From contig CAVPIW010000010.1 of the NCBI GenBank assembly GCA_963705105.1, positions 32,001 to 96,000 of the forward strand: 64,000 nt of DNA. Direction: 5' to 3'. The notes beneath the pieces were generated by a model, which was not told where the DNA came from, did not search any database, and saw nothing but the letters and a program-made list of their open reading frames with translations. The position numbers and the translations under genes are program-made. Shown here one piece after another: positions 1 through 64,000 of the stretch. Origin of the DNA: an uncultured Nitrospiraceae bacterium. Its GTDB lineage: Bacteria > Nitrospirota > Thermodesulfovibrionia > Thermodesulfovibrionales > Dissulfurispiraceae. Numbering within the stretch: position 1 is the stretch's first letter; every line of letters starts with the position of its first letter.

Positions 1-1184
1 ACCCTGACGGCCAGCTCGGTATACTTCGCGTTGATGACGCAGGAGACCTTGATCTCGGACGTGCTGATCATGAGGATGTTGACGCCGTGCGTCGCCAGGG
101 TGCTGAACATCTGTGCGGCCACGCCGGAGTGGGTCCTCATGCCGACACCGACGACGGAGATCTTTGCGATGTCGTCACGCATCGCGACCCCCTTCGCCCC
201 GAGCATGTCGGCGAGATCCTGTGTCAGCTTCATCGCCTTTTTGCTCTCCGTTTTGGGCACCGTAAAGGAGATGTCCGCCGCTTTGCCGTCGCTGCTGACG
301 TTCTGCACGATCATGTCGACGACGATGTTGTTTTCGGCGATGCCCTTGAAGAGCTGCGCTGCGATGCCTGGCTTGTCGGGGACGCCGACGACGGTGATCT
401 TCGCCTGGTTCTTGTCGTATGCCACACCTGAGACCACAACCTCTTCCATATCCTTGTCCTCCTTGGTGACGAGCGTGCCGGGGTTATCATTGAAGCTCGA
501 CCGAACGACGACGGGCACACTATATTTCATGGCGAATTCGACGGAGCGGGTCTGGAGGACCTTGGCGCCGAGGCTCGCCAGTTCGAGCATTTCCTCATAG
601 GAGATTTTTTCCAGTTTCCGGGCCTCCGGGACGATGTTGGGGTCCGTCGTGTAGACGCCGTCCACGTCCGTGTAGATCTCGCAGAGGTCGGCATTCAGGG
701 CCGATGCGATGGCGACGGCCGAGAGGTCCGACCCGCCCCTGCCGAGGGTCGTCACATCTTCGCTCTCCGTGATCCCCTGGAAGCCGGCGATGACGATGAC
801 GTATCCCTTGTCGAGGGCCTTTTTCACGCGGTCCGCGTTGATCTTCGCTATCTTCGCCTTCGTGTGGACCGCGTCTGTGATGATGCCGACCTGTCGTCCC
901 GTGAAGGCCATGGCCTTCTGCCCGAGCTCTTCGACGGCCATGGCCGTCAGGGCGCTCGTAATCCGCTCGCCCGACGACAGGAGGAGGTCCATCTCCCTGT
1001 CACTGGGGTTCGAAGAGATCTTGTGGGCGAGGCTTATCAGGTTGTCCGTCTCGCCGGCCATGGCCGAAACGACGACGGCCACGCTGTTGCCCTCACGGGC
1101 GGTCTTGACGATGCGGCCCGCCACTGCCTTTATCCTCTCGACGTTGGCGACCGACGTTCCTCCGTATTTCTGAACGATCAGCAT
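1..1184 (-). CDS. lysC: Aspartate kinase (3' end runs off the window)
   Basis: My translation from ATG at 1184: [19 protein letters not shown]...[13 protein letters not shown]...[13 protein letters not shown], then ACT region (PDKPGIA). Missing from the ORF track because it has no stop in the window; TGATG overlap with the upstream gene. Confidence 0.95.
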
Positions 1185-2404
1185 CAGTCCATTTCCTCCC
1201 TGATAAAGTAGTCCATGAGCGTGTATCCTTTCTCAACGGCCATGACCCCGGGCCTCTCCGTTATGGATTCGTCATAGGTGACACCATCATTGTCCCGCTT
1301 CATCCTGCTGTCGAAGATGACGAAGGGGACCGGCTCGGGCGTGTGGGTCTTCACTTCGACGGGCGTCGCATGGTCGGGCATGAGGAGGATCCGGTATTCG
1401 TCGAAACGCTCCTTCAGGCCCTGCATGACAGCGCCGACGACGAGCCTGTCGAAATCCTCGATGGCCTGTATCTTGTCGCGCCAGCTACCGGTGTGACCGG
1501 CCTCGTCGGGCGCCTCGACGTGGATGTAGACGAAATCGGTATCCCTCAGGGCATCCAGGGCATAGGCAGCCTTGCCCGCGTAGTTCGTGTCGAGCCAGCC
1601 CGTCACACCCGGCACCTGGAGGATGTCAAGACCCGCATAAATGCCGAGTCCCTTGGTCAGATCGACGGCCGATATGAGGGCCCCCTTCAGGCCGTACTTT
1701 TCCCTGTAGTCCGGCACCATGGGCTTTCTCCCCTGGCCCCACAGCCAGATGCTGGTAGCCGTCCTTTTGCCGTTTTCACGCCTCCGGAGGTTCACCGGGT
1801 GTCTCTCAAGGACCGGCACGGAGCGGGTCATGAGGTCCCGCAGGACCTTCCCGCCGTCACCCTCGGGGAGGTACGCCGCGATCTGCCTGTCTGTGATGTC
1901 ATGAGGCGGCGTGCACCGGATGTCGGTCTTCCCGTTTTTCCAGACGAGCAGATGGCGGTAGCTGACGCCGGGATGGAAGGTGAACTCATCGGAATCGAAT
2001 TCCTCCTTCAGTGCCTGGATGATCTCCCGCGCCTCTGCCGTCGTGATGTGACCGCTGCTGTAATCCTCCATGACGGCGTCCGAGCGGTCATCGTTGAACC
2101 GGAGGGTCACGAGATTGCACCGGTATGCGACATCACTGTCCTCGAGGGCGACGCCGATGCTTGCCGCTTCGAGAGGCGCCCTCCCGGTATAGAAGGACGC
2201 GGGGTTATAGCCCATGATACTCAGGTTGGCGACGTCGGAGCCCGGCGGAAAACCCTCCGGCACCGTCCGGACCCGGCCGATGATGCCATGCCGCGCCAGA
2301 CTGTCCATGTGTGGTATGTGGGCCTTTTGAAGAGGAGTCAGTCCCCCCAGCTCCCCGATGGGTCTGTCCGCCATCCCGTCGCCGATAATGACAATATATT
2401 TCAT
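1184..2404 (-). CDS. apgM: Cofactor-independent phosphoglycerate mutase, ApgM type (family proposed as an alternative homoserine kinase when next to hom/lysC)
   Basis: [23 protein letters not shown] and PDHATP metal-binding motifs. Confidence 0.9.
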
Positions 2405-2640
2405 AGTGTCCCCTCGTTTCCCTCGATCACTTCTACCTCCACCCCTTCATCCCTGAGGGATTTGATGCCCCTCTCCACGTTATCCTCGGACCCCTCGAGG
2501 TCCAGGACAATTTCACCGACCGTTTCAGTAACCCTGGCCCTCCTGATGTTCGGCATCACGTCGTAGTTTTTCGCCATGGTAAAGATGACCGGTTCCTTGA
2601 TCAGACGCTGGGGAAATGTCAGCTTCACGCGCTTTTTCAT
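2401..2640 (-). CDS. NIL domain protein
   Basis: MKKRVKLTFPQRLIKEPVIF...NIRRARV...GEIVLDLEG is a typical stand-alone NIL; start moved to ATG 2640. Confidence 0.85.
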   Translation of the reverse strand: MKKRVKLTFPQRLIKEPVIFTMAKNYDVMPNIRRARVTETVGEIVLDLEGSEDNVERGIKSLRDEGVEVEVIEGNEGTL

Positions 2641-2709
2641 CGTCTGCTCCTTCCGCACGCAGGGCACGGGGAGGCCGTCATGCAGCGTCACGGGCGGGCT
2701 GCGCCGGGA

Positions 2710-2988
2710 TTACCGGTACCCGCCCGCTATGGCCGGCACGATCGAGATCTCGTCGCCGTCCTTGACGACGGTCTGCTCGGCCTGGAGGAAGCGGATGTCT
2801 TCCTCATTCACGTAAACATTCACGAACCGCCTGACTTTATTTGACTCCGTGATCCTTTCGGCGATGCCGGGATACCGGGCGTCGAGATCGAGGATCATGT
2901 CGATAATGGTTCCCGGTTTTCCCTCCACATCCTCTTTCCCCTGTGTCAGTCTCTGGAGAGGAGTAGGGATTCTCACGATGACTGCCAT
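2710..2988 (-). CDS. Ubiquitin-like sulfur carrier (MoaD/ThiS/CysO family) with C-terminal GG-YR extension
   Basis: VRIPTPL...FVNVYVNEEDIRFL...GDEISIVPAIAGG; GGAGG RBS before ATG 2988. Confidence 0.92.
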   Translation of the reverse strand: MAVIVRIPTPLQRLTQGKEDVEGKPGTIIDMILDLDARYPGIAERITESNKVRRFVNVYVNEEDIRFLQAEQTVVKDGDEISIVPAIAGGYR

Positions 2989-3114
2989 GCTGCCACCTCC
3001 CTGTGATATTGAAAAGTGCCCCGATCCCGGCAACATGCCGGGGGACTAATACTACGATAAAATAAAGTAATATTTTACTCTAAAGGGAGATGAAATGGAA
3101 ACAGAGACTTCCCG

Positions 3115-3519
3115 TCACGGGGTCTCCCCTTTGACGATGATCTCCGTCTCCCCGATGGCGCCATGCCTGATCGTGAAGGCCTTCACCGACGGCGTCGGGT
3201 CCATCAGGCTGACGATCACATAGACCACATCGTCATAAAAGGCAAGGTTCACATCCGTCCCGGAAGGGTAGGCGGGGGAGGTCGGGTGGGAGTGAAAGAT
3301 CGCCGCCATGGAGATGCCCCTGGCCCGCATGTCCTTCATGACGGCAAACTGCTCCTTTGAGTCCATCAGGTACGTGACGGGGGACTGCTCGGTATTCGTC
3401 ATCGGGTAGAAGGCCGTAATCTCGTCGCCCCTGCCGGCGAGGATGCCGCATGCTTCATTCGGGAAGCAGGCCCGGCAATGGGCGATCATGTCATCGTATA
3501 TGGATGCCGGAATGACCAT
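3115..3519 (-). CDS. JAMM/Mov34 metallopeptidase (Mec-like sulfur-carrier peptidase)
   Basis: PNEACG...HSHPTSPAYPSGTD JAMM motif. Confidence 0.92.
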   Translation of the reverse strand: MVIPASIYDDMIAHCRACFPNEACGILAGRGDEITAFYPMTNTEQSPVTYLMDSKEQFAVMKDMRARGISMAAIFHSHPTSPAYPSGTDVNLAFYDDVVYVIVSLMDPTPSVKAFTIRHGAIGETEIIVKGETP

Positions 3520-3594
3520 GCCTGCTATTTCATTTCATTAGTGTCCAAAATAACGTGATACGAGGATAGGGCGTGATTTCTCAGCAAAATAAAC

Positions 3595-3887
3595 CCTTAT
3601 CACCGCAATGAGATCTCCGGAAAGACGGGGCGGAGATGCCACCGTAAGAAGTCATTGAGTCATTGAGTCATTCGTCAGCGCTCGACGTCGCAACGAGGCC
3701 ACGAACGCGTCGACGGGAAGGCTGATGTGGTGAAAAGCCTTTCCGCTAAGATACCTTACTCGTCCCCAGACCACCCTTTGCCGTGTCCATCGATACCATA
3801 AGCCCGTCAGGCAACAGGCGCTGAACACCTGGAGATGTCTTATCACCGCATTGGAAAGGCTTTGAACCATATCTGCCTTCCCGGAGG
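3595..3887. repeat. Composite palindromic element (family A left arm + 8-mer tandem + family B core)
   Basis: B core GGGAAGGCTGATGTGG...CCATATCTGCCTTCCC at 3715-3883 is near-identical to 43286-43450 and 48996-49164. Confidence 0.9.
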
Positions 3888-3898
3888 GATCACCGGTC

Positions 3899-4699
3899 TC
3901 AGAGCCTGCAGTACCCGGGGTCGTAATCGGCCAGTTCCGTAATAGTCGGGTGGTCGCTGCACACGGGACAGTGAGGGTTCCTCGGCACTCTCACCCGCCT
4001 GAAAGTGGTCCTCAGGGCGTCATAGATGAGGAGCACGCCCTTCAGGACGTCTCCCTTGCCGAGGATCAGCTTGAGCACTTCCGTCGCCTGCAGGGCACCG
4101 ACGACGCCGGTGATGGCGCCGAGCACCCCGGCCTCCTGACAGGAGGGCACGAGGCCGGGCGGCGGCATTTCCTCGAAGAGACAGCGGTAGCAGTGGCCCT
4201 CGCCCGGAATGACCGTCGTGACCTGTCCCTCGAACCTCAGGATGGCCCCGCTTACCAGGGGCTTCTTCATCATGACGCAGGCGTCATTGACAAGATAGCG
4301 GGTGGGAAAGTTGTCCGACCCGTCGACGACGATGTCATAGTCGCCCATGAAGTCCCGGATGTTGTCTTTCGTCAGCCTTTCCTGAATGGCCACGACCCTG
4401 ACATCCGTATTGAGCGCCTCGAAGGTGGCCTTCGCCGACAGCACCTTCGGCATGCCGAGGGTCTTCGTGCTGTGCGCGATCTGCCTCTGGAGGTTGCTCA
4501 GCTCCACCTCGTCATTATCGACCATCCCGATGGTCCCGACACCCGCAGCGGCAAGGTAGTAGCCCACGGGACAGCCCAGTCCCCCGGCGCCGATGATGAG
4601 CACCTTCGCCTGGAGGATCTTCTTCTGGCCCTTGCCGCCCACCTCGGGGAGGATGATGTGACGGCTGTACCGCTGTATCTGCTTCTCCGAAAACTCCAT
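3899..4699 (-). CDS. moeB: MoeB/ThiF/HesA-family adenylyltransferase (E1-like)
   Basis: RYSRHI, GAGGLG, SNLQRQI, CYRC and CPVC zinc pairs, catalytic Cys in PSCQEAG. Confidence 0.92.
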   Translation of the reverse strand: MEFSEKQIQRYSRHIILPEVGGKGQKKILQAKVLIIGAGGLGCPVGYYLAAAGVGTIGMVDNDEVELSNLQRQIAHSTKTLGMPKVLSAKATFEALNTDVRVVAIQERLTKDNIRDFMGDYDIVVDGSDNFPTRYLVNDACVMMKKPLVSGAILRFEGQVTTVIPGEGHCYRCLFEEMPPPGLVPSCQEAGVLGAITGVVGALQATEVLKLILGKGDVLKGVLLIYDALRTTFRRVRVPRNPHCPVCSDHPTITELADYDPGYCRL

Positions 4700-4704
4700 C
4701 TCCC

Positions 4705-4962
4705 CTACTCCTTCTCTTTCCTGATCACAAGCACCCAGTCCGTGTCGTTGATCTTTTCAACCTTCAGCACCGTCTGCCCATGGTCCTGCATGGATTTCGG
4801 GATGCTCCGGGCCGCTTCCTCGTAATCGAGGAGTATTTCAATGACTTCGCCGACCTCCATGTCCTCCACGGCGAGCTTGGATTTGACGAACGTATAGGGG
4901 CAGACGAGCCCCTTGATGTTGATCTTCCTGTCCACTGCGATCTGTTCCATGCCTGAGTTCAC
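4705..4962 (-). CDS. TusA/SirA-family sulfurtransferase
   Basis: KGLVCPYT (CP motif); AGGAGG precedes GTG 4962. Confidence 0.88.
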   Translation of the reverse strand: MNSGMEQIAVDRKINIKGLVCPYTFVKSKLAVEDMEVGEVIEILLDYEEAARSIPKSMQDHGQTVLKVEKINDTDWVLVIRKEKE

Positions 4963-4965
4963 CTG

Positions 4966-6279
4966 TTACGCCTCCTTGCCTTCCACCCTGATGAAAACCG
5001 TCCTGTCCGATACGACGGGCAGGCTGTCGATTTCCTGTATGGCGCGGATCACGCCATGCTCGCGGGCCCGGTGTGTCAAAACGACGAGCGGAACGGAGCC
5101 CCCGATGCGCCGGCCCTTCTGGATGACCGACGCGATGCTGATGTTGTTGTCGCCGAGAATGCCCGATATTTTCGAGAGCACCCCCGGCTCGTCCATCGCC
5201 GAGAATCTGAAGTAGTATTTGCTCTCGATATCACCGATCTTCCTGATCTTTTTCCCGGCAGCGGACGGCCCGCCCCAGAAGGAGGGACGCGCCATGGCGC
5301 ACCCCGACAGGATCTTCTTGCCGATATCGACGATGTCGGCGACGACGGCGCTTCCCGTGGGGAGGTCCCCCGCTCCCCTGCCGTAGAAGAGGGCCGATCC
5401 CACAGCGTCCCCTTCGACGTAGATGGCGTTGAAGACGCCGTCGACCTTCGATATCAGGTATTCGTTGGGGACCATTGTCGGATGGACCCTCATTTCGATT
5501 TCATCACCCGAGAGTTTCGCAATCGCCAGGAGTTTCACCTTGTACCCCAGTTCAGAGGCGAACTCGATGTCCTGGGCCGTTATCCTCGTGATGCCCTCGC
5601 AATAGACCTGGTCGTAGGAAAGGGGGATCCCGTAGGCGAGGGATGCAAGGATGGTGAGCTTGTGCGCCGAATCGAAGCCCTCGATGTCAAAGGTGGGGTC
5701 GGCCTCGGCATATCCGAGGGCCTGCGCTTCGGCGAGCGCTTCCGAGAATTCCACCTTTTCGTTCGTCATCTTCGTGAGGATATAGTTCGACGTGCCGTTG
5801 ATGATGCCGTAGACGGCGAGTATCCGGTTGGCCACGAGACCTTCTCTCAGCACCTTGATGACCGGTATGCCGCCAGCGACGGATGCCTCGAACCCCACAT
5901 CGACGCCCTGGCGGGCCGCCTCCGTAAATATATCATTCCCCTCCGTGGCCAGGAGGGCCTTGTTCGCCGTGACGACGTGCTTCTTCGAGCCGATCGCCCC
6001 GAGAATGAATTCCTTTGCAGGATGGGTCCCGCCGATGAGCTCCACGACGACATCCACATCAGGGTCTCCAAGGATGGCCTGCACGTCCGTCGTGAGCATG
6101 CCGGTCGGGAGCCTGATGCCGCGGTCCCGTTCGATATCGAGGTCCGCGATCTTCCTGATGACGATATCGAAGCCCGCTCTTTCCCTGATGAGGTCCCCGT
6201 TTTCGAGCAGGATCTTTGCCGTCCCGCTGCCGACGGTGCCGAAACCGATGATGCCGACGTTGATGCTGTTCTTCTTCAT
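4966..6279 (-). CDS. hom: Homoserine dehydrogenase with C-terminal ACT domain
   Basis: GFGTVG, VVTANKA, EASVAGGIP, INGTSNYIL, GYAEADP. Confidence 0.97.
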   Translation of the reverse strand: MKKNSINVGIIGFGTVGSGTAKILLENGDLIRERAGFDIVIRKIADLDIERDRGIRLPTGMLTTDVQAILGDPDVDVVVELIGGTHPAKEFILGAIGSKKHVVTANKALLATEGNDIFTEAARQGVDVGFEASVAGGIPVIKVLREGLVANRILAVYGIINGTSNYILTKMTNEKVEFSEALAEAQALGYAEADPTFDIEGFDSAHKLTILASLAYGIPLSYDQVYCEGITRITAQDIEFASELGYKVKLLAIAKLSGDEIEMRVHPTMVPNEYLISKVDGVFNAIYVEGDAVGSALFYGRGAGDLPTGSAVVADIVDIGKKILSGCAMARPSFWGGPSAAGKKIRKIGDIESKYYFRFSAMDEPGVLSKISGILGDNNISIASVIQKGRRIGGSVPLVVLTHRAREHGVIRAIQEIDSLPVVSDRTVFIRVEGKEA

Positions 6280-6334
6280 GATCCTATGCTTTCCCTCGTC
6301 ATGTTCATCTGCGCTGCATCAGCAGCTTTATCGT

Positions 6335-6530
6335 ATCGTTGGAGTAGGACCTCCGGAAAGGCGGGGCAAAGATGCCGAAAAGCCTTGGTGCTGCGAAACC
6401 TTTGCCTTCCCATGAGGATCATTTCAGGCCCACGGTTTATGACACAAAGGATGGAATCCTGAATATCCAATTTCAAATGATTATCCTCGCTATCAGCAAG
6501 GCATTGAGGCATTTTGTCCCGCCTTTTCAT
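6335..6530. repeat. Family A palindromic element
   Basis: Ends GGAAAGGCGGGG and CCCGCCTTTTCAT; internal GCCGAAAAGCCTTGGTGCTGCGAAACC shared with other copies. Confidence 0.92.
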
Positions 6531-6537
6531 ACCATGT

Positions 6538-7713
6538 TCACTTGTTCAGGGCCTTCTTGATCCCTTTGACGGCCTGCCGTATCCTGTGCTCGTTCTCGAC
6601 AAGGGCGAACCGCACGAATCCCTCGCCGCCCTCTCCGAAGCCGATGCCGGGCGAGACGGCGACCTTCGCCTCGGCGATCAGGTATTTGCAGAATTCGAGG
6701 GACCCCATGCTCCTGAAAGCCTCGGGGATCCCGGCCCAGACGAACATCGTGGCCCTGGGAGGCTCGATCTTCCAGCCGGCCCTGTTCAGGCCTTTGACCA
6801 GCACGTCTCTCCTCGATTCATAGGTCTTCCTGATGTCCTCGACGCAGTCCTGGGGCCCCCGCAGAGCGACGATGCTCGCGATCTGGATGGGCTGGAACAT
6901 GCCGTAGTCGAGGTAACTCTTGATCTTGATAAGGGCGCCGACAATGTCCCTGTTTCCGACGCAGAACCCGACCCTCCAGCCTGCCATGGAATAGCTCTTG
7001 GTCATGGAGAAGACCTCGACGCCGATGTCCTTCGCTCCCGGCACCTGGAGAAAGCTGGGCGCCCTGTAATCGTCGAAGCACAGGTCGGCATATGCGAAGT
7101 CGTGGATGACGAAGACGTTGTTTTCCTTTGCAAAATCGACGACTTTTCTGAAAAAGTCGAGGCCGTCAACGACCATCGTCGTCGGGTTGTGAGGAAAATT
7201 GATGATGAGCATCTTCGGTCTCGGCCAGGATGTCCTGAATGCCCGCTCCAGTTCCCCGAAGAAATCGATGCCGGGACCGATGGGGACGCTGATCACCTCA
7301 CCGCCGGCGATGATGACGCTGTAAGGGTGGATCGGGTAGGCCGGCGCCGGTGTCATGACGAGGTCTCCCGGCTGGACCGTCGCAAGGACGAGATGGGAGA
7401 GGCCCTCCTTGGAGCCGATCGTGACGACCGCCTCCGATTCCGGATCGATGTCGACGTTGAATCTCCTCGCGTACCATTCCGAGATGGCCATCCTGAGCTG
7501 GGTGATGCCCTTCGACGCGGAGTACCGGTGGTTCTTCGGGTTCCTTGAGGCCTCACGGAGCTTGTCGATGATGTGCTTCGGCGTGGGGAGATCGGGGTTG
7601 CCCATGCCGAGGTCGATGACATCCTCCCCCCGTCTCCGGTAGTCCATTTTCAGGGTGTTGACGATCGCAAAGACATAAGGCGGAAGTCTTTTTATCCTGT
7701 TGAATTCAAACAT
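6538..7713 (-). CDS. alaC: Class I PLP aminotransferase (AlaC / LL-DAP aminotransferase-like)
   Basis: [41 protein letters not shown]; start at ATG 7713. Confidence 0.85.
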
Positions 7714-8554
7714 CTCTTCTCCCTCTATACATCTCATCGGCGTTCATGGAGCTCCTGACGAGCGGTCCCGAGGCGACGAACCCGAACCCCGCCGCATAGG
7801 CACGCTGCTTCAGGTGTTCGAAGAATTCCGGTCTCCTGTATTCGACGACGGGCATGTTCGCCTTGCCCGGCCGGAGATACTGACCGATGGTGATCATGTC
7901 GCACGCCGCCTCTCTCACGTCATGAAAGAGCTCTTCTATCTCCCGGGCCTCCTCGCCGAGACCGACCATGAGGCCCGTTTTCATTTTTATGTGGGGAGCC
8001 AGTTCCTTTGCATTGCGCAGCACCTCCAGCGAGCGTTCATATAACGCCTGGGGCCTCACTGATGCGTAGAGCCTTCTCACCGTTTCCATGTTGTGGTTAA
8101 AGACATCCGGTCCCGCTTCGAGCACCGTCTCGATCGACTCCCGGCGGCCGAGGAAATCGGGCGTGAGCACCTCGATCCCCGCCCCGGGCAGGACCTTCCT
8201 GATCTCCCGGATTGCCGAAGCGAACTGACTCGCCCCGCCGTCATGCAGATCATCCCTCGTGACGGATGTCACAACGACATAGGTCAGGTCCATGTCGCTT
8301 GCAGCCCGGGCGACGCGCCCCGGTTCTCCGGGGTCCGGCGCTGAGGGTTTGCCGTGCGCCACGGCGCAAAACCGGCATGACCGCGTGCAAAGCTCCCCCA
8401 AAATGAGAAATGTCGCCGTCGGTCTTGAAAAGCAGAAACCCCTGTTGGGACATCGGGCCTGCTCGCAAACCGTGGCGACCTGACGGTTCCTCAGTACTCT
8501 CTTCGTCGCATGCTGCCCCGAAGCCTTAACCTTCAGCCAGTCGGGAAGAGGCAT
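7706..8554 (-). CDS. lipA: Lipoyl synthase
   Basis: [42 protein letters not shown]. Confidence 0.95.
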
Positions 8555-8565
8555 GACCTTTCAGT

Positions 8566-8746
8566 GCATGAAAAGGCGGGGCGAAGCGCCTCAAAGCCTT
8601 GCTGAAGGCGACGATACGCATTGTCAGCTCCGTGTTTCACGAATCCACTCTTTGTGTCATCGACCATCGGCCTGAGTCGTCGTCTTCCGTGGCGGTTTCG
8701 GTGTCGCCGCACCAAGGTTTTCGGCGCATACACCCCGCCTTTCCGA
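8566..8746. repeat. Family A element (reverse orientation, variant core)
   Basis: GCATGAAAAGGCGGGGCGAAGCGCCTCAAAGCCTTGCTGA...CACCAAGGTTTTCGGCGCATACACCCCGCCTTTCC. Confidence 0.88.
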
Positions 8747-8832
8747 CAGTGTATTTCATCAATAAGGATAATTTTTTAGAATACAGGAAAAGACGATGAT
8801 ATGACAAGAAAAAGGGGCGGCGGGGTGTTTTG

Positions 8833-8855
8833 AAAGGGCCCTCCGTCGAGGGCCC
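8833..8855 (-). terminator. Putative intrinsic terminator of the cold-shock gene
   Basis: GGGCCCTC-4nt-GAGGGCCC stem followed by TTT on the minus strand, just after the stop. Confidence 0.6.
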
Positions 8856-8865
8856 GTGTGGTCGA

Positions 8866-9069
8866 CTATATTTTTACTACGTTGGCAGCCTTCGGTCCGC
8901 GATCGCCTTCGACGATCTCGAACTGAACCTTCTGGCCTTCTGTGAGCGTCTTGAATCCATCACCCTTAATGGAAGAGTAATGGACAAAGACATCCGGTCC
9001 GTTGTCCTGCTGGATGAAACCAAAACCCTTCGACTCGTTGAACCACTTCACCTTACCTTCAAAAGCCAT
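8866..9069 (-). CDS. cspA: Cold-shock protein
   Basis: [22 protein letters not shown] (RNP1/RNP2). Confidence 0.95.
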
Positions 9070-9164
9070 GCGACGAAGACCTCCTTCTTAATCCTGAAAA
9101 AACAGGTTACTATGCCCGCATGAGGAGCGGGTAGCAGATTTATACCATGAGTCCCGATCAAAAG

Positions 9165-9971
9165 TCAAAGGAAATCATGCCCCCCTTCCGACCTTTTCGC
9201 CTCGTCCCAGAGGGCGTCCATTTCATCAAGGGACATCCCGGAGAGATCTCTGCCCGATTCCGCCGCTTTGCTTTCGATCATGCGGAAGCGCCGCGTAAAC
9301 TTTTCATTCGTTTTCCTTAGGGCCTCCTCGGAGTTGATGCGCAGAAAACGGGAGATGTTGACGAGGGAAAAGAGGATGTCTCCGAGCTCGTCCTCCATAC
9401 GCCCCCGCTCCCCACTTTCGACGGCCTCGTCGAACTCCCGGAGCTCCTCCCTCAGTTTTTCGAAGACATCCTCCACCCGTTTCCAGTCGAAACCGACCCT
9501 GGCAGCCCTCGCCTGGAGCCTCTGCGCCCTTAGAAGGGACGGCAGTGCCTTCGGGACCCCTTCGAGCATCGACTCCCGGTATTTCCCCTCTTCTCTCTTC
9601 CGTTCGTGCCACTGTCGTGACACAGCCCTCGCCGTGTCGAAACGGGCGTCTCCGAAGACGTGAGGGTGGCGTCCCACCATCTTGTCCGTTATTTTGGCAA
9701 TGACGTCGTCGATGCCGAATTCACCCCTCTCCCTGCCGATCTGGCAGTGAAAGACGATTTGAAAAAGGAGGTCCCCCAGTTCCTCCATGATCTGCGATGG
9801 GTCGCCGGCATCGAGGGCCTCGATCAGCTCGTAGGCTTCCTCGATGAGATAGGGTTTCAACGATTCCCGGGTCTGCTCCCTGTCCCAGGGGCACCCTTCG
9901 GCGGAGCGCAGTTTCTCCATGATATCGACGAGCCGTTTAAAATTGTCTATAGGGTGACGTTCTCTCTTCAA
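9165..9971 (-). CDS. mazG: Nucleoside triphosphate pyrophosphohydrolase
   Basis: GCPWDREQT, EEAYEL, EELGDLL, RHPHVF, second DELGD. Confidence 0.95.
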   Translation of the reverse strand: MKRERHPIDNFKRLVDIMEKLRSAEGCPWDREQTRESLKPYLIEEAYELIEALDAGDPSQIMEELGDLLFQIVFHCQIGRERGEFGIDDVIAKITDKMVGRHPHVFGDARFDTARAVSRQWHERKREEGKYRESMLEGVPKALPSLLRAQRLQARAARVGFDWKRVEDVFEKLREELREFDEAVESGERGRMEDELGDILFSLVNISRFLRINSEEALRKTNEKFTRRFRMIESKAAESGRDLSGMSLDEMDALWDEAKRSEGGHDFL

Positions 9972-9994
9972 ATTCCTTCCTGCACAGTAGGAGC

Positions 9995-10172
9995 TGCAAG
10001 AAAAGGCGGGGCAAAGCGCCTCAAAGCCTTGCTAATTGCGAGGATGATCATTTTTAAATTGGATATTAAGCATTCCATCCGCCCTGTCATCCGCCGTCGG
10101 CTGAAATGATCCGCATGGGAAGGCAAAGGTTTCGCAGCACCAAGGCTTTTCGGCACATTCGCCCCGCCTTTC
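9995..10172. repeat. Family A element (reverse)
   Basis: Reverse-complement match to 6335-6530. Confidence 0.9.
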
Positions 10173-10212
10173 GCAGCGCGGTCCGCAACACTCAGGATAA
10201 CCCGACGAGGAC

Positions 10213-10269
10213 AGGGTGTGGTTTCTGAAGCAAAATTCACGGGTACCGCGAACTGCGGCGGGAGACGAA
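10213..10269. repeat. 57-bp dispersed direct repeat, copy 1
   Basis: AGGGTGTGGTTTCTGAAGCAAAATTCACGGGTAC...GCGGCGGGAG recurs at 15810-15866. Confidence 0.85.
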
Positions 10270-10386
10270 GGCGCAAGCCGCAGCGGGAGCCGCACAGTGT
10301 ATTTATGAGAACCGTATCTTCATAACAAGGCAAGCACAAGAGGAAAGGTAGTTTATTTTGCGAAGAAATCATGCCCTGTCCTCGTG

Positions 10387-11298
10387 TCACGTTATTTTGG
10401 GGACAGAGAGGAGATTGCCCGCGAGCGGCCTGTCCCATGCCACGGGGAAGAGCAAATCCGGATCATAGCGGGTGATATAAAAGACCGCGTATCCCGCTTC
10501 ATCGAAGAAGGCGCGCAGGACGTTCTTTGACGCCTGTGCCTGTTCGCGGTCACCGAAATTCGAGTCCTCATGCTCAAGCAGTATGCATGGCCTGTCCCTC
10601 GACACAAGGTTTCGCGCGCCCCGCAGCACCTCCTGCTCGAAACCCTGGACATCGATCTTGATGACGCTCACGTTCACGGAGTCATCGAAACATTCATCGA
10701 GGGTCGTGACGGGTACGGAGAGTTTTTCACGGGCCATACCGCCGGGCGGCTCCAGGAATGAGGAACTCCCGATATCCCTGATGTCGCATCCGTAGAGCGT
10801 GCAAGTCCCCGTAGAGGCGCCGATGCCGATTTCATGGAGACGGATATTACCGGTACGATTGAGGGCGAGATTTTTCTTGAAACGGCTGACCGCCATGGGA
10901 TGGGGTTCAAAGGCGTGGACCCCGACGTCCGGGCACGCAACGGCGAAGGGAATCGCATAGGCGCCGATGTTGGCGCCCACGTCAATCACGATCGTGCCGG
11001 GACGGGCATAACTCACCATGAACTGCAGGACATGGGCGTCATACAGGCCTTCCCTGATGATGCCCCTTTCGACGTGGGCGCGGTGGTCACAGAGGAAAAG
11101 GACCGATCGGTCCCTGAATACGCTGTGAATGAGGACCTCTCCGTCACGGAACTGCTCGAGGTCTTTTCCGGAACAGTAGAGGTCATCTTCAGTAAGCCTT
11201 CTCCCCCTTCCGAGGCGCTTGAGATAATGGATGCGGTCGATGGTGGGGTAGGGACGCCTGAGTCGGAGCAGGTAGAGGAGACGCAGGAGCCTTCGCAT
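10387..11298 (-). CDS. FkbM-family methyltransferase
   Basis: DVGANIG, AFEPHP, IKIDVQGFE; the longer ORF start lies inside a repeat, so ATG 11298 (after AAGGAG) is preferred. Confidence 0.88.
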   Translation of the reverse strand: MRRLLRLLYLLRLRRPYPTIDRIHYLKRLGRGRRLTEDDLYCSGKDLEQFRDGEVLIHSVFRDRSVLFLCDHRAHVERGIIREGLYDAHVLQFMVSYARPGTIVIDVGANIGAYAIPFAVACPDVGVHAFEPHPMAVSRFKKNLALNRTGNIRLHEIGIGASTGTCTLYGCDIRDIGSSSFLEPPGGMAREKLSVPVTTLDECFDDSVNVSVIKIDVQGFEQEVLRGARNLVSRDRPCILLEHEDSNFGDREQAQASKNVLRAFFDEAGYAVFYITRYDPDLLFPVAWDRPLAGNLLSVPKIT

Positions 11299-11309
11299 GG
11301 ACTCCTTTA

Positions 11310-11514
11310 CCTTATCGTTGCAAAAGGACATTCGGAAAGGCGGGGCGAAGATGCCGAAAAGCATTGGTGCTGCGAAACCTCTGCCTTCCCATATGGATCG
11401 TTTCGAGCTTATATTTGATCGCATAAAAGATGCGATCCCCATTGCCCAATTTCAAATGATGAAGCTCGCTATTAGCAAGGCTTTGAGGCACTTTGTCCCG
11501 CCTTATCATGCAAC
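11310..11514. repeat. Family A element
   Basis: CCTTATCGTTGCAA...GGAAAGGCGGGG...CCCGCCTTATCATGCAAC. Confidence 0.92.
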
Positions 11515-11522
11515 AGCAATGT

Positions 11523-12401
11523 TTACCCGGTCAGGATCTCCAGGATCTCCCGGTACCGTGCGGCGGTCTTGCCGATGATCTCTTCGGGCAGGACCGGCCC
11601 CGGATATGTCTTGTCCCAGTCGAGGGTAAGGAGGTAGTCCCGGACGATCTGTTTGTCGTAGCTGTCCTGTCCTTTTCCGGGCTGATAGTCCCGTATGGAC
11701 CAGAAGCGGGACGAATCGGGGGTGAGCAGTTCGTCGATAAGCGTGAGACGCCCGTCGACGAGGCCGAACTCCATCTTCGTGTCGGCGATGATGATGCCCT
11801 TCTTCTCGGCGATCTCCCGGGCCTTCCCGTAGACGCTCAGGCTTGCCGACCTCAACTGCTCAGCCAGGTCAGGTCCGATTATTCCTGCCGTCTCGTCAAA
11901 GGAGATGTTGATGTCATGGCCCTCTTCGGCTTTTGTACTGGGGGTGAAAATGGGGGTGTCGAGGCGCGACGACTCGACGAGGCCTTCGGGAAGCCTGATG
12001 CCGCAGACCATGCCGGTCTTCTTGTAGTCCTGCCAGCCTGAACCGGAAAGGTACCCCCGGACGATGCACTCGACGGGTATGGTCTCCGCCTTTTTCACCA
12101 GCATGCTCCTGCCGGAAAGGTCGTCCCTGTATTTGTGGAGGATTGCCGGGTAGTCGTCCACGTCCGTGGCGACGATGTGATTGCCGATGATCCCCTCCAC
12201 CTGCCTGAACCAGAAGAGGGAAATCCTCGTCAGCACCTCTCCCTTGCCCGGGATGCCGTTGGGAAGGACGACGTCAAAGGCGGACACCCTGTCTGAGGCT
12301 ATGATGAGCAGATAATCGCCGATCTCGTAAATATCCCGCACTTTGCCCCGGCGCAGAAAACGAACGTCGTCAAGGTGACTCTCCATCAAGACATCTGCCA
12401 T
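11523..12401 (-). CDS. purC: SAICAR synthase
   Basis: RGKVRDIY, SDRVSAFD, ECIVRGY, ADTKMEFG, DELLTPDSSRFW. Confidence 0.97.
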   Translation of the reverse strand: MADVLMESHLDDVRFLRRGKVRDIYEIGDYLLIIASDRVSAFDVVLPNGIPGKGEVLTRISLFWFRQVEGIIGNHIVATDVDDYPAILHKYRDDLSGRSMLVKKAETIPVECIVRGYLSGSGWQDYKKTGMVCGIRLPEGLVESSRLDTPIFTPSTKAEEGHDINISFDETAGIIGPDLAEQLRSASLSVYGKAREIAEKKGIIIADTKMEFGLVDGRLTLIDELLTPDSSRFWSIRDYQPGKGQDSYDKQIVRDYLLTLDWDKTYPGPVLPEEIIGKTAARYREILEILTG

Positions 12402-15031
12402 CGTCTCCTCCTGATCCATTTTTCGGTTTCCACTGCAAAGAATACCACAGATGACATCGCAAGTGTAAAGACCAGTTCATGAAAACTCAGCGGCCTCGTT
12501 TTGAAGACGGGATGGAGAAAGGGGACATAAATCGTCGCCATTTGCAGGACGAGCGTAAGGGCAAATGCGCCCAGGAGGGGCCTGTTCGATGACAGGCCCT
12601 GGCTGAAGAGGGACCGGCTCTCGGACCGTATGGCGAGCACGTGGCCCATCTGGCTGAGACAGAGGACGGTGAAGACCATGGTCTGCCAGTTTGCAGACCC
12701 CGTCTTCAGGGACCAGGCCTGGGTGATCAGGGAGACCCCTCCCATGAGCAGCCCGACCCAGATGATGTGCGCGCCGAGGCCATGGGCAAAGATGCTCTCG
12801 GAAGGATGGCGCGGAGGCCTTTCCATGATCCCCTTTTCCGCGGGCTCGGCGGCCAGGGCAAGCCCTGGCAGGCCGTCCGTCACGAGATTGATCCAGAGGA
12901 TGTGCACCGGCAGGAGGGGAATCGGGAGGCCCAGGAACGGTGCGAGGAAGATCGTCCAGATCTCTCCCGAATTGCTCGTCATCGTGTATTTGATGAATTT
13001 GCGGATGTTGTCGAACACCCTGCGTCCCTCTTTCACGGCCCTCACGATCGTCGCAAAGTTGTCGTCCATCAGGATCATGTGGGACGCCTCTTTTGAGACG
13101 TCGGTCCCCGTGATCCCCATGGCGATGCCGATGTCGGCACGTCTGAGAGCCGGGGCGTCGTTGACGCCGTCACCGGTCATGGCGACGAACTGTCCCCTGT
13201 CCTGGAGCGCCTTGATGATCTTCAGTTTCTGCTCGGGCGCCATGCGGGCATAGACACTGATGCCTTCAACCTTTTCGTCGAATTCGGCTATCGGCATCCC
13301 CTCGAGTTCCTGCCCCGTCATCACCGCCGCGGAATCGTCCTCAAGGATGCCCAACCGTCGGGCGATCGCCTCAGCCGTTGCCGGGTGATCACCTGTAATC
13401 ATGACAGGTCTGATGCCGGCGGATTTGCAAAGCGCTACGCTTCCGGCCGTCTCCTCCCGGGGGGGATCGATGAGGCCGACGAGGCCGATGAAGGTGAGAT
13501 CACTCTCGGCTGAACCGGGAGTGAGTGCATCGGGAAGCCGGTCCCATCTCTTCATGGCGACGGCAAGGACCCGAAGGCCTTCCGACGACATCCTGTCGCT
13601 TGCGCTGATGATTTGCGAGGCATCGGCTGCCTTGATTCCGCCAGTCGTCAACATGTCTGTCGATGCGCTGATGAGGGTCTCGACGGCGCCTTTCGTGAAG
13701 GAGATGACAGCGCCGTCATTACCGGCGTGGACCGTTGTCATGGCCTTTCTCTGCGCATCGAAGGGTATCTCGCCAACGCGGCGAAAAGCGGTTTCCAGGT
13801 CTTCCTTCCCGTATCCCATGTGCCGGGCGAACCGGTACAGGGCAATCTCCGTCGGGTCACCCGTCACCTCGCCGTCTCCGGAGACCCTGACGTCATTGCA
13901 GAGCGCGAGGGCGAGGAGCAGGCGGTCGAGGGTTCCCGTAAGTCCGGGGACTTCATTTGCCGCGCGGGGCTGAAGCTCCCCGATGCCGGCGACCCTGCCG
14001 TCGATCCACACCTTTTCGACGGTCATCCTGTTAAGGGTCAGCGTGCCTGTCTTGTCGGAGCAGATGTAGGTGACGGAGCCGAGGGTCTCGACGGCGGGGA
14101 GTTTCCGGATGATCGCATTCTGGGATACCATTTTCCTGGCCGCAAGGGCGAGTGAGATGGTCACGACGGCGGGCAAGGCTTCGGGGATGGCAGCGACGGC
14201 GAGGGAGATGGCCGTGAGGAGCATCAGCACGGGTTCCTGTCCCCTCATGACGCCGATGAGAAATATGACGGCGCAGAGGGCGAAGACGGCGAGGGCGAGC
14301 CTCCGGCCGAAGTGGGCGAGCCTCTTCTGGAGAGGGGTCCTTACCTCCTCCTCCTGGATCATGGCGGCGATCTTCCCGAGTTCCGTCTCCATGCCTGTGG
14401 CGGTGACGATACCCGAGCCGCGGCCGTTGACGACGACGGTGCCTTTGTAGGCCAGGTTCTTCCGGTCGCCAAGTGGGATGGATCCGCCGGGAATGGACGA
14501 GGTGTGTTTCTCCACCGCCACCGATTCTCCCGTCAGGGCCGATTCGTCGATCCTGAGGACGAAGGCCTCGGTGATCCTCATATCGGCGGGAACGATCCGC
14601 CCCGACTCCAGCATGACCACATCTCCGGGAACGATTTCAGCGGAGTGTATGCTGAAGGGTCTGCCGTCCCTGACGGTTTCTGCGGACGGCGTCGACATTT
14701 TTTTCAGCGCCTCCATCGCCTTTTCTGCCCTGTATTCCTGGACGAACCCGATGACGGCGTTGAGTATCACTATGACGAGGATCGCGATGGTGTCGATGTG
14801 CTCTCCGATGATGCCTGATATGATCGACGCTGCGATGAGGACGAGGATCATGAAGTCCCGGAATTGACCGAGGAACATCATGAAGTGGGAGCGGCGCTTC
14901 TTTTCCCTGAGCTCGTTGGGGCCGGCGGTCAGGAGTCTCCGGCGGGCCTCGTCGGCCGTCAGACCCAGGGGAGAAGAATGCAGCTCTTCGAAGACTTCAG
15001 AGAGCTCCTTTTCGTGCCAGTAGGTCTTCAA
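12386..15031 (-). CDS. P2A-type (Ca2+/Mn2+) P-type ATPase
   Basis: TGES, AIPEALP, DKTGTLT, MITGD, TGDGVND, WINLVTDG. Confidence 0.93.
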   Translation of the reverse strand: MKTYWHEKELSEVFEELHSSPLGLTADEARRRLLTAGPNELREKKRRSHFMMFLGQFRDFMILVLIAASIISGIIGEHIDTIAILVIVILNAVIGFVQEYRAEKAMEALKKMSTPSAETVRDGRPFSIHSAEIVPGDVVMLESGRIVPADMRITEAFVLRIDESALTGESVAVEKHTSSIPGGSIPLGDRKNLAYKGTVVVNGRGSGIVTATGMETELGKIAAMIQEEEVRTPLQKRLAHFGRRLALAVFALCAVIFLIGVMRGQEPVLMLLTAISLAVAAIPEALPAVVTISLALAARKMVSQNAIIRKLPAVETLGSVTYICSDKTGTLTLNRMTVEKVWIDGRVAGIGELQPRAANEVPGLTGTLDRLLLALALCNDVRVSGDGEVTGDPTEIALYRFARHMGYGKEDLETAFRRVGEIPFDAQRKAMTTVHAGNDGAVISFTKGAVETLISASTDMLTTGGIKAADASQIISASDRMSSEGLRVLAVAMKRWDRLPDALTPGSAESDLTFIGLVGLIDPPREETAGSVALCKSAGIRPVMITGDHPATAEAIARRLGILEDDSAAVMTGQELEGMPIAEFDEKVEGISVYARMAPEQKLKIIKALQDRGQFVAMTGDGVNDAPALRRADIGIAMGITGTDVSKEASHMILMDDNFATIVRAVKEGRRVFDNIRKFIKYTMTSNSGEIWTIFLAPFLGLPIPLLPVHILWINLVTDGLPGLALAAEPAEKGIMERPPRHPSESIFAHGLGAHIIWVGLLMGGVSLITQAWSLKTGSANWQTMVFTVLCLSQMGHVLAIRSESRSLFSQGLSSNRPLLGAFALTLVLQMATIYVPFLHPVFKTRPLSFHELVFTLAMSSVVFFAVETEKWIRRRRWQMS

Positions 15032-15065
15032 TCAGAAATGCCGATGCTGTGAGTACGGTGCACCG

Positions 15066-15572
15066 TTATGAGGACCCGGACCCTTTCTGCCGCATGGCTG
15101 CCGACTTTTCTTCAAGGGACGCCCTTGTCTTGTCCCGGAATGAATCAAGTGCGGCTGCGATTTCAGGATACTTGATCGACAGTATCGAGCAGGCGAGATA
15201 GGCCGCGTTTTTTGCACCGTCGATCGCCACTGTCGCCACGGGAACGCCCGGGGGCATCTGCACCGTCGAGTACAGGGCGTCGACACCGCCGAGGGCGCCG
15301 GACTTGAGGGGGACGCCGATGACGGGCAGGGTGGTGTGGGCCGCGATCACCCCTGCAAGGTGTGCTGCCATGCCCGCGCCGGCGATGAGTACCTCGATGC
15401 CGCGCTCACGGGCCGTCCTGGCATAGGCGGCCGTCTTGTCAGGAAGGCGATGGGCCGAGCTGATATCGATCTCGAAGGGCACTCCCATCTCCCTGAGCAC
15501 GTCCGCCGCCTTTTCCATGACCGGGAGGTCGCTCTCGCTCCCCATGAGGATTCCAACGAGTGGTTTCTGCAT
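15066..15572 (-). CDS. purE: N5-CAIR mutase
   Basis: [33 protein letters not shown]. Confidence 0.96.
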
Positions 15573-15631
15573 CCTGTCCTCCTGACGCAAGATTCAAAAT
15601 TCGATCTATTTTACCCCACTTGTGTCCAAAA

Positions 15632-15765
15632 TATTAACCCGGCAACAGAACGGAAGAATTGCACCATGCCTTGTCATTCCGGCTTGTCCTCGCAGGGTCG
15701 AGGATAGGTCCGGAATCTTACGTGCGGGGTTGCGGCAATGACAATGGCGCCGGCAATTATGAAAT
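15632..15765. repeat. Family C palindromic element (TGTCATTCC...AATGACA)
   Basis: Core 15672-15743 matches 33025-33131 and 38395-38481; outer limits approximate. Confidence 0.8.
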
Positions 15766-15809
15766 AATCGGCGGTGTAAGAGGTGCGGCGAGATTTTGGA
15801 GACGGGGAT

Positions 15810-15866
15810 AGGGTGTGGTTTCTGAAGCAAAATTCACGGGTACTGTGAACGGCGGCGGGAGCCGAA
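15810..15866. repeat. 57-bp dispersed direct repeat, copy 2
   Basis: Matches 10213-10269 with a few substitutions. Confidence 0.85.
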
Positions 15867-15919
15867 AAAGAGAATTCGATAGGATCCGGGAGCGGTCCCC
15901 CGGATCCCTTTACCTTTTT

Positions 15920-16124
15920 GTTGCATGCAAAGGCGGGACAAAGTGCCTCAAAGCCTTGCTGATAGCGAGCATGATTATTTGAAATGGGACATTCGGGATC
16001 TCATCTTTTATGCGATCAACCATAGGCCTTAAATGATCCTTATGGGACGGCATAGGTTTCGCAGCACCAAGGCTTTTCGGCATCTTCGCCCCGCCTTTCC
16101 GGATGTCTTATTGCAACGATAAGG
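15920..16124. repeat. Family A element (reverse)
   Basis: GTTGCATGCAAAGGCGGGAC...CCCCGCCTTTCCGG...TTGCAACGATAAGG. Confidence 0.92.
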
Positions 16125-16134
16125 TTTATTCTGA

Positions 16135-16983
16135 CTAACCGCTCATTCTCATCGCCTTGAGGCGGGCGATACGCTCCTCCATGGGGGGGTGGGTGCTGAA
16201 GAGCTTCATGAGCGCGCCGCCCGAGAGGGGGTTGACGATGAACATGTGGGACGTGGCCGGGTTTGCATTCATCGGGACGCGGTGAGCGGCCACTTCGAGC
16301 TTTCCGAGCGCATTGGCGAGACTCATCGGGTTGCCGGCGATCATCGCGCCGCCTTCATCGGCGCCGAACTCCCTCGACCGGGATATGGCCATCTGCACGA
16401 GCATCGCCGCGATGGGGCCGACGATCATCATGACGATCGTGGCGACGGGGCTGCTTCCCTCGTCATCGTCGCTCCGTCCTCCGCCGAAGATCATCGCCCA
16501 CTGCGCCATCTGGGCCAGATAGCTGATGGCTCCCGCGATGGCGGCGGCGATGGTGCTCACAAGGATGTCGCGGTGCTTGATATGGGCGAGTTCGTGAGCG
16601 ATGACGCCCTCCAGCTCATCCCTGGAGAGAATTTTCATAATGCCCGTCGTCACCGCGACGGTGCCGTGCTCGGGGTTTCTTCCCGTGGCGAAGGCGTTCG
16701 GCTGGTCCTGGTTGATGATGCAGACCTTGGGCATGGGCAATTCGGCCCTCTGGGCAAGCCTCCTCACGATGTTGTACAGGTCCGGCGCCTCCGACTCCGT
16801 CACCTCTCTGGCGCCGTACATCCTGAGCACGATCTTGTCACTGAACCAGTAGGCGATGAAGTTCATGCCGAAGGCCATGACGAGAGCCATTGTCATGCCC
16901 GTTCTCCCGCCGATAAATGCGCCCACCATGACCAGCATCAGTGTGAGCGTGACCATCAAGAGCATTGTTTTGAAACTGTTCAT
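16135..16983 (-). CDS. htpX: Membrane zinc metalloprotease HtpX
   Basis: [28 protein letters not shown]. Confidence 0.96.
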
Positions 16984-17009
16984 TCTTACCTCCTGTCGGT
17001 TCCTCGCAT

Positions 17010-17050
17010 AAAAAAACCTTTACCAGCGGTCAGAGCGACGCGGTAAAGGT
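17010..17050 (-). terminator. Intrinsic terminator forming the riboswitch expression platform
   Basis: Minus strand ACCTTTACC...GGTAAAGGT followed by a U-tract; its 5' arm is the 3' strand of the aptamer P1. Confidence 0.8.
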
Positions 17051-17143
17051 CTCGCTTGTTAGGGTCCCTAACTCAATGGTACCGGTCCGCCTGACACAGA
17101 CGGACGTGCTGACGATCACCATCGATTCAGCTACTCCCCTTTA
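17044..17143 (-). ncRNA. yybP-ykoY (Mn2+) riboswitch aptamer
   Basis: Minus strand TAAAGGGGAGTAGC...CGTCAGCAC...CCGG...GCGAGACCTTTA matches the family hallmarks; P1 is TAAAGG/CCTTTA. Confidence 0.88.
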
Positions 17144-17149
17144 TGATTC

Positions 17150-17179
17150 ATAGTATCCGAATAAATGTACTGTTGTCAA
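17150..17179 (-). promoter_or_regulatory. Sigma70-type promoter of the riboswitch-htpX transcript
   Basis: TTGACA-N18-TACTAT; predicted +1 coincides with the aptamer start. Confidence 0.65.
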
Positions 17180-17196
17180 GGGATTGATCGGGCCTG

Positions 17197-17676
17197 TCAC
17201 GACTTCGGGGCAGGGCGGATGCCGATGGCTTCGAGCTCTTTGATCACCATCGCGACAAGGGTATCGATCCCTGACTGTATCGTCCCGGACAGATCGAGAC
17301 CCGTGTCGATCCGCTCCGGCTCTATCCCGATGAGCACGATGTGCCGGGGCATCCGGTCGGTGATCTGCGCGACGGCCAGGAGGTCCGACAGACCCAGTTG
17401 ATGGGGCGATATCTTGCTCGACAGGAAGACCGGTACGTCCTTGCCCTCGAGCCTGACGATCGTCCCCGGCGGGTTCCCGGACTTCACGACGTCGACGATG
17501 ATGACGTTCTCTTTGTCCTCAATGTACGGGAGAAGCTCCAGCCCCATGGTGCCGCCGTCGATCACCTCGACGTCGTCGGGCATATGGTATGCCGCGAGCA
17601 GTTTCTCTATGACACGGACACCGGCGCCCTCGTCCATGAGGAGGATATTGCCGATGCCGAGAATGGTGACAGCCAT
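17197..17676 (-). CDS. hybD: Hydrogenase maturation endopeptidase
   Basis: LGIGNILLMDEGAG, DGGTMG, SPHQLG. Confidence 0.92.
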   Translation of the reverse strand: MAVTILGIGNILLMDEGAGVRVIEKLLAAYHMPDDVEVIDGGTMGLELLPYIEDKENVIIVDVVKSGNPPGTIVRLEGKDVPVFLSSKISPHQLGLSDLLAVAQITDRMPRHIVLIGIEPERIDTGLDLSGTIQSGIDTLVAMVIKELEAIGIRPAPKS

Positions 17677-17693
17677 CAATTTTATCCTCCCTG

Positions 17694-17764
17694 TGGGGTC
17701 AGGTCTTGAATATTGACAATTGACCGTGCTCTGTTATGCAATCAATATTCAAGACCTGACCCCA
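17694..17764. repeat. Perfect 23-bp inverted repeat pair (REP-like hairpin)
   Basis: TGGGGTCAGGTCTTGAATATTGA (17694-17716) and its exact complement (17742-17764). Confidence 0.9.
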
Positions 17765-17765
17765 T

Positions 17766-17793
17766 AAAAGAGGCAGGCCCGGGCCTGCCTCTT
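17766..17793 (-). terminator. Terminator-like hairpin after hybC
   Basis: AAGAGGCAGGC-CCGG-GCCTGCCTCTT followed by TT. Confidence 0.65.
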
Positions 17794-17820
17794 CAGAGTA
17801 TACGCGATGCGTGTGCGTTT

Positions 17821-19521
17821 CTAAAAGGCCTTGACCTTCACGATCTCCCGGCGCTTAGTGTCGACCATGTGAATGGCGCAGGCGAGGCAGGGGTCGAAGG
17901 AATGGATGGTCCTGAGGACTTCGAGGGGGCGCTCCGGATCGGCAACGGGGTTGCCGACCAGTGACGCCTCATAGGGCAGCATCTCGTCCTTGTCGCTCCT
18001 CGGCCCGGCGTTCCACGTCGAAGGGACGACGCACTGATAGTTCTTGATCTTGCCGTTGTTGATGACGATCCAGTGGGAGAGGACACCCCTCGGCGCCTCA
18101 TGGAAGCCTACACCCCTCTGCTCGCCCGTCGGGAAATTGGGACGGTTGTATGTCGTCGTGTCTCCCTTTCCGACGTTGTCGATGAGCAGCTGCCACTGCT
18201 TCCCGAGGCTCTCATACATCACGGCGCACCGGACGGCACGGGCGGCGATCCTGCCGATCGTCGAATGGAGGGCGGCGACAGGGATCTTCGCCTTGGCGAG
18301 GCTGCCCACCGTCGCCAGGACATGGTCGACGTACTTTTTCGTCGGTCCGTGGCCCGCGGCATACATGCACAGGACGTTCGCCAGCGGTCCTACCTGGGCG
18401 GGCTTGTCATAGAAGGTAGGCGCCTTCACCCATGAGTATCTCCCGTTGTCCTGGAAGTCAGTATACTTCGGAACAGTCTCCTCTTCCCAGGGGTGGCGGT
18501 TCCAGTTCCCGTCGTACCAGGCGTGCTTGATCGCTTCCTTGACGCCTTTCTTGAAGTAGTCGTCCTGAAAACTCTTGATCGGCTTGAATGTGCCGACATC
18601 GCCGTTCTCGATGAATCCTCCCGGCAGGTCGAAGACGGTCCCCTTCGTGTCGAGGGGAAGGTCGGGGACGCAGAGGTAGTTCGTCACGCCGGCGCCGTAT
18701 TTCGTCCAGTCGGCATACATGGCCCCGACGGCGCAGACGTCCACGAGGAGGACGTCCTTGACGAAATCGCCGATCTGGTCGATGTGCTCCTTGATTTTGA
18801 AGAGTCGTTCCACGGTGAGCGTTGACGGGCTGTCCAGATTGATGGGGTTTGCCACGCCACCGACGGCGAAGTTCTGGAGCTGCGGGGTTTTACCGCCGAG
18901 GATGCCGGGGATCATGTTGATCTTTCTCTGGAACTCCAGCGCCTGGAGGTAGTGGGCCGTCGCGAGGAGGTTCACCTCGGGCGGCAGTTTCATGGCCGGG
19001 TGGCCCCAGTATCCGTTGTCGTATATGCCGAGCTGACCGGAGCCGACAAAGGCCTTCAGCCGGTCCTGTGTCGCCTTCATCACCTTGTAGTTGTTCAACG
19101 GCCACGGAGACAGGCTCTCGCCGAGCTGGGCCGCCTTTTTCGGGTCCGCCTTCAGGGCCGAGACGATATCGACCCAATCAAGGGCGCAGAGATGATAGAA
19201 GTGGACGATATGGTCGAACACGGCATGGGACGTGATGATCATGTTGCGGATGTACTGCGCATTCAGGGGAATTTCCATGTTGAGCGCATTCTCTACCGAC
19301 CTCACCGAGGCCAGCGCATGGACGGATGTTCAAACGCCGCAGATGCGCTGGGCAAACACCCAGGCGTCGCGCGGGTCCCTACCCTGCAGGATCACCTCGA
19401 TGCCTCTCCACATCTGTCCCGATGACCAGGCGTTGGTGACTTTGCCCCCGTCGATTTCACAGTCTATACGGAGATGGCCCTCTATTCTCGTGATCGGATC
19501 AATGGTGATTCTTTTACCCAT
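17821..19521 (-). CDS. hybC: [NiFe]-hydrogenase large subunit (HybC type), 566 aa, in-frame UGA at codon 64 (candidate selenocysteine)
   Basis: ORFs 19330-19521 and 17821-19305 share a frame: DPITRIEGH...QRICGV(TGA)[15 protein letters not shown]...DPCLACAIH. Confidence 0.9.
19295..19315 (-). promoter_or_regulatory. Candidate bacterial SECIS element
   Basis: GCUGGCCUC-GGU-GAGGUCGGU: 9 consecutive pairs (3 G-U) with a GGU loop; 23 nt separate the UGA from the loop. Confidence 0.65.
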
Positions 19522-19536
19522 ATATTCCTCCTATAT

Positions 19537-20673
19537 TTATGCGTGCCTGAGATCAGGCAGCACAGGCACTTTCTTGACGATTATGAGGTATCCCATAATC
19601 TCGATCGAGATTATCCCAAGGGTGATCATAATCTCGCCGAATGACGGGAAGTACAGCCACTCCGTTCCGGGGTTGAACCCGACCAGGTAGGCATTGAACC
19701 GGTAGATCGCTCCTGCCAGGAGCATGAGCGCCGATGAGATGAAGAGCGACTGCGGCTTTGCCCTGCCGGACGGGGCGAAGAGCATGAGCATGGGGATGAT
19801 GTAGAGGATGTTCTCGAGGAGGAACATATTCCCCTTGAGATCGCCCTTGAAGGCGAGGCCGAGCTGTCCCCTCACGAGAAGGTCCCCGAAACGGATCGCG
19901 AGATAGACGGCGATCAGCCAGGGGATGATGCCGGCGATTTTTCTGAGGATCGGTGTCTCAAAGGGCCGCTTCAATCCCACCGAGGAGATGACCGATTCCA
20001 GGACAACAGTGGAATACCCCATGGTGACGACGGAGATGATGAACAGGAGCGGGAGAAATCCCGTGTGCCAGAGCGGTGAGAGCTTGCTCCCGGCGATCAG
20101 CAGGACCGACCCCAGCGAAGACTGGTGCATCGTCGGCAGCAGGATCCCGAGGGCGATGAATACGAAGATGAACTTGTTGAGTGTCTTCCGCAGGTTGTCC
20201 GCTTTGGTCTGCTCGAGGTAGGCAGGGGCCATCTCGATCCAGAGGACGCCCGTATAGAGGGCGATGCAGAGCGCCACCTCCAGGAGGACGGAATTGACGT
20301 TGATATACTGCGGCAGAAAGACGTTGTACATCTGCCAGTAACGGCCGATGTCGACAAAGACCGAGACGGCCGCCATCGTGTATCCGAAGAGGCTCGTCAG
20401 CACGGCGGGCCTGATGAGGGGATGATATTCCCCCTTGTTGAGGACATAGACAAGGATCGCCATCGCATAGCCGCCGCACCCGAGGGCCGTTCCCACGACG
20501 ACGTCATAGGCGATCCAGATGCCCCAGGCATAGCCGTCGTTCATGTTCGTCACGGCGCCGATGCCGTAAATGAACCTCTTGGCGAGATAGTAGGCGGCGA
20601 CGAGAGCGAATACCATGAGGACCATAAAGGGTTTCGTCAGGATTTTACCACCGATCGGTTTGCTTTCCTCCAT
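19537..20673 (-). CDS. hybB: NrfD-family integral membrane subunit of hydrogenase-2
   Basis: WGIWIAYDVV, DIGRYW, LPTMHQSSLG; multiple TM segments. Confidence 0.93.
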   Translation of the reverse strand: MEESKPIGGKILTKPFMVLMVFALVAAYYLAKRFIYGIGAVTNMNDGYAWGIWIAYDVVVGTALGCGGYAMAILVYVLNKGEYHPLIRPAVLTSLFGYTMAAVSVFVDIGRYWQMYNVFLPQYINVNSVLLEVALCIALYTGVLWIEMAPAYLEQTKADNLRKTLNKFIFVFIALGILLPTMHQSSLGSVLLIAGSKLSPLWHTGFLPLLFIISVVTMGYSTVVLESVISSVGLKRPFETPILRKIAGIIPWLIAVYLAIRFGDLLVRGQLGLAFKGDLKGNMFLLENILYIIPMLMLFAPSGRAKPQSLFISSALMLLAGAIYRFNAYLVGFNPGTEWLYFPSFGEIMITLGIISIEIMGYLIIVKKVPVLPDLRHA

Positions 20674-20698
20674 ACAGTCTCTCCTTTATCTCGATAGC

Positions 20699-21640
20699 CT
20701 ATTTGTGGTGATCGTCGTCGTGCTTCTTCGTGCTCCTGTATGCGGCGAAGAGGAGCCCGGAGAAGACGGCGACAGGGGCGATAAACCCCGTGTAAATGCC
20801 ATGCTGGATTTTCTCGGACAGGACGGCGTCCGATTTATCGGGAAGCATCGGCAGTCCGAGCTTGTCGAAGGGCACGCTCGCAAGCATGAGGTACTGGGTG
20901 CCGCCGCCCTCCTTCTCCCCGTAAATGTGTTTCTGATAGACAGGCACCTCTCTCCTGGACGTGAAGTTCGACTTGATGTGCTGGACAGGATAGTCGTACC
21001 TTTTGCCCGGCTCGAGGGTCAGGCGCTTCCGGGCCTCGGCCAGGAGGTCTTCAACCTTCCCGAAGATGGAGGCCCCGACGGGGCAGACTTCGCAGCAGGC
21101 GGAGAATTTGCCGTCCTTGAACCGGTGATCGCAGAGCTGACACTTCCTGATCTGAGGGAAAGGTTTGTCCCACTCGAATTTTGGGACGTTATAGGGACAG
21201 GCGATCTGACAGTACCGGCAGCCGATGCAGGCATCCTTGTTGTACGTGACAACGCCGTTCTCGGGGTTCTTTTTCAGGGCCGAGACGGGACAGGCCGAAA
21301 CGCAGGCCGGGTCGATGCAGTGCATGCAGTGCCTTTTGACGAAGGAATAGATCTCGCCTTCCTTGTGCAGTTTGATGATGTTCAGTGTCTTGCCCGAGAG
21401 ATCGATCGGGTCGTCATAGAGCTTTTCGACGCTCGTATGATCGGGCGGCATGTTGTTCTGCTGCTTGCACCCGGACACACAGGCCTTGCAGCCGACGCAG
21501 ATGGTCGCGTCATAGAGAATCCCGACGGCCTCCTTCGGCAGTGTCATTGCCTCTCTCGCGAAAGCGGGCTGCACACCCGAGGCCACGAGGAGACCGCCTC
21601 CGACAGCTCCCTTCAGAAAATCACGCCGATTGATACTCAT
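20699..21640 (-). CDS. hybA: Tat-exported 4Fe-4S ferredoxin subunit
   Basis: NRRDFLK, four Cys clusters, YGEKEGGGTQ, C-terminal TM. Confidence 0.93.
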   Translation of the reverse strand: MSINRRDFLKGAVGGGLLVASGVQPAFAREAMTLPKEAVGILYDATICVGCKACVSGCKQQNNMPPDHTSVEKLYDDPIDLSGKTLNIIKLHKEGEIYSFVKRHCMHCIDPACVSACPVSALKKNPENGVVTYNKDACIGCRYCQIACPYNVPKFEWDKPFPQIRKCQLCDHRFKDGKFSACCEVCPVGASIFGKVEDLLAEARKRLTLEPGKRYDYPVQHIKSNFTSRREVPVYQKHIYGEKEGGGTQYLMLASVPFDKLGLPMLPDKSDAVLSEKIQHGIYTGFIAPVAVFSGLLFAAYRSTKKHDDDHHK

Positions 21641-21643
21641 GGT

Positions 21644-22783
21644 TTACTTCTCCTCGGCGCCGGACTTCCCGGAGCCGGCGCTTTCACCGGATTTGCCGAG
21701 ATTCTTCGCAAGCATGGCGCCTGCGCCGATGGCGGCGCCGCCGACGCCTGCCAGGATCGCTGCGGAACCTGCAGTCAGGCCTTCTCCCTGGCGCTCCCTG
21801 ACCCCAGGGTAGGTCGCGGGAGGAGTGAAGAACTGGACCCTTGAGGGCGAGTGAATCGGGATGTTGAAGCCTACTCCTTTCTCTGAACAGCCGAAGCAGG
21901 GATGACCGATGCCGACGGGCCAGCTTCCCGAGCCTGTGTCGCCGAAGAGGAGGGACGGGCAGTTGTTGTATGTTTCCGGTCCCTTGCATCCGAGCTTGTA
22001 GAGGCAGTATCCCTGACGGTGCCCCTCGTCGCCGAAGACCATGGCAAAACGCCCTGCGTCGAAATGGGGCCGCCGCTCGCAGTTTTCGTGGATCAGTCTT
22101 CCATAGGCGAACTTCGGCCTGCCCTTGTCGTCGAGGGCGGGGAGTTTCTTGAAAGTCACGAAATAGAGGACCGTCGAGAGGAAATTGTAAGGGTTCGGCG
22201 CGCAGCCCGGTATGTTCACGACCGTGTATCCCTTGAGCACTTCCGAGACGCTGCTCGCGCCCGTCGGGTTCGGCGATGCCGCAGGGATGCCTCCCCATGC
22301 GGCGCAGGAGCCGATGGCGATGATCGCGGCGGCATGAGGGGCGACCTCCTTGATGTGCTCGAGGGCGGTCTTGCCGGCGATCTTGCAGTAGATCCCCCCG
22401 TCCTTGACGGGAATGGCGCCATCGACGACGAGGACGAATTTCCCCTTGTTCGCCTTGATCGATTTCTCCCGGACCGCCTCCAGGTTGTGTCCCGAGGGCG
22501 TGCTGAGCGTTTCGTGGTATTCCAGGGAGATGAGATCGAGGATGAGATGCTCCAGTGTGGGATGGTGTGTCCTCAGGAGCGATTCCGTGCAGCCCGTGCA
22601 TTCCTGGAACGAGAGCCAGATGACAGGCGGGCGCTTCGGGCTCGTGGCGGCCTCCGCAATCCTGGAACCCATGCCAAGGGGCAACCCCATACAAGCGGCC
22701 ATGGCGGAACAGAACTTGAGGAAATCCCTCCGCGATACGTCTGTGAGCTTTCTTCCGCCCAGATACATACCTTTTCTTAGCAT
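21644..22783 (-). CDS. hybO: Hydrogenase small subunit
   Basis: SRRDFLK Tat motif, QECTGC, GSCAAWGG, IPGC, HENC, CLYKLGCKGP, HPCFGC. Confidence 0.94.
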   Translation of the reverse strand: MLRKGMYLGGRKLTDVSRRDFLKFCSAMAACMGLPLGMGSRIAEAATSPKRPPVIWLSFQECTGCTESLLRTHHPTLEHLILDLISLEYHETLSTPSGHNLEAVREKSIKANKGKFVLVVDGAIPVKDGGIYCKIAGKTALEHIKEVAPHAAAIIAIGSCAAWGGIPAASPNPTGASSVSEVLKGYTVVNIPGCAPNPYNFLSTVLYFVTFKKLPALDDKGRPKFAYGRLIHENCERRPHFDAGRFAMVFGDEGHRQGYCLYKLGCKGPETYNNCPSLLFGDTGSGSWPVGIGHPCFGCSEKGVGFNIPIHSPSRVQFFTPPATYPGVRERQGEGLTAGSAAILAGVGGAAIGAGAMLAKNLGKSGESAGSGKSGAEEK

Positions 22784-23137
22784 TTCTTACCCCTTTATCA
22801 TTGGTTTATATTGTTTTTCTGTCGCAGATCGAGGATCGAGGTTCCGTCGGAAATATGGAGGAGGAGGAGGAGTGATGAGGAAGAGATGGGAAGGTCAAAT
22901 ACTTTCATTGGGTTTATGTATCGTCCGAAAGTGAGACAATCTAACTGCTTAATTACCAATGCAGATCTTTGTCGTTAAGGTTCTCACTATGATAGCGTAT
23001 CGAAAATATATTTCAAGGTGACTTATAGATGTATAAGAATAATTTAAATGGCGCAGTGTATGACTATCCGGTCATTTTCATTGTCAGCGACACTGAGACT
23101 GCTATGTATGGCTTTAAGACACTTCGCGATGTTTCGA

Positions 23138-23401
23138 GTTGCAGGCAGGGCGAAGCGCTCTGAAATACAGTGTCAGTGACAGTGTGAGTGTCAGCAAAAA
23201 GTTCACCTTTTTCAGCCGTCGGCCTGAAATAGCTTCATCGATGCCGGGCCGTTCGGGGAACGGCCCCTACAGGATTCCACTCTTTATGTCATCGACCATT
23301 GGCTTATGGTTCGTCTTTCGTTATGATACTGGTGTGGCCGCAGCAAGGTTTTCGGCGCATTCACCCCAGCCCCGCCTTTCCGGAGGGCGTATGCAACGAT
23401 A
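23138..23401. repeat. Family A variant (reverse) carrying a 6-mer tandem and a GTAG-type REP
   Basis: CAGTGTCAGTGACAGTGTGAGTGTCAG; 23232-23271 matches 38119-38158; ends CCCGCCTTTCCGG...GCAACGAT. Confidence 0.82.
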
Positions 23402-23405
23402 CGGT

Positions 23406-25890
23406 CTACTTTTTAGTCATGGCTTCCCTGATGGCAGTGCTCAGTTCCTGTATCCTGTAAGGCTTCGATATGAAGCCGCAGAAACCGTAACTTTCGTGAG
23501 CCGAGAGCACCGGGTCATTCGAATAGCCGCTCGAAACGATCGCCCTGACGGCAGGGTCGATCTGCTTCAGAACGGCCAGGGCCTCCTTCCCTCCCATGCC
23601 TCCGGGGACGGTCAGGTCGGCGATGACGATATCAAAGGGTCTGCACGCATCAATGGCCTTTCTGTATGCATCGATCATTTCATTGCCGTCCTCGACCGCC
23701 TCGGCTCCGTACCCGAGGTGGTGCAGCATTTTGAGGCAGACCTCCCTGATGAAAGGCTCGTCATCCATGACGAGGACCCTTCCCCTTCCGGCCCGGAGCG
23801 ATTCCGGCGCCGGCCCCGGTTCGGTCGCCTTCCCTTCGGCCGCCGGGAGGTAGACAAAAAAAGTCGATCCTTTGCCGAGCTCGGAATCGACGGTCATGTA
23901 CCCGTCATGCCGTGTGACGATCGAGTAGGCAGTGGCAAGACCGAGACCGCTTCCGCGCTGCTTCGTCGTGAAATAGGGATCGAAAATCCTCGGGAGATGC
24001 TCCTCCGGTATCCCCAAGCCATGATCGGTGATCGCTATCCGGATGTGCCTGTCATGTTTCAGCGGCAGGTCCTGCACGTCTTCGGCCGTCACATTGTCAC
24101 AGCTCAACTCGATGACGCCTCCTTCGGGCATCGCCTGATCGGCGTTGATGAGCAGATTGTTGATGACCTGGCTGATCTGACTCTCGTCCACCTCGGCATG
24201 CCAGAGGTCTTCCGGTAAGCGGAGGCGGCACTTCGACCTCGATCCCCGCAATGCAAAGCCGACAGTGTCCCGGATGATCCCGAGAAGCGTTGTCGGCTTT
24301 CTGACGGGTGCACCGCCCTTCGAGAAGGTGAGCAGTTGGTGCGTGAGGTCACGGGCCCGTGCCACGGCCTTTTCCGCTTCCGCGAGCCTTTCCGATAGGG
24401 GTTCGTCATCGCCGGCGTAAAGCTTTGCAAGGGAGATGTTGCCGAGGATGGCCGTGAGGATGTTGTTGAAGTCGTGGGCGATGCCGCCGGCAAGGATGCC
24501 GACGGACTCAAGTTTCTGGGCCTTCAGGAGTTCAGCCTCCATGCTTCTCTTTTCCGTGACGTCCCGGAACACGAGCACGACACCCACGACACTGCCGTCA
24601 CTCATCCTGATCGGCGCGCCGCTGTCGGCGATGATCCGCTCCGTGCCGTCCCGGCTGACGAGAACGGTCTGATTGGCGAGCCCGACGATGCCCCCTCGTT
24701 CGATCACCCTTTCGACAGGGCTCTCGCATCTTTTCCGCGTCTTCTCATGAATGATCTGGAATACGTCCGAGAGGGGCCGCCCGAGTGCCTCCTGCTCGCT
24801 CCAGCCCGTCAGGGCTTCGGCAACCGTGTTCAGCAGCACGACTTTTCCCCCTGTATCTGTCGTAATGACGCCGTCGCCTATGGATCGCAGGGTCACAAGC
24901 AATCGCTCCTTTTCGGCGGCAAGCTCCTGCTCGCTGCTGCGCAGCAATGTCTGGGCCTTTCTCCGCTCCAGCGCTCCCACAAAGATATCACCGACCGTTC
25001 TCAGGAGAGCGACGTCATCGTCGTCCCATCGCTTCTCCGTCCTCACCGAGTCAAAGCCGAGGTACCCGACAAGGTCATGACCGAACGTCATTGGGACGAG
25101 CACAAGGGACAGGATGTCCTGGGCCGAGAGGATATCCCTTTCGGGACGGGCTTCTTCCGGAAGCTCCGCCACCCTCGGGATGTGAATCGTCTCAAAGGCC
25201 CGCAGTCTCTGAATGAGCCAGGGGAAGGGCTCCACAGGTAAGTTCTTAAGGTTGCCGATCTGGGGCCCGATGCCTTCGGCGCACCATTCATGCGTATTGT
25301 CCATGGTCGTCCCGTCCTGGGAGAAGAGAAAGACATAGGTGCGGTCGACGTCGGAAAACCGGCCGATCTTCTCCAGCGCCTCGTTGATTGTTTGGTCGAT
25401 GTCCTCCATAGGGGAACGCAGAAACCCTGTCGAAATGGAGGAAATAATCCGCTCCATCTCGACACGGTGCTGCAAGGGCGAGCTCGGCTTTCAGACGTTC
25501 GGTGAGGTCATGGGCCAGAACGAGCTCGGCCCGTCTTCCCCTGAAAGTGATGACATGGGAGGTGATTTGGACGAACAGGACGGTCCCGTCCTTTCTGATG
25601 TGCCGCCATATCCCTGCCTCGTCGAGACCTTCCGTTACCCGTGACACGTTGTCCAGGAGGGCGGGGACATCCTCGGGAGGCCTGATGTCCTTTATGGTCA
25701 TCGAGAGGAAGTCCTCTTTTGAATACCCATAGCGATGAACGGCGGCAGTGTTGACAGCAAGAAATGAGAGGGTCTCGAGGTCATAGATGAACATGGGATG
25801 GGGGTTGCTCTCGAAGAGGTCTTTGAATGCCTCCTCCGACGGGGACGGAGGCGGTGAGGGGGAGTCAGGGTCGTGCAGGTTCCCTTTCAT
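23406..25890 (-). CDS. Hybrid sensor kinase PAS-GAF-PAS-HisKA-HATPase-REC, frameshifted near 25475
   Basis: PAS ORF from ATG 25890 joins ORF 23406-25475 if one base is removed (GCC CTT G CAG CAC); AHDFNN, GSGLGL, receiver domain. Confidence 0.8.
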
Positions 25891-27485
25891 GCAGCGGCAG
25901 GCGTTGTTCCGGGCATGGTGAGAAAGAAGGTCGCGCCCTTTCCGGCGCATGATTCCACCCATATCCTTCCGCCGTGGCGCTCGACGATTTTCCTGCAGAC
26001 GGCCAGGCCGATGCCCGTACCGGGGTATTCATCTCCCCGGTGGAGGCGCTGAAAGATCTGGAAGATGTGAGAGCTTTTATCGGGAGGGATGCCGATGCCG
26101 TTGTCTTTCACCGAAAAGATCCATTCATTGTCGCTCCTCACTGCGGAGATATGAATCCGCGGCGGTTCCGGACCCCTGAATTTGACGGCGTTGTTGATGA
26201 GATTCAGGAAAAGCTGGGCCAACTGGATTTCATTGGCGACCACGTCGGGAAGGACATCGTGGGTCACCACGGAACCGCTCCCGTCGATGGCCGATTTCAG
26301 ATCGAACAGGACGCGGTCGAGGACGGTATTCGCGTTCACCGGTTCGTGGATTTTTTTGACGGCGCTGACCCGTGAGTAGTCAAGCAGCGCAGAGATGAAC
26401 GTCTGCATTCTCTCGGCGCTCCCGAGGGCGTCCGACACGAGTTCCGATGCCTCTCCCTCCAGTTTGCTCCCGTATTTTTTCTGCAGGCGTCTCAGGAATC
26501 CCAGGGTGGTCAGCAGCGGCTGCTGCAGATCGTGGGCGACGACGGACGCAAAATACTGCAGTTCCTCATTGCTCCTCTTCAGCTCCTGCGCGAATTGCCT
26601 GAGCTGCTCCTCGTCCCTCTTTTTTTCGGTTACATCCCTTGTCACATTGATGATGCATTTCTCGCCCTGAAGGTCGATGAGTTCCGCCGACCGCTGCATG
26701 GTCCGTATTTCGCCTGATTTCATGCGGAACTGGACCTCGTGGTTGCGGATCACGCCTTTCTTCCTGAGGATCCTCGTCACCTCGGCCCGCTCCTCGTAAT
26801 TGACCCAGAGGTTCAGTTCCGCCGACGTCTTTCCTATGACCTCATCCCTCGCATATCCCGTTATGCGGAGAAAGGCGTCGTTGACGTCGATGAGACGGCC
26901 GTCGGAAAGGGCGCTGATGACGATCCAGTCCGGGCTGGACCGGAAGACTTTCGAGAATTTCTCCTCGGACAGACGCAGGGCATCGTCGGCGAGCTTGTGC
27001 TCCGTTCTGTCGCGGATGATCCCCTGGTATCCGAGGATGTCACCGTCCTCTCCACAGCGGACCGAGGAGGTAAGCGCGCAGAACATCACCGACCCGTCCT
27101 TTCTCCGCAAGGGGACCTCGTATTCCCTGACAGAACCCTTTTTCTCGATCTGCTTCTGAAAGGCCTCACGGTCACGAGGGTCGGCATACAGACGGGTAAC
27201 GTCGAGACCGATCATCTCATCCTTGCCGTACCCGAAGAGGTCGAGGGCGGAACGGTTTGCGTCGAGAATGATCCCGTCCCGCGACGTGTAATAGATTGCA
27301 TCGAGGGAGTCGTCGAAGATGCTCCGGTATTTCTCCTCATGTTCCCTGAGGGCTTCGAGCGTTGTCCGGCACTGATGCTCGAACGCCTCAAGTTCCGCCA
27401 CGCGACGCCGGAGCGAGACGAGTTCCTCTCCGGTTTCTCCCTTCACCCTGTCGGTCGGCATGCCCTTTTTCATCCCGCTCTTCAT
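25887..27485 (-). CDS. PAS-PAS histidine kinase
   Basis: AHDLQQPL, NLINNAVKF, DNGIG, GTGIGL. Confidence 0.92.
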   Translation of the reverse strand: MKSGMKKGMPTDRVKGETGEELVSLRRRVAELEAFEHQCRTTLEALREHEEKYRSIFDDSLDAIYYTSRDGIILDANRSALDLFGYGKDEMIGLDVTRLYADPRDREAFQKQIEKKGSVREYEVPLRRKDGSVMFCALTSSVRCGEDGDILGYQGIIRDRTEHKLADDALRLSEEKFSKVFRSSPDWIVISALSDGRLIDVNDAFLRITGYARDEVIGKTSAELNLWVNYEERAEVTRILRKKGVIRNHEVQFRMKSGEIRTMQRSAELIDLQGEKCIINVTRDVTEKKRDEEQLRQFAQELKRSNEELQYFASVVAHDLQQPLLTTLGFLRRLQKKYGSKLEGEASELVSDALGSAERMQTFISALLDYSRVSAVKKIHEPVNANTVLDRVLFDLKSAIDGSGSVVTHDVLPDVVANEIQLAQLFLNLINNAVKFRGPEPPRIHISAVRSDNEWIFSVKDNGIGIPPDKSSHIFQIFQRLHRGDEYPGTGIGLAVCRKIVERHGGRIWVESCAGKGATFFLTMPGTTPAAA

Positions 27486-27543
27486 GGACCTCCCCGTCCT
27501 GTCAGTGACTCTGCCTCATGAATTAATCGCATAAGTTTAACAA

Positions 27544-27688
27544 ATTGTGGGGAGCCAATAAAACAGTGTGAGTGTGAGTGTGAGTGTGAGTGATTGTGGG
27601 GAGCCAATAAAACAGTGTGAGTGTGAGTGTGCGTGTGAGTGATTGTGGGGAGCCAATAAAACAGTGTGAGTGTGAGTGTGCGTGTGAA
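27544..27688. repeat. Three tandem 49-bp units, each with a GTGTGA microsatellite
   Basis: ATTGTGGGGAGCCAATAAAACA(GTGTGA)n starting at 27544, 27593 and 27642. Confidence 0.92.
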
Positions 27689-27759
27689 TGACAGTGATTG
27701 TTCCTGACGAATCCGTCGGCAATCCTGAGAAAACGAATAATGATTCCGGACTTATCCTC

Positions 27760-27880
27760 ATATGCGCCGAAAACCTTGCTGCGGCGACACCGTACCCCTC
27801 ACAGAAGACACCCTTTCAAGCCAATGGCCGATGAAATGAGCCTTTTCACCGACACTCACACTGTCACTGTCACTGACACT
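27760..27880. repeat. Partial family A variant
   Basis: ATGCGCCGAAAACCTTGCTGCGGC...GACACTCACACTGTCACTGTCACTGACAC mirrors 23138-23401 and 45020-45180. Confidence 0.7.
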
Positions 27881-27947
27881 TTTGGACACCTATGATTCGG
27901 TAGAGTAAAATATTCTTTTTTACAATCCACTGAGAGGTGACAACGTC

Positions 27948-28580
27948 ATGGCTGAATTGGGACAGATTGAAAGACCCGCCGCCGACAGTTTCAGCGGGAA
28001 GAGGAAGCTCTACTGCGTGCCCAGCGTCTTTCCTGTGGAGGATGCGCCCGAGGAGTACAGGCGGCTTGTCGATTCGTACTGGGATCAGGCCGAGGAGCAG
28101 ATCAGGAAGCTTGAGAATGCCGGCAGGGTGACGAAAGTATTCTGCGAAGGCATTCATAAGGAGGGGGAGGAAGCCCTCGGCATGCTGTCTGCGATGAATG
28201 ACAGGGCAAACAGGATCGTCGCGGAGAAGGTCGCAGCCGGGGCGGCGCTGCTGCCGATCGAGAGAGAGGACATCTTTACACCTTTCCTTGACTGGAGGAA
28301 CTGCCTTGCCGTCGTCAGAACTCAGGAAGTTTACGAGAGAGTGCTCGAGTTCTATCGCGAGCTGCTCGACAGGAGGCTTAAATACATGATCAGCGTGATC
28401 GACGGGAACCTCTTCGAAGGCGAATCGGGGATGCTGATCCTCGGAGACGACGATCGCGTGAGGCTGCAGTTGCCGCCCGACATCGAGATCTTCCTTGTCA
28501 CCCCGCCCTCATACGACGACCTCGTCCGCTGGGTGAGACAGAGACTGCAGGAGCTTCAGGGTGGAGGAGGTCAGGAGTAA
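27948..28580 (+). CDS. Hypothetical protein
   Basis: GAGGTG RBS, host-like codon use, fills the gap; no motif recognised. Confidence 0.75.
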   Translation: MAELGQIERPAADSFSGKRKLYCVPSVFPVEDAPEEYRRLVDSYWDQAEEQIRKLENAGRVTKVFCEGIHKEGEEALGMLSAMNDRANRIVAEKVAAGAALLPIEREDIFTPFLDWRNCLAVVRTQEVYERVLEFYRELLDRRLKYMISVIDGNLFEGESGMLILGDDDRVRLQLPPDIEIFLVTPPSYDDLVRWVRQRLQELQGGGGQE

Positions 28581-28717
28581 ATCTCGAGCCGCGTCGGGAA
28601 TCCGTCATTTTTCGCAAAACGAGTATAAAATTTAATAGACGCTGTCTCTCACGACTGCATGCGCCGCGTGGCTGCTCCGCAGGGAGGCAGAGACGAGTAT
28701 CACAGGAGTGCGACCCC

Positions 28718-30568
28718 ATGAATGACGGAAACACCTTTCGGCGATGGTACTGGATGCCCGTTGCCGCTTTCGTGCTGGGCATTACGTCAGCGATACTGCT
28801 CATATGGATCAACCAGCTCAGTGAGAGACAGCAGCGGAATTTTGCCCGGGACGACATGGTCAGTGAGATCCTGCTGAATGCAGCGACGGGCCATCTCTGG
28901 CTGGAGGAAGTCATCACCGGCACAACCCTGGTGGATACCGGGAAAGTCTGGGCTGCTTTCGACCGGTCTGTTTCGCTGGTTGATGCGTTGTTGAGCGGAG
29001 GGGTGTCGCCACACGGCGTGGCTATTGAGGCGCTGCAGGAACCGACCCTCCGTGCCCAGGCAGAGGATTTGAGGTCTTCCCTCGTGATGTTTAAGAAGGA
29101 GGCTCAGGGGAGATTCCAGGATTCCGGGAATTCGGGAATCGGTACCCGGAAGGATGCGCGTTTTAATGCTCTTTTCAAAGAGATCATGGACAAAGCCGCA
29201 GCCTTCGATCTCATGCTTCAGGAAATCCAGGCCCGCAACAGTGCAGACACAAAGCGCCTTTTCTGGATCGTTCTCTCTGTCTGGCTATCGGCCGTCATTG
29301 CTGTCGGACTCATGCTCTCCAATCATGAGATGCAGCGGAGGCGGGCCGAGGAAGCCCTAAAGGAGGCCCGTGACAGGCTCGAAGAGCGGGTCCGGGAGCG
29401 AACGGGCGAACTGAAAGCCGCCAATGAATATCTTCAACAGGAAATCATTGAGCGGAAGCAGGCCGGGGAGGCTTTGCGGAAGAGCGAAGGCGAATTTCAA
29501 AGACTTTCTCAGCAGTTCCACACGCTTCTGGACGCGATTACCGACTCTTTGACTTTACTTTCTCCTGACCTGAGAGTGCTCTGGTGGAACAAGGGGGCCC
29601 TGTACAGTTCAGTGAAGAATGTCCCCGATCCTTCCGGACTTCACTGCTATGCCCTCTTGCATAAACGCACTGCTCCCTGTGAGGGATGTCCGGCGCTCAG
29701 GAGTCTCAGCACAGGAAAAGAGGAGTCGTTCCGGATGGAATTTCACAGGAGGCAATGGGAACTCAGGGCGTTCCCGATAAGAGATGAGGATGGAAAGGTA
29801 GGCAGCGTCCTGACGGTCGCCGGTGACGTCACTGAAAGGACGAGCCTGCAGGCGGAAGCGATGCGCTCGGCGCATCTTGCATCACTGGGCGAGCTCGCTG
29901 CGGGCGTGGCCCACGAGATCAACAATCCGATCAACGGTATAATCAACTATGCCCAGATACTGGCTGATGAGGCCCGCGAGGCGGATGGAGAAATGGACAT
30001 CCCGGTTCGCATCATAAAAGAGGGCAACCGCATCGCGAACATAGTCAGAAGTCTTCTCTCTTTTGCCCGTGAGAGAAAGGAGGGAAAAGCCCCTGTATAT
30101 GTGCATGATATAATCCGTGAATGCTTTGCCCTTGTCGACACGCAGCTGCGAAAAGACGGAATCATCGTCAGGTCGGACATACCCCAAAATCTCCCTCCGA
30201 TAGTCGTTCATTTCCAGCAGATTCAGCAGGTTTTCCTGAACATCATCAACAACGCCCAATATGCCCTGAACGAAAAGTATCCCGGGACCGACAAGGGGAA
30301 AATACTCGATATTCGTGCCGAAGAAGTGATGGTGAACGGGTCCCCCCACGTGGCAATCACCTTCCACGATCGCGGTGCGGGCATGCCTGACCGCATTCGG
30401 AACAGGGTGATGGATCCTTTTTTCACGACCAAACCCAAGGGCGTCGGAACAGGTTTGGGATTAAGCATCAGCCATGGAATTATCGGCGATCATGGTGGTA
30501 ATCTTACTATTAAGAGTGTCGAAGGGGAGTATACGAAGGTTCAGATCGTCTTGCCGGCAGGAGAGTAA
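28718..30568 (+). CDS. Membrane sensor histidine kinase (2 TM, PAS)
   Basis: AHEINNP, NIINNA, DPFFTTK, GTGLGL. Confidence 0.92.
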   Translation: MNDGNTFRRWYWMPVAAFVLGITSAILLIWINQLSERQQRNFARDDMVSEILLNAATGHLWLEEVITGTTLVDTGKVWAAFDRSVSLVDALLSGGVSPHGVAIEALQEPTLRAQAEDLRSSLVMFKKEAQGRFQDSGNSGIGTRKDARFNALFKEIMDKAAAFDLMLQEIQARNSADTKRLFWIVLSVWLSAVIAVGLMLSNHEMQRRRAEEALKEARDRLEERVRERTGELKAANEYLQQEIIERKQAGEALRKSEGEFQRLSQQFHTLLDAITDSLTLLSPDLRVLWWNKGALYSSVKNVPDPSGLHCYALLHKRTAPCEGCPALRSLSTGKEESFRMEFHRRQWELRAFPIRDEDGKVGSVLTVAGDVTERTSLQAEAMRSAHLASLGELAAGVAHEINNPINGIINYAQILADEAREADGEMDIPVRIIKEGNRIANIVRSLLSFARERKEGKAPVYVHDIIRECFALVDTQLRKDGIIVRSDIPQNLPPIVVHFQQIQQVFLNIINNAQYALNEKYPGTDKGKILDIRAEEVMVNGSPHVAITFHDRGAGMPDRIRNRVMDPFFTTKPKGVGTGLGLSISHGIIGDHGGNLTIKSVEGEYTKVQIVLPAGE

Positions 30569-30569
30569 G

Positions 30570-32282
30570 GTGAAGGGGAAAATTCTTGTCATCGATGATG
30601 AGGAGGGCATCAGATTTACCTTCCGGAGATTCCTTCGGGATGCGGGATTTGAGGTGGAGACTGCCGAAGATTTCAACGGGGCTTTGGACAGGATTGCAGC
30701 TGATGATATCGATCTGGTCTTCTCCGATATCTTACTGGGCGGCAAGACGGGAATTGATGTGCTCCACGAGATAAAAGAGAGGAACCTCTCCTGTCCCGTC
30801 GTTCTGATAACGGGCTATCCCAACATTGAAACCGCCGCTGAGGCCGTCCGCCTTGGCGCCTTCGGCTATCTCTCCAAACCGGTGCAGAAGGAAGACATCC
30901 TGCGCACTGCAGATCTGGCAGTGAAATACAAGAGATTGACCGATGAAAAGGAGAGCTACCGTGCAAACCTTGAGGCTATCTTCAGGAGTGTCAGGGACGC
31001 GATCATCACCGTCGATAAGGATTTGGCAATTATCGAGGTCAATGAAGCTGCAAAGAGCGTCTGCGGGATTTCCCGCAAGGCGATCGGAAGTGCCTTTCCC
31101 GCTTCTGCGTCGGAATGTAAGCAAACCTGCGCCGAGACGCTCATGGAGACGGTCAGGAGCAAAGAGCCTCTTGAACGCCATCGTATTGAATGTGACCACG
31201 TGAAGTGCCGCAGCCAGGTGGTTACGGTCGTCACGTATCCTCTTCTGGACACCCGGCATCGATTCTCAGGCGCCGTGATGATCGTGCGTGACGAGACCCG
31301 TTTGGCATTACTCGAACGGGACCTGGAAGAACGCCGGCATTTCGGCAACCTCATCGGCAAGAGCGAAAAGATGCAGAGAGTCTACTCGCTCATAGAGAGC
31401 CTGGCGAATGTCCAGACGACGGTCCTGATTACCGGCGAAAGCGGAACGGGAAAAGAACTCGTGGCGCAGGCGCTTCACTACACAGGGGACCGCAGCAACA
31501 AGCCTCTGGTAAAGGTGAATTGCTCGTCCCTGTCCGAAAATCTCCTTGAAAGCGAGCTCTTCGGACACGTCAGGGGCGCTTTCACCGGTGCTATCAGAGA
31601 CAAGGTCGGACGATTTCAGTTAGCCGACGGCGGCACCATTTTTCTCGATGAAGTCGGTGATATATCGATCGGTACACAGCAGCGCCTGTTGCGCGTGCTC
31701 CAGGAAAGGGAATTCGAGCCTGTCGGGGCTGAGGCTACTGTCAGGGTGGACGTCCGTGTCATCGCGGCGACCAATAAAGATCTCCGGGAGAAGGTCAGGC
31801 GTGGTGAATTCAGAGAGGACCTTTTCTATCGTCTCAGGGTCGTCGAAATGACCTTGCCGCCTCTCAGGGAGAGGCTGGAAGACCTGCCTCTTCTGGTGGA
31901 CCACTTCATCAGGAAGTTTAATGCAAAATTGAACAGAGAGATTGATGCGGTGTCTGAAGAGGTCCTGAGGGTTTTCATGGGCCATTCCTGGCCGGGCAAT
32001 GTGCGGGAGCTGGAGCATAGTATCGAGCATGCCTTCATCCTCTGCCGTCAACGCACGATTACCGTTGAGGATCTCCCCTCCGATTTGGTGGCTGCGAGCG
32101 CGGCGCAACCCTTTCCCTGCGATCCATCATTCGACGGGCGTCGTGTGATTCTCCAGGCCCTCGAAAAGACGGGATGGAACAAGGCGAAGGCTGCCCGGCT
32201 TCTCGGCATGAGCGCGCGTACCATGTTCCGAAAACTCAAGGAGTACAAAATCATCAGAGACGCCGACCCGAACGACCCGTGA
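30570..32282 (+). CDS. Sigma54-dependent response regulator (REC-PAS-AAA+-HTH)
   Basis: VIDDE, GESGTGKE, GAFTGA, FLDEVG, WPGNVREL, Fis-type HTH; GTG start 30570. Confidence 0.93.
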   Translation: MKGKILVIDDEEGIRFTFRRFLRDAGFEVETAEDFNGALDRIAADDIDLVFSDILLGGKTGIDVLHEIKERNLSCPVVLITGYPNIETAAEAVRLGAFGYLSKPVQKEDILRTADLAVKYKRLTDEKESYRANLEAIFRSVRDAIITVDKDLAIIEVNEAAKSVCGISRKAIGSAFPASASECKQTCAETLMETVRSKEPLERHRIECDHVKCRSQVVTVVTYPLLDTRHRFSGAVMIVRDETRLALLERDLEERRHFGNLIGKSEKMQRVYSLIESLANVQTTVLITGESGTGKELVAQALHYTGDRSNKPLVKVNCSSLSENLLESELFGHVRGAFTGAIRDKVGRFQLADGGTIFLDEVGDISIGTQQRLLRVLQEREFEPVGAEATVRVDVRVIAATNKDLREKVRRGEFREDLFYRLRVVEMTLPPLRERLEDLPLLVDHFIRKFNAKLNREIDAVSEEVLRVFMGHSWPGNVRELEHSIEHAFILCRQRTITVEDLPSDLVAASAAQPFPCDPSFDGRRVILQALEKTGWNKAKAARLLGMSARTMFRKLKEYKIIRDADPNDP

Positions 32283-32634
32283 CATGGCACGGCATGCCCT
32301 GTCACGATTTCATGCCGTGAAGAATTTTTCCTGACCGTGCAACGATCCCCGTCGTTGGCATTTTCTTGTCCAACTCATTGCAACCTTTGTGTTTCCAGGG
32401 TCGCCCTTCGTCCGGGCATTACGCGTGTATGGTTCTTGCTCTTCCTGAGGACGCAAGGGTGGCGAGGCACGCCTTTCCGTGCCCGTCGTTCGAAGCGCCG
32501 GCGGACCCCGTTTTCCGCAACCCTGTCCGCCGCAGGCAACTTGAGGATCTCACGGAATCAGGCCCTCGACACGAATCCGGCCTTTGAAAGACATGCGTGG
32601 TGGAATGCAAAACGACGAAGCGGGCGAAAAAAGG

Positions 32635-32802
32635 ATGTTGAAACAAACAGTCGGCAGAAGAGTCTGTCCATTCGCCGAAAACCCTCTCGATGACTGCCTG
32701 CTCCTCAAGATGGACAGTCAGCATGTGGAGGATGCCATCTATTACTGCGGAGGACATTTTAAGGAGTGTTCAATTTACAGGAGACATGTGCACGACGTAT
32801 GA
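32635..32802 (+). CDS. Small four-Cys hypothetical protein
   Basis: CPF...DC...YYCGG...CSIY pattern; start uncertain. Confidence 0.55.
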   Translation: MLKQTVGRRVCPFAENPLDDCLLLKMDSQHVEDAIYYCGGHFKECSIYRRHVHDV

Positions 32803-32986
32803 GATGTCAGGCTGATTCCTGTTCCTGCAAAAGAGGTATATAAATTCAATGGATGCCGGCTCTCAGGAGCGGAGTGCGCCTCGTGGAGGGCATGATTCTC
32901 AATGATTTTCGTGCATCGGGGTAAACCTTCATAAGCCCGCTCAGCGGAATCAGGCCTGCTACCCTGGGGGAGGCAATTTCGTATAG

Positions 32987-33160
32987 GTAGAGTCTGTTTG
33001 TAAACTCACGAAGTTGCAGTTCGTATGTCATTCCGGCTCTTGTCCTCGCACCGTCGAGGATCGGTCCGGAATCGTTCTTTCAGAAGGATTCCCAACGCCC
33101 CCGCATCAAGTGCGGGGTTGCGGGAATGACAGACGAAGGATACTTTATGGACAGACTATA
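32987..33160. repeat. Family C palindromic element
   Basis: Imperfect outer arms AGTCTGTTTGTAAA / TTTATGGACAGACT; core TGTCATTCC...GGAATGACA. Confidence 0.82.
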
Positions 33161-33417
33161 GGTAGTTCTGCCTATATGAAAATGGGTAATTCTACGAGTA
33201 GCCGGGGATTTTATACAGCACTATAATACTAAGTGTAATAAAGGACCGGATATCGAATGGTGACAAGGAGGTTTTTTTTGCAGGGAAAGCAGGATGTGTC
33301 GTGAGACAGAGAGGCGAAACCGACGGAATCAAAGAAAGGAGGGCGTGTTTAAAAGGGGAGTATATGAATCTGTTTTCTTGTTTTGGAGACGTGACGGATC
33401 ATGAAAGGAGAGAGAAC

Positions 33418-36400
33418 ATGAAGAACCGAAGATTTTTAATCTTTATGTGTTTGCTATTGACAATGCTCGTCCTTTCCTGGGGAGTCGACCAGGGATGGGC
33501 GCAAAAAGCGCCAAAAGATAAGAAACTTATATTTAAGGGCAAGACAACGCCTGCCGAGCTGAAGGCCGCTGCGAAGCGTGCCGCCAAGCTGGGTGTCAAG
33601 CCGGGTATAGCAGGTCGGGCCGCTGCCCCCGTGGCCGTTGCCCCCTTTGCCGTTGCCCCCGGGCTTGATGCCCCCGTGGCCCTGGCCCCCTTTGCCGCTG
33701 CCGCCCCCCTTCCGGGCATTGAGGGTCCCGGGGGGGTGCCGCATTATTTCGGCCCCTTCGGCAACTGGGCTTTCAGCCCGCTGCCCAAGGGCCCCGTTGC
33801 GGTGGTCAATGTTGTCGACGGTGGCATTGGGTATAGCGCCGCGCCTACAGTCACCATCAGCGATGCGTATATTACATCATGCCAAACGAATAACACGCCC
33901 CCGTGCTACACCCCGGCTACTGTTGCGGCTACGGTTGCGGGTGGCGTCATTACCGGCTTCACGATCACCGACGTAGGTGCAGGGTATGTTGCTCCTGTTG
34001 TTGTCATCGAGGATGCCACAGGCACAGGCGCACTCGGTGACGCAACCATCGGTGCTGCTACCTTAGGTGGCCCACTCACCGGCGGCATGCGCAAGTTTGT
34101 CGACGGACTGCCGGGTCTGACCCCTGCCGGGGTAAATAATCTTGGGCAGTATATCCCGGTTGCCGTTGCCGAAACTCGGACGTTTAGCGGTCAGCCAGCA
34201 GACTACTACGAAATCGCCCTGGTCGAGTTTTACGAAAAGATGCACTCGGACCTGCCGCCGACGAAGCAGAGGGGATATGTGCAGTTGTCGACGACGGGTG
34301 CCGGAATTCCTTTGCTTCAAGTTGACGGGGTCACCCCAATCTTGAAGCCCGATGGCACGCAAGCTTTGGCCGTTGATAACCCCCATTTCCTGGGGCCTGT
34401 CATCGTTGCAAAGGGGAGGGCACACGGCGTTGCGGGCGCAGCGGGCGAGCCGGTGCCGGTCCGCATCAAGTTCTACAACCTGCTTCCCACCGGCGCCGGC
34501 GGCGACCTCTTCATTCCGGTGGACGAAACCGTCATGGGTTCCGGGATAGGCCCCGCGCTGCCGGGTACGGCGGGTGATAAGTTCACACAGAACAGGGCCA
34601 CCATCCACCTTCATGGGAACAACACCGTCTGGATCAGCGACGGCAACGTTCACCAGTGGATTACGCCCCCTAATGAAAACACTCCTTACCCCAAGGGCGT
34701 CAGTGTGCGGAACGTGCCGGACATGGGCGCTGACTGCGACGCTCCGGGCAGCGGATGCCTGACCTTCTTTTACACCAACGCGCAGAGCGCCAGGCTGCAG
34801 TTCTATCACGACCATGCCATGGGCATCACGCGTCTCAATGTGTATGCCGGTGAAGCAGCCGGATACGTGCTCACCGACGCCGTCGACCAGGATATGATCA
34901 ACGGCACCAATGTTTCCGGCGTCAATATCAATTGCGTCGATGGGAGTGACCCCGGGACGATCGCCGGCGACTCCCCTGGCGAATGCGCCAGCGTCCTCCC
35001 CAGCCTCGGTATTCCCCTGGTCATCCAGGACAGGACCTGGGTGGACGCCGACACGGTTTTCGCTCAGGACCCCACATGGAACTGGGGAACGGGGACAAGG
35101 GACGCCAACGGAAATATAACCACGGCAGTCACCGGCGACCTGTGGTACCCCCATGTCTACATGACGGTCCAGAATCCGTGGGACCTGACCGGCACGAACG
35201 GCTTCGGCCGCTGGCACTATGGTCCATGGTTCAATCCACCGGTGCCGGAGTGCGTCAACGGGCTCCCGGTGGGGTGCATCGAGGTCGGACCCGTTCCGAA
35301 CGAGTACTATCAGCCTGTTTGTGACGGTCTGCCGGATCTTGTCAATCTCGTTTGCACGGCGCCCTGGGAGCCGCCGTTGAGGCCCGGGAATCCGAACCCC
35401 TCCATACCGGGCGAGAGTTTCATGGACACCCCGATCGTCAACGGCACTGCCTATCCATTCATGACGGTAGAGCCAAAGGCATACCGGTTCCGCGTGCTGA
35501 ATGCCGCCAATGACCGGATGTTCAACTTCCAGCTCTATGTCGCCGCGGATAAGACCATGCCAACGACGCCGGGCACCACCGGTACCGTGCTGTGCGACGG
35601 CACGTCCGCAGTACCGGTTGAAAACTGTACTGAAGTCAAGATGGTCCCCGTCAGTGTGGCGCCGGCGAACCAATTTGCGGACACGCCGAGCGGCATTCCC
35701 GATCCGGCAACGAAAGGGCCGCAATGGATCATGATCGGCACGGAAGGCGGCTTCATGCCGAAGCCGGTCGTGGTGCCTCAGCAGCCCATCGGCTATAATT
35801 TGAACCCTGCCTACTTCAGTTTTGGCCTGGTCAACCAAAAATCGCTTTTCCTGGGATCAGCGGAGCGGGCGGATGTCATTGTTGACTTCTCCGCCTACGC
35901 CGGCAAGACCCTCATCCTCTACAACGATTCCCCGGCGCCGGTCCCGGCGGGCGCAACGCCCTACGACTTCTACACGGGCAATGGAAACCAGACTGGATGG
36001 CGGCGGCGCGCCCAACACACAGCCCGGATACGGCCCCAACACCCGCACGATCATGCAGATCCGGGTGGCCAATACGACACCAGCCGCCCCCTATGATTTG
36101 ACAGCGTTGAACGCAGTGTTTGCCAAAGGCGACACATCAGGCTGTACCGCTGTACCGCCGGGGCCCTGCAAGCGCGGTGTCTTCGAGGTCACACAGGACC
36201 CGATCATCATTCCTCAGGCCGCCTACAACTCGGCCTATAACAACACGTTCCCGGCGACTGCCGCGAAACAATATGTACAGATCAACGAAACACAGAAGAC
36301 CTTTCAGCCCATCGACGAAAACGGGGTTCTTCAGCCTGCCGTCACGTTGCCGCTGGAGATGAAGGCCATGCATGACGAGATGGGCGGTGTGTACGACACC

Positions 36401-37960
36401 CTGTTCGGCCGGATGAGCGGGATGCTCGGGCTCAGTCTCCCCAACTCTCCCAACCATGTGTTGATACCCTACGGACTGGCAGCCCCGCCCACCGATATCG
36501 TCAAGGGCTCAGTGGAAGGGACTCCAATCGGAGTAATGCCCGATGGCACCCAGATCTGGAGGATCTTCCACAACGGCGTGGATACCCACACCATCCACAC
36601 CCACCTGTTCCATGCTCAGCTCATCAACCGAGTTGACCAGAGCGGGCAGGTGACGGGGGGGACGTTGCCTGTAGACCCCATTGAGCTGGGCTGGAAAGAC
36701 ACCTTCAGGGTGAACCCGCTGGAGATCACCTACCTCGCGATGAGGCCGACCGTTCCGACCCCGTCGCAGATTCCTTTCGAAGTGCCCGACAGCGTCCGCC
36801 TGATCGACCCGACGCTGCCCGAGGGGGCCACGCTTATCCCGCCGCCGCCGGCAGGATGGTTCGACCCGGATGGAATCCGAATCCCCGAGATCCTGAACCA
36901 TTTCGTCAACTTCGGCTGGGAGTACGTGTGGCACTGCCACATCCTTTCCCATGAAGAGATGGACATGATGCACTCTCTGGTGTTTGCAGTTCCACCGAAG
37001 GCGCCGACGGGTCTCGCTGCGACAGTGAGCGGCCCCGCCAACAACCCGACAGTCACCTTGACCTGGACTGACAACTCCCAAAAAGAGGCACGGTTCAGCA
37101 TCCAGAGGGCGACAAATGCCGCATTCACAACGGGACTAACGACATTCAACGTCAACGCCAACGTTGTGACATTCGCAGACACAACTGTCGTGAACAATAC
37201 CGCCTATTGGTACAGGGTGTTCGCGATAGGCAATCCAGTCGGCGACACCCAGGCTTATCCGGGTTCATTCGGCTTCCCCACCATGTCTGCCGACTCTGTT
37301 TCCAACACATTCCCCATCGCGGTCGGGATTCCGACAACGAATGTGCCGGCAGATCCGACCCTCCTGTCCACAACCGTGCAGGCGGGACCGCAGGTGAGCC
37401 TGACCTGGAGGGACAACGCGACCAACGAGACCGGCTTTGAGGTCGAGCGCTGCACGGTGGTAGCACCGGCAACCACTTGCAGCAACTTTGCAGTGATCGC
37501 TACGCGGGGACCGAGAAACAACACGGGCAACGCAACGTTCGTGGATACGACGGTAACGGTCGGCAACACCTACTTTTATCAGGTGTGGGCAGTGAACGCA
37601 AATGGGCGGTCGACTAATCCGACGAACGCAACCTCCGCGGTCGTGCCCGCGATTCCGGCTGCGCCGACCAATTTTAGAGTATCGGTCGCGCCCATCCCCG
37701 GCCCCAACACCGGCTATACGGCGACGCTGACATGGCAGGCCGTCACCAACCCACCAACCAACTTCACGGTCCAGCGCGCCACCAATTCCACATTCACGCG
37801 CGGCCTGAACACAGTCAACCCTGGGCCCGCCGCCAGGAGTCTCACGCAGACCGTGAATCGCAACACAACCTACTACTATCGGATCCGGGCGAACAGCAAT
37901 ATCAGCGGTTCGTCCGCCTGGACGAACGCCCTGCCGTTCCCCATTCGCACGGGTCCCTAA
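33418..37960 (+). CDS. Large secreted multicopper oxidase with C-terminal fibronectin-III repeats (Geobacter OmpB / MofA-like), frameshifted near 35992
   Basis: Signal peptide after AGGAG RBS; HLH and HDH in frame 1, HTIHTH and HCHILSHEEMDMM in frame 2; LTWTDN / LTWRDN / YYYRIRA FN3 units. Confidence 0.85.
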
Positions 37961-37983
37961 CAAGTAAAAACAGGTCGTTCATC

Positions 37984-38012
37984 GGGGAGGGAGCAATCCC
38001 TCCCCTTTTTTT
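37984..38012 (+). terminator. Intrinsic terminator
   Basis: GGGGAGGGA-GCAA-TCCCTCCCC followed by a T-tract. Confidence 0.85.
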
Positions 38013-38033
38013 ATAACGGCGGGCAATGGTGCT

Positions 38034-38157
38034 GTTGCATGAAAAGGCAGGGAGAAGTGCCTCAAAGTTTTGCTGATAGCCTCAATGATTATTGTAGGGT
38101 CTGCTCCCCGAGCAGACCGCTTCATCGATGTCGGGCCGTTCGGGGAACAGCCCCTAC
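38034..38157. repeat. Family A arm plus inverted GTAG-type REP doublet
   Basis: GTAGGGTCTGCTCCCCGAGCAGACC (38094-38118) and inverted GGGCCGTTCGGGGAACAGCCCCTAC (38133-38157). Confidence 0.8.
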
Positions 38158-38265
38158 ACAGAGATCAACACCTCCAGCCACAAATGAGTATAATACGATT
38201 GTTGCTGATGTTTTTTCGTGAGCGCACTGCTCACATGCTAACCCAATGAGAAGGAGTTTCTTTCG

Positions 38266-39093
38266 ATGGAAATAAACCGGTTCAGTCTGAGTTTATTGCG
38301 GCGCTCTCCGACGTCTGCAAAGGCCGAACGACGCCCACTGACCTTTCGGCGGAAGATTACCCCGGCAATTAAACGGACGAACTACGCTATGCTTTGTCAT
38401 TCCGGCTTGTCCGGAATCTTTCTGTTTTTTCGGAAGGATTGCCGACGCCCCGGCATCAAGTGCGGGGTTGCGGCAATGACAGTGGTGCCGGTATTTAATT
38501 GCCGGAGTAATAAGGCCGGGGCATTCTTGACCTCACTGGGCGTGCTGTCCATTTTTTTCATGCTCTGTGCTTTCGGGGACCCGGCGGATGCGCAGGACAA
38601 GACGTTCAAACGCACCGTTGAGACCTATACCGTCCCCGACGTCACCCTGGTGAATCAGAACGGGGCAAGGGTGAGGATCAGGAGCCTCCTGCAATCGGAC
38701 AAGCCCGTCGTCGTGGATTTCATCTTCGGCACCTGCACGACCATATGCCCCGTGCTTTCCGCCGGCCTCGCCTCGCTTCAGCAGCAGCTCGGCCCTGATG
38801 CCCGGAAGGTCCAGCTTGTATCCATATCCATCGATCCCGAGAATGACACGCCGAAGGTGATGAAGGACTACCTGAAGAGATACGGGGCGAAGCCCGGATG
38901 GGATTTCCTGACGGGGACACGCACGGACATCGACAAGGTGTTGTATGCCCTTTCTGCTTATATACAGAACAAGATGGATCATTACCCGTTGACGTTGATC
39001 AGGTCGTCGGGAGACGGCAAATGGGTCAGGGTGCGCGGGCTCATGAGCGGCGCTCAATTAATGACCGAAGTCCGGCAAGCGGGGTTGAAATGA
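38266..39093 (+). CDS. SCO1/SenC copper chaperone
   Basis: FGTCTTICP, SIDPENDTP, WDFLTG, distal His (MDHYP); AAGGAG RBS. Confidence 0.9.
   Translation: MEINRFSLSLLRRSPTSAKAERRPLTFRRKITPAIKRTNYAMLCHSGLSGIFLFFRKDCRRPGIKCGVAAMTVVPVFNCRSNKAGAFLTSLGVLSIFFMLCAFGDPADAQDKTFKRTVETYTVPDVTLVNQNGARVRIRSLLQSDKPVVVDFIFGTCTTICPVLSAGLASLQQQLGPDARKVQLVSISIDPENDTPKVMKDYLKRYGAKPGWDFLTGTRTDIDKVLYALSAYIQNKMDHYPLTLIRSSGDGKWVRVRGLMSGAQLMTEVRQAGLK
38356..38511. repeat. Family C element in-frame within the SCO ORF
   Basis: Arms ATTACCCCGGCAATTAAA / TTTAATTGCCGGAGTAAT; 156 bp = 52 codons. Confidence 0.85.
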
Positions 39094-40898
39094 AAGGATT
39101 GAACCGTAGCGTACCGACAATGTATAGCGACGCAAATCAGCTGTCATTCCCGCAAGCGGAGCGCGTCGGGAATCCTTCCAGATACAAGGAAAGATTCCGG
39201 ACAAGCCGGAATGACAAACCGTCCGGAACTTATGTCGCCTTGTATAACTGCGGGGCGGTCCAGGTCCTCACCCTCGTCCTCGTTTCTATGCTGTTTCTTT
39301 TCTGTGCATCGAGTTCATTCACGGAAGCCGCTGAGCCGTCCCTGTCGCCTCAGGAAAAGCTCAGGCTGGGAGAGCAGATGTACCGCGAGGGCATCCTCCC
39401 GTCGGGAGAGCCGATGATGGCATTGGTGCAGGGAGACATCCCCGTTGCAGGGACGGCCTTCACCTGCGTGAGCTGCCATCTGCGCAGCGGGATCGGCTCC
39501 CTTGAGGGCGGTGTCGCCACCCCTCCGACAAACGGGGCGACCCTCTTCCGGACCGTCAGGAAGCTCCATAACGGCGTCGAGGTTGCGACGTGGCCCGTGC
39601 GCCGGCCGGCTTATACCGACGAGACGCTGGCGAAGGCGCTCTGGGGCGGCGTTGACGCCACGGGCCGGGTAATGGATGAAGTCATGCCGCGGTATCAGCT
39701 CACCGATGAGGACATGGCGATTCTCATCTATTATTTAAAATGGCTGTCGTCGGAATTCTCTCCCGGCGTGTCGAATTCGACGCTCCGGCTGGCGACGGTC
39801 ATCACGGACGACGTGAGCCCTGATGAACGTGACACCATGCTCCTCCCGCTGCAGGATTACGTCAAATTCAAGAATAACGCGGCGGAAAGGCAATACTCGA
39901 AAGAGAGGCTGGTACTGTCGCAGTGGCTGTTGAAAGGCCCTCCCGGGACGTGGCGCGCCCAGTTGGAGGAATACCATAAGAAGGAGCCCGTCTTTGCCCT
40001 GGTGGGAGGCATAACGAAGAAGGAATGGCAGCCGGTCCACAACTTCAGCGAGGAGCATAAGATTCCCTGCATCCTGCCTGTTACGGACTTCCCCGTCCTT
40101 TCCGGGACGGATTGGTACACCCTTTACTTCTCCAAGGGGTTTTACCAGGAGGGCGAAGCCGCTGCCCGATATCTCAACGACAAGGAGGACCTGTTGAAGG
40201 GCCGGACGATTGTCCAGGTTGTCCGCGATGCGCCTGAAGGCCGGGCACTGTCGGCGGGATTCCGGGAGACGTGGCGGGATTTGGGTCATAAGGACCCGGT
40301 GACGGTCACGCTGAAGGCGGGAGAATCGCTGACCGGGAAGTCCCTGCAGCAGGTGATGACAAAGCACAGGCCCGCCGCCCTGCTGCTATGGGCGGGTTCG
40401 GAGACTCTGCCCGCGCTGGAGACATTGGCCGGCAGGAACAGGCCGATTATGGCATTTGTTTCGGCGGGCTATCTCGGGGAGAGCATCCGGGCACTGAAAG
40501 AACAGGTCCGCGATTTCACGTACATAACGTACCCTTACAGATTGCCCGAAGCCGAGAAGCGGTACACGGCGATCGTCAGGTCGACTTTGGGCCCCGCCTA
40601 CGAGAAGGGCGATAATCTGATCACATCAAAGAAGACATACACCATCATCAGGGTGCTGACGCAGGCCCTGGCAAGCATGGCCGGACAGTATTACCGTGAC
40701 GCCCTCCTCGACTCCGTCGACATGGGAAGGGGCGCTGTCAGTATGGGCTCCGGGGTGCAGGACGAGACGTACCCGCTCTACCAGCGTTTCAGCTTCGGCC
40801 CGGGACAGCGCTACGCCTCGAAGGGATGCTACATCGTGCAACTCTCAAAAGGTCCCGAGCCCGAACTCGTCAGGAGGAGCGACTGGGTGATACACTGA
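39090..40898 (+). CDS. Cytochrome c fused to a periplasmic-binding-protein-like domain
   Basis: CVSCH heme motif, MPRY distal Met; ATGA overlap with the SCO stop. Confidence 0.8.
   Translation: MKGLNRSVPTMYSDANQLSFPQAERVGNPSRYKERFRTSRNDKPSGTYVALYNCGAVQVLTLVLVSMLFLFCASSSFTEAAEPSLSPQEKLRLGEQMYREGILPSGEPMMALVQGDIPVAGTAFTCVSCHLRSGIGSLEGGVATPPTNGATLFRTVRKLHNGVEVATWPVRRPAYTDETLAKALWGGVDATGRVMDEVMPRYQLTDEDMAILIYYLKWLSSEFSPGVSNSTLRLATVITDDVSPDERDTMLLPLQDYVKFKNNAAERQYSKERLVLSQWLLKGPPGTWRAQLEEYHKKEPVFALVGGITKKEWQPVHNFSEEHKIPCILPVTDFPVLSGTDWYTLYFSKGFYQEGEAAARYLNDKEDLLKGRTIVQVVRDAPEGRALSAGFRETWRDLGHKDPVTVTLKAGESLTGKSLQQVMTKHRPAALLLWAGSETLPALETLAGRNRPIMAFVSAGYLGESIRALKEQVRDFTYITYPYRLPEAEKRYTAIVRSTLGPAYEKGDNLITSKKTYTIIRVLTQALASMAGQYYRDALLDSVDMGRGAVSMGSGVQDETYPLYQRFSFGPGQRYASKGCYIVQLSKGPEPELVRRSDWVIH
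39104..39252. repeat. Family C element in-frame within the cytochrome c ORF
   Basis: TGTCATTCCCGC...GATTCCGGACAAGCCGGAATGACA core flanked by GCGAC/GTCGC; limits approximate. Confidence 0.78.
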
Positions 40899-40908
40899 AG
40901 ACAGTAGT

Positions 40909-40934
40909 CAGAATACAGAATACAGAATACAGAA
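40909..40934. repeat. CAGAATA heptamer tandem repeat
   Basis: Three full copies plus a partial fourth. Confidence 0.85.
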
Positions 40935-40984
40935 AAAAGAAAACAGCAAAAAAAGAGACAAAAGACAGGAATCAGAGGATAAAC

Positions 40985-41433
40985 GCACGACGGGAAGGCT
41001 GATGTGGTTCAAAGCGTTTCCGCTAAGATACCTTAATCGTCACCAGACCACACTTTGCCGTGTCTGTCGATACCAAAAGCCCGGCAGGCAGCAGGCGCTG
41101 AACACCTTGAGATGTGCACATTGCCTCATACGCCTGACCGAAAGGCGGGGTGAAGCACCGAAAAGCATCGGTGCTGCGAAACCGCTGCCTTCCCGTGGAG
41201 AGTACGGAAGCACAACTGTCGATGATACAGAGGATGAAATGTTTAAAATCCAATAATAAATAATCATGCTCGCTATCAGCGAGGCTTTGAGGCGCTTCGC
41301 CCCGCTTTCTGTGCATCTGCCAAAATGATCCTCATATCGCATTGGAAAGGCTTTGAACCATATCTGCCTTCCCGGAGGTAGCGCCACTATGAGCAAGGCT
41401 TTGAGGCACATCGCCCCGCCTTTCTATGCAACT
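40985..41433. repeat. Nested composite: B-left / complete A / B-right / A-right arm
   Basis: B core is split after GCTGAACACCTTGAGATG by an A element at about 41138-41328. Confidence 0.9.
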
Positions 41434-41489
41434 GCAAGGCTATCTCACGCAAAGTCGCAAAGAGCGCAAAGAAAGAAATGCCGGTCCTG

Positions 41490-42950
41490 TCAGCGGCCCT
41501 CTGCCTGCACCGTCAGGTAGATCGATGAGCCGTTCCGGTGGACGTGGAGAAGGATATCGCGCCCCTCCTTGATTTTCGACACCGTCGCCAGGTAATCCTT
41601 CACGTTCCGCGTCGCTTTGCGCTCCACCTCCATGATGATGTCGTTTCTCTTCAGCAGGCCGGCGGCAGGGGCGTCTTCGCTGATTGCCGTGACAATGACC
41701 CCGTTGACTTTTCTTGCGACGCCGAGGCGCTTCCGCGACTCCGGCGTCAGGTCCTGGACGCTCACTCCCCTGAGGTTGTTTCCGACTGACGGCGCGCTTG
41801 TCCGGGCCTCCTGCGGGATTTCGGTTATGGTCGTTTTGACCGTCACGGGCTTTCCGTCCCTCAGCAGTTTGATGACCACTTCCTTGCCCGGGGCGGTCGT
41901 TGCAACCATGTTCCTCAGGGCCGGGGCGTCGCCGAACTCTTTGCCCCCGTACTCGGTGATCACGTCACCCCTCCTGATGCCCGCTTTCTCCGCAGGACTG
42001 CCCCCGACGACATCCCCGACGAGGGCGCCATTGTCCCCCCTGACGCCGAGCTGATTCGCGATCTCCGGCGTGATGGGCTGCATCGAAACACCGAGATATC
42101 CCCGGACGACGCGGCCCTTCTTGACGAGGTTGTCCATGACGACCCGTGCCATGTTGCTCGGGATGGCGAAACCGATGCCCTGGTACCCCCCGGACGTGCT
42201 GAATATGGCGGTGTTGATACCCACCAGCTCTCCCCGGACATTGATGAGGGCGCCCCCGGAGTTTCCGGGATTGATGGGCGCATCGGTCTGGATGAAGTCC
42301 TCATAATCGGCGATGCCCACATTGGCGCGGCCCGTGGCGCTGACGATGCCCGAGGTGACGGTCTGATTGAGGCCGAAGGGATTGCCGATGGCGATCACCA
42401 TCTCGCCCACCCTTAGCCTGTCGGAATCTCCGAGCTTGACGGACGGCAGCCGGTTCGAGTCGATCTTTATGACGGCGATGTCCGTCTTGGGGTCCGTGCC
42501 GACCAGCTTTCCCTTGAATTCCCTCTTGTCGGACAGCCGTATCCTTATGTCATCAGCGCCCTTGACGACGTGGTTGTTCGTCAGGATGAAGCCGTCACGG
42601 TCGACGATGACGCCCGAACCGAGGTGCATCTGCCGGCGCTCCTGCTGACGGTCCTGGTTCCGTGACTCGTCTCCGAAGAACCTCCGGAACATGGGGTCAT
42701 CGAAAAATTGAGACGACTGCCGGGACTTCACTTTTCTGGACGTCGAGATGTTCACGACAGCGGGCTTGACTGCGGCGGCAACCTCGGCGAGGGCCTGGTT
42801 CGTCCGCGTCAGGATGTCGATCGACTCCTTCGAGATCTTCGGCTCCTCCACGGCCCCGGCAATCCCTGCGCCATGCCATGAATCAGTGACAGACAGCATG
42901 CACGAGAGCAACAGTACGAGCACGGCAACCTGTTGTGTAACCCTCTTCAT
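41490..42950 (-). CDS. DegP/DegQ (HtrA) serine protease with two PDZ domains
   Basis: LTNNHVV, TDIAV, INPGNSGG; ATG 42950 after GGAGG. Confidence 0.94.
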   Translation of the reverse strand: MKRVTQQVAVLVLLLSCMLSVTDSWHGAGIAGAVEEPKISKESIDILTRTNQALAEVAAAVKPAVVNISTSRKVKSRQSSQFFDDPMFRRFFGDESRNQDRQQERRQMHLGSGVIVDRDGFILTNNHVVKGADDIRIRLSDKREFKGKLVGTDPKTDIAVIKIDSNRLPSVKLGDSDRLRVGEMVIAIGNPFGLNQTVTSGIVSATGRANVGIADYEDFIQTDAPINPGNSGGALINVRGELVGINTAIFSTSGGYQGIGFAIPSNMARVVMDNLVKKGRVVRGYLGVSMQPITPEIANQLGVRGDNGALVGDVVGGSPAEKAGIRRGDVITEYGGKEFGDAPALRNMVATTAPGKEVVIKLLRDGKPVTVKTTITEIPQEARTSAPSVGNNLRGVSVQDLTPESRKRLGVARKVNGVIVTAISEDAPAAGLLKRNDIIMEVERKATRNVKDYLATVSKIKEGRDILLHVHRNGSSIYLTVQAEGR

Positions 42951-42975
42951 ATCGTTTCCCTCCGTAAAAACACAA

Positions 42976-43150
42976 TTATTTAAACCGGAAATCAAACAGA
43001 TGAACCGTACCATAAAACTACTTTCATGTCATTCCTGTTTGTCGCCAATCTTTCTAAGAAGGATCCCGGACAAGCCGGGATGACAAATACAGAAATGGAG
43101 CATGTTACCTTGCTATACTATCGATCTCCTTGGTAATTGCCGGGTAATAA
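42976..43150. repeat. Degenerate family C element
   Basis: TGTCATTCC...GGATCCCGGACAAGCCGGGATGACA; ends AATTGCCGGGTAAT. Confidence 0.72.
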
Positions 43151-43182
43151 TCAACCTCAATGCTGCAAACGCCGGACCAAAA

Positions 43183-43509
43183 GGGTGGGGCGAAGATGCC
43201 ACCGTAACAGTCATCAAGTCATTGAGTCATTGAGTTATTGAGTCACTGGTAGCCGACAGTCTGCACCAAGCCACGAACGCACGACGGGAAGGCTGATGTG
43301 GCGAAAAGCCTTTCCGCTAAGATACCTTATTGATCCCCAGACCACCCTTTGCCGTGTCGATCGATGCCAAAAGCCCGTGAGGCAACAGGCGCTGAACACC
43401 TCGATATTATCATCGCATTGGAAAGGCTTTGAACCATATCTGCCTTCCCGGAGGTAGCGTCACTATCAGCAAGGCTTTGAGGCACTCTGTCCCGCCTTTT
43501 CATGCAACT
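43183..43509. repeat. Composite: A-left / 8-mer tandem / B core / A-right
   Basis: Near-identical to 48996-49222 over the B core and right arm. Confidence 0.92.
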
Positions 43510-43561
43510 GCAAAGTTATCTCACGCAAAGCCGCAAAGATCGCAAAGATCGGCAGTGACTT

Positions 43562-43665
43562 AATCAACCCAATCAACCCAATCAACCCAATCAACCCAAT
43601 CAACCCAATCAACTCAATCAACTCAATCGACTTAATGACTCAATGACTTAATGACTCAATGACTT
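43562..43665. repeat. 9-mer (AATCAACCC) array grading into 8-mer (AATGACTY) array
   Basis: 5x AATCAACCC, 2x AATCAACTC, AATCGACTT, 4x AATGACT(C/T). Confidence 0.92.
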
Positions 43666-44816
43666 GTCTTTTCGGTGATGTCCTTGTCCAGCCTGTCTAT
43701 GCGCACCTCCTGCAGCAGGGAAATGAAACGATCCGATCCGATCGGGTTGTCCCGCATGCCGAAAAGATGGGTCCTGCAGGAGCAGTCCGATGACCCGAAA
43801 CCGGGCACTGACCAGTCGGCGATGTTCTCCATCATACCCGCAATGGCGCATTCGAGACGGGCCGTTCCCCGCACAGGCAGGGCCGCCACGAACCGGGTCT
43901 CCTTCCGGAGGTAGTCGATATGCCAGCGCAGCGTCTTTCGCACGCGCCTGTGACGTTCAATCCTGGCGGTCAGGTTTCTCCGTCCCGACCCCACATAGAT
44001 ATAATAGCCCTCCGGGAAGTCGATCGCACCGCGGTCACCGATGACGATCTTTCCGGGATGTTCCCGACGGAGGATGACGAGGTAGCTGCCCTCGTCACGG
44101 GCCTCACGGCCGATGACGTCCCAGGGAATATCGAGCGTGCGGACATCGTCGCCGAGGGTCAGGTCCTCTTTCCAGCGAACAGCGATGGCCCGTATCAGGA
44201 TATCATTCCTTAATTCGTACAGGGTCCGGGAAAAATCAAAGTCAGTATGGTAATCGGGCATGAAGTATCGCACATGGGGTGAATGGACGAGAAAAAGCAC
44301 GCCGCCTTTCGTTCCTCGTTCCTTCAGACCGGCCAGTTCCACGAGATGCCTCCGACCCCTTTCCGTCACCGCATCGGGAAACATAGCAATCTCCCTGCCA
44401 AAAAGGGTGCATGACTTCACCTCCAGGACGAGGTCTTCCCGGTCGTCACGGAGCAGAAAGTCGAACCGGCTGCTGCCCATGGAGACCTCCCGCCTCACGA
44501 CACGATACCCCTCGAAGCCGGGCAGCATCCCCTTGCGTATGAGAAGATCGGCGACGCTGTTTGTTTGATGCGTGTGAAGCATGACGGGGGAACCGTCGCG
44601 GTCGACGGCGATGCAGGTGTGGGACAACATGCCGTCGCGGCGCGCATTTTCGACAATATGGACGGTCCTGCCCGGGAGGAGCAGATCCCGGAGCCTCCCG
44701 GGGTTGGGGAGATAGGCCCGAACGGTCTTCCCCTGCACGTCGCACTCTATGACAAACCGGTTCGGCCTCCGGAGAAAAAGGGCATTCTGGGCTGTATCGA
44801 ATAGTTTCATGGTCAT
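43656..44816 (-). CDS. sfsA: SfsA nuclease fused to a C-terminal GIY-YIG (DUF123-like) domain
   Basis: RRPNRF, PNPGRL, SRFDFLL, EVKSCTL, FPDAVTERG; then GSY...YIYVGS...RIERH...WHIDYL...GFGSSDCSCRTHL. Confidence 0.88.
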   Translation of the reverse strand: MTMKLFDTAQNALFLRRPNRFVIECDVQGKTVRAYLPNPGRLRDLLLPGRTVHIVENARRDGMLSHTCIAVDRDGSPVMLHTHQTNSVADLLIRKGMLPGFEGYRVVRREVSMGSSRFDFLLRDDREDLVLEVKSCTLFGREIAMFPDAVTERGRRHLVELAGLKERGTKGGVLFLVHSPHVRYFMPDYHTDFDFSRTLYELRNDILIRAIAVRWKEDLTLGDDVRTLDIPWDVIGREARDEGSYLVILRREHPGKIVIGDRGAIDFPEGYYIYVGSGRRNLTARIERHRRVRKTLRWHIDYLRKETRFVAALPVRGTARLECAIAGMMENIADWSVPGFGSSDCSCRTHLFGMRDNPIGSDRFISLLQEVRIDRLDKDITEKTSH

Positions 44817-44875
44817 TAAGTTACTGTATCATTGGTCGGCGTCCGACGGTTGTTACCAGGCCAAGAATATGCGGG

Positions 44876-45245
44876 CGGGAAGGCTGATGTGGTGAAAAGC
44901 CTTTCCGCTAAGATACCTTATTCGTCACCGGACCACACTTTGCCGTGTCTATTGATGACAAAAGCCCGTCAGGCAACAGGCGCTGAACACCTTGAGATGA
45001 CATATTTCTTCATAGGCCCGACCGAAAGCGGGGTGAATGCGCCGAAAAGCATCGGTGCTGCGAAACCGCTGCCGTCCCGTACAGACCATTTCGGGCTGGC
45101 GGCTGAAAAAAGGTGAACCTTTTGCTGACACTCACACTGCCACTGACACTGTTTTTCAGAGCGCTTCGCCCCGCCTTTCGGCGCATCTGCCAAAATGGTC
45201 CTCATCATCGCATTGGAAAGGCTTTGCACCATATCTGCCTTCCCG
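44876..45245. repeat. Nested composite: B-left / A variant with 6-mer tandem / B-right
   Basis: Same split point in B as at 40985-41433, with a different A core. Confidence 0.9.
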
Positions 45246-45354
45246 GCGCCAACGAATATGGAGGGTCAGCACACCGCACCGGGAAAGAAGAGGGCGAAGA
45301 CCGCCGCCGCGGCCTTCGCCCCATTTTCCGCCGACGCACCCGCCGCTGCGGTCT

Positions 45355-46623
<1,269 letters not shown>

Positions 46624-47775
46624 TTAGAGACCGGCATCCTGCCGCAGTGTCTCGGCCATGTCCGTCCGTTCCCAGGTGAAGTCGGCGTCGTTGCGGCCGA
46701 AATGACCATAGGCCGCGGTCTTCTTGTAGATCGGCCTCCTCAGGTCCAGGTGATCGATGATCCCCTTCGGCGTGAGGTTGAAATTTTTCCTGATGAGCGG
46801 GACGATCCTGTCGTCGGCGATCTTTCCCGTTCCGAAGGTGTCCACAAAAATGGAGACCGGCTCGGGGATGCCGATGGCGTAGGCGATCTGCACCTCGACC
46901 CTCCCGGCTATGCCGGCGGCAACAATGTTCTTTGCGATGTAGCGCGACATGTAGGAGCCGGAACGGTCCACCTTCGTCGGGTCCTTCCCGGAGAAGCACC
47001 CTCCGCCGTGACTCCCCACACCGCCGTAGGTGTCGACGATGATCTTCCTGCCCGTGAGACCCGTGTCGCCCATGGGACCGCCGATCACAAAACGTCCCGT
47101 CGGGTTGATGTGATAGGTGATCCTCTCTTCGTTCAGCAGGTCCTTCGGCACGACAGGCTTGATCACCTTATCGATGATGTCTTCGCGCAACTCCTTCAGG
47201 GTGACGTCGGGGCTGTGCTGGGACGAGATGACGATGGTGTCGACACGCACGGGCCTGCCGTCGCGGTATTCGATGGTCACCTGCGTCTTGCCGTCGGGCC
47301 TGAGATAGCCGAGGACGTCCTTCTTCCTCACCTCGCTGAGGCGCATGGCAAGTTTGTGGGCGAGCATGATGGGCAGCGGCATCAGCTCCGGCGTTTCATT
47401 GCAGGCGAAGCCGAACATGAGACCCTGGTCGCCGGCGCCTCCCGGATCGACGCCCATGGCGATGTCGCCGGACTGCTCATGGATGGAGGTGATGACGGCG
47501 CAGGTCTCGTAATCGAAACCGTATTTCGCCCTCGTATAGCCGATGTCCCTGATCGTTTCGCGCACGATTGAGGGAATGTCCACATAGCATGTCGTCGAGA
47601 TCTCCCCGGCGACAAAGGCGAGGCCCGTCGTCACGATCGCCTCGCAGGCCACCCGTGAATTCTTGTCCTGGCCGATGATGGAATCGAGAATGGCGTCCGA
47701 TATCTGGTCCGAGATCTTGTCCGGATGCCCCTCCGTGACAGACTCAGAGGTAAAGAAATAATCCCTTCCGTTCAT
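46624..47775 (-). CDS. metK: S-adenosylmethionine synthetase
   Basis: [28 protein letters not shown]; the long N-terminal ORF extension overlaps asd. Confidence 0.97.
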
Positions 47776-47792
47776 CCTCTCGCGCACCTCCC

Positions 47793-48806
47793 TTATTTGA
47801 TGAGTTCTTCGGCGATCTGCACGGCGTTGAGGGCCGCCCCTTTTCTCAGGTTGTCGGAAACGACCCACATGTTGATCCCATTTTCTATCGATTCGTCCTC
47901 CCGGATCCTTCCGACGTAGACGTCGTCCTTGCCCGCCACGTCGATGGGCAGGGGGTAGACGTTTTTCTCGGGAGCATCGAAGACGGTGATCCCCGGGCTT
48001 TTGGCCAGCAATGAGCGGACCTCGTTGGGCGTAAGCTTCTTCGCCGTCTCGATGTTGACCGATTCGGAATGGCCCTTGAAAACGGGAACGCGCACCGTCG
48101 TCGCCGTCACCCCGATCGAATCGTCGCCCATGATCTTCCTGGTCTCGTTGACCATCTTCATCTCTTCCTTCGTGTAGCCGTTCTCGAGGAACTTGTCGAT
48201 GTGAGGCAGCACGTTGAAGGCGATCTGGTGGGGATAGACGTTCTTCTGTATTTCCTTGAAGCTGAGAAGGTCCGTCGTCTGCTGGAGCAATTCGTCCATG
48301 GCCTTCATGCCCGTCCCCGACACGGCCTGGAAGGTCGTGACGACGACACGCTTTATCTTTGCCGCATCGTGGATCGGCTTCAGGGCCACGACCATCTGGA
48401 TGGTCGAGCAGTTGGGGTTCGCGATGATCCCCTTGTGCCACTTCAGGTCGTGGGTGTTCACCTCAGGGACGACGAGAGGCACTTCAGGGTCCATGCGCCA
48501 CTGGCTCGAGTTGTCGATGACGACGCAGCCCGAGCGGGCCGCAACGGGGGCCCAAATCCTCGAACGCTCCGCTCCCGCGGAAAAGAGGGCGATGTCGATC
48601 CCCTTGAACGAGTCGTCATTCAGCGTCTCCACGGGGATCTGGCTCCCTTCGAATTCGAGGGTCTTGCCCTCGGACCTCTCCGAGGCGAACAGCCTCAGCT
48701 TGCCGACGGGGAAATTCCTCCCCTCCAGCACGGCGATCATTTCGTTTCCCACGGCGCCCGTCGCACCGACGACGGCAACGACATACTTCTCCTTCTTCTT
48801 CAGCAT
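47793..48806 (-). CDS. asd: Aspartate-semialdehyde dehydrogenase
   Basis: [28 protein letters not shown]. Confidence 0.97.
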
Positions 48807-48890
48807 TTCCCGCTCCTCTCATCGGCTGCGGATCGCCGCGTTTCGCAGTTCACAGCAGCCTGTTTGTATAGATCAGCATCAGTTTATAAA

Positions 48891-49222
48891 CCTTATCGTT
48901 GCAATAGGACATCCGGAAAGGCGGGGCAAAGATGCCTCTAAACAGTAGACAATAGACAGTCGACAATAAACAGGAACCAAAGACAAAGGCATGGCGGGAA
49001 GGCTGATGTGGCGAAAAGCCTTTCCGCTAAGATACCTTATTGATCCCCAGACCACCCTTTGCCGTGTCGATCGATGCCAAAAGCCCGTGAGGCAACAGGC
49101 GCTGAACACCTCGATATGTCGTATCATCGCATTGGAAAGGCTTTGAACCATATCTGCCTTCCCGGAGGTAGCGTCACTATCAGCAAGGCTTTGAGGCACT
49201 TTGTCCCGCCTTTTCATGCAAC
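48891..49222. repeat. Composite: A-left / heptamer-like spacer / B core / A-right
   Basis: CCTTATCGTTGCAA...GGAAAGGCGGGG, B core 48996-49164, CCCGCCTTTTCATGCAAC. Confidence 0.92.
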
Positions 49223-49237
49223 TGGAAGGTAAAGTCT

Positions 49238-50305
49238 TCAGATTTCACCGACCAGTTTTGCAACAAGGTCACCCACCTCAGACGTGGTGTATCCCATGCT
49301 GCCTGCGGCGAGGCTCTTGATGTGCTTGCCCGTCACCTCCATGACCGCCCGCTCGACGGTCTTGCCCGCGGCGTCTTCACCGAGGTTTTCGAGCATCAGC
49401 CCGCCGGCGCAGATGGCAGCCAGGGGATTGATGATGTTCAGGCCCGTGTATTTGGGGGCCGACCCGCCGATGGGTTCGAACATGGACACGCCCCGGGGGT
49501 TGATGTTGCCGCCCGCGGCGATGCCCATCCCTCCCTGGATCATGGCGCCCAGGTCGGTGATGATGTCGCCGAACATGTTGTCCGTCACGATGACGTCGAA
49601 CCATTCAGGGTTCTTCACGAACCACATGGTGGTGGCGTCGACATGCGCGTAATCGACCTTTATGCCGGGATACTCTTTCGCGACCTCATAAAACACCCGT
49701 TCCCACAGGTCGAATGCATAGGTGAGCACATTCGTCTTGCCGCAGAGAGTGAGCTTATTGCCCTTGTTTCTCTTCCTGCAGAACTCGAAGGCGAAGCGGA
49801 TGCACCGCTCCACACCCTTCCTCGTGTTGATCGACTCCTGCACGGCGACCTCATCGGGGGTGCCTTTCTTCAGCACGCCCCCGGCGCCCGCATAGAGTCC
49901 CTCGGTGTTTTCCCGGATGACGACGAAGTCGATGTCCTCGGGTCCCTTGTCCTTCAGGGGGCAGTCGACACCGGGGAAGAGTTTGACGGGCCTGAGATTG
50001 ATGTACTGGTCAAGCTCGAACCGCAGCCGCAGGAGTATACCCTTTTCGAGGATGCCGGGCTTCACATCGGGGTGACCTATGGCGCCGAGAAATATAGCCT
50101 GGAATTTGCTCAAATCGCTCACGGCGCTGTCGGGCAGGACCTCGCCCGTTCTCAGGTACCGGTCGCCGCCGAAATCGAACTCCTGCAGATTCATGGTAAA
50201 ACCGAAGCGATCGGCCGCGGCCCGGAGGACCTTCAGTCCCTCCGCCACGACTTCGGGACCTGTCCCGTCGCCCGGAATAACCGCAATATCGTAGGCCTTG
50301 CTCAT
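49238..50305 (-). CDS. leuB: 3-isopropylmalate dehydrogenase
   Basis: [39 protein letters not shown]. Confidence 0.93.
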
Positions 50306-50808
50306 GCTGCCGCTCCTTTGCCGATTTTTTTCCTGGTCCACTCGATCAGTCCGCCTGAGGCGATGAGCTCCTGCATGAAGGGCGGGATCGGCTTGACCGT
50401 GTAGTGTTCGCCGGACGAGAGATTCCTGATGACGCCTTTGTCTGCGTCGATCTCGACGGTGTCTCCCTCGCGGATTTTTTCAGACCCGTCGGCGGACTCG
50501 AAGATGGGTAAACCTATATTGAAGGAGTTCCGGTAGAAGATCCTCGCAAAACTCTTCGCAATGACAGCCTGGATGCCGGCGGCCTTGATCGCGATCGGGG
50601 CATGCTCCCGCGACGACCCGCAGCCGAAGTTCTTCCCCGCCACGAGAATGTCTCCCCCCTTGACCTTGCGGGGGAATTCGCTGTCGGCGTCCTCCATGAC
50701 ATGGGATGCGAGCTCGGCGGGATCGGAGGTATTCAGGTATCGTGCCGGGATGATCGCGTCGGTATCGACATCGTCTCCGAATCTCCAGGTTCTCCCTTTC
50801 AGTAACAT
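50302..50808 (-). CDS. leuD: 3-isopropylmalate dehydratase small subunit
   Basis: [29 protein letters not shown]. Confidence 0.95.
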
Positions 50809-50889
50809 GGCGCCTCCTTGAAGACCTTTGCTTTCTGTAAAGCTATATTTTAAACTTATTATTATATATTCCCTTTGCGAATAAATTCC

Positions 50890-51870
50890 ATGGAAAAAGT
50901 CCTCATCCTCCTCGGTCCCACGGGCGTCGGGAAAACAGGTCTTTCCCTCACGATGGCGGAGCATCTGAAGACCGAGATCATCGGCGCAGATTCGATGCAG
51001 GTCTACCGGTTCATGGATATCGGGACGGCGAAGCCTTCGGTGGAAGAGCGGGCTGCTGTGAGGCACCACGTGATCGATATCATCGACCCCTGGGAGAGGT
51101 TCAGCACCGGCCAGTACATCAAGTCCGCCGGCCTGATCATTGACCGGCTCATCGGAGAGGGGAAGATACCCCTCGTTGTCGGGGGGACGGGTCTCTATAT
51201 CAAGGCAATGACAAGGGGCATCTTTGCGGGTCCCTCCGCCGACTGGACCCTGAGGCACTCCCTGGAGGAACGGGAGAGCAAAGATCCGGGCTCGCTCCAC
51301 GCGTACCTTCAGGCCCTCGATTCCAACGCAGCATCACGGATCAATGCGACCGACATCAGGAGGATCGTCAGGGCCGTGGAGGTCTGCCTCCGGGGCGGGC
51401 GGTCGATCTCGGAGCTCCATGCCGCCTCCACGCGACCCCTGCCCTATGAGTTTCTGAAAATCGGCATCACGAGGGACCGGTCAGAGCTGTACCGCATGAT
51501 CGAAGAGCGGGTGGACCTGATGATCCGGCAGGGCCTGGTCGGCGAGGTAAAGGCCGTGATGGCGCGGATTGAGGCTCACGGGGGGGCAGGCTATGATATC
51601 ACGAAACTCTCATCGATGCAGGCGATCGGGTACAAGGAAATCGCTCTTTATCTTTCAGGCGAAATCGGGATTGACGAGGCGGTGCATCTTGTCAAGAAGA
51701 GAACGAAAATGTACGCGAAGCGTCAGTACACCTGGTTCAGGAAGGAGGAGGGCATTCACTGGGTGGACGTGACGGGCATCCTCGACCCCGCCGGGATGTG
51801 GAAAAAGGTCTCACCTGTCCTTGCCGATCATCCTTATCATTGCAATGGGATATCCGGAAAGGCGGGGTGA
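50890..51870 (+). CDS. miaA: tRNA dimethylallyltransferase
   Basis: [39 protein letters not shown]. Confidence 0.96.
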
Positions 51871-52036
51871 ATGCGCCGAAAAGCCTCGGTGCTGCGAAAC
51901 CTTTGCAGTCCCGTACAGACCATTTCGGGCTAAAGGTCGATGACACAAAGGAGGAATTCCCGATACACCAATAATAAACGATCACACTCGCTATCAGCGA
52001 GGCTCTGAGGCGCTTCGCCCCGCCTTTTCATGCAAC
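51832..52036. repeat. Family A element overlapping the miaA 3' end
   Basis: CCTTATCATTGCAA...GGAAAGGCGGGG...CCCCGCCTTTTCATGCAAC. Confidence 0.92.
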
Positions 52037-52043
52037 GACAAAG

Positions 52044-53063
52044 CTATCTCTTTCTCACAAGCTCCGAAAAGAGCCGGTCATAAAACTCCTGGTCGATGGC
52101 GAGGTCGACCTCCAGGGTAAGGAACCGCGCCGGCACGGTGAAGTCCCTCACTTTCACCATGTCCTTTTCGGTGGTCACGAAGAACTCGGCCTTTCTTTCC
52201 TTCCCTTTTTCGACAATCTCGTCGATATCGGCCTTTGTGTAGCGGTGATGGTCCCGGTATGCCCGGAAGCCTGCCAGGTCCCGGCAGAACACCTGCACCG
52301 TCTGCCTGAACGATTCGGCATTTGCGATGCCGCAGAAGGCGAAGACCCGTTTTCCTGCCAGGATGTCGGGGGACACCATGTTCCCCCAGGTGTCCTTCAA
52401 TCCCCTGACGGCGTATCTTGCGAGGAAGGCGGGCGCCCGAGGATTGATCGCCCGCAGTTTTGCATCGAGACTGCTGTTGCGTGCCTTCGTGATAAGGAAT
52501 ATGTCGGCATCAGCCAGCTCCCCGACAGGACCGCGCAACCGCCCCAGGGGGAGCAGCCTGCCGTTGCCGAAGGGATTGATGCCGTCGAGGAGCACGACAT
52601 CGACGTCCCGGTAGAGCCGCCAGTGCTGAAACCCGTCATCGAGGATGAAGAGGACAGGTTTCGCGGGATGTCCCAGCGACTGGAGGGCGAAGGCGCCGCC
52701 TTCGAAGCGGTCGGCGCATTTCACGACGGGCACGTCTCCCAGCCTCGCGGCGATGAGAACCGGCTCGTCACCGGCATCGTCGACGAGTGAGGAGAAGGTC
52801 TCTCCCTTCTGTGACGGCGTCGATGAAACGAAGAAAGGACCTTTTCTCTTGCCGCCATATCCCCGCGTCAGGACGACGGGGCTGTATCCCCGTTTCTTCG
52901 CCTCCGTTGCGACGGCGATCGTCGCGGGGGTCTTGCCGGTGCCGCCTGTCGTGATGTTGCCGATGCTGACGACCCTGACGGGGAGCCTCTTTTGGTTTCT
53001 GATGGCCCGGCGTTTCTTGAGGGAGTATCCGGCGTAGTAGAGAAATTCGATGACGTTCATCAT
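52044..53063 (-). CDS. lpxK: Tetraacyldisaccharide 4'-kinase
   Basis: GNITTGGTGKTP, TRGYG, GDEP, LDDGFQH, TTEKD. Confidence 0.95.
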   Translation of the reverse strand: MMNVIEFLYYAGYSLKKRRAIRNQKRLPVRVVSIGNITTGGTGKTPATIAVATEAKKRGYSPVVLTRGYGGKRKGPFFVSSTPSQKGETFSSLVDDAGDEPVLIAARLGDVPVVKCADRFEGGAFALQSLGHPAKPVLFILDDGFQHWRLYRDVDVVLLDGINPFGNGRLLPLGRLRGPVGELADADIFLITKARNSSLDAKLRAINPRAPAFLARYAVRGLKDTWGNMVSPDILAGKRVFAFCGIANAESFRQTVQVFCRDLAGFRAYRDHHRYTKADIDEIVEKGKERKAEFFVTTEKDMVKVRDFTVPARFLTLEVDLAIDQEFYDRLFSELVRKR

Positions 53064-53085
53064 ACATTAAAAACAAAACCCCTGA

Positions 53086-53188
53086 AAGAAAGCAAAAGTG
53101 GCAGTGTGAGTGAGAATGAAAGGGAATGACAAGAGTGACATTGACAGTCCTTCGGGTTATGAAGAAAGCAAAAGTGGCAGTGTGAGTG
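53086..53188. repeat. 27-bp direct repeat pair with GTGTGA-type motif
   Basis: AAGAAAGCAAAAGTGGCAGTGTGAGTG at 53086 and 53162. Confidence 0.85.
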
Positions 53189-53269
53189 CGGGTGTGAAAA
53201 AGACGGTTCGTCCTCATGCCCCATCCGCGTCAAGGCGAAGAGTTGGTATAATGGAGTGAAGGAGCTGAA

Positions 53270-53554
53270 ATGAATGCAGTCGAAATACTCAAGAAGAATG
53301 AGATAAGAATAAAGCAGCAGTACCAGGTAAAGTCAATCGGCGTATTCGGGTCTTTTGCAAGGGGGGAAGAGACAGAAGGGAGCGATGTCGATGTCCTCGT
53401 TGAGTTCTACGAGGGAGCAAAGAAATTTGATAATTTCATGGATCTGAAGTTTTTCCTTGAAGACCTTTTCGGAAGAAAGGTCGACCTGGTAACAACTGCT
53501 GCGCTGAGGCCTCAACTGAAGGAAAACATACTGAGGGAGGTGCAATACGCATAG
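53270..53554 (+). CDS. Minimal nucleotidyltransferase (MntA-type antitoxin)
   Basis: FGSFARGEETEGSDVD (GSx10DxD); AAGGAG RBS; TGGTATAAT extended -10 at 53244-53252. Confidence 0.92.
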   Translation: MNAVEILKKNEIRIKQQYQVKSIGVFGSFARGEETEGSDVDVLVEFYEGAKKFDNFMDLKFFLEDLFGRKVDLVTTAALRPQLKENILREVQYA

Positions 53555-53888
53555 AAGCATTCACCTCTATCTTGAGGATATCATTGAATCCGTCAACAGG
53601 ATTACGCGATATGTCGGGGACTCCGCCCCGGACGACATTAGAAAGGACGACATGCGCCTTGATGCAATAATTCGCAACTTCGAAATAATCGGTGAAGCGG
53701 CGAGCAAGGTGCCCGAAGACCTACGCAGAAAATACCCTTCCGTTGAGTGGCGTAAGATCGCAGACTTCAGGAACGTTCTTGCCCATCATTAATTTGGCAT
53801 TGATTATGAGATCATGTGGGATATAATCAAAACGAAACTCCCGCCTTTGAGAGAAGGCATTCTGTCGATTATTGAGAAAGAGAAATGA
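53547..53888 (+). pseudogene. HEPN (HepT/DUF86) toxin pseudogene
   Basis: My translation: (ACG)HRSIHLYLEDI...IRNFEIIGEA...WRKIADFRNVLAHH(TAA)FGIDYEIMWDII... Confidence 0.88.
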
Positions 53889-53945
53889 TACTCAACTGAT
53901 GAAGAAAGGCCGGTGCAGACGTTGCGTCCGCACCGGCCGGGGGGA

Positions 53946-54434
53946 TTACTCGGACGATACGGAGATTTTCTTTGTCTCCGCCACTTCCTTTTCCGTCTTG
54001 GGAAGAACGATCATCAGGACACCTTTTTTGAAGGTCGCATCGATCTTGTCGCTGTCGATCTCACGGGGCAGGGGTATGGTCCTGGTGAAGGACCCGTAGG
54101 ATCTCTCCATCCTGTAATAATCCTTCCCCTTGTCCTCTTTTTCCTCTTTCTTTTCTCCCCTGATCGTCAGGGCATCCTTGCTCATGGACACATCGATGTC
54201 CTTCTCGTCCATTCCCGGAAGCTCCGCCGATATCTTGATTTCCTTGTCCGTCTCCATCACGTCGATGCGGGGGCTGAAAGTGCCGAGGCGACTTCCAAAG
54301 GGTTCGACATCGACTCCACGGAAGAAATTCTCGAAGAGTTCATTCATCTCCCGCTGCAGCAGGGCAAAGGGGTCATCCTCGCGCCGCACCTGCAGTCCTC
54401 TCTTGCCGAATGGCATCAAATCCCTGATTGACAT
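53946..54434 (-). CDS. Hsp20 small heat-shock protein
   Basis: AELPG, ERSYGSFTR, GVL. Confidence 0.93.
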   Translation of the reverse strand: MSIRDLMPFGKRGLQVRREDDPFALLQREMNELFENFFRGVDVEPFGSRLGTFSPRIDVMETDKEIKISAELPGMDEKDIDVSMSKDALTIRGEKKEEKEDKGKDYYRMERSYGSFTRTIPLPREIDSDKIDATFKKGVLMIVLPKTEKEVAETKKISVSSE

Positions 54435-54455
54435 GACTGCAACACCTCCTTTTCG

Positions 54456-54860
54456 TCACTTTCCTGCCGCAACGGGGATCTTCCGCGTTTTGGCGATTTC
54501 CGCCTTCGGCAGGATCAGGGTTAATACGCCGTTTTTCAGTGATGCCTGTATCTTTTCCTTGTCAACTTCGTCGGAAAGGGTGAAAGACCGCTGATAATCA
54601 CCGATGCCGTACTCCGATGCGACGAGACGGTGCTTCTCCGGTATTTCCGCCTCGACCTTGCCGTAGATCGTCAGGACGTTCTTTTCGAGGGTGATGTCGA
54701 CGGTCTGCTCATCCACGCCCGGCATGTCGGCGATGACGACGATGTCATCCTTGCGCTCCATGATGTCGACGAGGGGAGAATAGAGTCTCCTCGCCCTTGT
54801 GCGCTCGCTTCCTTCAGCGGCCGGCGCCTCCTTTTTCAGAATATCTCTTGCGTCCGCCAT
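54456..54860 (-). CDS. Hsp20 small heat-shock protein
   Basis: ADMPGV, YQRSFTL, NGVLTL. Confidence 0.92.
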   Translation of the reverse strand: MADARDILKKEAPAAEGSERTRARRLYSPLVDIMERKDDIVVIADMPGVDEQTVDITLEKNVLTIYGKVEAEIPEKHRLVASEYGIGDYQRSFTLSDEVDKEKIQASLKNGVLTLILPKAEIAKTRKIPVAAGK

Positions 54861-54878
54861 GAGAACACCTCCTCAGTT

Positions 54879-55307
54879 TTATTGAGCCTTGACGCTGATC
54901 TTTCGGGGTTTTTCCGCTTCCGCCCTGGGCAGTGAGATCGTCAGGATGCCTTTGACATACCGTGCGTCGACCTTTGCCGATTCCACGTCGAAGGGGAGTT
55001 CCAGGGTCCTTGTGAATTGTCCGCCCCACCGCTCTCTCCGGTGATATGACTCACCTTCCTTGACGCCATCAGGCTGACGGGACCCCTTCAGGGTGAGGTT
55101 CGAGCCGACAACGGATATGTCTATCGAAGCCGGGTCGACACCGGCTATCTCTGTCGTGACGATCACGTCATCCTCAGACATCCACATATTGGCTGCAGGG
55201 AACTCGTAGGCCACGGGCGACACTCGTGCGGCCGCCCTGTTCATCCGTTCGAACTCCCTCCAGGGATCAAAGAATCTGCCGAGTCTTTCGAGTTCTGACC
55301 ATAGCAT
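54879..55307 (-). CDS. Hsp20 small heat-shock protein
   Basis: RRERWGGQFTR, GILTISLP; ATG 55307 after GGAGG. Confidence 0.92.
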   Translation of the reverse strand: MLWSELERLGRFFDPWREFERMNRAAARVSPVAYEFPAANMWMSEDDVIVTTEIAGVDPASIDISVVGSNLTLKGSRQPDGVKEGESYHRRERWGGQFTRTLELPFDVESAKVDARYVKGILTISLPRAEAEKPRKISVKAQ

Positions 55308-55353
55308 TGTGCAAGACCTCCTTCCGGGTGGGCCGATGGCCCCAACCGAATAA

Positions 55354-55380
55354 TTAGCACTCTCATTCATCGAGTGCTAA
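55354..55380. promoter_or_regulatory. CIRCE element (HrcA operator)
   Basis: Perfect TTAGCACTC-N9-GAGTGCTAA. Confidence 0.97.
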
Positions 55381-55383
55381 TTC

Positions 55384-55412
55384 TTTATAAAACATTCTTC
55401 AGAAAATGTCAA
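55384..55412 (-). promoter_or_regulatory. Sigma70-type promoter of the hsp20 operon
   Basis: TTGACA-N17-TATAAA immediately upstream of CIRCE. Confidence 0.85.
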
Positions 55413-55564
55413 GAGGTTTGATTTGAATCATATCAAGAAAGCCTTCCCGTCAGGGAGTTCGTGGCCCCCTTTCGGCCGGCTATTCCTGAAGGCGTATGCG
55501 ACGATAAGGGACAATATTGGAGAACTGCGAAAGGCGTGAGATGCGCAATGACGGGCTGCCCGGT

Positions 55565-55951
55565 CTATTCCAGCGCTTTTGCAGCGGTGACGAAATACTC
55601 CGTTTCGCCGAAACAGTTTGTGGGGATGCCTTTGTGCTGCTCGTATGAGAGAACGACGCGCCTGCCTGCCAACTGGTTGAGCTGCTTCACCACAGCATCG
55701 TCGCGGACGCTGAAATAGAACTTCTCAGGCGTGGTGCCGGGAATAGCCACCATCAGGAGTTCTCCTTCCCAGGTCTTGCAGACCCAGCCCTTTTCCGAGA
55801 ACTTCTGGATATATCCCGCCCGTTCACCCCTCGAATAACTCCATGTCAGGGCGAACCACGTATACGCGACAGCGAGCAGCACGGGAACGATCAGGATGCC
55901 GACGGCGAGAAAAATCCAGCGTGATTTTCTTGTTTCCTGCGACCCTTCCAT
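55565..55951 (-). CDS. Membrane-anchored hypothetical protein
   Basis: N-terminal TM then YSRGERAG...KFSEKG...KTWEGEL. Confidence 0.8.
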   Translation of the reverse strand: MEGSQETRKSRWIFLAVGILIVPVLLAVAYTWFALTWSYSRGERAGYIQKFSEKGWVCKTWEGELLMVAIPGTTPEKFYFSVRDDAVVKQLNQLAGRRVVLSYEQHKGIPTNCFGETEYFVTAAKALE

Positions 55952-56187
55952 GGGTGAAATTATACCACAAAAAACCTGGACTTATGCCCACGCTGACATA
56001 AGTGATCAGGTCATGACTCTGCGCATACGAAAAAAAAGAGCCGTCATAGAATGTGCCGATTCGACATAGGGATGACTATACTCACTGATTTATTCTCATT
56101 TCTTCCCTGTCAAAAAATAGCAGTCATGACTCAACAATCAAGTATGATGCCCCCGGAATTCCAGAATTCTGGCACCGCTACGCCATA

Positions 56188-57583
56188 TATGATAACGTTC
56201 AGGACATCGTTAACTGTTTTTACGTTCAAGACATCGTTTACTCTCGTTCTTTGACATTGAAATAGCCACAGCCAGGTATATCATGAACACCCAATTCTTT
56301 TGCGGAGGTGTTCATGAAGAAGAATATCCTGCAGCAGAGAGTATTAGCAGTACGACGATACATAGAGGGCGAAAGTCCGCGAGACATCTGCTCTTCATTG
56401 GGAAAGACGAAGCCGTGGTTGTACAAATGGGTTGCACGGTACATTCCGGATGATCCGACATGGTTTGAAGATTGGTCCCGGCGACCTTTTACCAGCCCCA
56501 CACATACTCCTGAGGAGATCGAAAAGATCGCAGAGATGGTTCGGTTGAGCCTGTACAATAAAGGCGTCTTTTGCGGTAATCAGGCCATCCAGTGGGAGAT
56601 GATCGACATGGAGATCCAACCGCTCCCTTCCCTGAGCACCATCGGTCGTATCTTGCGCCGACTCGAATTGACTCATCGACGGACCGGGAGATATGAGCCC
56701 AAGGGGAAGAAGTATCCCGAACTTCCGGCGCTTTTGCCCAATCAAACGCACCAAGTTGATCTGGTTGGTCCCTGTTACCTTACCGGCCCAATCAAGTTCT
56801 GCAGCCTACATGCCGTTGATGCCGCAATCAACCGGTGTGGGATCGAGCCGATACCTTCACGCGCGGCGCAAAGCGTTGTGGATGCTGTTTACGCAATTTG
56901 GCTGCGGATGGGAATCCCGGAGAATCTTCAAGTGGACAACGAATGGGCCTTCTTTGGAAGTCCGGCGCACCCGCGAGGCATGGGTGCGCTTATTCGCCTT
57001 TGCCTGCGCTACGGCGTTCACCTCTGGTTCATTCCACCTTCGGAGCCATGGAGGAACGGGGTCGTCGAGAAATTCAATGATCATTATGAGCAGAAGTTTC
57101 TCGCCAAGGTCATGATGACCTCTAGGGAACAGCTTGACCAGGAATCGCTTGCGTTCGAGTATATGCACAACAGCACCTATCGCTATAGCAAGATCAAGGG
57201 AAAAACTCCTCTCAAAGCATTGGCTGACACAGAAAGGAAATTAATCTTCCCGAGCAAGAGTGATACCCCAAGAAATCCCTTGGATAAGCCGGAAGAGGGT
57301 TACTACCACTTCGTGCGATTCATTCGAAGCGATTGCCGGCTAAACATCTTCGGCGAAATGTTTCCTATTCCCCCGGAGACCCAGTACGAATACGACGTGG
57401 CTACTGTCGATGTCAAAGATCAAAAGCTGAAGCTCTTCCTGGACAGGCCCCAGGTCGAAGAATACAAATAGCAACTGCTGACTCATGATAAAGGTCACGG
57501 GCATCGTGAAATGCATCGCCCCAACGAGAGTAAACGATGTCCTGACCATTTCTTAAGCAAACGATGTCCTGAACGTTGTCACA
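56188..57583 (+). mobile_element. IS481-like insertion sequence
   Basis: Left end TATGATAACGTTCAGGACATCGTT vs right end (reverse complement) TGTGACAACGTTCAGGACATCGTT; second internal copy of the motif at each end. Confidence 0.85.
56308..57471 (+). CDS. DDE (rve integrase-core) transposase
   Basis: N-terminal HTH (WLYKWVARY), HQVD, QVDN, NGVVEKFN. Confidence 0.9.
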   Translation: MFMKKNILQQRVLAVRRYIEGESPRDICSSLGKTKPWLYKWVARYIPDDPTWFEDWSRRPFTSPTHTPEEIEKIAEMVRLSLYNKGVFCGNQAIQWEMIDMEIQPLPSLSTIGRILRRLELTHRRTGRYEPKGKKYPELPALLPNQTHQVDLVGPCYLTGPIKFCSLHAVDAAINRCGIEPIPSRAAQSVVDAVYAIWLRMGIPENLQVDNEWAFFGSPAHPRGMGALIRLCLRYGVHLWFIPPSEPWRNGVVEKFNDHYEQKFLAKVMMTSREQLDQESLAFEYMHNSTYRYSKIKGKTPLKALADTERKLIFPSKSDTPRNPLDKPEEGYYHFVRFIRSDCRLNIFGEMFPIPPETQYEYDVATVDVKDQKLKLFLDRPQVEEYK

Positions 57584-58733
57584 TATAAGCTTCGCCAGTC
57601 AGCAATAGTGAGGCTATCTCGGGTTTAGAACTGCGCAAATCATTGAGCGAAGTAATGTAGCGTTTTGGCTCTGCCTGTGGAATTGCGATCCCATAATTGT
57701 TTTCAGACGTGGGAGGTCTCACCTCAAAACAAGCCAAACCAACCCCTAACGTTATTAGTTTACTGCCCAGAGGGGTTACTACAAGTCGACACCCACCAAG
57801 CATGTTTAAGCTATCGCGGTAGCGACACATCGCCGAATACATCTGACGATAAGCCTCAAAGGGATTGTTTTCATGAGCATAGAGAATGTTAGTTGTCGGC
57901 ACCTTTCTCACCCCAAACAAAGGACGCATGTATTCCACCAGCAGTTTATCGCCTCTTCTCAGGTCATTGGAAGGATGCGGAACTACCGGGCATATTTCAG
58001 CAGTGTCAGGGATTACTGATACCATCACCTTTTCGAACTGACCCATACGATTTTCACCAAGAATGGGAAACCAAACAAGAGGCCAGTCTTGCATGCTCTC
58101 CGAATACAGAGCACTTGAATATCCAGGGATGAGCACCAGATCGTTGCTGGGATCGTCAGATTGTATACGCCCATCGAGCGAAGCATCTTGTCCAACAAGT
58201 ACTTGAAAGTTAATCCCCTTGGCCCCTAAGGCATCCGGAGTCTTAATAGGCATAACTTTGTGAAGAATGGCGGTCAAAAGAGTTAGATAAACGGTTCGTG
58301 GCAGAGAACTGACATCTAAGATAATGTCAGTCTGATCACCAACGTGCGACAACACTTTCATCATTCCAATCGAAAGTATGTTACTTGCACTAAGATCAGT
58401 TTCCTCGACCAGGGATGAGTCAAAACTGATTTCATGCACTGAGCCGATTTCCCGGAAAAGCTGTTGAATTTCTCGAGCGTTCTGCTCGGTCTGCTCAATG
58501 AGGGCATCGTCGAGTTCGTATCCTGTGAGGCCGACCAACAACAATCGAGCCTCCTCAACCTTGTGGCCGTTTGAGCGCATGTTTTGTAAAAACTCAGATA
58601 GCACTTTCTGAGCCCTCACGTCGAATCCTCGTCCACAGATGTACAACAAGCGAATAACACGATCTCTGAACAGGTCGTCCCACAGATCGTGTACGCTGTC
58701 ACCCATCCTAAAGACGTAATTCTTCCAGAGCAT
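57579..58733 (-). CDS. Hypothetical protein, possibly tandem Rossmann/CARF-like
   Basis: Long ORF coupled to the upstream gene; IILDVSSLPR and VTPLGSKL segments; fold call is inference. Confidence 0.7.
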   Translation of the reverse strand: MLWKNYVFRMGDSVHDLWDDLFRDRVIRLLYICGRGFDVRAQKVLSEFLQNMRSNGHKVEEARLLLVGLTGYELDDALIEQTEQNAREIQQLFREIGSVHEISFDSSLVEETDLSASNILSIGMMKVLSHVGDQTDIILDVSSLPRTVYLTLLTAILHKVMPIKTPDALGAKGINFQVLVGQDASLDGRIQSDDPSNDLVLIPGYSSALYSESMQDWPLVWFPILGENRMGQFEKVMVSVIPDTAEICPVVPHPSNDLRRGDKLLVEYMRPLFGVRKVPTTNILYAHENNPFEAYRQMYSAMCRYRDSLNMLGGCRLVVTPLGSKLITLGVGLACFEVRPPTSENNYGIAIPQAEPKRYITSLNDLRSSKPEIASLLLTGEAYM

Positions 58734-58735
58734 TC

Positions 58736-60661
58736 TTACTTCGCCTCCATTGTTTTGAAGCGAGGTGGCGCCTGCCGACCCTGTCGCATCCACTCAACTA
58801 TGTCTTCATTTCTCACATCCTGCCATCCTCCCATCTGCAACGGTAGCCCATAGTAGCTGCACAAAGTCCGATTCAGATAGAAAACAACTCCGCTCTCGCG
58901 GGAGGCCGACGCCGCGCTGTCGCGTTGAACCAGTAGATTCTCCGCAATGCATTCAGACAGCACATTTAAGAGGAGCTGATATTGTTCTGCCATCGGTCCA
59001 TTGGAAGAGCGCAATTCCTCAATCTTGCCATGAGATAGTCTTATGCCAGTGATTCCAGGAGCGTAAGGAGCATTCGGCAAAAACGTCCTTTCACGGCAGA
59101 ACATCCCAATACCGTCCAGAAGTCGTTGAGCTCTTGTCCCTTGTGTATGTGACCTGGGAATATAATCCCTCTTTCGCTTTGCCGCATCTTTCAGAAGTTT
59201 CTCTTGCTCATAAGTTGACAGTACAAGTTCCGAACGCCTTAGCAACTGCTTTGCCTGCAACCCTTCGTATAGGGCCGCTGCAAGTCCAAGCAATTCTTCG
59301 ACGTTGTTAGTCGCCATCATACATAACCTCTCGATACCAAAATAGTAAGGAATTTTGAGGTCGTCATTCATGAAGATTTCTGCCGCGCCTTGCACTTGGG
59401 AACTGTCGCGCTCTTCGAGCTCTTCAGATGAAAGGGGAACTAAGGACAACTGCCGTTTCGCCTCATTACGAGCGATAAGGATTCGCGTCGTATAAAGCTC
59501 CACCAATGCATCGAGGTCACTCTTAGCTGCGTAGCTATCTGCCTTGTTAAACCATTCTACATACTGCGTATCGGACCGATAGCGTTCTGTGATCTCATAA
59601 AACTATGCTATGCCTTGCTGGATCTCTCGACGAATCTCGTCATGCTGCAATTGCGAACGGAGGTATTGCGAAAAATTGCCCGAGGGAATCACATCTTGCG
59701 CAGCCAACCGCCTATCGAGGATATTCTGTGCGAAGGAGGCAAACTGATGCAGCCCTCGCATCGAGGTCCATAATTCCTCCAGATCGATCTCATTGGAGTC
59801 ACGACCATCTCGAGTGCCCTGCGACAACAATTCGATGCCCAGTGCGTTTCTTCGCTCAGCGATCCACACCGGAATACTTGGTCTTGATTCGATCAATTCT
59901 TGAATCAATAATGCCCTTTGGTTCCGGCGCAGTTTGTGTAAATCGTCTATCATGAGCAGTCTCTGAGGAGCTAGCATTTTCCCATCTCTAATAAATCTAA
60001 CTCCCTGGAGCCATAACAAGCTCTCAAATCGCACATGGGCTGGCATTTCACGCGATGTCGGTCCAGGAATTGCATCCAAATGGGCGTATACTTCTCGCTC
60101 ATATTGCTCAGCCCAAAGAGCGAGTTCACTTGCGGTATCTACTAACGGAATGGATTTAATGTCAATAGCCGCTCCGTCGTACTCAAGTTGGATGCCGTCG
60201 AGTTGGTCTACAGAAGAAAAGCCAACAAACAAAGATAAAGACCTTAAGGTGCGAAGCACAACCCGACAATCAAGCAATGCCCGAAAAAGCCCAGCTTGAG
60301 AAAAAGCTGCTCCAGGTGGCAAATCAGCGTATCCAGAGGCACAGGATAGAAGCACTCCCAATAGCTGCGGTCCTTCACCTTCACTTAACACACCTCGAGC
60401 AACGAGGCGTTGATACGATTCGTTCATTTCTGAGGATTTGCGCGCGTTCCAGAAAGCGCGCAGAGCCATAGGGGTGAAAGCGCGCAACAGGGTCGTCTTG
60501 CCAGCGACCGGGGAACTCCTGAAGATGTGAACGGCACCTTTGAATACTTCTTCGGGTAGTTTTTCAAGGATCTTCGGAGAAAAGAGACGTACAAATTCTT
60601 GATAGGAAGTGGTACGTTCGGACATACGATCTAAAAAGGGATTCGCCTGATACCTCATCAA
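58736..60661 (-). pseudogene. P-loop ATPase (ORC/Cdc6- or STAND-like) with one in-frame TAG at 59603-59605
   Basis: RSSPVAGKTT (degenerate Walker A), LLMIDD (Walker B); the frame stays open across the TAG into ORF 58736-59506. Confidence 0.75.
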
Positions 60662-61764
60662 AACTCCCTGTGTCGACTCACTCTGGGGAATAGGCCATGG
60701 AAGCGAAGAAACTCAGGCCCCCACAAAAGGTAAACCGAATTATTAGGAGTGTTGTGAGAAAGGACTAACGGAAGAGAGCATTTCGCAAATCCCCAGCGGG
60801 CATCAGTAGTTCCTCCAACGAGAATGTGTTTGTCAGAAGCTTTGTCATCGTAATAATTCGGATGAAGAATAATCTCTTCTAACTGGGGGACTGTTTCTCC
60901 TGTAAGGGCAGTTTCGGGTTCAATCGGACATAGCACCCTAAGCTGAAGAGGCTTGTAACCGTTCGGAGAAGTGAATTGCTCAGCCCAATACTCGATATGG
61001 TCCACCGCCTGACGCGTTGCAACATACAAAAGGAGAAATACCTCATAATGCGACGTATCGATCAAATCCCCACGATGCAATCTCTCATATATTTTCTTGA
61101 TATTGCCTTTGAATTTCTTCTCAGCGCTGTCAAAACGAATATACGTATAACCACTGCCGGAGAAATCATCAAGCAGCCAAATCATGTTGAAGCGTGGTTT
61201 GTTCGTTGAAAACCCAGCCTTTCCCAGAGTTTCCCCTAACTCTCGGGTCATGTCGCTCGCCTTTTCCTCGCCCAGTTCGTATGCTTGCCAGATCTGCTCA
61301 TTGCCGATGTCTCCTTCACTGGCACGACGGAGCTCATTTGTTCTCGCGCCATCACTAAGCCCCAGATATAGAGATTTTATGCTCAGTTCCGCGAACCGCC
61401 GCCCATGAACGATCGTTCCGATGCGATGGGGTGGTATATACATCTCCTCCGCGACGAGACGTATACGCTCCTGAAGAATCCAGTCTGGATATGCAGTCTG
61501 TACAAGGTGTGATAATTCCGCTGCGGAGATATAAATCAACCGATCCGTTACAAGATGCAGAGCTGTGGAGCGGTGCACACGGTCAAACTGATTGATCCAA
61601 TGCGACAGGCTTTCAATGAATCTTTTCACTGGGGCAAATTGCTCGTAATGGTCGTATTTGTAATCAGCCAACAACTGCAATTGAGGGATGTGCTCACTGA
61701 CGATCTCGGGATCATCACAGCTCATAACTTTAGCCAGCAGCGCTTGAGCATTTTGATCTTTCAT
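60658..61764 (-). CDS. Phosphoribosyltransferase-like protein
   Basis: WLLDDFSGSGYT PRPP-binding-like loop; HNTPNNS; ATGA overlaps on both sides. Confidence 0.75.
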   Translation of the reverse strand: MKDQNAQALLAKVMSCDDPEIVSEHIPQLQLLADYKYDHYEQFAPVKRFIESLSHWINQFDRVHRSTALHLVTDRLIYISAAELSHLVQTAYPDWILQERIRLVAEEMYIPPHRIGTIVHGRRFAELSIKSLYLGLSDGARTNELRRASEGDIGNEQIWQAYELGEEKASDMTRELGETLGKAGFSTNKPRFNMIWLLDDFSGSGYTYIRFDSAEKKFKGNIKKIYERLHRGDLIDTSHYEVFLLLYVATRQAVDHIEYWAEQFTSPNGYKPLQLRVLCPIEPETALTGETVPQLEEIILHPNYYDDKASDKHILVGGTTDARWGFAKCSLPLVLSHNTPNNSVYLLWGPEFLRFHGLFPRVSRHREF

Positions 61765-63733
61765 AGTGGAGTACCGACTTCTTCTCTCTTATAGTCTGTC
61801 AGACGGAGATAAAAAGAATTTTTATCTGTTGTAAATAAGCGTGTCAAATACCATAGAGTCGCGTCTACGTCTCGTTTATGAGGCGGGGCGAGCTTCCACT
61901 CACGGTCGATACTTAGAGATGGCACATCGACGCTCAAGGAGTACCGGTGCTCAAGCAGCGTTGAATCGTTTCCGGGCCAGGCACCCTGATCACCCATAGT
62001 CAAAATTTGATCCGGTTTAACTCTGAATTATTGAATGATTACCGTTATCAAGCGAGATTTGCTGATGTCTCTGGCTAATATGTCAATTGAATGCTTACTA
62101 AGCACCATCCTCGAAAAATCCAAACCCGCCTTGCGAAGTGCATCAGCTAACACAAACCACATGCTTTCGGTATTAATTCCTTCTTGAAACCGTATACTGA
62201 CTTGATAAGGTTGAGTCGGCTTGATTGTATCGATCGGGACCCCGAATGCTTGGAGCCCCCCCACGATTCGCACAGCATGGCTAAGGAATTCGCTTGTTTC
62301 TGTTCCTTCCGGCTGAGGCCTGCCAATATCCGATATCAGACCACAGCTATAAAGTCCCAGCCTAAATCTACTCCACAACGTCTGCGGCAGGAGTCTTGAC
62401 AGATGTTCCCGGATTGACCTTCCTCTGCCTGACGCTATGCTGATAATAATTCCTGCTTCGGCGAGCCGAATAAGTTGTTTAAGAACTGCGTCGGTCGGTG
62501 AAACATCCTTTCGCTGAGAACTGCATAGCGTCCCATCATAGTCAAATACGATAGCTTTGAACTCCTGTCGCTCAAGTGCTATTTTGTAAGCGTCGAGTTT
62601 ACGCTTCATGAAACCTTGTCGAAGAGTGGAAGGCCATCGTGCACCGAGAACCGCGTACTTCAAGTATTCGCGCTGGTCCAAAGTAACGGCACCGACACTA
62701 GTTTCTGAAGATCGGCATAATATAGATCCCTCCCAAATTGAGGGACGACTGGGTTCCCCGGGTCAACGTTCAGTTCTTTAGCTATATTCGCAACAAGGTG
62801 CATCTGTGCTACCAACCCCGCGATCAAATCCCACGGAGCGCTGCCTCCCGTATGCATGGTAAAGGTTGGCACTTCCGATGGCAGAATACGTTGCATATGT
62901 GACCACAGATCAGCCATAGATGGGTCAGTGAGAGCCAGGATAGCACAATCTGCAGGCCGAGTTGCTAACCAAAGATGGCGGCCGTGGGCAAATGAGCGAA
63001 TATCGGCTACTTGACAGTGCAGAAGCGCCGACTCAGCAAGCTTCGACTCAAGGTCTGCCGCGATTGCCCTCATAAAAGGTGAATAGATAATAATGATGTT
63101 CTCTCTTTTTGCGACTTCTTTGACAAACTCGTCAGCATGTTTGAGCCATTCAGTAATTTGTAACCCCGAGAGGGTGACTTGATTCAAATTATCAGGAAAT
63201 TGCTTCTTCTTCTGATCCAGTTCTCCATAGGCCCGGGCGACTACCACAGCATTCAACAATAGGCTGTTAGTTGCCAGATAACCATCTTTCTGAGCGAGCT
63301 TGAAATAATGAGTAGTGACATCGGTGAGGCTTTCAATACTTGCGACTAATGGGCTATTTTCTTGGTTTGTTATAACATGAATGCTGCGTGCACTGTGTCG
63401 TCTGGCTCTAAGCAACGCCTCTATGATGTCAGGGTTTTTCTCTTCGGCGGAGACCAAAAATACAGGGCTTGTTGCCGCCAGCGTGGGATTGCATATGATC
63501 TCAAGCGGCGTTGATGGTCTTGAAACCCTACCTGTATACGATTCGTGGAGATTACAAAGCAGCGATGCGATCGTGAAGGAACCGCCTGATCCCACGCCAA
63601 TAACGCTCAGGCCGCTCGCTCCGGCAATCGCTTTCTTGAGCAAGCTAACATCTGCCTCAAGCGCTGCGGAGTATGTTTCTCCTATCACCTCAAGTTCATT
63701 CTCATAGTGGTTTCTCGATCTTGGCAGCTGCAT
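61761..63733 (-). pseudogene. SIS (sugar isomerase)-HAD phosphatase fusion, frameshift near 62690 and in-frame TAA at 62028-62030
   Basis: GVGSGGS and FAHGRH (SIS); FDYDGTL, ASGRG, SK and MGDQG...GND (HAD motifs I-IV) spread over three ORFs. Confidence 0.75.
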
Positions 63734-63746
63734 AAGTCCCGTGTCG

Positions 63747-64000
63747 CTACCTATTGGCGCTAACGGCCTCTTGTGATATCATTTTTCTACAATTATTAAT
63801 TGTACGCTGTATGGGCCTGTTTTTAGAAGGGGTTCCTTTCCGCAACTCCGCTCGCAATTCCATCAGTAGAATGCCCAACATGTTCTGGCCCTTTCCGTTC
63901 ACCTCACCCCATATCCGGTTAATGGAATTGTCCACCGTGCCAGCCTCGACGAGCCGTGCATCTCGAGTTGAAAGTAGCAATTCGCATAGGTCGTCGTGTT
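63747..64000 (-). CDS. NADAR (YbiA-like) family protein, 5' end outside the window
   Basis: HDDLCELLLST...LVE...IWG...GQNMLGILLMELR. Confidence 0.8.
   Translation of the reverse strand, partial: HDDLCELLLSTRDARLVEAGTVDNSINRIWGEVNGKGQNMLGILLMELRAELRKGTPSKNRPIQRTINNCRKMISQEAVSANR

What the first reader, a model, noticed from the sequence alone, without database searches (positions are those of the whole stretch)
17821..19521. Candidate selenocysteine hydrogenase with Sec at the N-terminal bridging ligand
Seen: the large subunit is one 566-codon frame whose only interruption is TGA (19330-19332) at the second Cys of QRICGVC (residue 64). A 9-bp hairpin with a GGU loop (19295-19315) follows, with 23 nt between UGA and loop. 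The C-terminal DPCLAC has ordinary Cys codons, and hybO, hybA, hybB and hybD are intact. Established: classical [NiFeSe] enzymes carry Sec at the first Cys of the C-terminal CxxC (terminal Ni ligand); the second N-terminal Cys bridges Ni and Fe; bacterial SECIS elements lie just 3' of UGA with a G-containing apical loop. Inference: a Hyb-type hydrogenase with a Se-bridged Ni-Fe site, which gene callers would split or mark as a pseudogene. I know of no characterised example.
Basis: partly seen in the sequence, partly recalled or inferred. Interest (0 to 1): 0.93.

Follow-up and report, generated by a model that had tools for sequence, protein, structure and literature searches.

The report
Hyb hydrogenase with bridging selenocysteine codon
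The apparent stop codon inside this hydrogen-oxidising enzyme gene is almost certainly a conserved selenocysteine codon at the residue that bridges nickel and iron; this variant has been noted in print and is common in uncultured anaerobes, but I found no biochemical study of a natural example.

Summary
The hybC-type large-subunit gene (17821-19521, minus strand) has one in-frame TGA (19330-19332), at the second Cys of RICGVC. A 9-bp hairpin with a GGU loop follows at 19295-19315.

It is not an error or a pseudogene:
- The same codon is TGA in 29 of 35 orthologues in a 401-genome sample of the phylum (Nitrospirota).
- All 119 hits of a TGA-specific DNA pattern over GTDB species genomes are hydrogenase genes, from at least six phyla.
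- G-loop hairpins follow 82 of 87 CxxU genes but only 8 of 26 Cys-type genes.
- In one subgroup, synonymous sites are frozen exactly over the hairpin.
- The genome carries selA, selB, selD and tRNA-Sec.

The best reading is SECIS-directed insertion of selenocysteine at the Ni-Fe bridging position of a Group 1c (E. coli Hyd-2-like) enzyme.

The main rival is insertion of cysteine at this UGA by an extra tRNA-Sec-shaped tRNA-Cys, which this genome also carries.

It is not new as a kind. CxxU sequences were noted in 2007 and 2011, and Group 4 was surveyed in 2026. This scan has flagged the same thing in at least 16 other genomes. I found no biochemical study of a natural enzyme. A sister Group 1 clade with two TGAs (UxxU) seems unreported.

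The parts
17821..19521 (-). hybC-type [NiFe] hydrogenase large subunit. 566 codons with one in-frame TGA. N-terminal motif RICGVU (C61, U64); C-terminal motif DPCLACAIH (C545, C548, H551) followed by a 15-residue tail.
   Evidence: Pfam PF00374 at 711.9 bits over residues 39-551. Best solved relative is E. coli Hyd-2 large chain 6en9_L, 774 bits, collinear 1-565.
19330..19332 (-). UGA codon 64: proposed selenocysteine codon at the second (Ni-Fe bridging) Cys of the N-terminal motif.
   Evidence: The same codon is TGA in 16 fetched orthologues. Contigs of two runs keep it.
19295..19315 (-). SECIS-like hairpin: 9 bp, GGU apical loop, stem starting 14 nt after the UGA, loop 23 nt after it.
   Evidence: 18 of 3000 synonymous resamplings are as stable. 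The same design, with pair-preserving changes, occurs in L189, L066, L188, L191, L088 and L051.
21644..22783 (-). hybO-type small subunit with twin-arginine signal (SRRDFLKF).
   Evidence: Pfam PF01058 and PF14720; N-terminus printed.
20699..21640 (-). hybA-type 4Fe-4S ferredoxin subunit with Tat signal (NRRDFLKG).
   Evidence: Pfam Fer4_11 and TAT_signal.
19537..20673 (-). hybB-type integral membrane subunit (NrfD family).
   Evidence: Pfam PF03916, E = 1.1e-13.
17197..17679 (-). hybD-type maturation endopeptidase (HycI family).
   Evidence: Pfam PF01750, E = 4e-35. The true start may lie downstream of the TTG given by the ORF listing.

Best explanation
This is the large subunit of a periplasmic, membrane-anchored Hyb-type (Group 1c, E. 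coli Hyd-2-like) [NiFe] hydrogenase. Its codon 64 is a programmed UGA.

Proposed steps, all inferred unless marked:
1. The ribosome reaches the UGA. The hairpin 14-35 nt downstream acts as a bacterial SECIS and recruits SelB-GTP carrying Sec-tRNA(Sec).
2. Selenocysteine is inserted and translation runs on for 502 more codons.
3. The Hyp system inserts the NiFe(CN)2CO cofactor. The HybD-type protease removes the 15 residues after His551.
4. The large subunit is exported with the Tat-signal-bearing small subunit.
5. Electrons from H2 pass through HybO and HybA to the NrfD-type HybB and on to quinone.

The selenolate of U64 would take the place of the thiolate that bridges Ni and Fe. This gives a NiFe(mu-Se)(mu-S) core, with the classical [NiFeSe] position (first C-terminal Cys) remaining sulfur.

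Shown here: the codon, its conservation, the hairpin and its selection, the Sec genes, the operon, and the residue equivalence.

Inferred: actual Sec incorporation, maturation, export and catalytic effect.

By analogy with engineered E. coli Hyd-1 C79U, I expect an active enzyme with a lower KM for H2 and no gain in O2 tolerance.
For: 1. Conservation of the codon.
- In an even sample of 401 genomes of the phylum, 35 rows at 69% identity or more cover residue 64. Of these, 29 carry one TGA and 6 carry none (hand count).
- I fetched 16 of the 29, and all 16 have the TGA at exactly this codon.
All 119 read QR[IF][CU]GVUT[TS]VHA.
- Record titles name Nitrospirota, Chloroflexota, Thermodesulfobacteriota, Rokubacteria/Methylomirabilia, Spirochaetes and Nitrospinaceae.

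2. The genes stay open after the TGA.
- Of the 80 loci with flanks, 69 reach DPCxxCxxH in frame.
- Six are cut by contig ends.
- Five lose the frame: L044, L048, L080 and L087, plus L045 at a run of N.

3. Hairpins.
- A G-loop hairpin of -6 kcal/mol or better follows 82 of 87 distinct CxxU genes, 43 of 60 UxxU genes and 8 of 26 Cys-type genes.
- In the window's own clade, six of seven Cys-type genes have nothing better than -3.7 kcal/mol.
- There are at least four hairpin designs. All have G in the first two loop positions, and their loops start 16-27 nt after the UGA.

4. RNA-level selection. In 25 orthologues, codon entropy at codons +4 to +11 is 0-0.76 bit. Examples: His CAC 25 of 25, Ala GCA 25 of 25, Val GTG 25 of 25, Arg CGT 24 of 25. 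Flanking four- and six-fold codons show 1.4-2.2 bits.

5. The window's own hairpin: 18 of 3000 synonymous resamplings are as stable.

6. Sec machinery in this genome.
- selA at 496 bits.
- selB at 74 bits on SelB-wing_3.
- selD, itself carrying one TGA.
- tRNA-Sec with anticodon UCA.
- TGA also ends 27 of 54 long frames in the window, so the code is standard.

7. Co-occurrence with SelA.
- 91 of 94 genomes with a TGA-type hydrogenase have SelA. The three without are 86-89% complete.
- Family f30 has SelA in 0 of 28 genomes, and its 11 listed hydrogenase rows all lack stops (hand tally).

8. Residue equivalence. The alignment to E. coli HybC is gap-free over residues 1-103. PMC13582414 (passages read) says the CXXU Sec is predicted to bridge Ni and Fe.

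9. Feasibility. Engineered Hyd-1 C79U keeps 13% of native activity, the best of the four Sec variants, and has a lower KM for H2 (PMC8020662, passages read).
Against: - No direct evidence of Sec in the protein. No RNA run holds the gene, and I found no proteomic evidence for this gene.
- The general fold test is not significant (z = -1.36).
- Whole-region MFE z-scores do not separate the types. Means are -0.91 for CxxU, -0.79 for CxxC and -0.07 for UxxU. That null drew on codon usage pooled from these same regions.
- 8 of 26 Cys-type genes also have a hairpin of -6 kcal/mol or better. One close relative, L154, has -8.0.
- bSECISearch could not be run, and Rfam gave nothing relevant.
- The nearest relatives by identity (75-78%) are Cys-type.
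- Read support is from assembled contigs, and one of the two runs may be the source sample.
- The loci found by the pattern were selected for TGA, so they say nothing about frequency outside the phylum sample.
- The genome carries a tRNA-Sec-shaped tRNA-Cys that might compete at this UGA.
Confidence: 0.84

Rival explanations
1. The UGA is recoded through the same SECIS and SelB route, but it is read wholly or partly as cysteine. The agent would be the extra tRNA-Sec-shaped tRNA-Cys (SelC*/tRNA-ReC-like). The mature enzyme would then have an ordinary all-sulfur site, or would switch between Se and S with selenium supply.
For: - G000 carries three relevant tRNAs: a normal 74-nt tRNA-Cys, a tRNA-Sec (UCA), and a third, 96-nt tRNA at C10:176596-176691.
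- The third tRNA has anticodon GCA. By my reading, its discriminator is U. It scores 55.9 bits on the tRNA-Sec model.
[quoted passage not shown] It also reports them enriched in genomes with UXXU hydrogenases.
Against: - A GCA anticodon matches UGC/UGU, not UGA.
- The same long tRNA-Cys occurs in genomes whose hydrogenase is Cys-type (G024, G033) and in a genome with no match (G015), as well as in CxxU (G021) and UxxU (G026) genomes. It therefore does not track the TGA.
- Only one SelB was found. The genes beside the tRNA are a rhodanese and an HGD-D protein, not a second CysRS or SelB.
- A route that only yields Cys gives no reason to keep a costly UGA and SECIS in so many lineages.
- I could not read Vargas-Rodriguez 2018; it is not held in the library.
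Confidence: 0.1
2. The TGA is a true stop. The gene is a pseudogene, or is made as two pieces (63 aa plus a restart), and no full-length large subunit is produced.
For: - Table 11 splits the frame into 63-aa and 494-aa ORFs.
- The closest relatives by identity have Cys.
- 5 of 80 TGA-type loci from other genomes do lose the frame further on.
Against: - The TGA sits on the one codon that must be Cys or Sec, in many lineages.
- 502 codons downstream remain open.
- They still match the family strongly: PF00374 scores 711.9 bits and E. coli HybC 774 bits.
- The rest of the operon is intact.
- The hairpin is under selection at synonymous sites.
- A fragment lacking C61 and U64 could not bind nickel (established knowledge of the four-Cys site).
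Confidence: 0.04
3. The TGA is a sequencing or assembly error for TGC or TGT.
For: It is a single-base difference from a Cys codon, and the genome is a 19-contig assembly.
Against: - Contigs of two runs from two studies read TGA. One of them is a variant strain with 11 other differences in 163 nt that keeps the TGA.
- The hairpin and the 29 of 35 orthologues with TGA cannot come from an error in this assembly.
Confidence: 0.01

Closest known systems
E. coli hydrogenase-2 (HybOABC plus HybD; Group 1c [NiFe]; PDB 6en9, 6ehq)
   Same: - Best solved relative: 774 bits, collinear over residues 1-565.
- Same gene order: small subunit, HybA, HybB, large subunit, protease.
- Tat signals on the small subunit and on HybA.
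- Same four ligand positions.
   Different: Ligand 64 is encoded by UGA plus a SECIS hairpin instead of a Cys codon. The host is a Nitrospirota anaerobe, not an enterobacterium.
N-terminal CxxU hydrogenase sequences noted in silico
   Same: Same motif position (second Cys of RxCGxC) and the same prediction of a bridging Sec. None that I found has been studied biochemically. The sources are:
- 'FrhA' CxxU in PMC1976440 (2007).
- Two Group 1 and one Group 3 sequences in Baltazar et al. 2011, as cited in PMC13582414.
- 47 Group 4 sequences in PMC13582414 (2026).
   Different: Those reports treat Group 1 cases as exceptions. Here the CxxU form is the majority of the orthologue group in the phylum sample (29 of 35). 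I could not read Baltazar 2011, so I do not know whether its two Group 1 sequences belong to this Hyb-type clade.
Classical [NiFeSe] hydrogenases (Desulfomicrobium baculatum, Desulfovibrio vulgaris Hys; Group 1a)
   Same: A periplasmic Group 1 enzyme with one Sec among the four Ni ligands, made through UGA, SECIS and SelB.
   Different: There, Sec is the first Cys of the C-terminal DPUxxC and is a terminal Ni ligand. Here that codon is TGC and Sec sits at the N-terminal bridging position. The properties linked to the classical position (O2 tolerance, bias to H2 production) cannot be assumed.
Engineered E. coli Hyd-1 C79U (PMC8020662)
   Same: Sec at the equivalent N-terminal second Cys of a Group 1 enzyme. 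The variant is active (13% of native), has a lower KM for H2, and is nearly inactive at 10% O2.
   Different: It is an artificial substitution in an O2-tolerant Group 1d scaffold, made through UAG and EF-Tu. It is not a natural, co-evolved enzyme.

Membership tests
Group 1c (Hyb-type) membrane-bound [NiFe] hydrogenase | Full-length large subunit of the Ni-dependent hydrogenase family with the N-terminal RxCGxCxxxH and C-terminal DPCxxCxxH motifs | tested here: met
   PF00374 at 711.9 bits over profile positions 1-508. The motifs are RICGVUTSVH and DPCLACAIH, with U encoded by UGA at the second N-terminal position.
Group 1c (Hyb-type) membrane-bound [NiFe] hydrogenase | Operon with a Tat-signal small subunit, a HybA 4Fe-4S subunit, a HybB NrfD-type membrane subunit and a HybD protease | tested here: met
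   Pfam hits; twin-arginine motifs.
Group 1c (Hyb-type) membrane-bound [NiFe] hydrogenase | Closest to Hyd-2 rather than to other Group 1 subgroups; HydDB classifier assignment | tested here: inconclusive
   The best PDB hit is E. coli Hyd-2 at 774 bits, against 570 bits for the next family (3myr). PMC8020662 calls Hyd-2 'group 1c'. The HydDB classifier itself could not be run.
Bacterial selenoprotein gene (SelB/SECIS-dependent UGA recoding) | In-frame UGA aligned to Cys in homologues, with the reading frame conserved beyond it | tested here: met
Bacterial selenoprotein gene (SelB/SECIS-dependent UGA recoding) | Stem-loop just 3' of the UGA with G in the first two apical-loop positions, at the usual distance (16-37 nt in bSECISearch; range recalled from memory, not from a call) | tested here: met
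   My own simple hairpin finder gives a 9-bp stem, a GGU loop and a 23-nt distance. Specificity to Sec-type genes is shown, and synonymous-site conservation. bSECISearch was not run.
Bacterial selenoprotein gene (SelB/SECIS-dependent UGA recoding) | selA, selB, selC and selD present in the genome | tested here: met
Bacterial selenoprotein gene (SelB/SECIS-dependent UGA recoding) | Selenium actually present in the polypeptide | not testable with these tools
   Needs 75Se labelling or mass spectrometry. No RNA holder was listed.
Classical [NiFeSe] hydrogenase (Group 1a Hys type) | Sec at the first Cys of the C-terminal DPCxxC motif | tested here: not met
   Both C-terminal Cys codons are TGC. 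All 69 relatives that reach the motif also have Cys there.

The most novel reading that the evidence does not exclude
Selenium at the metal-bridging position is not a rare oddity. It is the prevailing natural form of Hyb-type hydrogenase in anaerobic Nitrospirota and their allies.

A sister clade of cytochrome-b-linked Group 1 enzymes goes further, with two selenolates (UxxU: one terminal, one bridging). In the papers I could read, that form is in print only for Group 4.

These Se-ligated sites would give a catalytic property that sulfur cannot, such as higher affinity for trace H2. The extra tRNA-Sec-shaped tRNA-Cys might let the same genes fall back to Cys when selenium is scarce.
Probability: 0.25. 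Interest if true: 0.7.

Novelty: new member of a known kind. Interest (0 to 1): 0.45.

Why it matters
Work on [NiFeSe] hydrogenases, and catalyst design inspired by them, rests on one position: the terminal C-terminal Sec.

A natural enzyme with Se bridging Ni and Fe would test how a bridging chalcogen tunes hydride binding, H2 affinity and O2 damage. So far this has only been probed with an engineered E. coli variant (PMC8020662).

On the practical side, these genes are split or lost by standard gene calling. Hydrogen metabolism in Nitrospirota, Anaerolineae and Desulfobulbia genomes assembled from metagenomes is therefore under-annotated.

For this particular gene the gain is modest. It is one more member of a variant that the literature, and this scan, have already noted.

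Tried and rejected
- RNAfold z-score on 66 nt: not significant.
- Whole-region MFE with a synonymous null: did not separate Sec from Cys types. That null drew its codon usage from the same regions, which biases it. I replaced it with a hairpin-specific search and a null from neighbouring genes.
- Fixed-register pair count over all 147 Sec-type sequences: uninformative, because at least four hairpin designs and registers exist.
- Rfam at E up to 10 on 19150-19450: only chance-level hits, no SECIS family.
- Expression: no RNA holder was listed for the gene. X3 and X4 contigs do not bridge the TGA.
- Vargas-Rodriguez 2018: not held in the library. Baltazar 2011: not looked up; known here only as cited in PMC13582414.
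- Ancestral state of the clade. Rooted on the sister clade, the earliest branches are CxxU. However, the rows from other phyla were retrieved by a TGA-only pattern, so Cys-type members there were never sampled. I draw no conclusion on whether Sec or Cys came first.
- Link between the Sec-like tRNA-Cys and hydrogenase type: none seen in the six genomes where I confirmed it.
- Not run: bSECISearch, HydDB, structure prediction and complex prediction.
Full report
**What is there**

On the minus strand, 17821-19521 is one 566-codon frame. Its only internal stop is TGA at 19330-19332, at residue 64 in [17 protein letters not shown]. Under table 11 it splits into a 63-aa and a 494-aa ORF.

Read through, the protein matches the nickel-dependent hydrogenase family end to end (PF00374, 711.9 bits). 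Its best solved relative is the E. coli hydrogenase-2 large chain (6en9_L, 774 bits). The alignment has no gap over residues 1-103, so C61 and U64 here correspond to HybC C61 and C64. The C-terminal DPCLACAIH has ordinary TGC codons and is followed by a 15-residue tail.

The surrounding genes follow the hyb order:

| Gene | Coordinates | Evidence |
|---|---|---|
| Small subunit | 21644-22783 | Twin-arginine signal SRRDFLKF |
| HybA-like 4Fe-4S protein | 20699-21640 | Tat signal NRRDFLKG |
| NrfD/HybB-like membrane protein | 19537-20673 | Pfam PF03916 |
| Large subunit | 17821-19521 | PF00374 |
| HycI/HybD-type protease | 17197-17679 | Pfam PF01750 |

**The hairpin**

A general test is unimpressive: z = -1.36, and 17 of 200 dinucleotide shuffles fold as well. 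The amino-acid sequence here is itself conserved, so the right null is synonymous resampling. Using the codon usage of seven neighbouring genes, only 18 of 3000 resampled versions gave a G-loop hairpin as stable as -11.9 kcal/mol.

**Not an error and not a different genetic code**

Contigs from two public runs of two studies cover the codon with no alternative letter. One contig in X2 differs at 11 of 163 positions and still keeps the TGA. X1 may be the source sample, these are contigs rather than raw reads, and X3 and X4 do not bridge the site.

TGA also ends 27 of the 54 stop-to-stop frames of at least 250 codons in the window.

**Sec machinery**

The genome (99.4% complete, 19 contigs) has:
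- selA at 496 bits;
- one selB;
- selD, which itself carries an in-frame TGA;
- a 98-nt tRNA-Sec with anticodon UCA.

Earlier notes of this scan list two more candidate selenoprotein genes in the same genome, NuoB and YeeE. I did not test these.

**Relatives**

Among 41 related genomes, five orthologues at 71-73% identity carry TGA at the same codon. The three closest (75-78%) carry Cys.

In an even sample of 401 genomes of the phylum, 35 rows at 69% identity or more cover residue 64. Of these, 29 have one TGA and 6 have none (hand count). I fetched 16 of the 29, and all 16 have the TGA at this codon.

All 119 read QR[IF][CU]GVUT[TS]VHA. The record titles name Nitrospirota/Thermodesulfovibrionales, Anaerolineae and other Chloroflexota, Desulfobulbia, Desulfobacterales and Desulfobacca, Rokubacteria/Methylomirabilia, Spirochaetes and Nitrospinaceae.

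Of the 80 loci fetched with flanks:
- 69 run in frame to DPCxxCxxH, always with Cys there;
- 6 are cut by contig ends;
- 5 lose the frame (L044, L048, L080, L087; L045 at a run of N).

Proteins identical to named records place the window's genome in Nitrospirota. L088 is identical to a 'same phylum' genome, and L082 (JdFR-85) is identical to a 'same order' genome.

**Co-occurrence with SelA**

By hand tally of the listed rows, 91 of 94 genomes with a TGA-type hydrogenase have SelA. The three without are 86-89% complete. Family f30 has SelA in 0 of 28 genomes, and its 11 listed hydrogenase rows all lack stops.

SelA is also present in Cys-type genomes of the same order. It is therefore a necessary condition, not a discriminating one.

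**SECIS evidence across the family**

I used a simple finder (ungapped stem of at least 4 bp, loop of 3-10 nt, G in the first two loop positions). A hairpin of -6 kcal/mol or better follows:
- 82 of 87 distinct CxxU sequences;
- 43 of 60 UxxU sequences (several of the rest, such as L024, fold into a bulged stem in RNAfold that this finder cannot see);
- 8 of 26 Cys-type sequences.

In the window's own clade, six of seven Cys-type genes have nothing better than -3.7 kcal/mol. One, L154, keeps -8.0, perhaps a remnant.

At least four hairpin designs occur in the clade, with loops starting 16-27 nt after the UGA. The window's design recurs in L189, L066, L188, L191, L088 and L051 with pair-preserving changes: G.U to A-U, and U.G to U-A. 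I saw no double compensatory change within this design.

The strongest signal comes from 25 orthologues that share the ACGCACUG-GCUU-CAGUGCGU design. Codons +4 to +11 are almost frozen at synonymous sites: CAC 25 of 25, GCA 25 of 25, GCT 19 of 19, GTG 25 of 25, and CGT 24 of 25 for six-fold Arg. Four- and six-fold codons on either side show 1.4-2.2 bits of entropy. That is selection on the RNA, exactly over the hairpin.

**Mechanism**

The most likely reading is ordinary bacterial Sec insertion (SelB, Sec-tRNA-Sec, SECIS) at codon 64. This is followed by Hyp-dependent cofactor insertion, HybD cleavage after His551, Tat export with the small subunit, and electron transfer through HybA and HybB to quinone, as in E. 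coli Hyd-2.

The codon, its conservation, the hairpin, the Sec genes and the operon are shown. Incorporation of Se, maturation and catalysis are inferred.

U64 would be a bridging ligand. The bridging role rests on the statement in PMC13582414 that the CXXU Sec is predicted to bridge Ni and Fe, and on established structures.

The only experimental guide is engineered E. coli Hyd-1 C79U. It keeps 13% of native activity (the best of the four Sec variants), has a lower KM for H2, and is almost inactive at 10% O2 (PMC8020662, passages read).

**Main rival**

The genome has a third relevant tRNA. It is 96 nt long, has anticodon GCA, and scores 55.9 bits on the tRNA-Sec model. By my own reading, it has an 8-bp acceptor stem and discriminator U. 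It sits beside a normal 74-nt tRNA-Cys gene elsewhere in the genome.

PMC13582414 describes such SelC*/tRNA-ReC tRNAs as able to put Cys at UGA in the presence of a SECIS. I could not read the primary paper.

I confirmed the same kind of tRNA in five other genomes. Their hydrogenases are Cys-type (G024, G033), absent (G015), CxxU (G021) and UxxU (G026), so it does not track the TGA. I give Cys insertion, alone or as a fallback under selenium limitation, about 0.1.

**What is known**

- A CxxU position in a hydrogenase large subunit ('FrhA') was noted in 2007 (PMC1976440, passage read).
- According to PMC13582414 (passages read), Baltazar et al. 2011 listed two Group 1 sequences and one Group 3 sequence with N-terminal CXXU.
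- PMC8020662 mentions 'purported examples' with a bridging Cys replaced.
- PMC13582414 surveys 47 Group 4 sequences (27 CXXU, 4 UXXC, 16 UXXU).
- A Ca. Sulfobium paper simply calls its enzyme '[NiFeSe] HysLS' (PMC5812927, passage read).
- A 2026 review of prokaryotic selenoproteomes lists hydrogenases only with UxxC (PMC13188914, passages read).

In six full-text searches I found no biochemical study of a natural N-terminal-Sec hydrogenase. This scan has already reported the same feature in at least 16 other genomes.

The gene is therefore a new member of a known but uncharacterised kind.

**Beyond the finding**

A sister clade at 47-53% identity carries TGA at both N-terminal Cys codons (UxxU). 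There are 53 such rows in the phylum sample and 62 loci in my set.

Its representative, L026, sits in a small subunit - large subunit - cytochrome b - HycI operon. Its best solved match is the Group 1 enzyme 3myr_B at 757 bits. PMC13582414 calls UXXU 'previously unrecognized' and reports it for Group 4 only, and my search for UXXU with hydrogenase found nothing else.

A further CxxU subgroup (FVSRICGV*TTVHS; L173-L182) escapes my DNA pattern.

**Limits**

- The loci found by the pattern were chosen for TGA. Only the phylum sample gives frequencies.
- The tree cannot settle whether Sec or Cys came first.
- Related genomes are not independent, so I give counts rather than p-values.

Noticed in passing
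L024, L026, L028-L033 and 54 further loci (for example L026:1492-3201, minus strand): A sister clade of Group 1 large subunits (47-53% identical to the window's) has TGA at both N-terminal Cys codons (RI*GV*), with Cys at the C-terminal motif. L026 lies in a small subunit - large subunit - cytochrome b - HycI operon and best matches PDB 3myr_B. UXXU is in print only for Group 4 in the papers I could read.
   Followed up: partly
Outside the window: G000 contig C10:176596-176691, minus strand (L002:1497-1592): A 96-nt tRNA with anticodon GCA scores 55.9 bits on the tRNA-Sec model. By my reading of the sequence it has an 8-bp acceptor stem and discriminator U. It is additional to a normal 74-nt tRNA-Cys and a tRNA-Sec. 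The same kind occurs in G026, G021, G033, G024 and G015, irrespective of hydrogenase type. Its neighbours are a rhodanese and an HGD-D protein.
   Followed up: partly
Outside the window: G000 C11:79300-80208 (L011): The selD gene of this genome itself contains one in-frame TGA, so SelD is probably a selenoprotein here.
   Followed up: no
window 17694-17716 / 17742-17764, and 17768-17793: Two perfect inverted repeats lie between hybC and hybD. One has 23-nt arms 25 nt apart and overlaps the listed TTG start of hybD. The other is a 26-nt GC-rich palindrome right after the hybC stop, followed on the coding strand by TTTT (terminator-like, but below the scanner's T-run threshold).
   Followed up: no
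L173-L182 (for example G213, G323, G355): A third Sec-type subgroup (FVSRICGV*TTVHS, CxxU) sits inside the sister clade. My DNA pattern misses it because Ser follows the His. G323 and G355 carry this form and a Cys-type paralogue side by side.
   Followed up: no
L154 (G214), a Cys-type close relative: This Cys-type orthologue keeps a -8.0 kcal/mol hairpin at the same place. The other six Cys-type members of the clade have lost it. It is possibly a SECIS remnant after a Sec-to-Cys change.
   Followed up: no
Outside the window: G000 C16:8744-10354: The same genome has a second Group 1-like large subunit (47% identical) with no internal stop. The organism therefore has both a TGA-type and an all-Cys hydrogenase.
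   Followed up: no

Follow-up and report, generated by a model that had tools for sequence, protein, structure and literature searches.

A decayed six-gene NADAR, SIS-HAD, PRTase, ATPase and CARF cassette in a Dissulfurispiraceae genome and its possible role in nucleotide-based immunity

What might a compact operon do that joins a NADAR N-glycosidase to sugar-phosphate enzymes, a PRTase, an ATPase and a putative sensor, and does it exist as a unit in other genomes? The question arises from five minus-strand co-directional genes at 57579-64000 of the window (the whole 64,000-nucleotide stretch of DNA analysed), which run on beyond its edge. A preliminary description, made from the letters alone, had read them as a conflict-type system around ribosylated nucleotides, a reading that is supported in part. 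It had also advised looking beyond position 64000, where the rest of the NADAR gene and an RHH repressor gene were found, so that the operon comprises six genes: RHH repressor, NADAR, SIS-SIS-HAD, PRTase-CE, ORC/CDC6-like ATPase and tandem CARF. The features are as follows.

56190..57581, plus strand: IS481-like insertion sequence, not part of the system (NF033577, end repeats, target duplication)
57579..58733, minus strand: tandem CARF protein of 384 aa, from the CARF6 family (PADLOC PDLC01910, fold match, complex model)
58736..60658, minus strand: ORC/CDC6-like STAND ATPase, about 640 aa, broken (PF24389)
60658..61764, minus strand: PRTase-CE, 368 aa, predicted effector, open (PF24390, PADLOC)
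61761..63733, minus strand: SIS-SIS-HAD fusion, about 650 aa, broken (fold matches, TIGR01484)
63747..64000 in the window, to window-equivalent 64358, minus strand: YbiA-family NADAR N-glycosidase, broken (PF08719, TIGR02464)
Window-equivalent 64355-64552, outside the window: RHH repressor gene (weak Pfam call)
64572-64578, with an imperfect copy at 64616-64622, outside the window: GCAGTAC-type operator-like motifs (candidate)

Architecture and decay of the window copy

The tight, co-directional packing described earlier was borne out, as were the AT-richer composition (GC 0.479 in the operon versus 0.571 in the genome) and the freedom from host repeats, with none of the 576 blastn segments of a ~200-bp repeat found across the genome falling within the operon. 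An ATGA overlap does join SIS-SIS-HAD to PRTase (61761-61764), and another joins the RHH gene to NADAR, but the one placed at 60658-60661, between PRTase and ATPase, is instead a TGATG overlap at 60656-60660. Similarly, the IS thought to bound the operon is present, as an IS481-like element (NF033577, E 2.1e-32, under the model cut-off) with three other copies at 82-87%, but it sits inside the last CARF codons and supplies the CARF stop codon; its end repeats and 6-bp target duplication, CATATA, were read from the sequence. The host genome yielded no match to a second copy of the operon.

The window copy is decayed. Besides the IS481-like insertion, it has stop codons in frame at three sites, a TGA in NADAR (64053-64055), a TAA in the HAD part (62028-62030) and a TAG in the ATPase (59603-59605); a 1-nt deletion near 62688 shifts the frame between the SIS and HAD parts of SIS-SIS-HAD, and Gly52 of the ATPase Walker A is replaced by Val (G52V). 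The PRTase reading frame is open, yet has six changes at near-invariant sites. Assembly error was rejected as an explanation of the stops. As a background, 126 host orthologues (46,929 aa) gave one possible frameshift and five flagged stops, all of which proved to be overhangs of the alignment at the ends of genes; even with all six events counted, the P for the four lesions within the roughly 2,250 aa of the operon is about 2e-4. Only for the frameshift may an error or a polymorphism be the cause: one low-depth contig of run X1 has the extra base, an observation that bears on the frameshift site only. Stop-codon recoding was likewise rejected, because the stops are TGA, TAA and TAG. The window copy itself is likely dead. 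The finding text of the preliminary description made no mention of this decay.

Relatives, sister systems and module swapping

Elsewhere, the order RHH-NADAR-SIS/HAD-PRTase-ATPase-CARF recurs, mostly intact, in 63 loci (63 genomes) whose record titles cover at least seven phyla; all four core genes are present in 55 of these, the remainder being mostly interrupted by contig ends. NADAR is one ORF in 58 of 59 relatives, SIS-SIS-HAD in 58 of 61 and the ATPase in 57 of 58. The flanks, in turn, are unrelated (448 flank ORFs fell into 423 clusters), presence is patchy (4/401 genomes of the phylum) and 20 plasmid records carry the cassette, while blastn with one Enterobacteriaceae copy as the query found no match in complete E. 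coli genomes. The conservation check proposed earlier was thus answered in favor of a kept gene order, the mobile context is supported, and, by these comparisons, the cassette is mobile and conserved as a six-gene unit. It is about 7 kb in size, with intact copies in cultured environmental strains and catalytic residues that are clear to mutate.

The neighborhoods are mixed. A clear mobile-element or defence neighbor occurs at 28 of the 58 loci with scanned flank ORFs (a raw tally, with no background set), and a recognised restriction, TA or Abi gene is nearby in about 9-11 of the 58. The housekeeping contexts that the preliminary description had named as counting against its reading account for about half of the loci. 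They bear on the possibility that the cassette is not immunity but a mobile metabolite-repair or stress module, regulated by CARF-ATPase, that clears glycated or ribosylated metabolites. SIS, HAD and PfkB (the last found in related cassettes) are ordinary sugar-phosphate enzymes, and the available text of PMC9503650 reports that YbiA-family NADARs (TIGR02464) hydrolyse riboflavin-pathway intermediates. However, defence libraries are the source of the CARF6, PRTase-CE and ORC-CDC6-like families, these families pair with methylases, and the distribution is patchy, mobile and often decayed, leaving this explanation very doubtful.

Three of the core proteins fall in catalogued families, which were reportedly described by Nicastro et al. 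in 2023 and Makarova et al. in 2020. The PRTase matched PF24390 (PRTase-CE; 49.5 bits versus a cut-off of 27) and the PADLOC retron III-A PRTase PDLC02935 (E 4.5e-16), and conserves HNTPNN and the PRPP loop LDDFSGSG; searching PDB sequences with alignments of the PRTase returned nothing meaningful. The ATPase of an intact relative matched PF24389 at 77 bits (cut-off 27) and the broken window ATPase did so on two halves (44.1 and 28.8 bits); Walker A SxPGxGKT and Walker B LMxDD are conserved among relatives. At 16 other PF24389 loci in the phylum, CARF6 directly follows the ATPase in 12 and a DNA methylase is adjacent in 12. The position ahead of the ATPase is held by PRTase-CE at two loci, by HD-CE at two and by a calcineurin-like phosphoesterase at one. 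Because these three alternate, the PRTase occupies a swappable effector slot. No DNA methylase is among the conserved cassette genes, and the flanks do not recur; its place is taken here by sugar-phosphate enzymes (NADAR and SIS-HAD).

Hence, the cassette is probably a variant of the catalogued CE effector, ORC-CDC6-like and CARF6 kind (PF24390/PF24391/PF24389), with which it shares PRTase-CE, ATPase, CARF6, their order and the swappable slot. A methylase is usual there, whereas the cassette has SIS-SIS-HAD, a dedicated NADAR and an RHH repressor; on gene content, the missing methylase would mark a variant rather than exclusion. The earlier statement that no named system fits holds for the whole operon, for which PADLOC, NCBIfam and the literature searched (judged by title or abstract start) gave no named, tested match or description, but not for its PRTase, ATPase and last ORF, which belong to PF24390, PF24389 and PADLOC CARF6 and recur as a trio with other effectors and methylases. 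The PADLOC check proposed at that time returned catalogued models for CARF6 and the retron III-A PRTase, a weak match of NADAR to PDC-M42C and no named system for SIS-HAD, ATPase, PfkB or RHH. What is new here is the CARF-ATPase complex model, the operator-like motif and a system-tied NADAR subfamily that also occurs solo in phage contigs.

More distant relatives form a five-gene SIS-HAD/PRTase/ATPase/CARF6/PfkB cassette, with the four core genes in common at 21-40% identity across the compared clades; the clade of the window instead lacks PfkB and has co-operonic RHH-NADAR and the GCAGTAC motif. PfkB is found in 0/63 close loci and 74/80 distant loci, has no match in the host genome, and has fructokinases and ketohexokinases as its best PDB matches. 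The order of PRTase, ATPase and CARF does not vary, unlike the positions of SIS-HAD, PfkB and NADAR; in other clades, NADAR often lies on the opposite strand beside an HTH gene of its own. Seven of the 80 distant loci have an inserted dCTP deaminase/dUTPase-like gene. In a quick PRTase tree, loci with NADAR and without PfkB form one clade (SH-aLRT 100), so that the replacement of PfkB by NADAR would be one event. As a general rule, replacement was rejected, since L072, L137, L160, L183 and four plasmids carry NADAR alongside PfkB.

A predicted CARF-ATPase sensor and its proposed effector

The earlier calls of NADAR, SIS, HAD, PRTase and ATPase hold, but the last ORF, taken for a generic Rossmann-like fold, is a tandem CARF protein. 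It matched PADLOC PDLC01910 (CARF6; E 6.5e-109, positions 1-347 of 348), and the model of an intact relative's protein (pLDDT 86.9) consists of two CARF domains only, without an effector domain. With VIA-align, the best fold match was Can1 (6sce; Z 14.9, rmsd 3.3, 232 aligned), followed by other CARF and SAVED domains; Foldseek placed C-terminal domains of transporters, and USPs, at the top, but their rmsd was close to 19 A and these ranks were set aside. The basic residues of both D/T-x-S-x-x-x-R/K loops, a putative motif for binding cyclic oligonucleotides, are conserved (R146, K326).

CARF domains are known mainly as cyclic-oligonucleotide readers fused to their own effector. Here, the CARF protein is predicted to sit on the ORC/CDC6-like ATPase: the complex, modelled from intact Trichlorobacter proteins with alignments built for this analysis, scored 0.61, versus 0.00 for the best of three controls, the score mark being one that 116/157 solved pairs and 2/215 mismatched pairs reach. 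Model runs had at least 83% of contacts in common, with a partner pLDDT of at least 80, and the interface includes the invariant or near-invariant residues R132, E187, D195 and G205, E213. The roles of sensor and switch suggested earlier for the last ORF and the ATPase are, on this model, both likely, the former also by its lack of an effector domain. Like type III CRISPR Can1 and CBASS SAVED sensors, the cassette CARF has two CARF folds per chain; unlike them, it has no fused nuclease, its operon has no Cas10 or CD-NTase, and its ATPase would be a separate partner. No ligand-making cyclase is among the conserved operon genes. If true, CARF control of a separate ATPase without a nearby cyclase would suggest that the ligand belongs to a class new to immunity.

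The PRTase, the predicted effector, is of the same family as that of retron type III-A (Retron-Eco11), with the PRPP loop and a PNNxP-like motif, but no reverse transcriptase is among the conserved genes, nor any RT family in the 272/394 flank ORFs scanned, and its control apparently comes from CARF-ATPase. In the text available for PMC12746101, the related Retron-Eco11 effector, once activated, lowers PRPP by about half, and ShosT toxicity is, per the accessible part of PMC11961720, driven by its PRTase, which likewise works with a pyrophosphatase-type hydrolase domain. The HAD of the cassette, by comparison, forms a separate domain of the IIB type that is joined to SIS-SIS, and no DprA-like antitoxin is among the conserved genes.

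We tentatively favor, at somewhat under even confidence, a reading of the window copy as the decayed remnant of a mobile six-gene abortive anti-phage cassette, in which CARF-ATPase senses, PRTase drains and NADAR with SIS-HAD sets the ligand level. The ligand, direction of control, effector activity and defence role that we infer would fit together as follows. The tandem CARF on its ATPase would sense a ribosyl-type nucleotide ligand, upon which the ATPase would switch on the PRTase, whose activity would drain PRPP and nucleotides in an abortive anti-phage response. In uninfected cells, NADAR would cut the N-glycosidic bond of the ligand, and the sugar phosphate thus released would be isomerised and dephosphorylated by SIS-HAD, clearing the ligand and keeping the system off, and the RHH protein would repress the operon at the GCAGTAC repeats. 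Because the cassette is compact, intact in cultured strains and clear in its catalytic residues, direct tests can be made of its ligand, of what the PRTase produces and of what the orphan NADAR subfamily does in phages.

The sugar-phosphate enzymes and NADAR

SIS-SIS-HAD combines a GlmS/NagB-II/FrlB-type double SIS with a HAD IIB phosphatase (TIGR01484, 48.4 versus a cut-off of 41.8) and conserves GSGG, ESKxxE, FAHG, DYDGT, GRG, K and GDxGxxxGND. The double-SIS fold, with Z scores of 29.2 to 2aml, 28.7 to the GlcN6P deaminase 1j5x, 27.7 to GlmS and 22.6 to FrlB, does not single out one substrate.

These enzymes might instead be antidotes. The PRTase would phosphoribosylate an amine of the cell, on a base, DNA or protein. 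The resulting toxic adduct and the Amadori product formed from it would be cleared by NADAR, as N-glycosidase, together with SIS-HAD, joined in other clades by PfkB, as a FrlB/FrlD-like deglycation pair; CARF-ATPase would gate the PRTase, its ligand being unrelated to the sugar enzymes. DS-32, as far as the available text of 10.1101/2025.01.08.631726 describes it, is a two-gene system of PRTase and NADAR only that protects E. coli; the cassette shares this pairing but has four more genes, with its NADAR at 72.2 versus a cut-off of 240 bits on the DS32_2 model and no NCBIfam match for its PRTase. Further, PfkB with double SIS is the FrlD/FrlB deglycation pairing of E. coli, and PfkB resembles fructokinases and ketohexokinases, although this partner is absent in 63/63 close loci. 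When four E. coli references are scored with the profiles, FrlB (7.6 bits) comes out ahead of GlmS (-2.7) and FrlD (16.7) ahead of RbsK (6.7), but these scores are weak, and the fold places FrlB below deaminases and GlmS (Z 27-29). NADAR's frequent opposite-strand position with its own HTH gene, and the presence of NADAR, PfkB or both at all 79 full-flank loci, would also suit an antidote. However, sister systems with the same PRTase-CE slot (L198) have a methylase and no adjoining sugar enzymes, so an antidote would not always be needed, and we consider this explanation unlikely.

A further explanation reverses the direction: SIS-HAD, with PfkB or NADAR supplying sugar phosphate, and PRTase would build an unusual nucleotide as the CARF ligand, the effector being the ATPase or HAD. 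A nucleotide-making enzyme and a nucleotide-binding CARF do share an operon without a cyclase, and the sugar enzymes stand in the place of the methylase, a methylated nucleotide being the trigger of PUA-Cal-HAD in the portion of 10.64898/2026.01.15.699771 available; the dCTP deaminase/dUTPase-like insertions in distant loci point the same way. But a slot that HD-CE and calcineurin-like hydrolases also occupy suits an effector more than a synthase, and a solo phage NADAR fits a negative role better, making signal synthesis decidedly unlikely.

The NADAR matched PF08719 (102 bits in an intact relative), TIGR02464 (93.3 versus a cut-off of 73.7) and E. coli YbiA (E 6e-32), with the YbiA-type last-strand Glu invariant. 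DarTG1, by contrast, is defined by DarT1-NADAR, with a BC4488-type NADAR and last-strand Asp (PMC11125620), and no ADP-ribosyltransferase is among the conserved cassette genes. Upstream, the RHH call is a weak Pfam one (HicB/TacA1-like, below cut-off). The GCAGTAC-type motif, a conserved candidate operator-like element, is present in 31/35 upstream regions and absent upstream of 45/45 PfkB-type loci; a promoter scan upstream of the operon gave no consensus site.

The NADAR subfamily is tied to the system on 9/9 plasmids and stands without the operon in 6/10 close viral matches (phage contigs); no cultured phage matched it at E 1e-25. Its solo occurrence fits the off-switch of our favored reading, one that phages would borrow, as for AdfN, an anti-defence precedent in the available text of PMC11825919. 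In its broadest form, that reading would give nucleotide-based immunity a new branch: a tandem CARF that lacks an effector domain would work in trans on a STAND ATPase, its ligand would be a non-cyclic nucleotide with a ribosyl or sugar modification, and the level of this ligand would depend on sugar-phosphate enzymes rather than on a methylase or cyclase, with the dedicated YbiA-type NADAR as an off-switch captured by phages as an anti-defence gene; we hold this to be somewhat improbable. Genes for RNA repair (Rnl1/PNKP, RtcB) also occur close to the solo NADARs of phages, which may have RNA repair or anti-DarT roles.

The operon, its setting and its decay

The five tightly packed, co-directional genes reported from the sequence at 57579-64000 were confirmed on the minus strand, and inspection beyond 64000 revealed that the operon extends past the window edge, with NADAR running to 64358. 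In transcription order (window-equivalent coordinates above 64000 lie on the same contig), the features are as follows:

64355-64552, minus strand: RHH-like gene, first
63747-64358, minus strand: NADAR, second
61761-63733, minus strand: SIS-SIS-HAD, third
60658-61764, minus strand: PRTase, fourth
58736-60658, minus strand: ATPase, fifth
57579-58733, minus strand: 384-aa ORF (CARF), last
56190-57581: IS481-like element with target duplication CATATA

The insertion sequence held to bound the operon is present, but it sits inside the last codons of the final (CARF) gene. The DNA is indeed AT-richer (GC 0.479 versus 0.571 for the genome), has no second match in its own genome, and is free of a MITE- or REP-like host repeat of ~200 bp, as none of its 576 genome-wide blastn segments (80-98% identity) falls within the operon. 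Copies of this repeat lie in the window at 6530, 8568, 10000, 11380, 15925, 23270, 27791, 41308, 43503, 48926 and 52031. Three tandem Hsp20-like genes (53946-55370, minus strand) stand beside the island. The gene immediately upstream, for a NupC-like nucleoside transporter, is frame-split and partly duplicated, with copies at about 96,740-98,000 and 103,350-103,780 of the contig (window-equivalent 64740-66001 and 71347-71775) and a transposase-like ORF between them, these family names being read from the translations.

Pfam bore out the proposed PRTase (PRTase-CE, PF24390), ATPase (ORC-CDC6-like, PF24389), NADAR and HAD domains; SIS fell below its cut-off and was recognized by fold. Specifically, the SIS part resembles GlmS-C, GlcN6P deaminases and FrlB (Z 22-29) and retains the motifs GSGG, ESKxxE and FAHG, the HAD part belongs to class IIB and keeps four of four motifs, and the NADAR is YbiA-type, with an invariant Glu in the last strand (definition from PMC11125620, in part). 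The last ORF, previously labelled generically as Rossmann-like, is instead a tandem CARF: it matches PADLOC CARF6 at E 6.5e-109, and the model of its intact Trichlorobacter homologue (pLDDT 86.9), predicted to comprise two CARF domains without an effector domain, had Can1 as its top fold match (Z 14.9, rmsd 3.3, 232 aligned), followed by other CARF and SAVED domains.

The window copy of the cassette is decayed. NADAR is interrupted by a TGA, HAD by a TAA and the ATPase gene by a TAG, and one nucleotide is missing between SIS and HAD. No comparable stops were found in host genes; among relatives, the ORFs are intact in 58/59 (NADAR), 58/61 (SIS-HAD) and 57/58 (ATPase) cases. At near-invariant columns it deviates at 22 sites (one a stop, and the Walker A change G52V counted among them), the second highest number; for 50 relatives the median is 3-4. 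One low-depth contig of run X1 has the base that is absent at the frameshift, so it is possible that this lesion is an error or polymorphic. A KdtA/WaaA-like gene, seemingly frameshift-split at about 105,080-105,130 of the contig (G000:C10; window-equivalent 73077-73128), hints at occasional assembly indel errors. Further broken cassettes, with frameshifts, a deletion or IS insertions, occur at loci L022, L056, L058 and L065.

Conservation of the cassette and distribution of its NADAR

With the window PRTase as query, 63 close loci (56-80% PRTase identity) were recovered from GTDB genomes that are, by record title, Pseudomonadota, Acidobacteriota, Nitrospirota, Thermodesulfobacteriota, Chlorobiota, Verrucomicrobiota and Planctomycetota. 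They contain PRTase (63), SIS-HAD (61), ATPase (61), NADAR (59), CARF (57) and RHH (41) genes and no PfkB; in every one of the 48 loci with full flanks, NADAR is present and PfkB absent. Intact operons occur in cultured environmental strains of Trichlorobacter thiogenes (L004), Methylophilus (L033) and Lysobacter (L053). Neighbourhood conservation, proposed as a check in the preliminary description, was upheld: the cassette genes recur together and the flanks do not (448 ORFs in 423 clusters). A scan of 272 of 394 filtered flank ORFs found a clear mobile or defence neighbour in 28 of 58 loci (manual tally, without background control), including McrBC, Mrr, type I RM, AbiE, RES-Xre, integrases, conjugation genes and prophage genes; the remainder are set among housekeeping genes, a context said to weigh against a defence system. 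Upstream of RHH, a GCAGTAC motif, often an inverted pair, occurs in 31 of 35 loci, with 50 occurrences of CAGTAC/GTACTG versus 2.4 in base shuffles (7 loci whose start could not be placed were left out); upstream of PfkB-type loci it occurs in 0 of 45.

The wider CARF profile spans 605 clusters at 50% identity and is found in 4 of 401 Nitrospirota genomes. Of 486 distant metagenome loci, the best 80, many on short contigs, include the ATPase in 77, a zinc-ribbon PfkB kinase in 74, PRTase in 53, SIS-HAD in 50, a dCTP deaminase/dUTPase-like gene in 7 and NADAR in 2. The PRTase-ATPase-CARF order is invariable, the positions of SIS-HAD, PfkB and NADAR vary, and in a quick tree of 75 rows the NADAR-only loci group as a single clade (SH-aLRT 100). 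Within the PfkB form, one clade (L126, L131, L144, L145, L151, L152 and L157) has the dCTP deaminase/dUTPase-like gene inserted ahead of PRTase, its product ending in a hydrophobic C-terminal segment.

The same NADAR subfamily (68-73% identity) is common to clades whose PRTases are 31-40% identical. In all nine plasmid records that match this NADAR at E 1e-40, it lies within about 7 kb of a system PRTase (20 plasmid records carry that PRTase), and NADAR and PfkB occur together in four of the 5 examined by annotation. In Nitrospirota, only two genomes have the subfamily, both adjoining the system. A Sinorhizobium plasmid (L197, NZ_CP088118.1 8,000-20,000) has two PRTase-ATPase-like sets around one HTH-NADAR-PfkB-HAD block. 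At locus L194, and in this one case only, a GTP cyclohydrolase II gene (1287-1886) is found on the far side of an IS66, some 3.4 kb away from the cassette; the product of this enzyme is a known YbiA substrate.

Ten close matches on viral contigs comprise two in the operon, two cut by the contig end and six solo among phage genes. On a Mu-like phage contig (L179, 7873-8528), NADAR is preceded by a short RHH-like remnant and is otherwise alone among the operon's genes, as would be expected had it been captured from the cassette. Another viral contig (L180) combines a solo NADAR with PNKP, RNA ligase and a dihydrofolate reductase (Pfam DHFR, 9104-9574) that resembles a trimethoprim-resistance type. 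The solo phage copies speak for NADAR acting negatively, as for AdfN (PMC11825919, in part); their RNA-repair neighbours offer another reading (PMC9503650, in part).

Gene slots, proposed sensing and novelty

PF24389 matches occur in 19 of 401 Nitrospirota genomes. A survey of 16 of the 17 further loci, in which selected neighbours were compared with Pfam (38 of 97 ORFs) and PADLOC (30), placed CARF6 directly after the ATPase in 12 and a DNA methylase adjoining in 12; in five, PRTase-CE, HD-CE or a calcineurin-like phosphoesterase precedes the ATPase, whose gene is longer in most of the other loci. Thus, ATPase and CARF6 are the constant unit, PRTase occupies an effector slot with exchangeable content, and the sugar enzymes take the usual methylase position. 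At two loci (L201, L202) the ORC-CDC6-like ATPase is joined to a ParA-like domain and the scanned ORFs gave no CARF6 match; these are a different system.

Modelling of the intact ATPase (1-618) with CARF (2-382) supports binding between them, scoring 0.61 where the highest of three controls scored 0.00 (among solved pairs 116 of 157 reach the mark, among mismatched pairs 2 of 215). The runs had at least 83% of contacts in common, partner pLDDT was at least 80, and the modelled interface falls on invariant or near-invariant positions in both proteins, among them E187 and D195 of the ATPase and G205 and E213 of the CARF.

Most likely, the CARF-ATPase would detect a nucleotide-type ligand and switch on the PRTase, which would deplete PRPP. 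Precedents are the related PRTase of Retron-Eco11, which cuts PRPP by half (PMC12746101, in part), and ShosT (PMC11961720, in part). In methylase-linked relatives, the ligand is plausibly a methylated nucleotide, following PUA-Cal-HAD (10.64898/2026.01.15.699771, in part); here it may be a ribosyl N-glycoside that NADAR would cleave and SIS-HAD dispose of. This scheme competes with an antidote against the PRTase product (DS-32 and FrlB/FrlD logic), with signal synthesis and with plain metabolite repair.

As first suspected, no named system in PADLOC or NCBIfam matches the whole cassette, but its PRTase, ATPase and last ORF fall in catalogued families (PF24390, PF24389, CARF6). DS-32, retron III-A, DarTG1 and CRISPR/CBASS membership each failed on defining features. 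The operon was not described in the literature searched, including the portions seen of PMC13712802, PMC4012209 and PMC12839542 and the supplement rows of PMC13092281, and supplements of published surveys may yet list the neighbourhood. The general kind is already known as a computational prediction, of which the form found here is a new version.
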